This document shows positions 1-39,949 of a DNA stretch of 39,949 nucleotides, one piece after another (the first letter of the stretch is position 1; each line of letters opens with the position of its first letter). Source of the DNA: Bacillota bacterium (GTDB taxonomy: Bacteria; Bacillota_I; Bacilli_A; RF39; UBA660); the NCBI GenBank assembly GCA_022771715.1, contig JALELF010000054.1:1-39949 (forward strand), read 5' to 3'. The translations under genes and the position numbers were made by a program. Under the pieces are notes generated by a model, which was not told the DNA's origin, ran no database searches, and worked only from the letters and a program-made list of their open reading frames with translations.

Positions 1-54
1 TTCATTTTTGAACTCTAATGAATATGAAACAAATTTTTGTCCTTTTGAAGCCAT
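1..54 (-). CDS. IS3-family transposase OrfA (HTH), N-terminal fragment, partial
   Basis: ATG at 54 after AGGAGG. Translates MASKGQKFVSYSLEFKNE..., matching the YSxEFK start typical of IS3 OrfA. Not in the ORF track. Confidence 0.7.
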   Translation of the reverse strand, partial: MASKGQKFVSYSLEFKNE

Positions 55-141
55 AAAAAATACACCTCCTTTCGGAAGTGTATTATATCACTTTCTTTAA
101 ACTGCTTTTTTAATTGTGTCTACTCTAATGGGTGCAGTTCA
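1..141 (-). mobile_element. IS3-family (IS150/IS861-like) insertion sequence, left end; truncated by the window edge
   Basis: Minus strand from 141 reads TGAACTGCACCCATTAGAGTAGACA, resembling IS3-family terminal repeats (TG start, TGAACTGCACCC...AGACA). It is followed by an SD and an orfA-like start. The right IR is not in the window. Confidence 0.75.
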
Positions 142-160
142 CCATTAAGTTTGCTTTTTT

Positions 161-1945
161 TTATAATCCGCCACCACTTCCGAAAGAATCTAATTCTCTT
201 TCAGTAAGAACAACTCTTATTCTCATACGTCTACTTCCGCATACAAATAAAGCGTCTCCTTGATTATATTTTTTAATATTTTCTTTTTCGTTTTCATTTA
301 AATCTATAAGTAGTGACAAATCTTCAACAGCTTGTTTTTTTAGTCCCATTACTAAATAATAAGATGCATTATCAAATATTGCTTTACCTTGTGTTATTAC
401 TGCTCTATCACAGAAGTCACTAGGTTGCTGAGTGATAATAATAGTACCTGTATTATACTTTCTTGCACGTCTTTGAATTTGTGCTAAGAAGTCAGCACCT
501 AAAGTATTTTGATCACTTAATAATATATGGGCTTCATCTACCATTAATATAGTATTAACTCTTTTATCTAGAGTTAGTCCCCAAGCATATTTCAATATAT
601 TAAAGAATAAAGCATTTTTTACATTCGTATCAGCATTCATTAATTCTTTTATGTTAAATACTATAAAATCACTATTTGTCTTTATCGTTGTATGACCATC
701 GAAATAATATTTAAGTTCTTTAACAATTGGTCTAACTTTTAATTCAAGTCTTTCCAAAATATCTTTTTCATGTGTTCTATCTGGCATTGATAATAGCTTA
801 CCTTTAATTGTTGCATATACATCCTTAAATGTAGGAATATCATCTTTACCAAATCTTGTTAAATCACTATTAAAATCTATACCAAATCTACGATAAGTAT
901 CTTGTGCAATTTCGCTGAACATTGTAAGAACATCCTCTTCAATACTAGGATCATAATATTTCATAAAAGCTTTTAAGTTTTGAAGTGTTCTTGTAAGTAC
1001 AGTATAACCAAGTCCAGATTTTAAATCTTCTTCATCAACGTCAAGTGTAATATCAAGTGGATTTACCATACCATATTCTCCACCTTTACCAAGATCAATG
1101 AAATCTCCTCCATATAATCTTGTCATTTCTGAAAGTTCTCCTTCTGGATCTATTACGACAATTTGATGACCATTTCTAAAATTAGCACGTAAAAGTAATT
1201 TTGCAGCAGTTGATTTACCACTACCAGATGTACCTAAAATAATCATATTTGCATTATTTCTGTTATGCTCTTTTCTTATTTGATATAAGAATTGATTAAA
1301 TAGGATAACACCTCCAGAAAAATCTACGCCAAGAAGAGTTGATAAGCCTGGGTCTTTTATACTGTCAAATATAAATGGATACATTGCCGCAATTGTAGGC
1401 GATGGTATTGGTGTACCTATTCTATCTTCTACATCTTGTTTAGGATATATAGGTAGAATTGATTTAAATACCTGTTCTTGTTGAAATCTTAATGAAACTG
1501 CACGCATTTCCATTGATTCAATATAATTTTTAACTTGAACTTTTTTTATAGCCAAAGCTTCTTCTGAATCAGCAGAAACTACTACATGCATTTGAAAATC
1601 ATAGATTGCTGATTGTGTAGCCGCTAATTGTTGAATAAAATATTCAAGTGACTCATAATCTTGTCTAATTCTTTCTTGAATTGTTTTATCATTTTCATCT
1701 TGATATCGTTGTTTTAAATCTGCAATTTCTTTATTTAGCATTTTACTAATTACACTAAATGGTACTGGTATATGTTTAATTACAATTTTAATTCCTGGAA
1801 TACTGGTTAAATCAGCAAGAAAACCAGGTGATATAAATTTAGGATAACTAATTACTGACATTACTGTAGTATACTTATCACCTATAATAATATCTGCTGG
1901 TCTAAATTGTAAACCTTTAGGAGCTATTTCTGATTTTAAAGACAT
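161..1945 (-). CDS. virB4: VirB4/ConE/TraE-like type IV secretion ATPase
   Basis: Walker A GTSGSGKS, VIDPEGE motif, Walker B LMVDEAH, RRARKYN and ITQQP motifs. Downstream of PrgI- and VirB6-like genes. Confidence 0.88.
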   Translation of the reverse strand: MSLKSEIAPKGLQFRPADIIIGDKYTTVMSVISYPKFISPGFLADLTSIPGIKIVIKHIPVPFSVISKMLNKEIADLKQRYQDENDKTIQERIRQDYESLEYFIQQLAATQSAIYDFQMHVVVSADSEEALAIKKVQVKNYIESMEMRAVSLRFQQEQVFKSILPIYPKQDVEDRIGTPIPSPTIAAMYPFIFDSIKDPGLSTLLGVDFSGGVILFNQFLYQIRKEHNRNNANMIILGTSGSGKSTAAKLLLRANFRNGHQIVVIDPEGELSEMTRLYGGDFIDLGKGGEYGMVNPLDITLDVDEEDLKSGLGYTVLTRTLQNLKAFMKYYDPSIEEDVLTMFSEIAQDTYRRFGIDFNSDLTRFGKDDIPTFKDVYATIKGKLLSMPDRTHEKDILERLELKVRPIVKELKYYFDGHTTIKTNSDFIVFNIKELMNADTNVKNALFFNILKYAWGLTLDKRVNTILMVDEAHILLSDQNTLGADFLAQIQRRARKYNTGTIIITQQPSDFCDRAVITQGKAIFDNASYYLVMGLKKQAVEDLSLLIDLNENEKENIKKYNQGDALFVCGSRRMRIRVVLTERELDSFGSGGGL

Positions 1946-2496
1946 TATTTAACACCTACCGTTCCAAATGTAGTTTGTACACCACCATTTAAGAAATTAT
2001 CCAAAATTATTCTTAAATCTTCATTACTTGTTTGAGTGGTTGTTAATCCAGCATTAGCAAAATGTGTTATTAAATTACGAATTCTTTTATTAATTTCATC
2101 AGTATTTTTTTCTTTAAATAACAAATAATATTCTGTATCAACTATATCATTATTTATAAAGTAATCACACTTATTTAAATCCTCTAATATTATTTTTCTT
2201 CTAGCCGGATTTTGTTCTTTATTAAATTGCATTTGTAATTCTGATATATAAACTTGTATATCTACAGGTCTATCAGCAACCACTAGCCAAAATTCATAAT
2301 TAATTGTATTATAAACAATTTTTAAATTATCGATTATAGCATTTTGTGTATATGGATCTGTTATAAATATGTTTCTTGGTTGTATTTTAATACCTGTTAC
2401 TTTAAAATCATTATCTAAAACAATCATACCATTTATTATATTTCTTACTGGTACATTATCTTCAGTAAATTTACTTTGATTTATTTTTTGTGCCAT
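1945..2496 (-). CDS. VirB4-associated protein, resembling a separately encoded VirB4 N-terminal domain
   Basis: Stop overlaps the virB4 start (TAATG). Soluble alpha/beta protein lying between the PrgI-like gene and virB4. ATG at 2496 preferred to the track's GTG at 2502. Confidence 0.55.
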   Translation of the reverse strand: MAQKINQSKFTEDNVPVRNIINGMIVLDNDFKVTGIKIQPRNIFITDPYTQNAIIDNLKIVYNTINYEFWLVVADRPVDIQVYISELQMQFNKEQNPARRKIILEDLNKCDYFINNDIVDTEYYLLFKEKNTDEINKRIRNLITHFANAGLTTTQTSNEDLRIILDNFLNGGVQTTFGTVGVK

Positions 2497-2788
2497 TTGC
2501 ACACCAACCTTTCCATATAAACTTTTGTCTTGTTGTATAGAATTGATAAATTAATACTAAAACTGTTAATGTATTGTGATAGTTAGCTACAGGGAAAACT
2601 AATAAAGCAGTTGTCAATAATGGTAGTAATTTTATAACTACTATTGGTATTGAACTTGATTTAATTATTATTAGCATTAATACTGTAGCTAATGCACCAC
2701 AACCAAATATTATCAAATCTATTGGTCTAAATATACCAAATATTAACATTGATTTTTTTGAATTGGCTGGTATTAAAAATTGATTCAT
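2471..2788 (-). CDS. PrgI/VirB3-like small membrane protein
   Basis: 105 aa, two hydrophobic helices, N-terminal FLIPAN...LIFG pattern, canonical position between VirB6 and VirB4, SD AGGTG. Confidence 0.65.
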   Translation of the reverse strand: MNQFLIPANSKKSMLIFGIFRPIDLIIFGCGALATVLMLIIIKSSSIPIVVIKLLPLLTTALLVFPVANYHNTLTVLVLIYQFYTTRQKFIWKGWCANGTKNKSK

Positions 2789-2808
2789 TTAGTATCACAC
2801 CCTTTTTA

Positions 2809-5049
2809 TTAGAAACCTCTATGATCATCATCAATTATATTTTGATTATTGTGATTAGAAGGTTGACTATTATTATTTGTATTGATTGGTCTATTAACTT
2901 GTCCACTTGCTTGTGAGTTTCCAGAAGATATTGGTCTACCACTACTATCAACTATACCACTAGGTCTAGTTTGTTGATTATTAGATGGTTGTGGAGCTCC
3001 ATTACCCTGCATATTTGTAAAACCTTCACGAATAGCTGCTGTAATAGAATCTTGTAATTGTTGATTTCTGTTTGTATTAGAAACACCAGTTTGATCAAAT
3101 TCTGGCAACACGATTGTTCCGTTTTCTTTTCCTTCTTCTTTTGCTTTTCTTTTAATTTCTTCAACGGTAGTAACATAACTAGAAACGTTAGATTGAACTT
3201 TATGTCTATCTTCTGCTGCACTAAATGCTGCATATCTTTCAGCATCAGCTTTATGTTGAATTTTGATTTTATCAAAGTCTGCCTTTGATTTATCATAATC
3301 AGCTGCAGCTTTTGCAGATGCAATTCTTGCTTTATTTACAGCTTCAGCACCATTATATGTTTTATTACCCTCTCTATATTGAACTTCTTCTCCAGATTCA
3401 TAACGCATTTTCATTTTTTCATATTCGCCAGCAATTGTATCTCTTCTTTCCTTGGCCTTATCCATTGTTTCTACTTTAGCACCAAAGTCTTTAGAACTAT
3501 ATATGTCATATTTCTTTTTATCATCAACTGCTCCATTTGTCAATGTCCTTTGATATAATCTTTCTCCCTCTTTATATTCTTCTCTTGTTTTCTTATAGTC
3601 CTTACTTCTAAAGTTTTCTTGATATGCTTTATGCATATTTCCACCTAATTTATCAGTACCTTTTAAACCAGCGGAAGTAATCTTTTCTTTAGCAGATGAA
3701 CCAAGGGCATGCCAACGAGCACCTATTCTCTCACCAGTTTCACCCATTCCTTCTTTAAATCCTGTACCAAATTTTTCACCTTTAATAGCGCTACCTGTTC
3801 CTTTAAACAATGATTTAGCAGTTCCCCAAGCAGCTCTACCAGCTATCATACCTGCACCTCCAAGTGCAGTTGCACCTGCTGTAGCAAGTCCACCAACTAA
3901 TGGAACAGAACCTAATTTTTTGAATGCATTAAATGTCATTTTACCAGCACCCTTAATGCCTAATATATCTTCAAGTAGTTTAGGGAATTCTTTAGCAAAT
4001 AACAATATTCCAAGCATAACAAACACTGTAACCATAGAGAACTGATTAGTTCCACCAGTTACAAATGAGAAAATACCACCATCTGTATTAATAGTAATAA
4101 TTGCACTTAGTGCAAATGTTATTACCAAAACTCTAATAAATAAACTAGCCCACGTTGAAACACATTCTTTTCCCCAGTTAGCTAAAGTGTTGTTTTTTTG
4201 TTGAGGCGATAGTGACAAAATAATTGGGATAGGTGCAATGATTTGTAAAAAGCTTAATTTAACTGACCTTACTGCCAAATCTAAACAAAAGCCAATCATA
4301 ATCCAAGCTAAAAAGCCTCCAACTACTGTAGATATTGGATAATTATAATCAAACAAATAGAAAGCATCTGCTTTATAAAAATCTCCACCACTATTAGAAG
4401 TAAAAATACCAGTAGTATTAGCAATTTCAGATTGCATAATTGTTTTTAAATCATAATTAGCCAAAGCAGCTTTATATGCTGTACCGGGATTATGATTAGT
4501 TGTATCTTCCTTATTAAGTGCTGCTTCACATGCAGCAGAAATTGACACACCTTCATATGTTCTACATTCTTCTAAATAAGATGTAGGTTTAAAAAATGTT
4601 AAAAAAGCGTAAGTTGAAATAGCATTATTTTTATTGGCATCATCAGTTTGACTAGATGTATCACCAAGTAAAACTTTATCAATAACATGATTTTGAAATA
4701 TAATTTTTTGTAAATAATAAGCTTCATTAAAAATAGTAGGTACACTAACTAATAGTGCCATAGTTATTACAATTTTTTTAATAAGAGCCGCTCCACCCTT
4801 TTGCTTATCAGTAAAAGAGTCAGGATTTATAATATAATTTATAAAGGAAAAGCCAAGCTTAAAAAACATGATTATACTAACTAAAACATAAATTCTACTA
4901 GCAAAGCTTTCAATTTGTGTTTGAGTAAAAATGGAAGCTTCTGATAACATAGAAAAAAGCCAGTAAGCTTGATCAACTAGCCAATACACACCAGTATCAA
5001 TAAGTAAAAATAAATTTCTAAATACACTTGTAACTGAGCCTGTACTCAT
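2809..5049 (-). CDS. Extended VirB6-like polytopic membrane protein
   Basis: Several TM segments with the VirB6-type RSVKLSFLQIIAPIPI...WGKE pattern, then Gly/Ala-rich, charged helical and N/Q/S low-complexity tail regions. Confidence 0.7.
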   Translation of the reverse strand: MSTGSVTSVFRNLFLLIDTGVYWLVDQAYWLFSMLSEASIFTQTQIESFASRIYVLVSIIMFFKLGFSFINYIINPDSFTDKQKGGAALIKKIVITMALLVSVPTIFNEAYYLQKIIFQNHVIDKVLLGDTSSQTDDANKNNAISTYAFLTFFKPTSYLEECRTYEGVSISAACEAALNKEDTTNHNPGTAYKAALANYDLKTIMQSEIANTTGIFTSNSGGDFYKADAFYLFDYNYPISTVVGGFLAWIMIGFCLDLAVRSVKLSFLQIIAPIPIILSLSPQQKNNTLANWGKECVSTWASLFIRVLVITFALSAIITINTDGGIFSFVTGGTNQFSMVTVFVMLGILLFAKEFPKLLEDILGIKGAGKMTFNAFKKLGSVPLVGGLATAGATALGGAGMIAGRAAWGTAKSLFKGTGSAIKGEKFGTGFKEGMGETGERIGARWHALGSSAKEKITSAGLKGTDKLGGNMHKAYQENFRSKDYKKTREEYKEGERLYQRTLTNGAVDDKKKYDIYSSKDFGAKVETMDKAKERRDTIAGEYEKMKMRYESGEEVQYREGNKTYNGAEAVNKARIASAKAAADYDKSKADFDKIKIQHKADAERYAAFSAAEDRHKVQSNVSSYVTTVEEIKRKAKEEGKENGTIVLPEFDQTGVSNTNRNQQLQDSITAAIREGFTNMQGNGAPQPSNNQQTRPSGIVDSSGRPISSGNSQASGQVNRPINTNNNSQPSNHNNQNIIDDDHRGF

Positions 5050-5065
5050 ATTACACCACCTTTTT

Positions 5066-5863
5066 CTAATTCAAAAGTTGATCTATACAACTCATTACTT
5101 CAGAACCACCTGAAACAATATTAATAATCATTTCCACAATAACAAAGCTTAATAAAACTATAACTGCTGCTGCAAATCTTTTTAAACAATGCTTTTGTGT
5201 TTTCTTTATAGTACTCTCGTCAGAAGTAGCTGCTGCTTTTGCCATGTCAATAGTAGCAAAAACAACCAAAGTAAGTGGAGCACCAATTTTTAATATTTCA
5301 TAAGCATACTTTAACAATTTAAAAGCAGGAACATCGCTTGGACATCCACCATTTAAAGCTGTAGTGTATGTCAGTTTAGATGGATTAGCATTACCGAATT
5401 TATACGCTAACAATTCATCAAGGCCTCCAACATCAGCTTCTCTTAATTCTTTTTTTAAATGATATGTTCCTAATCCAAAAGCACAATTTGAACAAGTTCC
5501 TTCCTCAATATAAACTTTATCACCACATTCACAAAGTTGTTGTGGACACTTTGTAATTAAATAATTAGGATCTGATAAGGCATCATGCGTTGAATTAACA
5601 CCCGTAGGTGCATTAGCACCAGCACCATTATAAACAAATTTACTTTCTTCTAGCTTATTATCAAATATAAAAGGTAAAAATCCTTCATCACCAGCTCTAT
5701 ACATATCAAATTTAACTTTTGAACCAACTACGTGCAAAGCTCCTTGAATGGCATTATCTGCCCACTTGTCATAAACACATACTTTATAATTAGCTGCACT
5801 AACATCATTCATAAAAGCAAAACACAATATTAATGTACTAAACATATATATAAGTTTTTTCAT
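5066..5863 (-). CDS. Secreted Cys-containing domain fused to a C-terminal VirB2/TrbC-like pilin domain
   Basis: Signal peptide MKKLIYMFSTLILCFAFMNDVSA (ATG at 5863). C-terminal two-helix hairpin with a basic loop (IDMAKA...IKK...KRFAAAVIVLL). First gene of the T4SS-like operon. Confidence 0.65.
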   Translation of the reverse strand: MKKLIYMFSTLILCFAFMNDVSAANYKVCVYDKWADNAIQGALHVVGSKVKFDMYRAGDEGFLPFIFDNKLEESKFVYNGAGANAPTGVNSTHDALSDPNYLITKCPQQLCECGDKVYIEEGTCSNCAFGLGTYHLKKELREADVGGLDELLAYKFGNANPSKLTYTTALNGGCPSDVPAFKLLKYAYEILKIGAPLTLVVFATIDMAKAAATSDESTIKKTQKHCLKRFAAAVIVLLSFVIVEMIINIVSGGSEVMSCIDQLLN

Positions 5864-5902
5864 ATAATCACTCATCTCTAAATAGAATAATTTACTATAA
5901 AT

Positions 5903-5932
5903 ATAATACACTATATTTGTCTATAAAGTCAA
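5903..5932 (-). promoter_or_regulatory. Putative sigma-A promoter of the T4SS-like operon
   Basis: TTGACT-18 nt-TATTAT upstream of 5863, just after the SPFH gene terminator. Confidence 0.5.
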
Positions 5933-5953
5933 TTATAGATATATAGTTATGAC

Positions 5954-5980
5954 AAAAAAAGTGTCTATTCAAACACTTTA
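5954..5980 (-). terminator. Intrinsic terminator after the SPFH gene
   Basis: AAAGTGTTT-GAAT-AGACACTTT followed by a T run. Confidence 0.65.
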
Positions 5981-6856
5981 TCTTGTTTTAGCTTTATCAT
6001 CTATTGGATTAACTGGAAAAGTAAAACCATTATTTCCACTATTTCTAATTACAGTTTGTGTTTTATCAGCGTATCTAGACTCAATATCATAATTAGCAGC
6101 TTCTTGTGGAGTCAAGTTAGATTTTTGAATTTCTCTTAAAGAATTAGCTTTAGCAACACCCTCATGAGTGGCAATTTCTTCATATAACTGAGAAACTTTT
6201 AATTTGCTTTGTGCTTCTAATTCTCTTCTTTCATTTTCGTTCTTAGTTTCTAATAATCTTCTTTCATTTTCAGCTCTTTGAGCTTCTCTTTGTCTGCTAG
6301 CTTCTTCATACTCTTTTGGTGGAATTATATCAGTTAATCTAATCTCATTTATTCTTATACCATATTTTTGTTCAAATTCTTCTAAATCTTTTTTTAATAC
6401 TTCTGCAGCACCCTTAGCATTTATATCAAAGTTTTTCTTTGACAATGTTACATAATCTCTTTCTTTTATATAATTCTTTAATCCTTGCAATAAAAGTGCA
6501 TCAAAGATTTTCCCAACATTATCGGAAGAATAAACATATTTTATAGGATCTACTATAGTAGAAGTCCAACTGAAAAAGCATCCAACATCAAATCCTTCTT
6601 TTGAACTTGCCTTTAAAGGTTCAGCAAAACTTCCAGGAGTAGCTACATTTGAAGCATTAACTACAGCTTTTACTACATAGAAAGGTTTAAAAGATGTTCC
6701 CATTTTTATTATAACAGGTTTACGTGAAATAACATTTTCCGCAACTAAAACTTTAGAATTTTGAACATTATAAATAGAGCCTAAAAAACATCTATATCTG
6801 CCATCAACTTTTTTACTTTTTTTTACATTTTCATTTTTTTCTTTATTTTCTGCCAT
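5978..6856 (-). CDS. SPFH/band-7 (prohibitin/HflC-like) domain protein
   Basis: YGIRINEIRLTDIIPPKEYEEA motif followed by an E/R/A-rich coiled coil. No clear N-terminal TM helix. Confidence 0.65.
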   Translation of the reverse strand: MAENKEKNENVKKSKKVDGRYRCFLGSIYNVQNSKVLVAENVISRKPVIIKMGTSFKPFYVVKAVVNASNVATPGSFAEPLKASSKEGFDVGCFFSWTSTIVDPIKYVYSSDNVGKIFDALLLQGLKNYIKERDYVTLSKKNFDINAKGAAEVLKKDLEEFEQKYGIRINEIRLTDIIPPKEYEEASRQREAQRAENERRLLETKNENERRELEAQSKLKVSQLYEEIATHEGVAKANSLREIQKSNLTPQEAANYDIESRYADKTQTVIRNSGNNGFTFPVNPIDDKAKTR

Positions 6857-6880
6857 ATTTGTCCCTCTTTCATTTCAAGT

Positions 6881-6909
6881 ACTCTAACATATTTACATCA
6901 AAAAGTCAA
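6881..6909 (-). promoter_or_regulatory. Putative sigma-A promoter of the SPFH gene
   Basis: TTGACT-17 nt-TAGAGT with an extended -10 TG. Confidence 0.45.
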
Positions 6910-7050
6910 TTAATACAACTATATTATAACATAATTTATATAGTATAGTAAATCACTAATAACAAGTAAATGTAAACCAGTGTAAAACAATCACATAATT
7001 TTTGACAATTCTATCATTATTTAAACACAAATACAAACTATAATGTATTT

Positions 7051-7213
7051 GAAAAGAGGAAATTTACAACATACAAAACTCTCTTAAATAAAATATAAAT
7101 TTGTAAATTTATTACAATACACTCACTATTAATGCTTACTGTTAACAAGCAATATAAAATACCCAAAACTTTTAAGTGTTTTCTCTTTTCAAAGTTGTCA
7201 AAAACAACTTTTT
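7051..7213 (+). ncRNA. Candidate small non-coding RNA
   Basis: TATAAT at 7039-7044. 5' GAAAAGAGGAAA pairs with TTTTCTCTTTTC (7179-7190). Terminator AAAGTTGT-CAAAA-ACAACTTT plus T run. No good -35 element. Confidence 0.4.
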
Positions 7214-7220
7214 TTATTTA

Positions 7221-7243
7221 TAAAAAAAGAAGCATAAGCTTCT
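7221..7243 (-). terminator. Intrinsic terminator after fmt
   Basis: AGAAGC-TTAT-GCTTCT followed by a T run. Confidence 0.6.
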
Positions 7244-8204
7244 AATCTAATACTCTGCCAATAAATTCTTCTTTATTAACTCCATTTAAGAATTCCTTAG
7301 CGCTCATTTTATTTTTACCTTCTAGTTGAACTTCAGTAAAAACAATTTCACCATTTGAAACCTTAACTCCAAATCCATTGTCATATATATTAGTTATTTG
7401 TCCATCAAACATAGCAGGAAAATAATTATCAGTTACATAACTATTCCATACTTTTAATATTTTTCCTTCATATAGACAGTAGGCTCCTGGCCAAGAATTT
7501 AAACCTCTTATTTGATTATGAATATCTCTTTTTGTTTTAGAGAAATCTATTCTTTCATCTTCTCTTTTAATTGTAAAAGCAAAAGTTACTTCATCTCTAT
7601 TTTGCTTTGTTCTACTATTTGTTCCATTAATAATAGATGGTAATGTTTCTATCAATAATTTAGCTCCTAATACGCTTAATTTGTCATGTAAACTACTTGC
7701 AGTATCAGTATCAAGAATAGGAGTTTCTACTTGTGAAATAATATCACCATCATCCATTTTTTCATTCATATACATAATAGTGATACCAGTTTTACTGTGC
7801 CCATCCATAATAGCTCTATGAATAGGGGCTCCACCTCTTAATTTAGGAAGTAATGAAGCATGGACATTTATACAACCAAGTCTTGGAATATCCAATATTT
7901 CTTTAGGTACAATTTGTCCATAAGCACATGTTACAATCAAATCAGGATTAATATGCTTTACTTCTTCAACAACATCTTTAATTTTTTCTGGTTGTAATGT
8001 TAGTATAACACGTTTGTCAGCTTCTACTTTAACTGGAGGATGTACCATTTCTTGTTTCCTACCAACCATTCTATCAGGTTGAGTAATTACACATGAAACT
8101 TTATAATTATCATCTAAAGCCTTCAAAACAGGTACAGCAAAATCTGGTGTACCCATAAATATAATTTTCAATTTTTTTTCTGGATTTAATTTTTCTAAAT
8201 TCAT
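7242..8204 (-). CDS. fmt: Methionyl-tRNA formyltransferase
   Basis: FMGTPDFA, TQPDR, INVHASLLPKLRGGAPI, MDDGDI and IRGLNSWPGA motifs. Confidence 0.97.
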   Translation of the reverse strand: MNLEKLNPEKKLKIIFMGTPDFAVPVLKALDDNYKVSCVITQPDRMVGRKQEMVHPPVKVEADKRVILTLQPEKIKDVVEEVKHINPDLIVTCAYGQIVPKEILDIPRLGCINVHASLLPKLRGGAPIHRAIMDGHSKTGITIMYMNEKMDDGDIISQVETPILDTDTASSLHDKLSVLGAKLLIETLPSIINGTNSRTKQNRDEVTFAFTIKREDERIDFSKTKRDIHNQIRGLNSWPGAYCLYEGKILKVWNSYVTDNYFPAMFDGQITNIYDNGFGVKVSNGEIVFTEVQLEGKNKMSAKEFLNGVNKEEFIGRVLD

Positions 8205-8208
8205 ATAT

Positions 8209-8589
8209 CTAGACCCCTTCTACACAATCAGGTATATTTACATCTGAAACAGGCGCAACTATATCGATTATCCATCCTACAAAAACAGATGTTAAAAGCA
8301 ATAAAACTACTGCAATTAATCTTTTTACAGTTCTACTAAAAGCATTTTTTAAATCATCATCTTTAGAACCGCCTATAACTTGAATAAAATCTACCGCTGT
8401 TAAAACTATAGCTAGTCCAACACCAGCAAACTCCACAAATTTAAATGCGTTCTTAAGCCAAGTGTTTAATTCACTACCAACTGCATCACAACCATCTAGT
8501 ACTTGAAATAAATTCAAATCAAATGCTTTAGTACTCACTGGTATAAACAAAGTTAATAATATAAGTAACATAATAAATTTCTTTTTCAT
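8209..8589 (-). CDS. VirB2/TrbC-like pilin
   Basis: Signal peptide, two hydrophobic helices around a charged loop (VDFIQVIGGSKDDDLKNAFSRTVKRLIAVVLLLL). Aligns by eye with the C-terminus of 5066-5863. Confidence 0.65.
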   Translation of the reverse strand: MKKKFIMLLILLTLFIPVSTKAFDLNLFQVLDGCDAVGSELNTWLKNAFKFVEFAGVGLAIVLTAVDFIQVIGGSKDDDLKNAFSRTVKRLIAVVLLLLTSVFVGWIIDIVAPVSDVNIPDCVEGV

Positions 8590-8607
8590 ATAATCACCAC
8601 TAACTAA

Positions 8608-19242: not shown

Positions 19243-19551
19243 CTAATTAATATTCTCATTAGATTTTTTTGTAATTCTTATTTTTTTTCCTTTTTTATCT
19301 GTAGTATGTCCGATTCTAGTTCTTTTTTTAGTCTTAGGATCAACAATCATAACATTAGATGCATGAATAGGAGCTTCTACTTCTGTAATACTTCCAGGAT
19401 TTTGTCCATTTGGTTTTACAGTTTTTTTAACAATATTAACGCCTTCTACTACTACTCTATTTTCATCTTTTAAAGTCTTGATTATTTTTCCTTCTTTACC
19501 TTTATCTTTACCGGCAATAACTACTACTTTATCTCCAGTTTTGAAGTTCAT
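19243..19551 (-). CDS. rplX: 50S ribosomal protein L24
   Basis: [14 protein letters not shown] and EAPIHASNV motifs. Confidence 0.99.
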
Positions 19552-19573
19552 CTTAACTCTCCTTTACAAGCAA

Positions 19574-19939
19574 TTATAACACTTCTTTTGCAAGTGAAAC
19601 AATTTTCATATACTTGTCACGTAATTCACGTGCCACAGGTCCAAAGATACGAGTTCCAACAGGGCTTTTATCATCTTTAATAATAACGCAAGCATTATCA
19701 TCAAATTTAATATAAGATCCATCTTCTCTTCTTAGACCAAATTTGCTTCTAACAACAACAGCTTTAACTACTTTTCCTTTTTTTACTGTTCCGTTAGGAG
19801 TTGCTTTTTTTATAGTTCCAACAACTACATCACCAATATTTCCTGTTTTAACTTTACTTCCACCAAGAACACGAATAACTAATAATTCTTTAGCTCCAGA
19901 GTTGTCGGCAACTTTTAAACAGCTTTCTTGTTGAATCAT
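19574..19939 (-). CDS. rplN: 50S ribosomal protein L14
   Basis: VADNSGAK and [12 protein letters not shown] motifs. Confidence 0.99.
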
Positions 19940-19958
19940 ATATTAAACCTCCTTATAG

Positions 19959-20219
19959 TTATAAAATAACTGCTTTCTCTACTATTTCAACTAAACGATA
20001 ACGTTTTCTCTTAGATAGTGGTCTTGTTTCAACAATACGTACTTTATCACCGTTTTTTGCTTCATTTTTTTCATCATGAGCAGCATATTTTTTAGAATAT
20101 TTAACTCTTTTACCATATAGCGGATCTTTTTTATAAGTTTCTACTAAAACAGTAATAGTTTTATCACATTTGTCACTTACTACAGTACCTAGTAATTCAT
20201 GAGTTCTTTTCTTTTCCAT
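19959..20219 (-). CDS. rpsQ: 30S ribosomal protein S17
   Basis: GTVVSDK, AHDE and ETRPLSK motifs. Confidence 0.98.
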
Positions 20220-20230
20220 AAATCCTCCTC

Positions 20231-20428
20231 TTAATTACCTTTAAGTTCTCTTTCACGTAGAATAGTTTTCATACGCGCAACTAACTTTCTTAATTCTCTA
20301 ATTCTTGATGGTTTTTCAAGATTTCCTGTAGCTTGACTTAAACGTAAATTAAATAATTCTTCTTTATATTCTTCAATCTTCTTTGTGATTTCTTCCGTAG
20401 TTAATTCTCTTATTTCATTATTTTTCAT
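20231..20428 (-). CDS. rpmC: 50S ribosomal protein L29
   Basis: KEELFNLR...ATGNLE motif; ATG at 20428 is the likely start. Confidence 0.97.
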
Positions 20429-20849
20429 TAACTTCACCACTTTCTTTAGTTACAAATTTGCATTTGATAGGAAGTTTATGCATAGCAAGTCTTAAAGCTT
20501 CTCTTGCAGTAGCTTCATCTACACCAGCTATTTCAAACATAATTTTTCCTTTCTTAACAACTGCAACCCATACTTCTGGTTGACCTTTACCTTTACCCAT
20601 ACGAGTTTCTAGAGGTATTTTAGTTAGTGAAAGATGAGGGAATATATTAATCCATACCTTTCCACCACGTTTCATAAAACGTGTCATAGCAACTCTGGCT
20701 GCTTCGATTTGTTGTTGTGTTACCCAAGCACCTTCCATTGCCATTAAACCATAATCACCAAATGTAAGTTTTGTATTTCCTTTTGCATTACCTTCATATG
20801 GTAATCTATGAGGTCTACGATATTTAGTTCTTTTTGGAATTACTGCCAT
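20418..20849 (-). CDS. rplP: 50S ribosomal protein L16
   Basis: PKRTKYR, QIEAAR and RMGKGKG motifs. Confidence 0.99.
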
Positions 20850-21501
20850 CGTTTTTACCTCCTTTTTTCTTATCAGGAAGTATTTCTCCTTTATAAATCC
20901 ATACTTTTACACCAATCTTACCATAAGTAGTATTAGCTTCTTTATGAGCATAATCAACGTCAGCTCTTAATGTATGTAGAGGAATATTTCCTTCTGTATA
21001 ACCTTCAGTTCTAGCCATTTCAGCTCCACCTAAACGTCCTGAAACAGAAGTTTTAATACCTTTAGCTCCAGCTTTCATAGTGTTTCTAATAGCTTTCTTT
21101 TGAGCAATTCTGAATGATACACGATTTTCTATTTGATGTGCGATTGATTCAGCAACTAAACTAGCATCGATTTCTGGATTTTTGATTTCCATAATTGAAA
21201 TTTGAATTTCTTCTCCAACTAATTTAGATAATTCTTTTTTAATCTTTTCAATCTCATCGCCGCCATGACCAATTACAACTCCTGGTTTAGCAGTGTTGAT
21301 AATTATATTTGTCTTTTTAGAGTTTCTCTCAATAAGAATACTTGAAACTGCGGCGTCTTTTAATTTATTGTTTAAATATTTACGGATTTTAACATCATTG
21401 TTTAAATATTTAGCGAAATCTTTATTAGATGCATACCAATTAGATTCCCAAGTCTTGTTAATACCCATTCTAAGTCCGACTGGACTAACTTTTTGACCCA
21501 C
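20824..21501 (-). CDS. rpsC: 30S ribosomal protein S3
   Basis: [21 protein letters not shown] and IPLHTLRAD motifs. GTG at 21501 after AGGAGG. Confidence 0.98.
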
Positions 21502-21514
21502 GAGTTTTCCTCCT

Positions 21515-21853
21515 TTACTTATTTGTGTCACTAACTACTATAGTTATATGACTTGTTCTTTTTTTGATTGGATCCACATGTCCACGTGAACCAAATCTCA
21601 TTCTTTTCATTGTTTTTCCTTCACCAACATAAGCTTCTTTAACAACTAAAGTTTCTTTATTTAAACCTAAATTGTTTTCAGCATTGGCAGTAGCTGAGAT
21701 TAACACTTTTCTTGTTAATCTAGCAGCTTCTTTATTTATATTACTTAGGATGCGATCAGCTTCTACTACACTTTTGCCACGGATTAAATCCACAACTAAA
21801 CGACACTTTCTTGGAGCAATTCTCACACCCTTTGCGATTGCTTTTGCTTCCAT
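21515..21853 (-). CDS. rplV: 50S ribosomal protein L22
   Basis: [17 protein letters not shown] and KRTSHIT motifs. Confidence 0.99.
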
Positions 21854-21872
21854 TTTGTTCTCCTTCTAGGTC

Positions 21873-22145
21873 CTATTTTTTATCTTTATTTTCGCCATGT
21901 CCACCAAATTTACGTGTTGGTACGAATTCACCCAATTTATGTCCAACCATATCTTCTGTTACATAAACAGGAATAAATTCTTTACCATTATGAACAGCAA
22001 ATGTGTGTCCAATAAATTCAGGATAAATTGTTGAACGGCGAGACCAAGTTTTAATTACTTCTTTTTTGCCTGATTCAGTTACTGCTTCTACTTTTTTCAT
22101 TAAGTAAGCATCAACGAATGGTTGTTTCTTAAGACTTCTAGCCAT
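21873..22145 (-). CDS. rpsS: 30S ribosomal protein S19
   Basis: KTWSRRS and MVGHKLGEF motifs. Confidence 0.99.
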
Positions 22146-22161
22146 TTAAATCATCCTTTCC

Positions 22162-22992
22162 TTATTTTTTACGACGACGAACAATTAACTTATCTGAAGC
22201 TTTCTTGTTTTTACGTGTCTTATATCCAAGGGCTGGTTTACCCCAAGGAGTAACTGGACCTTTACGACCAATAGGTGCTCTACCTTCACCACCACCATGT
22301 GGGTGATCATTAGGGTTCATAACAGAACCTCTTACTGTAGGTTTAATACCCATATGTCTTGTACGACCAGCTTTACCAATATTTACTAGTTCATGGTCAG
22401 CGTTTCCAACTTCACCAACTGTAGCTCTACATGTAGATAAAACTTTTCTAACTTCTCCACTTGTTAAACGTAATAATGTATATTTACCTTCTGTACCAAG
22501 AATTTGAACACTAGAACCAGCTGTTCTAGCCATTTGGCCACCTTTTCCAGCAGTAAGTTCAACATTATGTACCATTGTACCTTCAGGAATGTTTCCTAGT
22601 GGAAGTGAGTTACCAATTTTGATATCTGCGTTTTCTCCACTTTCAACTTTATCTCCAACTTTTAATCCTTTTGGTGCGATTATATATCTTTTTTCACCAT
22701 CTGCATAATTAATTAAAGCAATATTTGCTGTTCTATTTGGATCGTATTCAATAGTTGCTACAGTACCAATAATACCATCTTTATTTCTTTTGAAATCAAT
22801 AATACGATATTTTCTCTTAGCTCCACCACCACGATGTCTTACTGTAATTTTACCTTGATTGTTACGACCACTTTTTTTATTTAAAGTAGTTACTAATGAT
22901 TTTTCAGGTTTATCTGTAGTAATTTCTGTATTTACTAAAGTAGTCATTCCACGACGACCATTAGTCACTGGTTTATAACTTTTTATAGCCAC
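22162..22992 (-). CDS. rplB: 50S ribosomal protein L2
   Basis: EYDPNR and [13 protein letters not shown] motifs; GTG start. Confidence 0.99.
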
Positions 22993-23004
22993 TTTTAAAC
23001 CTCC

Positions 23005-23283
23005 TTAGTTAAGTTCAATTGAACTTCCTTCTTTTAATTTAACAATTGCCTTTTTTACTTTGTTTGTTTTTCCAACGTATTTTCCTACTCTTTTCTTTCT
23101 AGGTTTTACGTTAATTGTATTTACACTTTCAACTTTTACATTGAATATTTTTTCAACAGCTTGCTTTATTTGTACTTTATTAGCTTTAGGATCAACGCTA
23201 AATGTTATAACATTTCCTTCTGCTAATGTAGAACTTTTTTCTGTAATAATTGGTGCTTTTATAATATCTCTATAATTACTCAT
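23005..23283 (-). CDS. rplW: 50S ribosomal protein L23
   Basis: PIITEKS and [18 protein letters not shown] motifs. Confidence 0.99.
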
Positions 23284-23906
23284 TAAACAAGCACCTCCTC
23301 AATTAATTTAACGGCTTTTTCTGTAATAATCATTTGTTCTGCAGCAATTACATCATAAGTGTTAACTTCATTTGCTTCAAGTAAAATAACATTATTTAAG
23401 TTACGAGTAGCTAAAACCATGTTTTCATCTAATTCATCAACAACGATTAATACATTTTTAGTAATTCCTAATTTGTCTAAAACTTCTTTTGCAGTTTTTG
23501 TTTTTCCATCTTTTAATGTAAAGTTATCTACAACAATTAATTTACTTTCAATTGCTTTATAAGATAAAGCAGATTTTAAAGCCAATCTTCTTTCTTTACG
23601 ATTCATTTTCTTATCAAAGTTTCTTGGATGTGGTCCAAATACAATTCCACCTTTAATCCAATGTGGTGCTCTTGTACTTCCTTGTCTAGCACGACCAGTT
23701 CCTTTTTGTCTCCAAGGCTTTCTTCCACCACCACTAACTTCACTACGTGTTTTAGTATCTGATGTACCTTGTCTACTATTATTTCTAGCTAGTACTAATG
23801 CATCATATATAACAGCATCATTTGGTTCAATACTCCAAACTGTTTCGCTTAATTTTGCATCGCTAACTTTTTCGCCTTTGATATTTAGTACGTTAATTTT
23901 TTCCAT
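23283..23906 (-). CDS. rplD: 50S ribosomal protein L4
   Basis: [19 protein letters not shown] motif. Confidence 0.99.
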
Positions 23907-23908
23907 AC

Positions 23909-24643
23909 TTATACCTCCTGCTCGTTATTTTCTTCAGTTTCTTTAGTTTCTTCTAAAGTTTCTGTAATTTCTATTTCAGGTTTATAACTGTTTAATTCTT
24001 CTGTTTCTCTAACTGTTTCTGGATTTTTAACAGCACTTCTAATTAATACTAAACCTTCTTTTGGTCCTGGAACATTTCCTTTTACTAAAATTACATTATT
24101 TTCTAAATCAACTGATACTATCTCTAAGTTTTGAATAGTTACAGTTAAAGTTCCCATATGTCCTGGTAATTTTTTACCCTTGAATACACGCATTGGACGC
24201 ATTGTACCCATTGAACCTGGTTTCCTATGGTAATGTGAACCGTGTCCCATTGGTCCTCTATTTTGGTTATGTCTTTTAATAACGCCTTGGAACCCTTTAC
24301 CTTTAGTAGTTCCTGTTACATCAACAACTTCTCCTTCAGTGAAAACTTTAACACTAATTTCTTCACCTAAAGTATAGTCACTAACATTTACACCTTTAAT
24401 TTCTCTAAAGAAGCGCTTAGGTGTTGTATTTGCTTTTTTGGTATGTCCAATATTTGCTTTTGTCGCTAATTTTTCTCTCTTTGTTTCAAAACCTAATTGA
24501 ATTGCATCATAACCATCATTTTCAGTTGTTTTAATTTGTGTTACCACATTTGGTTCAACTTCTACAACAGTTACAGGAATTAATTTACCAGATTTTGTAA
24601 ATACTTGAGTCATTCCTTTTTTACGACCTAAGATTCCTTTCAT
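23909..24643 (-). CDS. rplC: 50S ribosomal protein L3 with an acidic C-terminal extension
   Basis: GMTQVF, KGKGFQG and PGHMG motifs; Glu/Thr-rich tail. Confidence 0.99.
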
Positions 24644-24652
24644 GTTTCCCTC

Positions 24653-24961
24653 CTACATTTTTATTTGAATATCTACACCACTTGGGATTTCTAGATGAGT
24701 TAAAGCATCTATAGTTTCCTTACTTGGATTTTCGATATCAATTAGTCTTTTGTGTGTTCTCTTTTCAAATTGTTCACGTGAATCTTTATATTTGTGAACA
24801 GCTCTTAAAATAGTGATTTTTTCAACTTCAGTTGGTAGTGGTACTGGTCCAACTACAACTCCACCAGTTCTCTTAACTGTTTCAACAATTTTTGCACATG
24901 CATTATCTAATGTTCTGTGTTCAAACGCTTTCAATCTGATACGAACTTTTGTCTTTGACAT
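24653..24961 (-). CDS. rpsJ: 30S ribosomal protein S10
   Basis: RIRLKAF, GPVPLPT and [15 protein letters not shown] motifs. Confidence 0.99.
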
Positions 24962-25123
24962 ATTGTATCCTCCCTTCGCCTATATCTAAGTATAGACTCG
25001 CTCCGTGTAAAAACCCGATATATGAAGTCATATCATAACAACTTAACCCCGTGTATCGGCAACCTCACACATCAATGCGTGCCACACATTCAAAATTATA
25101 CCTTATTATTGCTTTAAATGCAA
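24962..25123 (-). promoter_or_regulatory. S10 operon promoter and structured ribosomal leader
   Basis: TTGCAT-17 nt-TATAAT (25123-25095). The GC-richer leader carries GAGGTTGCCGATACAC...CACGGAG...GTCTATA/TATAGGC, resembling Firmicutes rpsJ leaders. Confidence 0.7.
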
Positions 25124-25164
25124 CAGTTTTTTGCATTTTTTTAGAAAAATTTTATTTTAATATT

Positions 25165-25784
25165 TTAAAGGATTTTTTCATACGGAATAGTTACATGATA
25201 ATCTCCATAATAATATGGCGCTATTTGATATCTTTCAAAATAAATTACTAAACCATCTTTTGTAAATAAAAAATTTTTAAAATTATTTTCTATTGGCTTA
25301 GTACCTTCTTTTAATATTTCAAGTATTTCAACTCTTTTAAACAATTTGTTTCTCGATAATATATTATAAGTTTCTTTAGACAAAATATCTAATATTTTAT
25401 TAATGTCGATATTGTTATTATTTCATTATTTTCTGTATCGTAATTAATTGTAAAAAGTTCATGAATAGGATGAGCTCCTCCTATGAAACTTTCAGTAAAA
25501 ATTGCATACGATATATAATATTTATAGTTTTCCACAATATATTTTCCAGATAAATAATAGTCAGTTCTAGTTATATCATCTAATTGATTCTCAAAATCAT
25601 TTATTTTAGAGTCAATATATTTATTAATTTCAGTATTTAATTTTTTATAATCAGTTGAGGGATAAACTAAATCTATTTTATTTTCTCTTTTCTTTTTTTC
25701 TAAACTGTCTTGTTTAATACTTTTATGATTCAAAAATATAAAAGCAAATATTACAAGCAATAAAAAAAATACATATTTTTTCAT
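25165..25784 (-). pseudogene. RsiV/PdaC-like (DUF4163+DUF3298) secreted protein, split by a frameshift
   Basis: The N-terminal ORF has a signal anchor and GGAHP; the C-terminal ORF has FTKDGLVIYFERYQIAPY. One extra base near 25395-25398 joins the frames (...TLIK-ILDILSKE...). Confidence 0.65.
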
Positions 25785-25834
25785 GATTAATCACCACTTA
25801 ATTATATGTATTTAGGTTTATATTACTATAATAA

Positions 25835-25853
25835 AACTACGCATATAGCGTAG
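25835..25853. terminator. Hairpin terminator after tRNA-Trp
   Basis: ACTACGC-ATATA-GCGTAGT flanked by A/T runs. Confidence 0.6.
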
Positions 25854-25886
25854 TATTTTAAATCTCTAACGAGAGTACAATCTAAA

Positions 25887-25960
25887 TGGCAGGAGCGGAG
25901 AGAATCGAACTCCCAACAGTGGTTTTGGAGACCATTATTATACCATTTAACTACGCTCCT
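25887..25960 (-). tRNA. tRNA-Trp(CCA)
   Basis: AGGAGCG acceptor stem, anticodon loop CTCCAAA, GTTCGATTC T-arm, encoded CCA end. Own promoter TTGAAA-17 nt-TATACT (26005-25977). Confidence 0.95.
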
Positions 25961-26019
25961 ATGCACGGACTAATTAAGTATAACATAATTAAGTCCATTT
26001 TTCAACCTTTTAATTAAAA

Positions 26020-26235
26020 CTATTTTGTGAAAGGTATAAAAGCCATAAAACGAGCTTTTTTTACTTCATTAGCTATGTCTCTTTGATGTTTTGCGCAAGT
26101 ACCTGTCATTCTTCTAGGTAATATTTTTTTATTATCATTATTTATGTATTTTTTAATTATATCATCTTTATAATCTACTGGTTTACCAGCGCACATTTGA
26201 CATACTTTTTTCTTTTTACGGTAAAATTCTGCCAT
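26020..26235 (-). CDS. rpsR: 30S ribosomal protein S18
   Basis: VDYKD and [16 protein letters not shown] motifs. Confidence 0.97.
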
Positions 26236-26243
26236 ATATCCTC

Positions 26244-26711
26244 CTATTCTAAGAAATTATCATCAATTGTAACTTCTTCACCAAAATCAGCAAAAGGATT
26301 AGTTGCAACATCTACATTATTGCTAGGTCCACCTTGATAATCGTAAGGACTTGGACTAGGTTCAAAATTGCTTTCTTGTCTTGCTTGACTTTGTGCTTTC
26401 GTATCTAAAAATTCTACACTATCAGCAACTACTTCGACAGTATATCTTTTATTACCATCTTTATCATCATAACTACCTGTTTGTATTCTTCCTTCAATAG
26501 AAACACGACTACCTTTATCTAAATAATTACAAATATTCTCAGCTTGTTTTCTCCAAACAATTATATTAATAAAGTCTGCTTCTCTTTGTCCTTGGTTATT
26601 AGTAAAATTACGACTTACCGCTACTGAAAATCTAGAATAAGGTAAATTAGAACCTGTATATCTAAGTTCAGGTTTACCTGTTAATCTTCCAATTAGTACA
26701 ACTCTATTCAT
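26244..26711 (-). CDS. ssb: Single-stranded DNA-binding protein
   Basis: [16 protein letters not shown] and VSIEGRIQT motifs; acidic tail; rpsF-ssb-rpsR context. Confidence 0.98.
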
Positions 26712-26723
26712 ATTAATTCTCCA

Positions 26724-27014
26724 TTATTTTTCTAATTTAGTTATTAAATGACGGATTATATCATTACTGATACGAGCTAAACGATCAAATTCTTTAACAG
26801 CTTTATCATCATTAGTTTCAACTTCAAATAAATGATAGTAACCACTCTTGAAATCTTTAATTTCATAAGCTAATTCTCTTTGACCCATTTCTTTGTTTTC
26901 TTTGATAGTAGCACCATTACTAGTTAAAATGTTTTCGAAGTTTGCTACAACTTTTTTTAAATCTTCTTCACTTAGTGTTGGCTTAACTATAAATAAAATT
27001 TCATAATTTTTCAT
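26724..27014 (-). CDS. rpsF: 30S ribosomal protein S6
   Basis: YEILFIVKP, GQRELAYEI and IIRHLI motifs. Confidence 0.98.
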   Translation of the reverse strand: MKNYEILFIVKPTLSEEDLKKVVANFENILTSNGATIKENKEMGQRELAYEIKDFKSGYYHLFEVETNDDKAVKEFDRLARISNDIIRHLITKLEK

Positions 27015-27111
27015 TATAACACCTCCTTATGGTCTTTCGGCTTTTACTTAAAAGCAAGGAGTAAATTTCTTACTCGCTTAAGATTATAGCAAAATAATTT
27101 AATTATGTAAA
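27015..27111 (-). promoter_or_regulatory. rpsF promoter and S6:S18 ribosomal leader
   Basis: TTTACA-17 nt-TATAAT. CTCCTT...CCG...AAGGAG stem sequesters the SD, as in the known S6:S18 leader. Confidence 0.75.
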
Positions 27112-27127
27112 GTTTTTTATAACAAAA

Positions 27128-28234
27128 TTATACATTAAATCTGAATGTACAAATATCTCCATCTTGCATTAAATAGTTTTTACCTTCTAAACGCATCTTC
27201 CCAGCTTCTCTTACTAGCTTTTCATTTCCACAACTTTTTAAATCAGCATAACTCATTACTTCTGCTTTAATAAAGCCTCTTTCAAAGTCAGTATGAATAA
27301 TACCTGCACACTCTGGCGCCTTCATACCTTTTTTAAAAGTCCAAGCTCTTACTTCATCTTTACCAACTGTAAAAAATGTTTCCAAACCTAGTAAATTATA
27401 AGTTTCTTTAATTAATTTGTCTAAGCCACTTTCACTAACACCTAAATCATTTAAAAATTCAATTTTATCTTCATCATTTAATTCACTTAATTCAGATTCT
27501 ATTTTAGCACATACAGTAATAACTGTATTATTTTCAAGTTTAGCTAATTCTCTTAAATTATTTACATGAATATTATTAATACCATCATCTATTAAATCAT
27601 CTTCAGAAATATTGGCCATATAAATAATAGGTTTTAAAGTAAGCAAATTAAATGATTTAATTAACTTTAATTCTTCTTCACTTAATTCTACGCTTCTTGC
27701 TGGCTTATTTTGAATTAAAGCATTCTTTATTTTAGACAATATTTCAAATTCAATCTTTGTTTCTTTATCTTTTGATAATTCAGCCTTTTTACCAATACGA
27801 TTAAGCCTATTTTCTATTATTTCTAAATCAGCTAATATTAATTCAACATTAATAATTTCTACATCTCTTATAGGATCAACTGTTCCTTCTACGTGAATAA
27901 CATTACTGTCTTCAAAACATCTCACTACTTCTACTATTGCATCAACTTCTCTAATGTATGATAGAAATTTGTTACCTAACCCTTCACCATTAGATGCTCC
28001 TTTTACTAACCCAGCTATATCAGTAAATTCATAAGCAGTAGGTATTAATCTTTCAGGAACATATAAACTTTCTAAAAATTCCAATCTTTTATCGGGAACT
28101 ATTACTGTTCCTACATTAGGATCAATTGTCGCAAATGGATAATTAGCCGCTAATATATTATTTTTAGTTATAGCATTAAACAAAGTTGACTTTCCTACAT
28201 TAGGAAGTCCAACAATACCTGCAGTTAAAGCCAT
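27128..28234 (-). CDS. ychF: Ribosome-binding ATPase YchF
   Basis: [32 protein letters not shown] and [12 protein letters not shown] motifs; start at MALTAG (28234). Confidence 0.98.
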
Positions 28235-28310
28235 AAAATCACTTCTTTCTCGGTATTTATTATAACACATAATTTTTTAAAAACAAAAAGAATTAGTAAT
28301 TAAACTAATT

Positions 28311-29813
28311 CTATAAAGATATATAAGTACCTATTCCTAGTGGAAGCCCTATTAAAAACCAACCAATTAATAACAATAAAAGAACTCCACCAATCATTAA
28401 AGCAATTGGATATACTAATTTCAATATATCTCTTAATTGTAAATCTTTATCACTTCTATATTTACCAATTAAGCCAACTAACAATATGTAATAAGGAAAT
28501 AAAGGTGTTATAGATTTTCCAACACCATCAGCAACTCCAAATAAAAATTGTGTATAATTAGGTGTTATATTAGAACGCATAAACAAAGGAATTATAATAG
28601 GTGAAATTAAAACCCATTTATCAACACTAGAAGATACTAATAAAGTCATAAAGACTATTAAAATAAATGAAATCAAGATTAATAAAATTCCAGATATTTG
28701 TAAACCACTCATAAAGTCAACTAATATAGTAACAAGAACATTACCTACATTAGTCCATTCAATCAATCCTATTAATTGTGAGGCAAAAAACATTAATACA
28801 AATATATATCCAGTATTTTCAAAGCTAACACAAAGACCATCACTATAATCTTTTAAGCTTGTAATATTTTTAGATACCTTTCCATAAACATAACTACAAA
28901 TCATTACAATAATCAAAATTATATAAGGTAAGCCATTACCAAAAGGGGAATTAGCTCCAAATAGTTTAGCCATATATCTAACTTCGTTATTATCAAGTAA
29001 TACTCCCAAATATGGAACATTAGGCATTATCATAAGAGCTAAAACAACTAAACAAAATAAGAATGTAATAAAAGTATATTGCATAGCTTCTTTACTAGTA
29101 TTTAAATCATCTTCTATAACTTCTGGATTGCTAAATTTAATCGCAATTCTATTTTCAACAAAATAAGTAGTAATCATAATAAGAATAATGGATAAAAATA
29201 CTTTAATATAAATATTAGAAAATATTGCGAAAACATAATTTTTATCAACATCAACACGAGCAGATAATTCACTCATTGTTCCCAAATAATAATCACTATA
29301 ATTAGTAAATAAACCAACGCCATAACCTAAAGTTAAAGCCATAAATACAGTAATAAGTCCAACAATTGGATTCTTACCTATTTTTTTATAAATACATGCG
29401 ACTAAAGGCATTAAAAACGCAAATGAATAGTCACCAATTAGAATAGAAAGCATACTTATTATCATTACAAACATTGTAAGATATTTAAATTTTAGGCGTT
29501 TAAGTTTGTTTGTAAAAGCATTAAGAAGTCCACTTTTAGAAGCAATACTTAAACCAATTAAAGAAAGTACAAAATAAATAAATGGTTTAAAATTAAGTAC
29601 ATTATTAATTGCATCATTAAAGAAATATTTAACACCTTCTTTAGAAAAAATATTATTGGTTGTTATTAAATATGTTTCTAATGAATTATTATTTGTTATA
29701 ATTGTTTGCTGTCCTTCTAAACCCAATATTGACAAAAAAGAAGTAACAATCATTATAAAAAGCATTGTTATAAAAATTATAGTAATACTCCCTAATCTAT
29801 CTTTCTTTCGCAT
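28311..29813 (-). CDS. AbgT-family transporter
   Basis: Polytopic membrane protein with GKNPIVGL, FFASQLI..WTN, KW..ISPI..PLFM and ADG...ITPLFPY patterns. Confidence 0.75.
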   Translation of the reverse strand: MRKKDRLGSITIIFITMLFIMIVTSFLSILGLEGQQTIITNNNSLETYLITTNNIFSKEGVKYFFNDAINNVLNFKPFIYFVLSLIGLSIASKSGLLNAFTNKLKRLKFKYLTMFVMIISMLSILIGDYSFAFLMPLVACIYKKIGKNPIVGLITVFMALTLGYGVGLFTNYSDYYLGTMSELSARVDVDKNYVFAIFSNIYIKVFLSIILIMITTYFVENRIAIKFSNPEVIEDDLNTSKEAMQYTFITFLFCLVVLALMIMPNVPYLGVLLDNNEVRYMAKLFGANSPFGNGLPYIILIIVMICSYVYGKVSKNITSLKDYSDGLCVSFENTGYIFVLMFFASQLIGLIEWTNVGNVLVTILVDFMSGLQISGILLILISFILIVFMTLLVSSSVDKWVLISPIIIPLFMRSNITPNYTQFLFGVADGVGKSITPLFPYYILLVGLIGKYRSDKDLQLRDILKLVYPIALMIGGVLLLLLIGWFLIGLPLGIGTYISL

Positions 29814-29822
29814 TCAATCCAC

Positions 29823-30002
29823 CTACTTTATTTTCTTTAGTTTTTTATTAAAATCAATTCTCGATAGCATAACACTATGACCACATTTTAAACACTTAAT
29901 TTTAATATCCATACCAAGTCTAGTTATTTCCCATTCGTTACCACCACAAGGATGAGTTTTTTTCATAATAGCAATATCTCCTACTTTATAATTATTTTGC
30001 AT
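29823..30002 (-). CDS. DUF951 (YyzM-like) small protein
   Basis: Manually translated MQNNYKVGDIAIMKKTHPCGGNEWEITRLGMDIKIKCLKCGHSVMLSRIDFNKKLKKIK. Usual mscS-DUF951-ychF context. Not in the ORF track. Confidence 0.9.
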   Translation of the reverse strand: MQNNYKVGDIAIMKKTHPCGGNEWEITRLGMDIKIKCLKCGHSVMLSRIDFNKKLKKIK

Positions 30003-30783
30003 TATGAATCACCACCTGTGGATAAGGAATTTCTATATTATTTTTATCTAATACTTTTTTCAATTCTTTTTTTAATATTCTTTCTACATCATATTGTTCA
30101 GTTGGCTTAGTATGAGCAATAATTCTAAATGTTATAGATGAATCATTTAAACTTTGTACACCAAGGCATTCAACATCACCAATAACATTATCAATACTGC
30201 TTAATCTTAAACAAGCATTTTTAAATACTTTTTCAACTGAATCTAAATCACTTTCATATGAAACATCAATATCAACAACAGCCAAAGAGTTTGCCATAGT
30301 ATGATTTATTACTTCAGTAATCATTCTGTTTGATAAAATTTTAACTTCACCATTAGCGGCTTTAATTCTAGTCGATTTCATACTTAAATATATAACTTCA
30401 CCTTTAAACCCATTAATAGTTACAACGTCCCCTATACAATATTGATTTTCAAATATAATAGTCATACCAGCAATAAAGTCTTTAAGAAAATCTTGTAAAG
30501 CTAAACCTATTACTAATCCAACTACCCCTAAAGAAGTAATTAGTGATTTTGTATCAATACCATATATATCTAAAATCATTAACATAGCTATAAGTATAAT
30601 AAACACTTTAACTACATTATTTATTAAACCCTTAATAGTATTTTGCTTTTTAGAACCTATTCTTTTTATTTTATGACTAAATAACTTATTTATTATTTTT
30701 TTAGAAATAAGCCATAATAGTACTCCAACTAATATAATTATTATTGGCGCCACTACTTCTTTAACTAACAAATGTTTTAACAT
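29992..30783 (-). CDS. mscS: Small-conductance mechanosensitive channel
   Basis: GLVIGLALQDFLKDFIAG, GDVVTING and IEIPYPQ motifs. Confidence 0.92.
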   Translation of the reverse strand: MLKHLLVKEVVAPIIIILVGVLLWLISKKIINKLFSHKIKRIGSKKQNTIKGLINNVVKVFIILIAMLMILDIYGIDTKSLITSLGVVGLVIGLALQDFLKDFIAGMTIIFENQYCIGDVVTINGFKGEVIYLSMKSTRIKAANGEVKILSNRMITEVINHTMANSLAVVDIDVSYESDLDSVEKVFKNACLRLSSIDNVIGDVECLGVQSLNDSSITFRIIAHTKPTEQYDVERILKKELKKVLDKNNIEIPYPQVVIHNAK

Positions 30784-30784
30784 T

Positions 30785-31669
30785 CTAATCTTCCTTTATG
30801 TTCATTACTTCCAAGATTCTATTTAAATCTGCTGTATTAGTATAAGATATTTCTATTTTATGATCTTTTACTTTAACTTTAGAATCTAATTTTTCACTTA
30901 ATAAATCCTCTACATATTTAATATCTTTATCTACTTCTCTTTTTTTTCTTTCGATTTTTATTTTTCTTTCAAAATCAGCACCTTCTGCTAATTTTTCCAC
31001 TTCCCTAACTGGTAAATTATTTGTAACTATTTTATCTGCTAATTCCTTTATTTTTTCATCATCTTCTAACTTACTTAAAACACGAGCATGTCCCATAGTT
31101 ATTTTGTTTTCTTCTAGTAAGTCTTTTACATTATCAGGAAGTCTTAATAATCCTATTATATTAGTAATATGACTTCTACTTTTTCCTACTTTTTTTGCTA
31201 ACTCTTCTTGTGTTAAATGTAATTTATCAAGCATACTTTTATAAGCTGTAGCTTCTTCTATTACATTTAAATTTTCTCTCTGTAAATTTTCTAGTAAAGC
31301 AATTTCCATCATTTGTTCATCAGTAAATGGTCTAATGATAGCTGGTATTTTAGTTAAGCCAGCTTTTTTACTTGCTCTTACTCTTCTTTCACCAGCAATT
31401 ATTTCATAACCTTTAATACTTCTTTTAATAATTATTGGTTGAAACACACCATGTTCTTTAATTGATTCACTTAATTCAGTTAATGCTTCTTCATTAAAAA
31501 CCTTTCTTGGTTGATATGGATTTGGTCTTAACTCATTTAAATTTACTTCTATTACTTCTTCATTAGTAGCTGTTTCATATATTTGTTTTTCGATTGTTTG
31601 TAAGTCTAAATTATCGCTATTAAATAATTGCTCTAAGCCTCTACCTAAAGCTCTTTTTTTAGTTTCCAT
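30785..31669 (-). CDS. parB: Chromosome partitioning protein ParB/Spo0J
   Basis: ALGRGL, PNPYQPR, IIAGERR and ENLQRENL motifs, HTH; ATG at 31669. Confidence 0.96.
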   Translation of the reverse strand: METKKRALGRGLEQLFNSDNLDLQTIEKQIYETATNEEVIEVNLNELRPNPYQPRKVFNEEALTELSESIKEHGVFQPIIIKRSIKGYEIIAGERRVRASKKAGLTKIPAIIRPFTDEQMMEIALLENLQRENLNVIEEATAYKSMLDKLHLTQEELAKKVGKSRSHITNIIGLLRLPDNVKDLLEENKITMGHARVLSKLEDDEKIKELADKIVTNNLPVREVEKLAEGADFERKIKIERKKREVDKDIKYVEDLLSEKLDSKVKVKDHKIEISYTNTADLNRILEVMNIKED

Positions 31670-32444
31670 TTCTATCAATCACTTCCTTTGCTAAATTTAT
31701 ATAAGCCTCAGTACCTCTACTATTTGGATCGTAATATAGTATAGGTTTACCGTGGCTTGGTGCTTCACTAAGTCTTACTAATCTTGGAATTATTGTATCG
31801 TATACTCTTTCTTTAAAATAGCTTTTTATCTCTTCTACTACTTCTAAGCCTAAATTAGTTCTGTTATCTAACATAGTAAGTAAAACACCTTCTATATCTA
31901 AATTAGGATTTAGATTTTTCTGTGCCATCATTATTGTATTAAGTAATTGCATTATTCCTTCTAGAGCAAAGAATTCACATTGTACAGGTATCATAACAGA
32001 ATCTGATGCGGTTAATGCATTTGTAGTTAAAAGTCCTAAAGATGGTGGACAATCTATTATTATGTAATCAAACACTGATTTAACTAAATCTAAATGTTTT
32101 TTTAATTGACCATTTTTAGAAAATCCTTCTACTACTCTACTTCTTTCCATCAATTCAATATCAGCACCCGCCAAACGAATTGTTGCTGGAAGTACATACA
32201 AATTTTTGTATTTTGTTTTAACTATTACATCTTTAATCTCCGCTTCATCTATTAATAAATCATGAATACAATGTTTTACACCAATTTTATCAACGCCTGT
32301 ACCAGTAGTAGTATTTCCTTGCGGATCTAAATCAACTAATAATACTTTTTTCTTTAAAGCTCCTAATGACGCAGCCAAATTTATACTAGTAGTTGTTTTA
32401 CCAACTCCACCTTTTTGATTTACTAACGCTATTATTCTTCCCAT
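31659..32444 (-). CDS. parA: Chromosome partitioning ATPase ParA/Soj
   Basis: NQKGGVGKTT, DLDPQGN, IDCPPSLG and EAPSHG motifs; ATG at 32444. Confidence 0.96.
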   Translation of the reverse strand: MGRIIALVNQKGGVGKTTTSINLAASLGALKKKVLLVDLDPQGNTTTGTGVDKIGVKHCIHDLLIDEAEIKDVIVKTKYKNLYVLPATIRLAGADIELMERSRVVEGFSKNGQLKKHLDLVKSVFDYIIIDCPPSLGLLTTNALTASDSVMIPVQCEFFALEGIMQLLNTIMMAQKNLNPNLDIEGVLLTMLDNRTNLGLEVVEEIKSYFKERVYDTIIPRLVRLSEAPSHGKPILYYDPNSRGTEAYINLAKEVIDRNGN

Positions 32445-32549
32445 GTTATCACCATTCTCTGCTTTTGCTTTCACATAATATTTTATCATATATTTAGAAT
32501 TTAATCTACTTTTTTTGACATATATTATAAATGAAAAAGATGAGGTTAC

Positions 32550-35228
32550 TCATCTTTCATAATTATCTAATTTATCACAATTATTCCAATCATCAGACAT
32601 AGCACAACTTGCGCTTACATCTTTAGATACAATAGCACTACTAATTCTTTCGGCAAGAGTATCTAAATTACTTGGCATATTATCAATAGAAAGACTATCT
32701 CCTCTTAAAAACTTACTCTTACATTCAGTTCCTTCTTTTCCTTTTTCACCATTACAGTATAAATAGAAGTCATCATAATTTGTTTGAGCATTATATTTTC
32801 TTATTTCTTTTATTGAAGCGGAATTAAGAGTAATTGTATACATTGGATCTTTCTTATATACACTATCTCCACTAGTATTTCTATTATTTAATATATACTT
32901 TTGAACATTTTCATTAGTATTTTTACAATCAGTCGTTTTATCCGAATTAATTATACACCAGTTTGAACCTGTATTTCTACCATTACCATCTATTGAAGGG
33001 AATGGACTAGTTAATGATATAGGTCTATATACTATTCTTACACTACCTAAATCGTACTCATCTTCTTTACATCCTTTACTTGGACAATAAGGAGAACCTT
33101 CTTTTACTTCATAATAACAATCATGTAATAATTGATTTTGACCTTCTGTACTTACCAAATCATTATCAGTTAATGAATGATTATAATTTCTAATTGCTGA
33201 TTGATATGCATTATATAAATAGTTTTTATAACCAATAGTTGTTATTTTAATATTTAATCCTTCATACTCTCCACCTGGTGTACTATAGTGTACTGGATAA
33301 TTAGCATGTCCAATATCTATAAATCTATTATATTTCTTATAGTCACCTACTGGCTCGGTTGATATTGATTCTCCACTTGGTAGTTTTACCCATCTATATG
33401 TATTATGATTTAATTCATACTCATAAGTTGCAACAAACACCTTATTATAAGCATAATTCCAATAATCTTTATAAGCTGTAAAGTTTTTAACTGCACAAAC
33501 AGGAGTTAAAATACCCAATTGACAAACAAATAAAGGTATTCCATCATAGCCAATTTTATAAGTACCTGAACCAAAACTATAATTTAAATTAATAGAATCA
33601 GAAATATTAGCTCTTTTAGGAATAATATTACTACTTCCTTTTTGTTCATTAACACGATTAAGTGTCTGTGTATAATTATATGGTGATTTAATATCATTAG
33701 TTCTATTATATTCTAAAGACAAATCAGAATCTAAATAATAATCAAATTTATCTATTTGAGTTTTACAACCTTTTAAAGTTTCAAGTAAATTCATTAATTT
33801 ATTTAATTTATTTTGAAGTTCTTTAGTATTTGTTTTATAACACTTGTTATTTGCCATATAATAGCCTGATGGACAAGTTGTACTTGAAACAGAAGTTTTA
33901 CCAAGATACTTTACATACTCAGGTATTTCAGAAGTAGATAATTCTGAGCCACCTTTTGTACATTTTCTTGTATAATGTTGCCATTCACATGGGGCACTAT
34001 CTTCTTTTTTACTAGAAATCTTACAAGGCGTATTGCCACAGTTTCTATTACAAGTATTAATTTTATCATAAGTCTTATTAGTGGCCTCGCATTTATATGA
34101 TTTAATAGTTTTAGTTGAACAACTAATTTTTTCATATTTACCAGTTACACCATCATTCTGACTAATTGGTTCATTCATATCATTAGTTGTTGTTGTAAAA
34201 TCTTTCTCCCAATGACAACAAATCTTCTCATATTCATATTGATATAGTTTCCTTACTTCATCACCATCTTCAACTCTAGGCGACCAATCAGTAGCAAAAT
34301 ACTCATTTAAATTCCAAGCATCACTTGCGCCAAATCCAGGAATATCATCATCAGAGAAATCTTGAACCATTTGACTAGTAATTACTCCAAATTTATTAGC
34401 GTATGATCCAGTTATATTTTGTTTGGTTGAAAAATAATAAACATATTTAGTATTCATTGCTGTTCCATCATTTTGATTAGGTTGAAACGCAGAATAATCT
34501 GCCCCTATTGTGTCAGCATCATATAATAAGTTTCCATCAATAGAAACACCCTTTTCTTTAAAGCGGTTAATATCACTCGCTCCAATATTAATAACCTTAG
34601 GGTTAGGCGTTCTATCAGAAAGTTTAAGTCCTGATTCATCATCACATTGCGCTCCTATACCACCCTTATATATAACAGATGTAACAATTGTTTTTACTTC
34701 TTCTTCTACATCTTTAAGAGCTTTCTTATAGTCAGCAATCCACTGATCTAAATCAACCTTAGTAGTACAAGATTTAATACCACTAAGCTTAACAGTTAAT
34801 CCATTTATTATATTATTATCATTATTTTTACCAATAGTCCAAGTAAAATTTCCTCCAGAATTAGCTACAGGAGCATATCCAGGAAATTCATAAGTATTTT
34901 TTTCCACACAATAAACAGGACAATACTTATTGTTCTCAAAAGTTGGTTTTATTTTGCTAATAATACTGTTAATATAATCTTTCATATCACTATCTGATAT
35001 ATTATTAAAATAGTCTTCAACACTTGAAAAATCAAAACCATCTTCAGTAATAATATTATCATACATTTCAAAAGATACATCATCTTTTACAATAATTTTT
35101 ACAGGACACTTTGATTCTTTAGTATCAGCGTCATTAGTTTTCTCTTCTGTAACATTAGCACCTAAAACAGTACGAGCGTTAAACAAAAAAAGAAACATAA
35201 AAAATATAATCATCTTATTTTTTTTCAA
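32550..35228 (-). CDS. Large secreted cysteine-rich protein of unknown function
   Basis: TTG start after AGGTGA, N-terminal signal peptide, about 28 Cys, no C-terminal TM or LPXTG anchor. Confidence 0.8.
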   Translation of the reverse strand: MKKNKMIIFFMFLFLFNARTVLGANVTEEKTNDADTKESKCPVKIIVKDDVSFEMYDNIITEDGFDFSSVEDYFNNISDSDMKDYINSIISKIKPTFENNKYCPVYCVEKNTYEFPGYAPVANSGGNFTWTIGKNNDNNIINGLTVKLSGIKSCTTKVDLDQWIADYKKALKDVEEEVKTIVTSVIYKGGIGAQCDDESGLKLSDRTPNPKVINIGASDINRFKEKGVSIDGNLLYDADTIGADYSAFQPNQNDGTAMNTKYVYYFSTKQNITGSYANKFGVITSQMVQDFSDDDIPGFGASDAWNLNEYFATDWSPRVEDGDEVRKLYQYEYEKICCHWEKDFTTTTNDMNEPISQNDGVTGKYEKISCSTKTIKSYKCEATNKTYDKINTCNRNCGNTPCKISSKKEDSAPCEWQHYTRKCTKGGSELSTSEIPEYVKYLGKTSVSSTTCPSGYYMANNKCYKTNTKELQNKLNKLMNLLETLKGCKTQIDKFDYYLDSDLSLEYNRTNDIKSPYNYTQTLNRVNEQKGSSNIIPKRANISDSINLNYSFGSGTYKIGYDGIPLFVCQLGILTPVCAVKNFTAYKDYWNYAYNKVFVATYEYELNHNTYRWVKLPSGESISTEPVGDYKKYNRFIDIGHANYPVHYSTPGGEYEGLNIKITTIGYKNYLYNAYQSAIRNYNHSLTDNDLVSTEGQNQLLHDCYYEVKEGSPYCPSKGCKEDEYDLGSVRIVYRPISLTSPFPSIDGNGRNTGSNWCIINSDKTTDCKNTNENVQKYILNNRNTSGDSVYKKDPMYTITLNSASIKEIRKYNAQTNYDDFYLYCNGEKGKEGTECKSKFLRGDSLSIDNMPSNLDTLAERISSAIVSKDVSASCAMSDDWNNCDKLDNYER

Positions 35229-35317
35229 TCATATCACCTATCTTTAAATAATAATCATTATTAGTATAGCATAGTTTTAATAAAATTTAAAAACTTTTTG
35301 TTCATTTTACGTAAAGA

Positions 35318-35340
35318 AAAAACCGCTTATTGCAGTTTTA
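35318..35340 (-). terminator. Intrinsic terminator after the lipoprotein gene
   Basis: AAAACTGC-AATAA-GCGGTTTT followed by further T. Confidence 0.55.
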
Positions 35341-36123
35341 TCTAACAAAAGTTGGTTTTACTAATTTTTTTTGATAATCAGCACTCATCTTTAATTCTAC
35401 AGTATTATCCTTATCACAAATTGCTTTTTCTTCTTCTGTAACAGTTACAGCATATGGATATAATAAGTTAACATAATGAGATGAGTTAATTCTTTCTCCT
35501 ACTTCATCAAATTCATAAGTGAAAATTCCTCTACCATTTTCTACTTCAATTGTTCTTAAAGAAACATAACTATCTTTAGCAGCAAAATTAGCATTTTCTA
35601 AAGGAATAATATTATCAACAACTCTAAATAATCCTAATTGTTTTAATTCTTCACATTTTTCTTTAGATAAGAAACAAACAAATTGAGTTTTATAATATGT
35701 ATCATCAATAGTTTTTTCTTCAGAATAAATTGGTATTAATAAAGAACCTTTCTTTGAAAGATATAAATGAGCATGATCTTCTTTTATATCACAAACTTCA
35801 TCACTACTGTATTTAACAGGAACAGTTTCATTAGACCATTCATAGTCATCGATAAATGAAGCTTCAGAAGCAAAAACTTTCTTATTGCCATTTTCATCTT
35901 CATAAACATGAGCATGTAATCCTGTCTCTTTACAACCATACATCATAAATTCTTCTTCAAAATATTCATAATCATTTTCATGACCTGTATATTCTATAAC
36001 AGTTGGAGTTACATATTCTACATCACTCTTTTCTGCCTTAACAAGTGCTGGTTTACATCCAGCTAGAGTAAGTGCTAAAAGCCCTGCAAATACCCTATTT
36101 TTTAAATTTTTTTTCTTTTCCAT
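35338..36123 (-). CDS. Putative lipoprotein with two C-x5-HAH(V/L)Y repeats
   Basis: Lipobox LAGC after basic and hydrophobic segments; repeats CKETGLHAHVY and CDIKEDHAHLY; SD GGGAGG. Confidence 0.7.
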   Translation of the reverse strand: MEKKKNLKNRVFAGLLALTLAGCKPALVKAEKSDVEYVTPTVIEYTGHENDYEYFEEEFMMYGCKETGLHAHVYEDENGNKKVFASEASFIDDYEWSNETVPVKYSSDEVCDIKEDHAHLYLSKKGSLLIPIYSEEKTIDDTYYKTQFVCFLSKEKCEELKQLGLFRVVDNIIPLENANFAAKDSYVSLRTIEVENGRGIFTYEFDEVGERINSSHYVNLLYPYAVTVTEEEKAICDKDNTVELKMSADYQKKLVKPTFVR

Positions 36124-36151
36124 AAATCCTCCCTTTTATTTATATGTAAAT

Positions 36152-36198
36152 AAAAAGCAGCAAAAACTAGACAGCATAAAGCTACCATTTTTTACTGC
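36152..36198 (-). terminator. Leader terminator/attenuator hairpin A
   Basis: GCAGTAAAAA...TTTTTGCTGC plus TTTTT, about 30 nt before the lipoprotein ATG. Confidence 0.7.
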
Positions 36199-36202
36199 AA
36201 AC

Positions 36203-36289
36203 TTATTTATTTTCATCACAATAGAAAACCCTATTTATCACTAAATAGTTATATAGACTATGATAATTTTTTAAACAAAGTATTTCCAT
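36203..36289 (-). CDS. Unannotated 28-aa leader peptide A (MEILCLKNYHSLYNYLVINRVFYCDENK)
   Basis: Promoter TTGACA-17 nt-TATTAT (36350-36322), SD GAAGGGG, ATG, and TAA 4 nt before hairpin A. Confidence 0.6.
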   Translation of the reverse strand: MEILCLKNYHSLYNYLVINRVFYCDENK

Positions 36290-36351
36290 ATAAAATCCCC
36301 TTCACATATAAATTGCCATCTATAATAATACAATTTTTTTATTTTGTCAAA

Positions 36352-37089
36352 TTAATTATAATTTTTAAATGATTCTAGTATTTTTTTAATATTTTCTTCA
36401 TTAAATGGTTTATTTAAAACATCAACTATATTATATCTAAATGCCTTATCAATTGTCTCCTTAGTATCATCACCTGTAATAACCGCAACTGGTATTTTAT
36501 AATTATTTTCTTTCAAATAATTTAAAACATCAAAACCATTAAAATTAGGCATAAATAAATCAAGCATTATTCCATATATATTAGGATTTTTTTTAATTAT
36601 TTCGACAGCCTTATTACCATCTTCAGCATTTAATATAGCAAATTCATTACTAATTGCTTTACCTATTAAATTTCTAATAAGCATTGAATCATCAACAATA
36701 AGTATTTTTTCTTTTTTAGAATCATCAGACGAACTATTTAAATACTGTTTAGCTATTTCAATATACTTTTTAGTTTCTTTTTCTAATTTATCATAATTGC
36801 TAAAAACAAAAGAAAAATCATTGTTTTTACCTGCCATTTCATTCTCATATGCTATATCAACTAAACTAGTAAAACCTAAATATCTAGCATCACTTTTAAT
36901 AGAATGAGCATACACCGCATAACTATTCATATCAGAACTTTCCTTACTTTTTAATAATTCGTTTAATTTTTCTGATATAGAATTTAAAAAATCAATCAAA
37001 GTTTCTTCATATGATTTCATATCACCAAACAATTCCAAACTTTTATCTAAATCAACATTATTATCTTTTAATATACTTATGTCTTTCAT
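36352..37089 (-). CDS. HPt-receiver (REC) phosphorelay protein with no output domain
   Basis: HPt motif AHSIKSDARYLG; REC motifs ILIVDDS, MLDLFMP, VITG and NKPF. Confidence 0.88.
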   Translation of the reverse strand: MKDISILKDNNVDLDKSLELFGDMKSYEETLIDFLNSISEKLNELLKSKESSDMNSYAVYAHSIKSDARYLGFTSLVDIAYENEMAGKNNDFSFVFSNYDKLEKETKKYIEIAKQYLNSSSDDSKKEKILIVDDSMLIRNLIGKAISNEFAILNAEDGNKAVEIIKKNPNIYGIMLDLFMPNFNGFDVLNYLKENNYKIPVAVITGDDTKETIDKAFRYNIVDVLNKPFNEENIKKILESFKNYN

Positions 37090-37111
37090 AATAAATCCCT
37101 CTCTTTAATAC

Positions 37112-37160
37112 AAAAAAACAGCAAAATTAGACGGCAAAGCACCTATCAAATTTTACTGTT
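37112..37160 (-). terminator. Leader terminator/attenuator hairpin B
   Basis: ACAGTAAAATT...AATTTTGCTGT plus T run, about 22 nt before the HPt-REC ATG; homologous to hairpin A. Confidence 0.7.
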
Positions 37161-37244
37161 TTATGATTTAAGGGCACAAAAACCTAAGTTTAATGAAAAA
37201 CTTAAATATTCAAATATATATTTTGAATAATATCTTCGTGCCAT
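37161..37244 (-). CDS. Unannotated 27-aa leader peptide B (MARRYYSKYIFEYLSFSLNLGFCALKS)
   Basis: Promoter TTGACA-17 nt-TATGAT (37292-37264), SD AAGGTGA, ATG, and TAA abutting hairpin B. Confidence 0.6.
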   Translation of the reverse strand: MARRYYSKYIFEYLSFSLNLGFCALKS

Positions 37245-37319
37245 ATAATCACCTTACATATCAATCATAAAATATTTATATTATTTTGTCAATAATCAAT
37301 TTTTAAATTTAACAATTGC

Positions 37320-39449
37320 TTAACACTTATTTAAATAAGAATTTATAATATTAATTACATTATTTATTTCATCAATTAAATATTTATAATTATTTTTAAC
37401 AAAAGCTTTATTATCATAATTATCTACTAAATCTTTAGTTATTTTATGTAACTTAGTAAAACCCAAATATCCACAATCACTATTTATTTTTTGTAGAGAG
37501 TTTAAATAATTATCTTTACTTTTAATAACATCAAATTCTTTAACTAATAAATCATTAAAATCAATTAAAGAAGCATTATAAGTAGCAATATCACCAAACA
37601 TTTCTAAATCTACTTTAATACCATTATCTTTTAAAACATTATTTTTTCTAACATATTTAGATAAAACACTTTTTAACTTATCTCGTTCAATTGGTTTAGT
37701 TAAATAATCACTAAAACCAACTTCTAAATATCTGTCACACTTTCCTTCTATCGCATCAGCAGTAAGCGCTACTACTGGTGTAGTAACTGTTTCTCTTAAC
37801 TTTTTCAAAGTTTCAACTCCACCCATTTTAGGCATCATTATATCCATAAAAATAACATCGTATTTATTATTCTTAACTTTATCTAAACATTCGAACCCAC
37901 TCATTACACTATCTATATTAATGTTATAAGCTTTAAATATTTTATCAGCTACCTTAATATTAAGTAAGTTATCATCAACAACTAATACTTTTAATGAACT
38001 AAAATCAGTCACTTCTTCTTTCTTTTCTTCCTTAACAAAAACACTATTTCTTATTTTTTGATTTAAATATACTGTAAAATTAGAACCTTTGCCATACTCA
38101 CTTTGAACAGTTATTTTTCCACCCATTAATTCAACTAATCTTTTAGTAATCGCAAGTCCTAATCCTGTTCCTTCCAAAGTAGTATTTTTATCCTCATCTA
38201 ATCTTTGAAATTTTGTAAACAGTTTATCGATGTTTTCTTTTTTTATTCCTCTTCCCGTATCTTTAACAGATATTATTAAATTAGAATCATCACCTTTATT
38301 AACACAATTAACACTAAATTCAATTGAACCTTCCTCTGTATATTTTATGGCATTAGTAAGTAAATTAGTTACTATTTGTCTTAATTTACCACTATCTCCA
38401 TATAATGTTTCTGGTAAATCAACTGCAAATTGTGTTTTAAATTCAATATTCTTTTCTCCTAATCTTACTTTTGCCAATTTAGTAAGAACATCTAATACTT
38501 CACTAATATGATATTCACTATTAACAATTTCCATTTTATTCGCTTCTATTTTAGAAATATCTAATATACCATTTACTATTTCAAGTAAGGTATGACTAGC
38601 CAAAACAATATTATTAGCGTTTTCTTTAGCTTCTTCCAATGATTTAGCATCATTAATACATTCGCTAAAACCAACTATTGCATTTAATGGTGTTCTTATT
38701 TCATGAGACATGCTTGATAAAAAATCCGTCTTAGCATGATTTGCTTTTTCTGCCTGATCCTTAGCAAGCTCTAATTGATTTATTAATTTCATATCTGGAT
38801 TTTCGATTGTAAAAAACATAACTAAGTTATCAATTGTTAAACCAATTGAAATACAAATAATAAATGGGTTTCTTGAAAAAAGAAGTGCGATTGAAATAGC
38901 TGTTATAAGAATCATAAATACTGGAAAATGTTTTTTAGTTATATTTTTTATGTTCATTAAGACTATTAACAAAGCAAACATAATATAAGATACACAAGCA
39001 ATAATTGAAATATTAACTGCGTCTCCTTGAGCAGTTTGTCTTAAACTATCAAGCAAAACAATATTAATATCAGCTTTTAAAACAATTAAATAAACAAATA
39101 TATCAATAATTATTACTAGCCATGTCATTATTTTTAAATTTTTATTAAAGTTTTTCCTTTTTTCATATGTAATAATATATATATACAAAAATAAAGAAGA
39201 AGACCAAATAATTAAGAATAAATAATCAAGTTTATTTAATATGATTACTAACAACTCATTATAATTGGTATAGACATTAAAAAACAAGGAACTAACTAAA
39301 AGGCTATCAAAAAATATCGAAATAAGCATAATAGAATATAGTTTATTTTCTAACAAATTAACACGTTCTTTAGAAAAATATACAATTAATATTATTAAAG
39401 ATAATACTAACGCAATTACTGGCATATACAAATTTGGCATAAACAACAC
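37320..39449 (-). CDS. Membrane-integral hybrid sensor histidine kinase (multi-TM, HisKA, HATPase, REC, degenerate HPt)
   Basis: About 7 N-terminal TM helices; H-box MSHEIRTPLN; N/G boxes NLLTNAIKYT, DTGRGI and GTGLGL; REC motifs VDDN, FMDIMMP and TKP. The start may be ATG at 39440. Confidence 0.92.
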   Translation of the reverse strand: MLFMPNLYMPVIALVLSLIILIVYFSKERVNLLENKLYSIMLISIFFDSLLVSSLFFNVYTNYNELLVIILNKLDYLFLIIWSSSLFLYIYIITYEKRKNFNKNLKIMTWLVIIIDIFVYLIVLKADINIVLLDSLRQTAQGDAVNISIIACVSYIMFALLIVLMNIKNITKKHFPVFMILITAISIALLFSRNPFIICISIGLTIDNLVMFFTIENPDMKLINQLELAKDQAEKANHAKTDFLSSMSHEIRTPLNAIVGFSECINDAKSLEEAKENANNIVLASHTLLEIVNGILDISKIEANKMEIVNSEYHISEVLDVLTKLAKVRLGEKNIEFKTQFAVDLPETLYGDSGKLRQIVTNLLTNAIKYTEEGSIEFSVNCVNKGDDSNLIISVKDTGRGIKKENIDKLFTKFQRLDEDKNTTLEGTGLGLAITKRLVELMGGKITVQSEYGKGSNFTVYLNQKIRNSVFVKEEKKEEVTDFSSLKVLVVDDNLLNIKVADKIFKAYNINIDSVMSGFECLDKVKNNKYDVIFMDIMMPKMGGVETLKKLRETVTTPVVALTADAIEGKCDRYLEVGFSDYLTKPIERDKLKSVLSKYVRKNNVLKDNGIKVDLEMFGDIATYNASLIDFNDLLVKEFDVIKSKDNYLNSLQKINSDCGYLGFTKLHKITKDLVDNYDNKAFVKNNYKYLIDEINNVINIINSYLNKC

Positions 39450-39497
39450 TTCCTATACTAAAAAAATTATATAATAAAAAAAAGAAGAAAACAATAT

Positions 39498-39947
39498 CTA
39501 TTTCTTCTTATAGGTCTTATTTTCTAACCAAGGCATTACTTCTATTTCATCTTTAATTAAAGAATCCTTATAAACAGTAGTAGATTCTGGTTCTAAATAG
39601 AAATACTTTGTAGCTGTAATAGTATCATTAATATAATCATCCCAAGCTTCATACATGTTTTTACCATTTTTCATATATGAATAATCAGGATATTTTTCAA
39701 ACATATCATATTTTTCTAAAGCCATAACATCCCTTACTTTAGATACCATAACTTCTTTTCTTATCATACTAATTCTAGAAATTATTTTAGATACTTCTTT
39801 TATAGTTAACTTTATATCATCAGGTATATCTTTATATAATATAATATCTTGCAAGCCTAAAAATATATTATGAGCGTTTTGTTCTATTTCGTCAATATTT
39901 AAATTATTACTAATAATTATTTGTTTTAATTCTAATAAGCTATTTTT
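39498..39947 (-). CDS. Hypothetical protein, C-terminal part (runs off the window)
   Basis: The frame of the 118-aa track ORF stays open to the window edge; no recognisable motif. Confidence 0.6.
   Translation of the reverse strand, partial: KNSLLELKQIIISNNLNIDEIEQNAHNIFLGLQDIILYKDIPDDIKLTIKEVSKIISRISMIRKEVMVSKVRDVMALEKYDMFEKYPDYSYMKNGKNMYEAWDDYINDTITATKYFYLEPESTTVYKDSLIKDEIEVMPWLENKTYKKK

Positions 39948-39949: not shown

Follow-up and report, generated by a model that had tools for sequence, protein, structure and literature searches.

Anatomy of two leader cassettes

The window analysed here is a stretch of 39,949 nt whose minus strand carries, in order, kinase-HPt, L2, HPt-REC, L1 and lipoprotein. 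L1 (leader 1 cassette, 36124-36351) and L2 (leader 2 cassette, 37090-37319) are two diverged copies of a unit of ~200 nt. As a first-pass annotation of this DNA had noted, they precede unrelated genes, lipoprotein after L1 and HPt-REC after L2, and both of these genes are intact. In the direction of transcription, the features are as follows.

37320..39449, minus strand: hybrid histidine kinase gene (709 aa), with a polytopic membrane N-terminus and HisKA, HATPase and REC domains (Pfam)
About 37329-37640, minus strand: extra C-terminal HPt-like segment of the kinase (aa 604-707), paralogous to the N-terminus of HPt-REC
37264..37292, minus strand: cassette 2 promoter (TTGACA, 17 nt spacer, TATGAT; 11/12 consensus positions)
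37161..37255, minus strand: SD2 (AAGGTGA, 37249-37255) with sORF2, 4 nt from SD to ATG
37161-37244, minus strand: sORF2, 27 codons, peptide MARRYYSKYIFEYLSFSLNLGFCALKS
37111..37162, minus strand: terminator 2 (hairpin core 37119-37158, U7 tract 37112-37118)
36352..37089, minus strand: HPt-REC gene (245 aa; Pfam Hpt and Response_reg), its own SD directly after terminator 2
36322..36350, minus strand: cassette 1 promoter (TTGACA, 17 nt spacer, TATTAT; 11/12 consensus positions)
36203..36303, minus strand: SD1 (GAAGGGGA, 36296-36303) with sORF1, 6 nt from SD to ATG
36203-36289, minus strand: sORF1, 28 codons, peptide MEILCLKNYHSLYNYLVINRVFYCDENK
36148..36198, minus strand: terminator 1 (hairpin 36157-36198, U tract 36148-36156)
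35338..36123, minus strand: lipoprotein gene (261 aa; lipobox LAGC), its own SD after terminator 1

The leader layout described in the first pass is real: in both copies, a near-consensus promoter is followed by a strong SD, an ORF of 27 or 28 codons, a stable hairpin running into a U tract, and finally the SD of the next gene. Of 50 promoter-like sites detected in 35000-39949, just 3 score 11/12. The word TTGACAAAA, earlier listed as part of the shared layout, proved to be a generic promoter word, with 42 sites in the genome. The sORF stop lies 4 nt (L1) or 1 nt (L2) before the hairpin, and from the end of the hairpin to the main ATG there are 33 nt (L1) or 29 nt (L2). Our promoter scan found no promoter-like site in these gaps, in line with the remark that they leave little room for a further promoter. 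Thus, as in leader-peptide attenuators, a short ORF (predicted to be translated) and a terminator stand between promoter and gene.

Both hairpins have the makings of intrinsic terminators, being stable, with G/C pairs at the base, and followed by UUUUUAUUU (hairpin 1) or U7 (hairpin 2). Folding energies are -18.7 kcal/mol for hairpin 1 (z -3.1 [-3.14]; 1/200 shuffles as good) and -17.9 kcal/mol for hairpin 2 (z -4.8 [-4.75]; 1/200). Hairpin 1 ranks seventh in stability among 355 terminator-like hairpins in the genome, and the core of hairpin 2 can be lengthened to 37115-37162 by A/U pairs. Both were recovered by a genome-wide terminator scan; a simple consensus scan lists hairpin 1 by its inner stem only.

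The two leaders are related

Comparison of the whole leaders gave a z score of 7.3, with none of 300 dinucleotide shuffles aligning as well, and comparison of the hairpins alone gave 6.5 (0/300). Element by element, the promoters are identical in 30/41 columns (1/500 shuffles as good), the UTR/SD regions are alike to a degree reached in 1/500 shuffles, and the hairpins are identical in 39/55 columns (0/500). The homology of the hairpins, claimed previously by eye, is therefore well beyond chance. For the sORF DNA, likeness hardly exceeds chance, if at all (local z -0.4; global 52/88 columns, 29/500 shuffles as good), and the flanks upstream of the two -35 boxes show no significant likeness (660/1000 shuffles). 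A direct repeat (D2) which, together with the flank before the -35 box, might have signalled a duplication reaching further upstream was rejected on the latter figure. We read L1 and L2 as paralogous, now diverged copies of a single ~200-nt cassette.

The cassette is a two-copy case in one species

The genome is a 1.07-Mb draft of 95 contigs, estimated to be 91.6% complete. Within it, TGCYGTCTA and CAGTAAAA..TTTTGCTG each occur at these two leaders only, so the 3' strand noted earlier as shared is present at both hairpins and nowhere else. A genome-wide scan for an SD, an ORF of 12-60 codons and a terminator, outside long ORFs, returned exactly L1 and L2. There is no third cassette in the assembled genome, although, with 95 contigs, copies at contig ends are possible. 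Candidates from a first scan for sORF-terminator pairs (C20, C57, C47, C9 and C41) were set aside as ends of longer frames or as having room for a promoter, as was a weak third match of the covariance model (C20:21331-21380, E 0.08), which lies inside an open frame.

We then searched more widely. The covariance model, which scores hairpin 1 at 61.1 bits and hairpin 2 at 60.5 bits, found no match in any of three congeners. Across 150 other genera of the family the best match had E 0.001, and the best six matches inspected were ordinary gene-end terminators. Pattern scans of public genome and metagenome contigs gave no strict matches and nine loose ones, all unrelated (36-51% GC). The first-pass annotation had recognised neither a riboswitch nor a T-box here, and indeed no Rfam family matches the leaders: a permissive scan of 35000-39949 gave three matches at E<=10, of which the sole one inside the leaders was mir-4703, whose 25.5 bits fall short of its gathering score, 88.

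The cassette does not look like a MITE or other dispersed repeat, elements that come in many copies with terminal inverted repeats and target-site duplications. It has two copies, and inverted repeats in its surroundings do not rise above what AT-rich sequence gives as background, 71 pairs being counted across 1351 nt. One such repeat, which pairs the 5' UTR of cassette 1 with its post-terminator spacer in the minimum-free-energy fold, was dismissed on this count. The cassette is a local two-copy case in one uncultured, small-genome species; it founds no RNA family, leaves the catalogue of such families as it was, and cannot be generalised. By the refutation criterion that the first-pass annotation itself set, the lineage-specific attenuator family proposed there fails, as no further copy was seen in the genome, the three congeners, the 150 genera or the public contigs, and the peptides are not conserved. 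For a leader-peptide attenuator, too, conservation is missing, with the covariance model finding these two copies only.

Origin of the cassettes

The promoter, SD and ATG of L1 align with those of a lipoprotein paralog on another contig (C42) at 82% identity over 69 nt (E 3.5e-11), and the ATG of sORF1 occupies the position of the lipoprotein start codon in the paralogs. The distance from -35 to ATG is 61 nt in L1, compared to 58-59 nt in the C42, C88 and C80 genes, and TTGACAAAA lies 58-59 nt before the ATG in three other members of the family. Likeness continues downstream. The in-frame LKN ... NRVF of sORF1 resembles N-L-K-N-R-V-F of the family, the body of L1 is collinear with the first 57 coding nt of four members (8-29/400 shuffles as good), and the 3' arm and U tract of hairpin 1 match codons 10-16 of the C42 gene in 18/19 columns (2/300). 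On this evidence, the 5' part of L1 derives from a lipoprotein-family gene. The body of L2 showed no significant chaining with lipoprotein 5' coding sequence (19-172/400 shuffles). At the peptide level, likeness to lipoprotein-family N-termini is weak (sORF1, 120/3000 shuffles, owing to the NRVF match; sORF2, 559/3000). The Cys codon of sORF2 had been a candidate for a lipobox remnant; at the DNA level it aligns with the F-A-G codons of the family, not with the lipobox.

The lipoprotein (35338..36123) has no Pfam or NCBIfam match and was not found in 40 relatives at E<=1e-6; it belongs to a species-specific gene family. The 5' end of one such gene appears to be the source of the cassette, which retains its promoter, SD and start codon, with a body that is probably made of decayed signal-peptide codons and ends in a strong intrinsic terminator. 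L1, which still stands before a lipoprotein gene, would be the original copy.

A second line of evidence concerns the junction at which L2 sits. Residues 604-707 of the kinase match residues 5-118 of HPt-REC at 37% identity (own-genome tblastn, E 1.6e-11; when codon-aligned, 40% aa and 63% nt identity). Kinases that could be read whole in three other genera (G009, G021 and G017) are 603-610 aa long, and those of G009 and G017, the two genera with matches listed, end with REC. The kinase here is alone in having the extra HPt segment, which is placed directly before L2. In other genera, the kinase lies directly upstream of HPt-REC in 4/7 orthologous loci, where the gap is 32, 86 or 10 nt or, in the fourth, the frames overlap; these gaps are too small for a 230-nt cassette.

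The simplest origin of L2 would be a tandem duplication of the segment comprising the HPt-REC gene and L1, after which the upstream duplicate lost its REC part and had its HPt part joined to the kinase. This path is favoured by parsimony rather than proved, as the flanks upstream of the -35 boxes are not significantly alike and the L2 body does not chain. Neither the descent from a lipoprotein 5' end nor the arrival of L2 with a duplicated HPt segment had been noticed in the earlier reading.

The hairpin structure is conserved and the peptide sequence is not

If L2 arose with the duplicated HPt segment, the latter provides a yardstick for divergence. Identity between L1 and L2 is 73% in the promoter, 71% in the hairpin and 59% in the sORF body, compared to 63% in the co-duplicated HPt coding DNA and 54% at its third positions. 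Promoter and hairpin are thus better conserved than co-duplicated coding DNA; the sORF body is not, its pace of change being close to that of third codon positions. Pairing in the hairpin is kept in 24/24 cells, with 3/12 pairs changed on both sides, and random mutation at the observed divergence retained the stability of the partner in only 1-47 of 2000 trials. One caveat here is that, with only two sequences, covariation is low in power, a shuffle control matching the observed value in 62/500 trials. A strain SNP that turns the U.G wobble into U-A points the same way. The hairpin is structurally conserved, and the pattern as a whole is best explained by selection that maintains promoter, SD/start and hairpin and leaves the peptide sequence free.

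It is very unlikely that the cassettes are a decaying by-product, remnants that partial gene duplications left behind and that no longer have a function, whose downstream genes run on undetected promoters or are being silenced. Their limitation to one species and their construction from gene fragments fit this idea, as does variation in one strain, where all 4 SNPs within 2169 nt sit in the two leaders, indicating that these evolve faster than the flanking genes. Two of the SNPs fall in terminator 2, at 37122 (U.G wobble to U-A) and at 37139 (a loop position); the others are H10Y in sORF1 and a synonymous change in sORF2. However, promoter and hairpin are better preserved than the co-duplicated coding DNA, stem changes keep pairing, and both downstream genes are intact. 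Phase variation was considered too, with poly-A tracts of the promoter spacers and of lipoprotein codons 4-6 as the switches, and discarded, as no length variants were seen in 3 DNA-type runs.

The peptides themselves had been described as aligning without gaps and carrying four Tyr each. The four in-register identities are equalled by 2675/20000 shuffles and the BLOSUM62 local score by 1424/3000, and four Tyr per peptide is, by our estimate, near the expectation for AT-rich sequence. Neither peptide has a Pfam or NCBIfam match, and own-genome tblastn with the two gave nothing better than E 0.1. One property stands out: Cys lies exactly five residues from the C-terminus in both (chance estimated at ~2 in 27).

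Could the sORFs nonetheless be genuine small-protein or signalling-peptide genes, encoding for example ligands or modulators of the phosphorelay, with their position before the main genes incidental? The Cys register is compatible with this, each sORF has a strong SD and makes up a full transcription unit of a kind seen nowhere else in the genome, and they adjoin a hybrid kinase with a polytopic membrane domain. Moreover, downstream of the HPt-REC ortholog in G009 lies an ABC exporter that, by eye, starts with what we take to be a C39 peptidase domain. Yet the peptides show no likeness beyond chance and no family match, and the sORF body changes at about the rate of third codon positions. Hydropathy is low (GRAVY -0.13 and 0.13; maximum 15-aa window 0.51 and 1.22, compared to 1.6-1.8 for real signal peptides), no signal or membrane-spanning segment is evident, and neither sequence contains a double-glycine leader. 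Pfam searches of the 8 neighbouring ORFs revealed no AgrB-like or C39-type gene, and neither a family match nor a processing or export domain there points to a pheromone or bacteriocin precursor of the AgrD, ComC/GG-leader or SHP types. A type I toxin-antitoxin arrangement is likewise not indicated, the peptides not being hydrophobic and plus-strand promoter-like sites being at background. We consider signalling peptides, which the first pass had offered as an alternative, quite unlikely.

Might the transcripts instead be sibling small RNAs of ~140-170 nt from promoter to terminator, acting in trans and possibly dual-function? Promoter and terminator are both strong, and leader stretches of 147 nt are more stably folded than their shuffled versions (z -4.1 and -3.6). 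But folds outside the terminator differ between L1 and L2, Rfam has no match, and no conserved single-stranded seed is common to both except the SD region, making this highly improbable.

Stop codons close to terminators are the norm in this genome

The first-pass annotation proposed that a ribosome at the uORF stop, or an antiterminator protein, controls read-through. For the former, a ribosome at the sORF stop would, if RNA polymerase stands at the U tract at that moment, cover the 5' arm of the hairpin and allow read-through, and lagging translation would let the terminator form. Ribosome-dependent attenuators include amino-acid leaders of the trpL type and antibiotic-responsive uORF-terminator leaders of Firmicutes, and attenuation at rph-pyrE and pyrBI involves masking of the terminator by a ribosome near the stop. 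Li et al. (PMC4824070) showed for E. coli tR2 that shortening the distance between stop and terminator from 28 to 5 bp lowered termination from ~90% to <10% in a translation-dependent manner. The cassettes resemble these tR2 constructs in that only a few nt separate stop and hairpin, such that a close ribosome could block termination.

Strong SDs and short stop-to-hairpin gaps (4 nt in L1, 1 nt in L2) speak for ribosome gating, and a drifting peptide sequence is what one would expect if the act of translation alone counts. Both ORFs also run without interruption to the base of the hairpin and end within 8 nt of it, as only 1.3% and 3.2% of shuffles do (in L2 the other two frames contain 3 and 2 stops, compared to the terminal stop only in sORF2). 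This hints that translation as far as the hairpin matters, but less strongly than it might, since the frame descends from coding sequence. Against gating, ordinary genes of this genome have equally short distances: 21/87 gene-end hairpins start 0-5 nt from the stop, and 41/87 at -6 to +10 nt. The geometry reported earlier is thus correct, but it is no special mark. According to a review (PMC7858274), Johnson et al. 2020 took a short stop-to-terminator distance as a proxy for uncoupled 'runaway' transcription, in which terminators are unmasked; compared with the masking systems, the ordinary terminators here would point to uncoupled transcription of that kind. For genome scans, a caution follows: in small AT-rich genomes, a stop abutting a terminator is a normal gene end and not by itself a sign of attenuation.

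Nascent-RNA folds revealed no alternative antiterminator fold in either leader. The 5' arm was unpaired, or weakly and locally paired, opening the 3' arm costs 12.8-16.2 kcal/mol, and no alternative helix is common to L1 and L2. The cassettes share with leader-peptide attenuators the order of promoter, short leader ORF, intrinsic terminator and promoterless structural gene, but they differ in having no mutually exclusive antiterminator fold, a feature given as defining in PMC5314783. They also have no regulatory codons tied to downstream function (Tyr, at 4 each, is near the estimated AT-rich expectation), no link of the downstream genes to translation or amino-acid supply, and no conservation beyond one species. 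Ribosome gating, though possible in principle on E. coli precedent, is disfavoured by ordinary genes stopping 0-10 nt before terminators and by the lack of an antiterminator fold, and we consider it unlikely. As to protein antiterminators, CAT_RBD (BglG/SacY-type) had no match in the 91.6% complete genome, the control being positive in 4/14 genomes; in the ANTAR search the control had no match in any genome.

A proposed promoter-terminator module feeding downstream genes

We suggest that each cassette acts in cis. Its terminator would end the transcript of the upstream gene and also stop the majority of those that start at the strong promoter within the cassette. The gene downstream, which lacks a promoter, would be fed by the fraction that reads through, and read-through would be largely constitutive. 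Such a 'punctuation' module, a promoter plus attenuating terminator, would uncouple HPt-REC and the lipoprotein and set their levels. For this reading as a whole, a cis-acting promoter and terminator derived from a lipoprotein 5' end, duplicated, and feeding downstream genes by read-through, we put the chances at roughly one in two. It retains the anatomy, the hairpin homology and the absence of an Rfam match from the first-pass interpretation, and parts with its attenuator family, its peptide conservation and its support for signalling peptides.

A related scenario, in which a lipoprotein signal-peptide fragment was exapted into a mini-ORF and hairpin and copied into the phosphorelay operon as a young regulatory module, with sister attenuators responding to translation of the mini-ORF or with peptides feeding back on the kinase, seems decidedly doubtful. 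If the cis-acting module is the right reading, the locus provides a clear worked example of how a promoter-leader-terminator module can be built from a gene's own 5' end, and of how segmental duplication can then copy it into a two-component operon, whose genes are left apart here but adjoin each other in related genera. Metatranscriptome run X1 shares 6% of sampled words with this genome, and its contigs cover only fragments of the kinase gene.

In the enterococcal plasmid pCF10, prgQ encodes the peptide iCF10. As laid out in PMC8265641, prgQ-IRS1 consists of a promoter, a short peptide gene and the terminator structures IRS1/IRS2, at which short transcripts end, with longer transcripts feeding the operon; terminator formation is set by the antisense RNA anti-Q, and iCF10 is used as an inhibitor peptide. 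The cassettes are similar in combining a promoter, a short peptide gene and a terminator, but differ in that convergent promoters are not above background here (50 sites compared to 42.4 +/- 6.9 expected) and the peptides belong to no family. An ordinary small transcription unit offers a plainer comparison, sharing with the cassettes a G/C-based hairpin and U tract directly after the stop, as at many gene ends. Unlike such a unit, each cassette is followed 29-33 nt on by a promoterless gene, and the two stand as diverged paralogs before unrelated genes.

Two leaders with the same layout

Every gene in this region of the window is on the minus strand, in the order partial 149-aa ORF, 709-aa hybrid histidine kinase (HisKA, HATPase and REC domains), L2, 245-aa HPt-REC protein, L1, 261-aa lipoprotein, 892-aa Cys-rich secreted protein and parA/parB. 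L1 and L2 are leaders that each form one cassette of ∼200 nt, comprising a promoter, an SD, a short ORF (sORF1 or sORF2) and a terminator hairpin (hairpin 1 or 2) ahead of the main gene.

37329-37640, minus strand, kinase C-terminal segment, aa 604-707
37090-37319, minus strand, L2
36124-36351, minus strand, L1
35338-36123, minus strand, lipoprotein gene
32550-35228, minus strand, secreted protein gene

The anatomy proposed in the first-pass annotation (promoter, SD, ORF of 27–28 codons, stop 1–4 nt ahead of a hairpin, U tract) was borne out for both leaders. Each cassette promoter shares 11 of 12 positions with the sigma-70 consensus and has a 17-nt spacer; among 50 promoter-like sites in 35000-39949, three score as high. 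A strong SD and an ATG-started ORF follow, of 28 codons in sORF1 and 27 in sORF2. The 42-nt hairpin begins 4 nt (L1) or 1 nt (L2) past the sORF stop and is succeeded by the U tract, with folding energies of –18.7 and –17.9 kcal/mol (z = –3.1 and –4.8). The SD and ATG of the main gene lie 33 nt (L1) or 29 nt (L2) beyond the hairpin. This interval had been judged to leave little room for another promoter, and a promoter scan found no promoter-like site in it at either leader.

L1 and L2 are a species-specific pair

The likeness of the two leaders is real and non-random. Their alignment has a z score of 7.3, and that of the hairpins alone, which had been called homologous, one of 6.5; none of 300 dinucleotide shuffles did as well in the first case and none of 300 shuffles in the second. 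By segment, the promoter (30/41 columns identical) and the UTR/SD were each matched by 1 of 500 shuffles and the hairpin plus U tract (39/55 columns) by none of 500, while the sORF bodies are marginally alike (52/88 columns, 29/500). The reported gap-free peptide matches at Y9, Y13, N19 and F22 are literally correct but at chance level, since 2675 of 20 000 shuffles reach these identities; the BLOSUM62 local score of the two peptides was equaled by 1424 of 3000. Nor is the shared TTGACAAAA distinctive of the pair, being a common promoter word with 42 sites genome-wide.

We scanned the 1.07-Mb draft genome for an SD, an ORF of 12–60 codons outside long ORFs and a terminator no more than 15 nt from the ORF stop, and recovered exactly L1 and L2. 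A looser, earlier scan of the genome gave no other convincing case. The hairpin core and the TGCYGTCTA 3′ strand, which had been noted as common to both hairpins, occur twice each in the genome. The sole Rfam match inside the leaders was mir-4703, at 25.5 bits versus a gathering score of 88; at first pass the element had not been recognised as a known riboswitch or T-box. A 12-pair covariance model of the hairpin, built from the window copies (which score 61 and 60 bits), had no match in three other genomes of the genus. Matches at E ≤ 1 turned up in 34 of 150 genomes from other genera of the family (best E 0.001, 32 bits); the best six matches are ordinary terminators behind long ORFs, dissimilar in inner stem and loop. 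A strict pattern scan returned nothing from either genome or metagenome contigs, and a loose one returned four and five matches, respectively, all in unrelated contexts of 36–51% GC. The attenuator family that had been proposed thus fails by the refuting condition set out with it, for lack of copies beyond L1 and L2 in the genome, its three congeners, the 150 other-genus genomes and the contig collections: the cassettes are a species-specific pair of paralogous leaders, not a new RNA family.

L2 and a duplicated HPt domain

Orthologs of HPt-REC (42–53% identity) are present in seven other genomes, which cover six genera within the family plus one from a neighbouring family. In four of the seven a kinase lies directly upstream, with gaps of 32, 86 and 10 nt and overlapping frames in the fourth, so a 230-nt cassette has no room there. 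The kinase measures 603–610 aa in the three genera where it was read whole, versus 709 aa here, and REC is the end domain in the two genomes with matches listed (G009 and G017). The extra kinase segment here is a paralog of the HPt in the next gene, aa 5-118 of HPt-REC (37% identity, E 1.6e-11; codon-aligned to that gene's HPt, 40% aa and 63% nt) and ends 27 nt before L2 starts. The order HPt, cassette is therefore present twice at the locus.

The simplest account of L2, judged from these sequences, would be a tandem duplication of the HPt-REC gene together with L1, after which the upstream HPt copy would have fused to the kinase and the upstream REC copy been lost. This is parsimony rather than proof, because the sequences immediately ahead of the two –35 boxes show no significant likeness (660/1000 shuffles). 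The added HPt segment would appear to be a rewiring of the phosphorelay specific to this lineage.

The hairpin is conserved, the peptide is not

The coding DNA of HPt, duplicated along with the cassette, served as a yardstick (63% nt identity, 54% at third positions). Conservation exceeds this mark in the promoter (73%) and the hairpin (71%) but not in the sORF body (59%). In the 12 aligned hairpin pairs all 24 cells are standard, and three pairs have both partners altered: the basal G-C/A-U, a compensatory change already noted at first pass, A-U/U-A at level 10 and an inner-stem G-C/A-U. When the partners are slid by 1–3 columns, pairing falls to 38–58%; a shuffle control of pairing is weak with two sequences (62/500). 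Randomly mutating either hairpin to the observed divergence kept the stability of its partner in only 1–47 of 2000 trials.

Contigs from three runs of one study, all of near-identical strains, were also compared. One run, X4, differs at four positions within 35300-37468, all of them in the leaders (chance under uniform scatter, 0.002) and none in the lipoprotein or HPt-REC genes.

Differences in the X4 strain
37122, hairpin 2, common U·G wobble (also seen at first pass) to U-A
37139, loop of hairpin 2
36262, sORF1, H10Y
37173, sORF2, synonymous

Together, conservation, pairing and strain differences indicate that the hairpin fold is being maintained while the sequence of the peptide drifts freely. 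The sORF peptides show no sign of conserved function.

A lipoprotein gene start as the probable source

Over its first 69 nt, which run from the –35 box up to where sORF1 begins, L1 shares 82% identity with the stretch directly preceding a lipoprotein paralog on contig C42 (E 3.5e-11). This family has at least four genes in the genome (window, C42, C88 and C80), with one more promoter, the fifth, at the end of a contig; a search of 40 relatives at E ≤ 1e-6 gave no member.

Lipoprotein family
window 35338-36123
C42:4741-5530
C88:7132-7930
C88:7980-8019
C80:1-131

Its members share the promoter, the SD and the signal peptide MEKK.K.KNR[VI]FAG[FL]LA.TL.GC, with mature parts only ∼30–36% identical, a pattern that resembles variable surface-lipoprotein families. 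Several copies sit at contig ends. A7 runs occur within promoter spacers (window 36322-36350 and C42:4682-4710) and A8 runs at codons 4–6 in two of the genes; neither varied in length in the sequencing runs compared.

The distance from TTGACAAAA to ATG is 58–59 nt in three paralogs and 61 nt to the sORF1 ATG, which identifies the latter as the family's start codon; the real window lipoprotein gene uses a second SD/ATG downstream of sORF1. A weaker, collinear trace is the in-frame L-K-N ... N-R-V-F of sORF1 versus N-L-K-N-R-V-F in the family. The 3′ arm of hairpin 1 plus U tract matches C42 codons 10–16 (R-V-F-A-G-F-L) in 18 of 19 columns (2/300 shuffles). In chained alignments with the opening 57 coding nt of four members, the L1 body was equaled by 8–29 of 400 shuffles; the L2 body gave no significant result against lipoprotein 5′ coding nt (19–172/400). 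The origin of the cassette is well explained. Both sORF frames are open to the hairpin base; shuffles remain open as far and next meet a stop within 8 nt in 1.3% and 3.2% of cases, evidence that is weaker than its numbers because the frame is inherited from a coding region.

Possible mode of action

By its sequence, each cassette is a complete short transcription unit. Lacking a promoter in front of it, the gene downstream would have to be transcribed by read-through of the cassette terminator, which would also end the transcript of the upstream gene (the kinase at L2, HPt-REC at L1). As far as sequence can indicate, the cassette may be a cis-acting promoter-plus-attenuating-terminator module, a reading to which we give about even credence.

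Read-through could be constitutive or translation-sensitive; that translation of the sORF sets it, as in a ribosome-gated attenuator, seems to us the less likely. In favor of the idea are the E. coli constructs described by Li et al. (PMC4824070), where the ribosome translating up to a stop masks nearly all activity of a terminator 5 bp beyond; the cassettes are like these in geometry only. However, ordinary gene ends in this genome have the same layout: among 87 terminator-like hairpins genome-wide with the stop of an ORF of at least 100 aa no more than 150 nt upstream, 21 start 0–5 nt past the stop and 41 within –6 to +10 nt. According to a review (PMC7858274), Johnson et al. 2020 took stop-adjacent terminators as a proxy for uncoupled ‘runaway’ transcription, as in B. 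subtilis, whose terminators of this kind work unmasked. Folds of the nascent leader held no alternative antiterminator helix. Antitermination by a protein, the other control suggested at first pass, may be at work here; a search of the draft genome for CAT_RBD gave no match. One metatranscriptome covers this locus only with contigs that are fragments of the kinase gene.

Leader-ORF/terminator attenuators have the same architecture, but the cassettes are without their defining competing structure and conservation. The short gene behind the PQ promoter of pCF10 encodes the iCF10 precursor. In that prgQ-IRS1 system the short gene is followed by terminators gating the downstream operon, which recalls the cassettes, but an antisense RNA decides, as described in PMC8265641, and nothing of the kind is visible here.

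Other genes and leaders

The 892-aa secreted protein has no Pfam or NCBIfam match; contig C10 encodes a paralog of it (39% identity over ∼900 aa). Behind the HPt-REC ortholog of another genus lies, at L082 (G009:C36) 758-2749, a 663-aa protein whose N-terminus we take, by eye, to be a C39-peptidase ABC exporter, a hint that peptide export and the orthologous phosphorelays may be connected. A GGTGGTACCGCG-like motif occurs in leader terminators just ahead of gene starts at C80:4988-5060, C81:6587-6635 and C3:4103-4140; as GGTGGTACCGCG is the T-box motif, these are probably T-box leaders.
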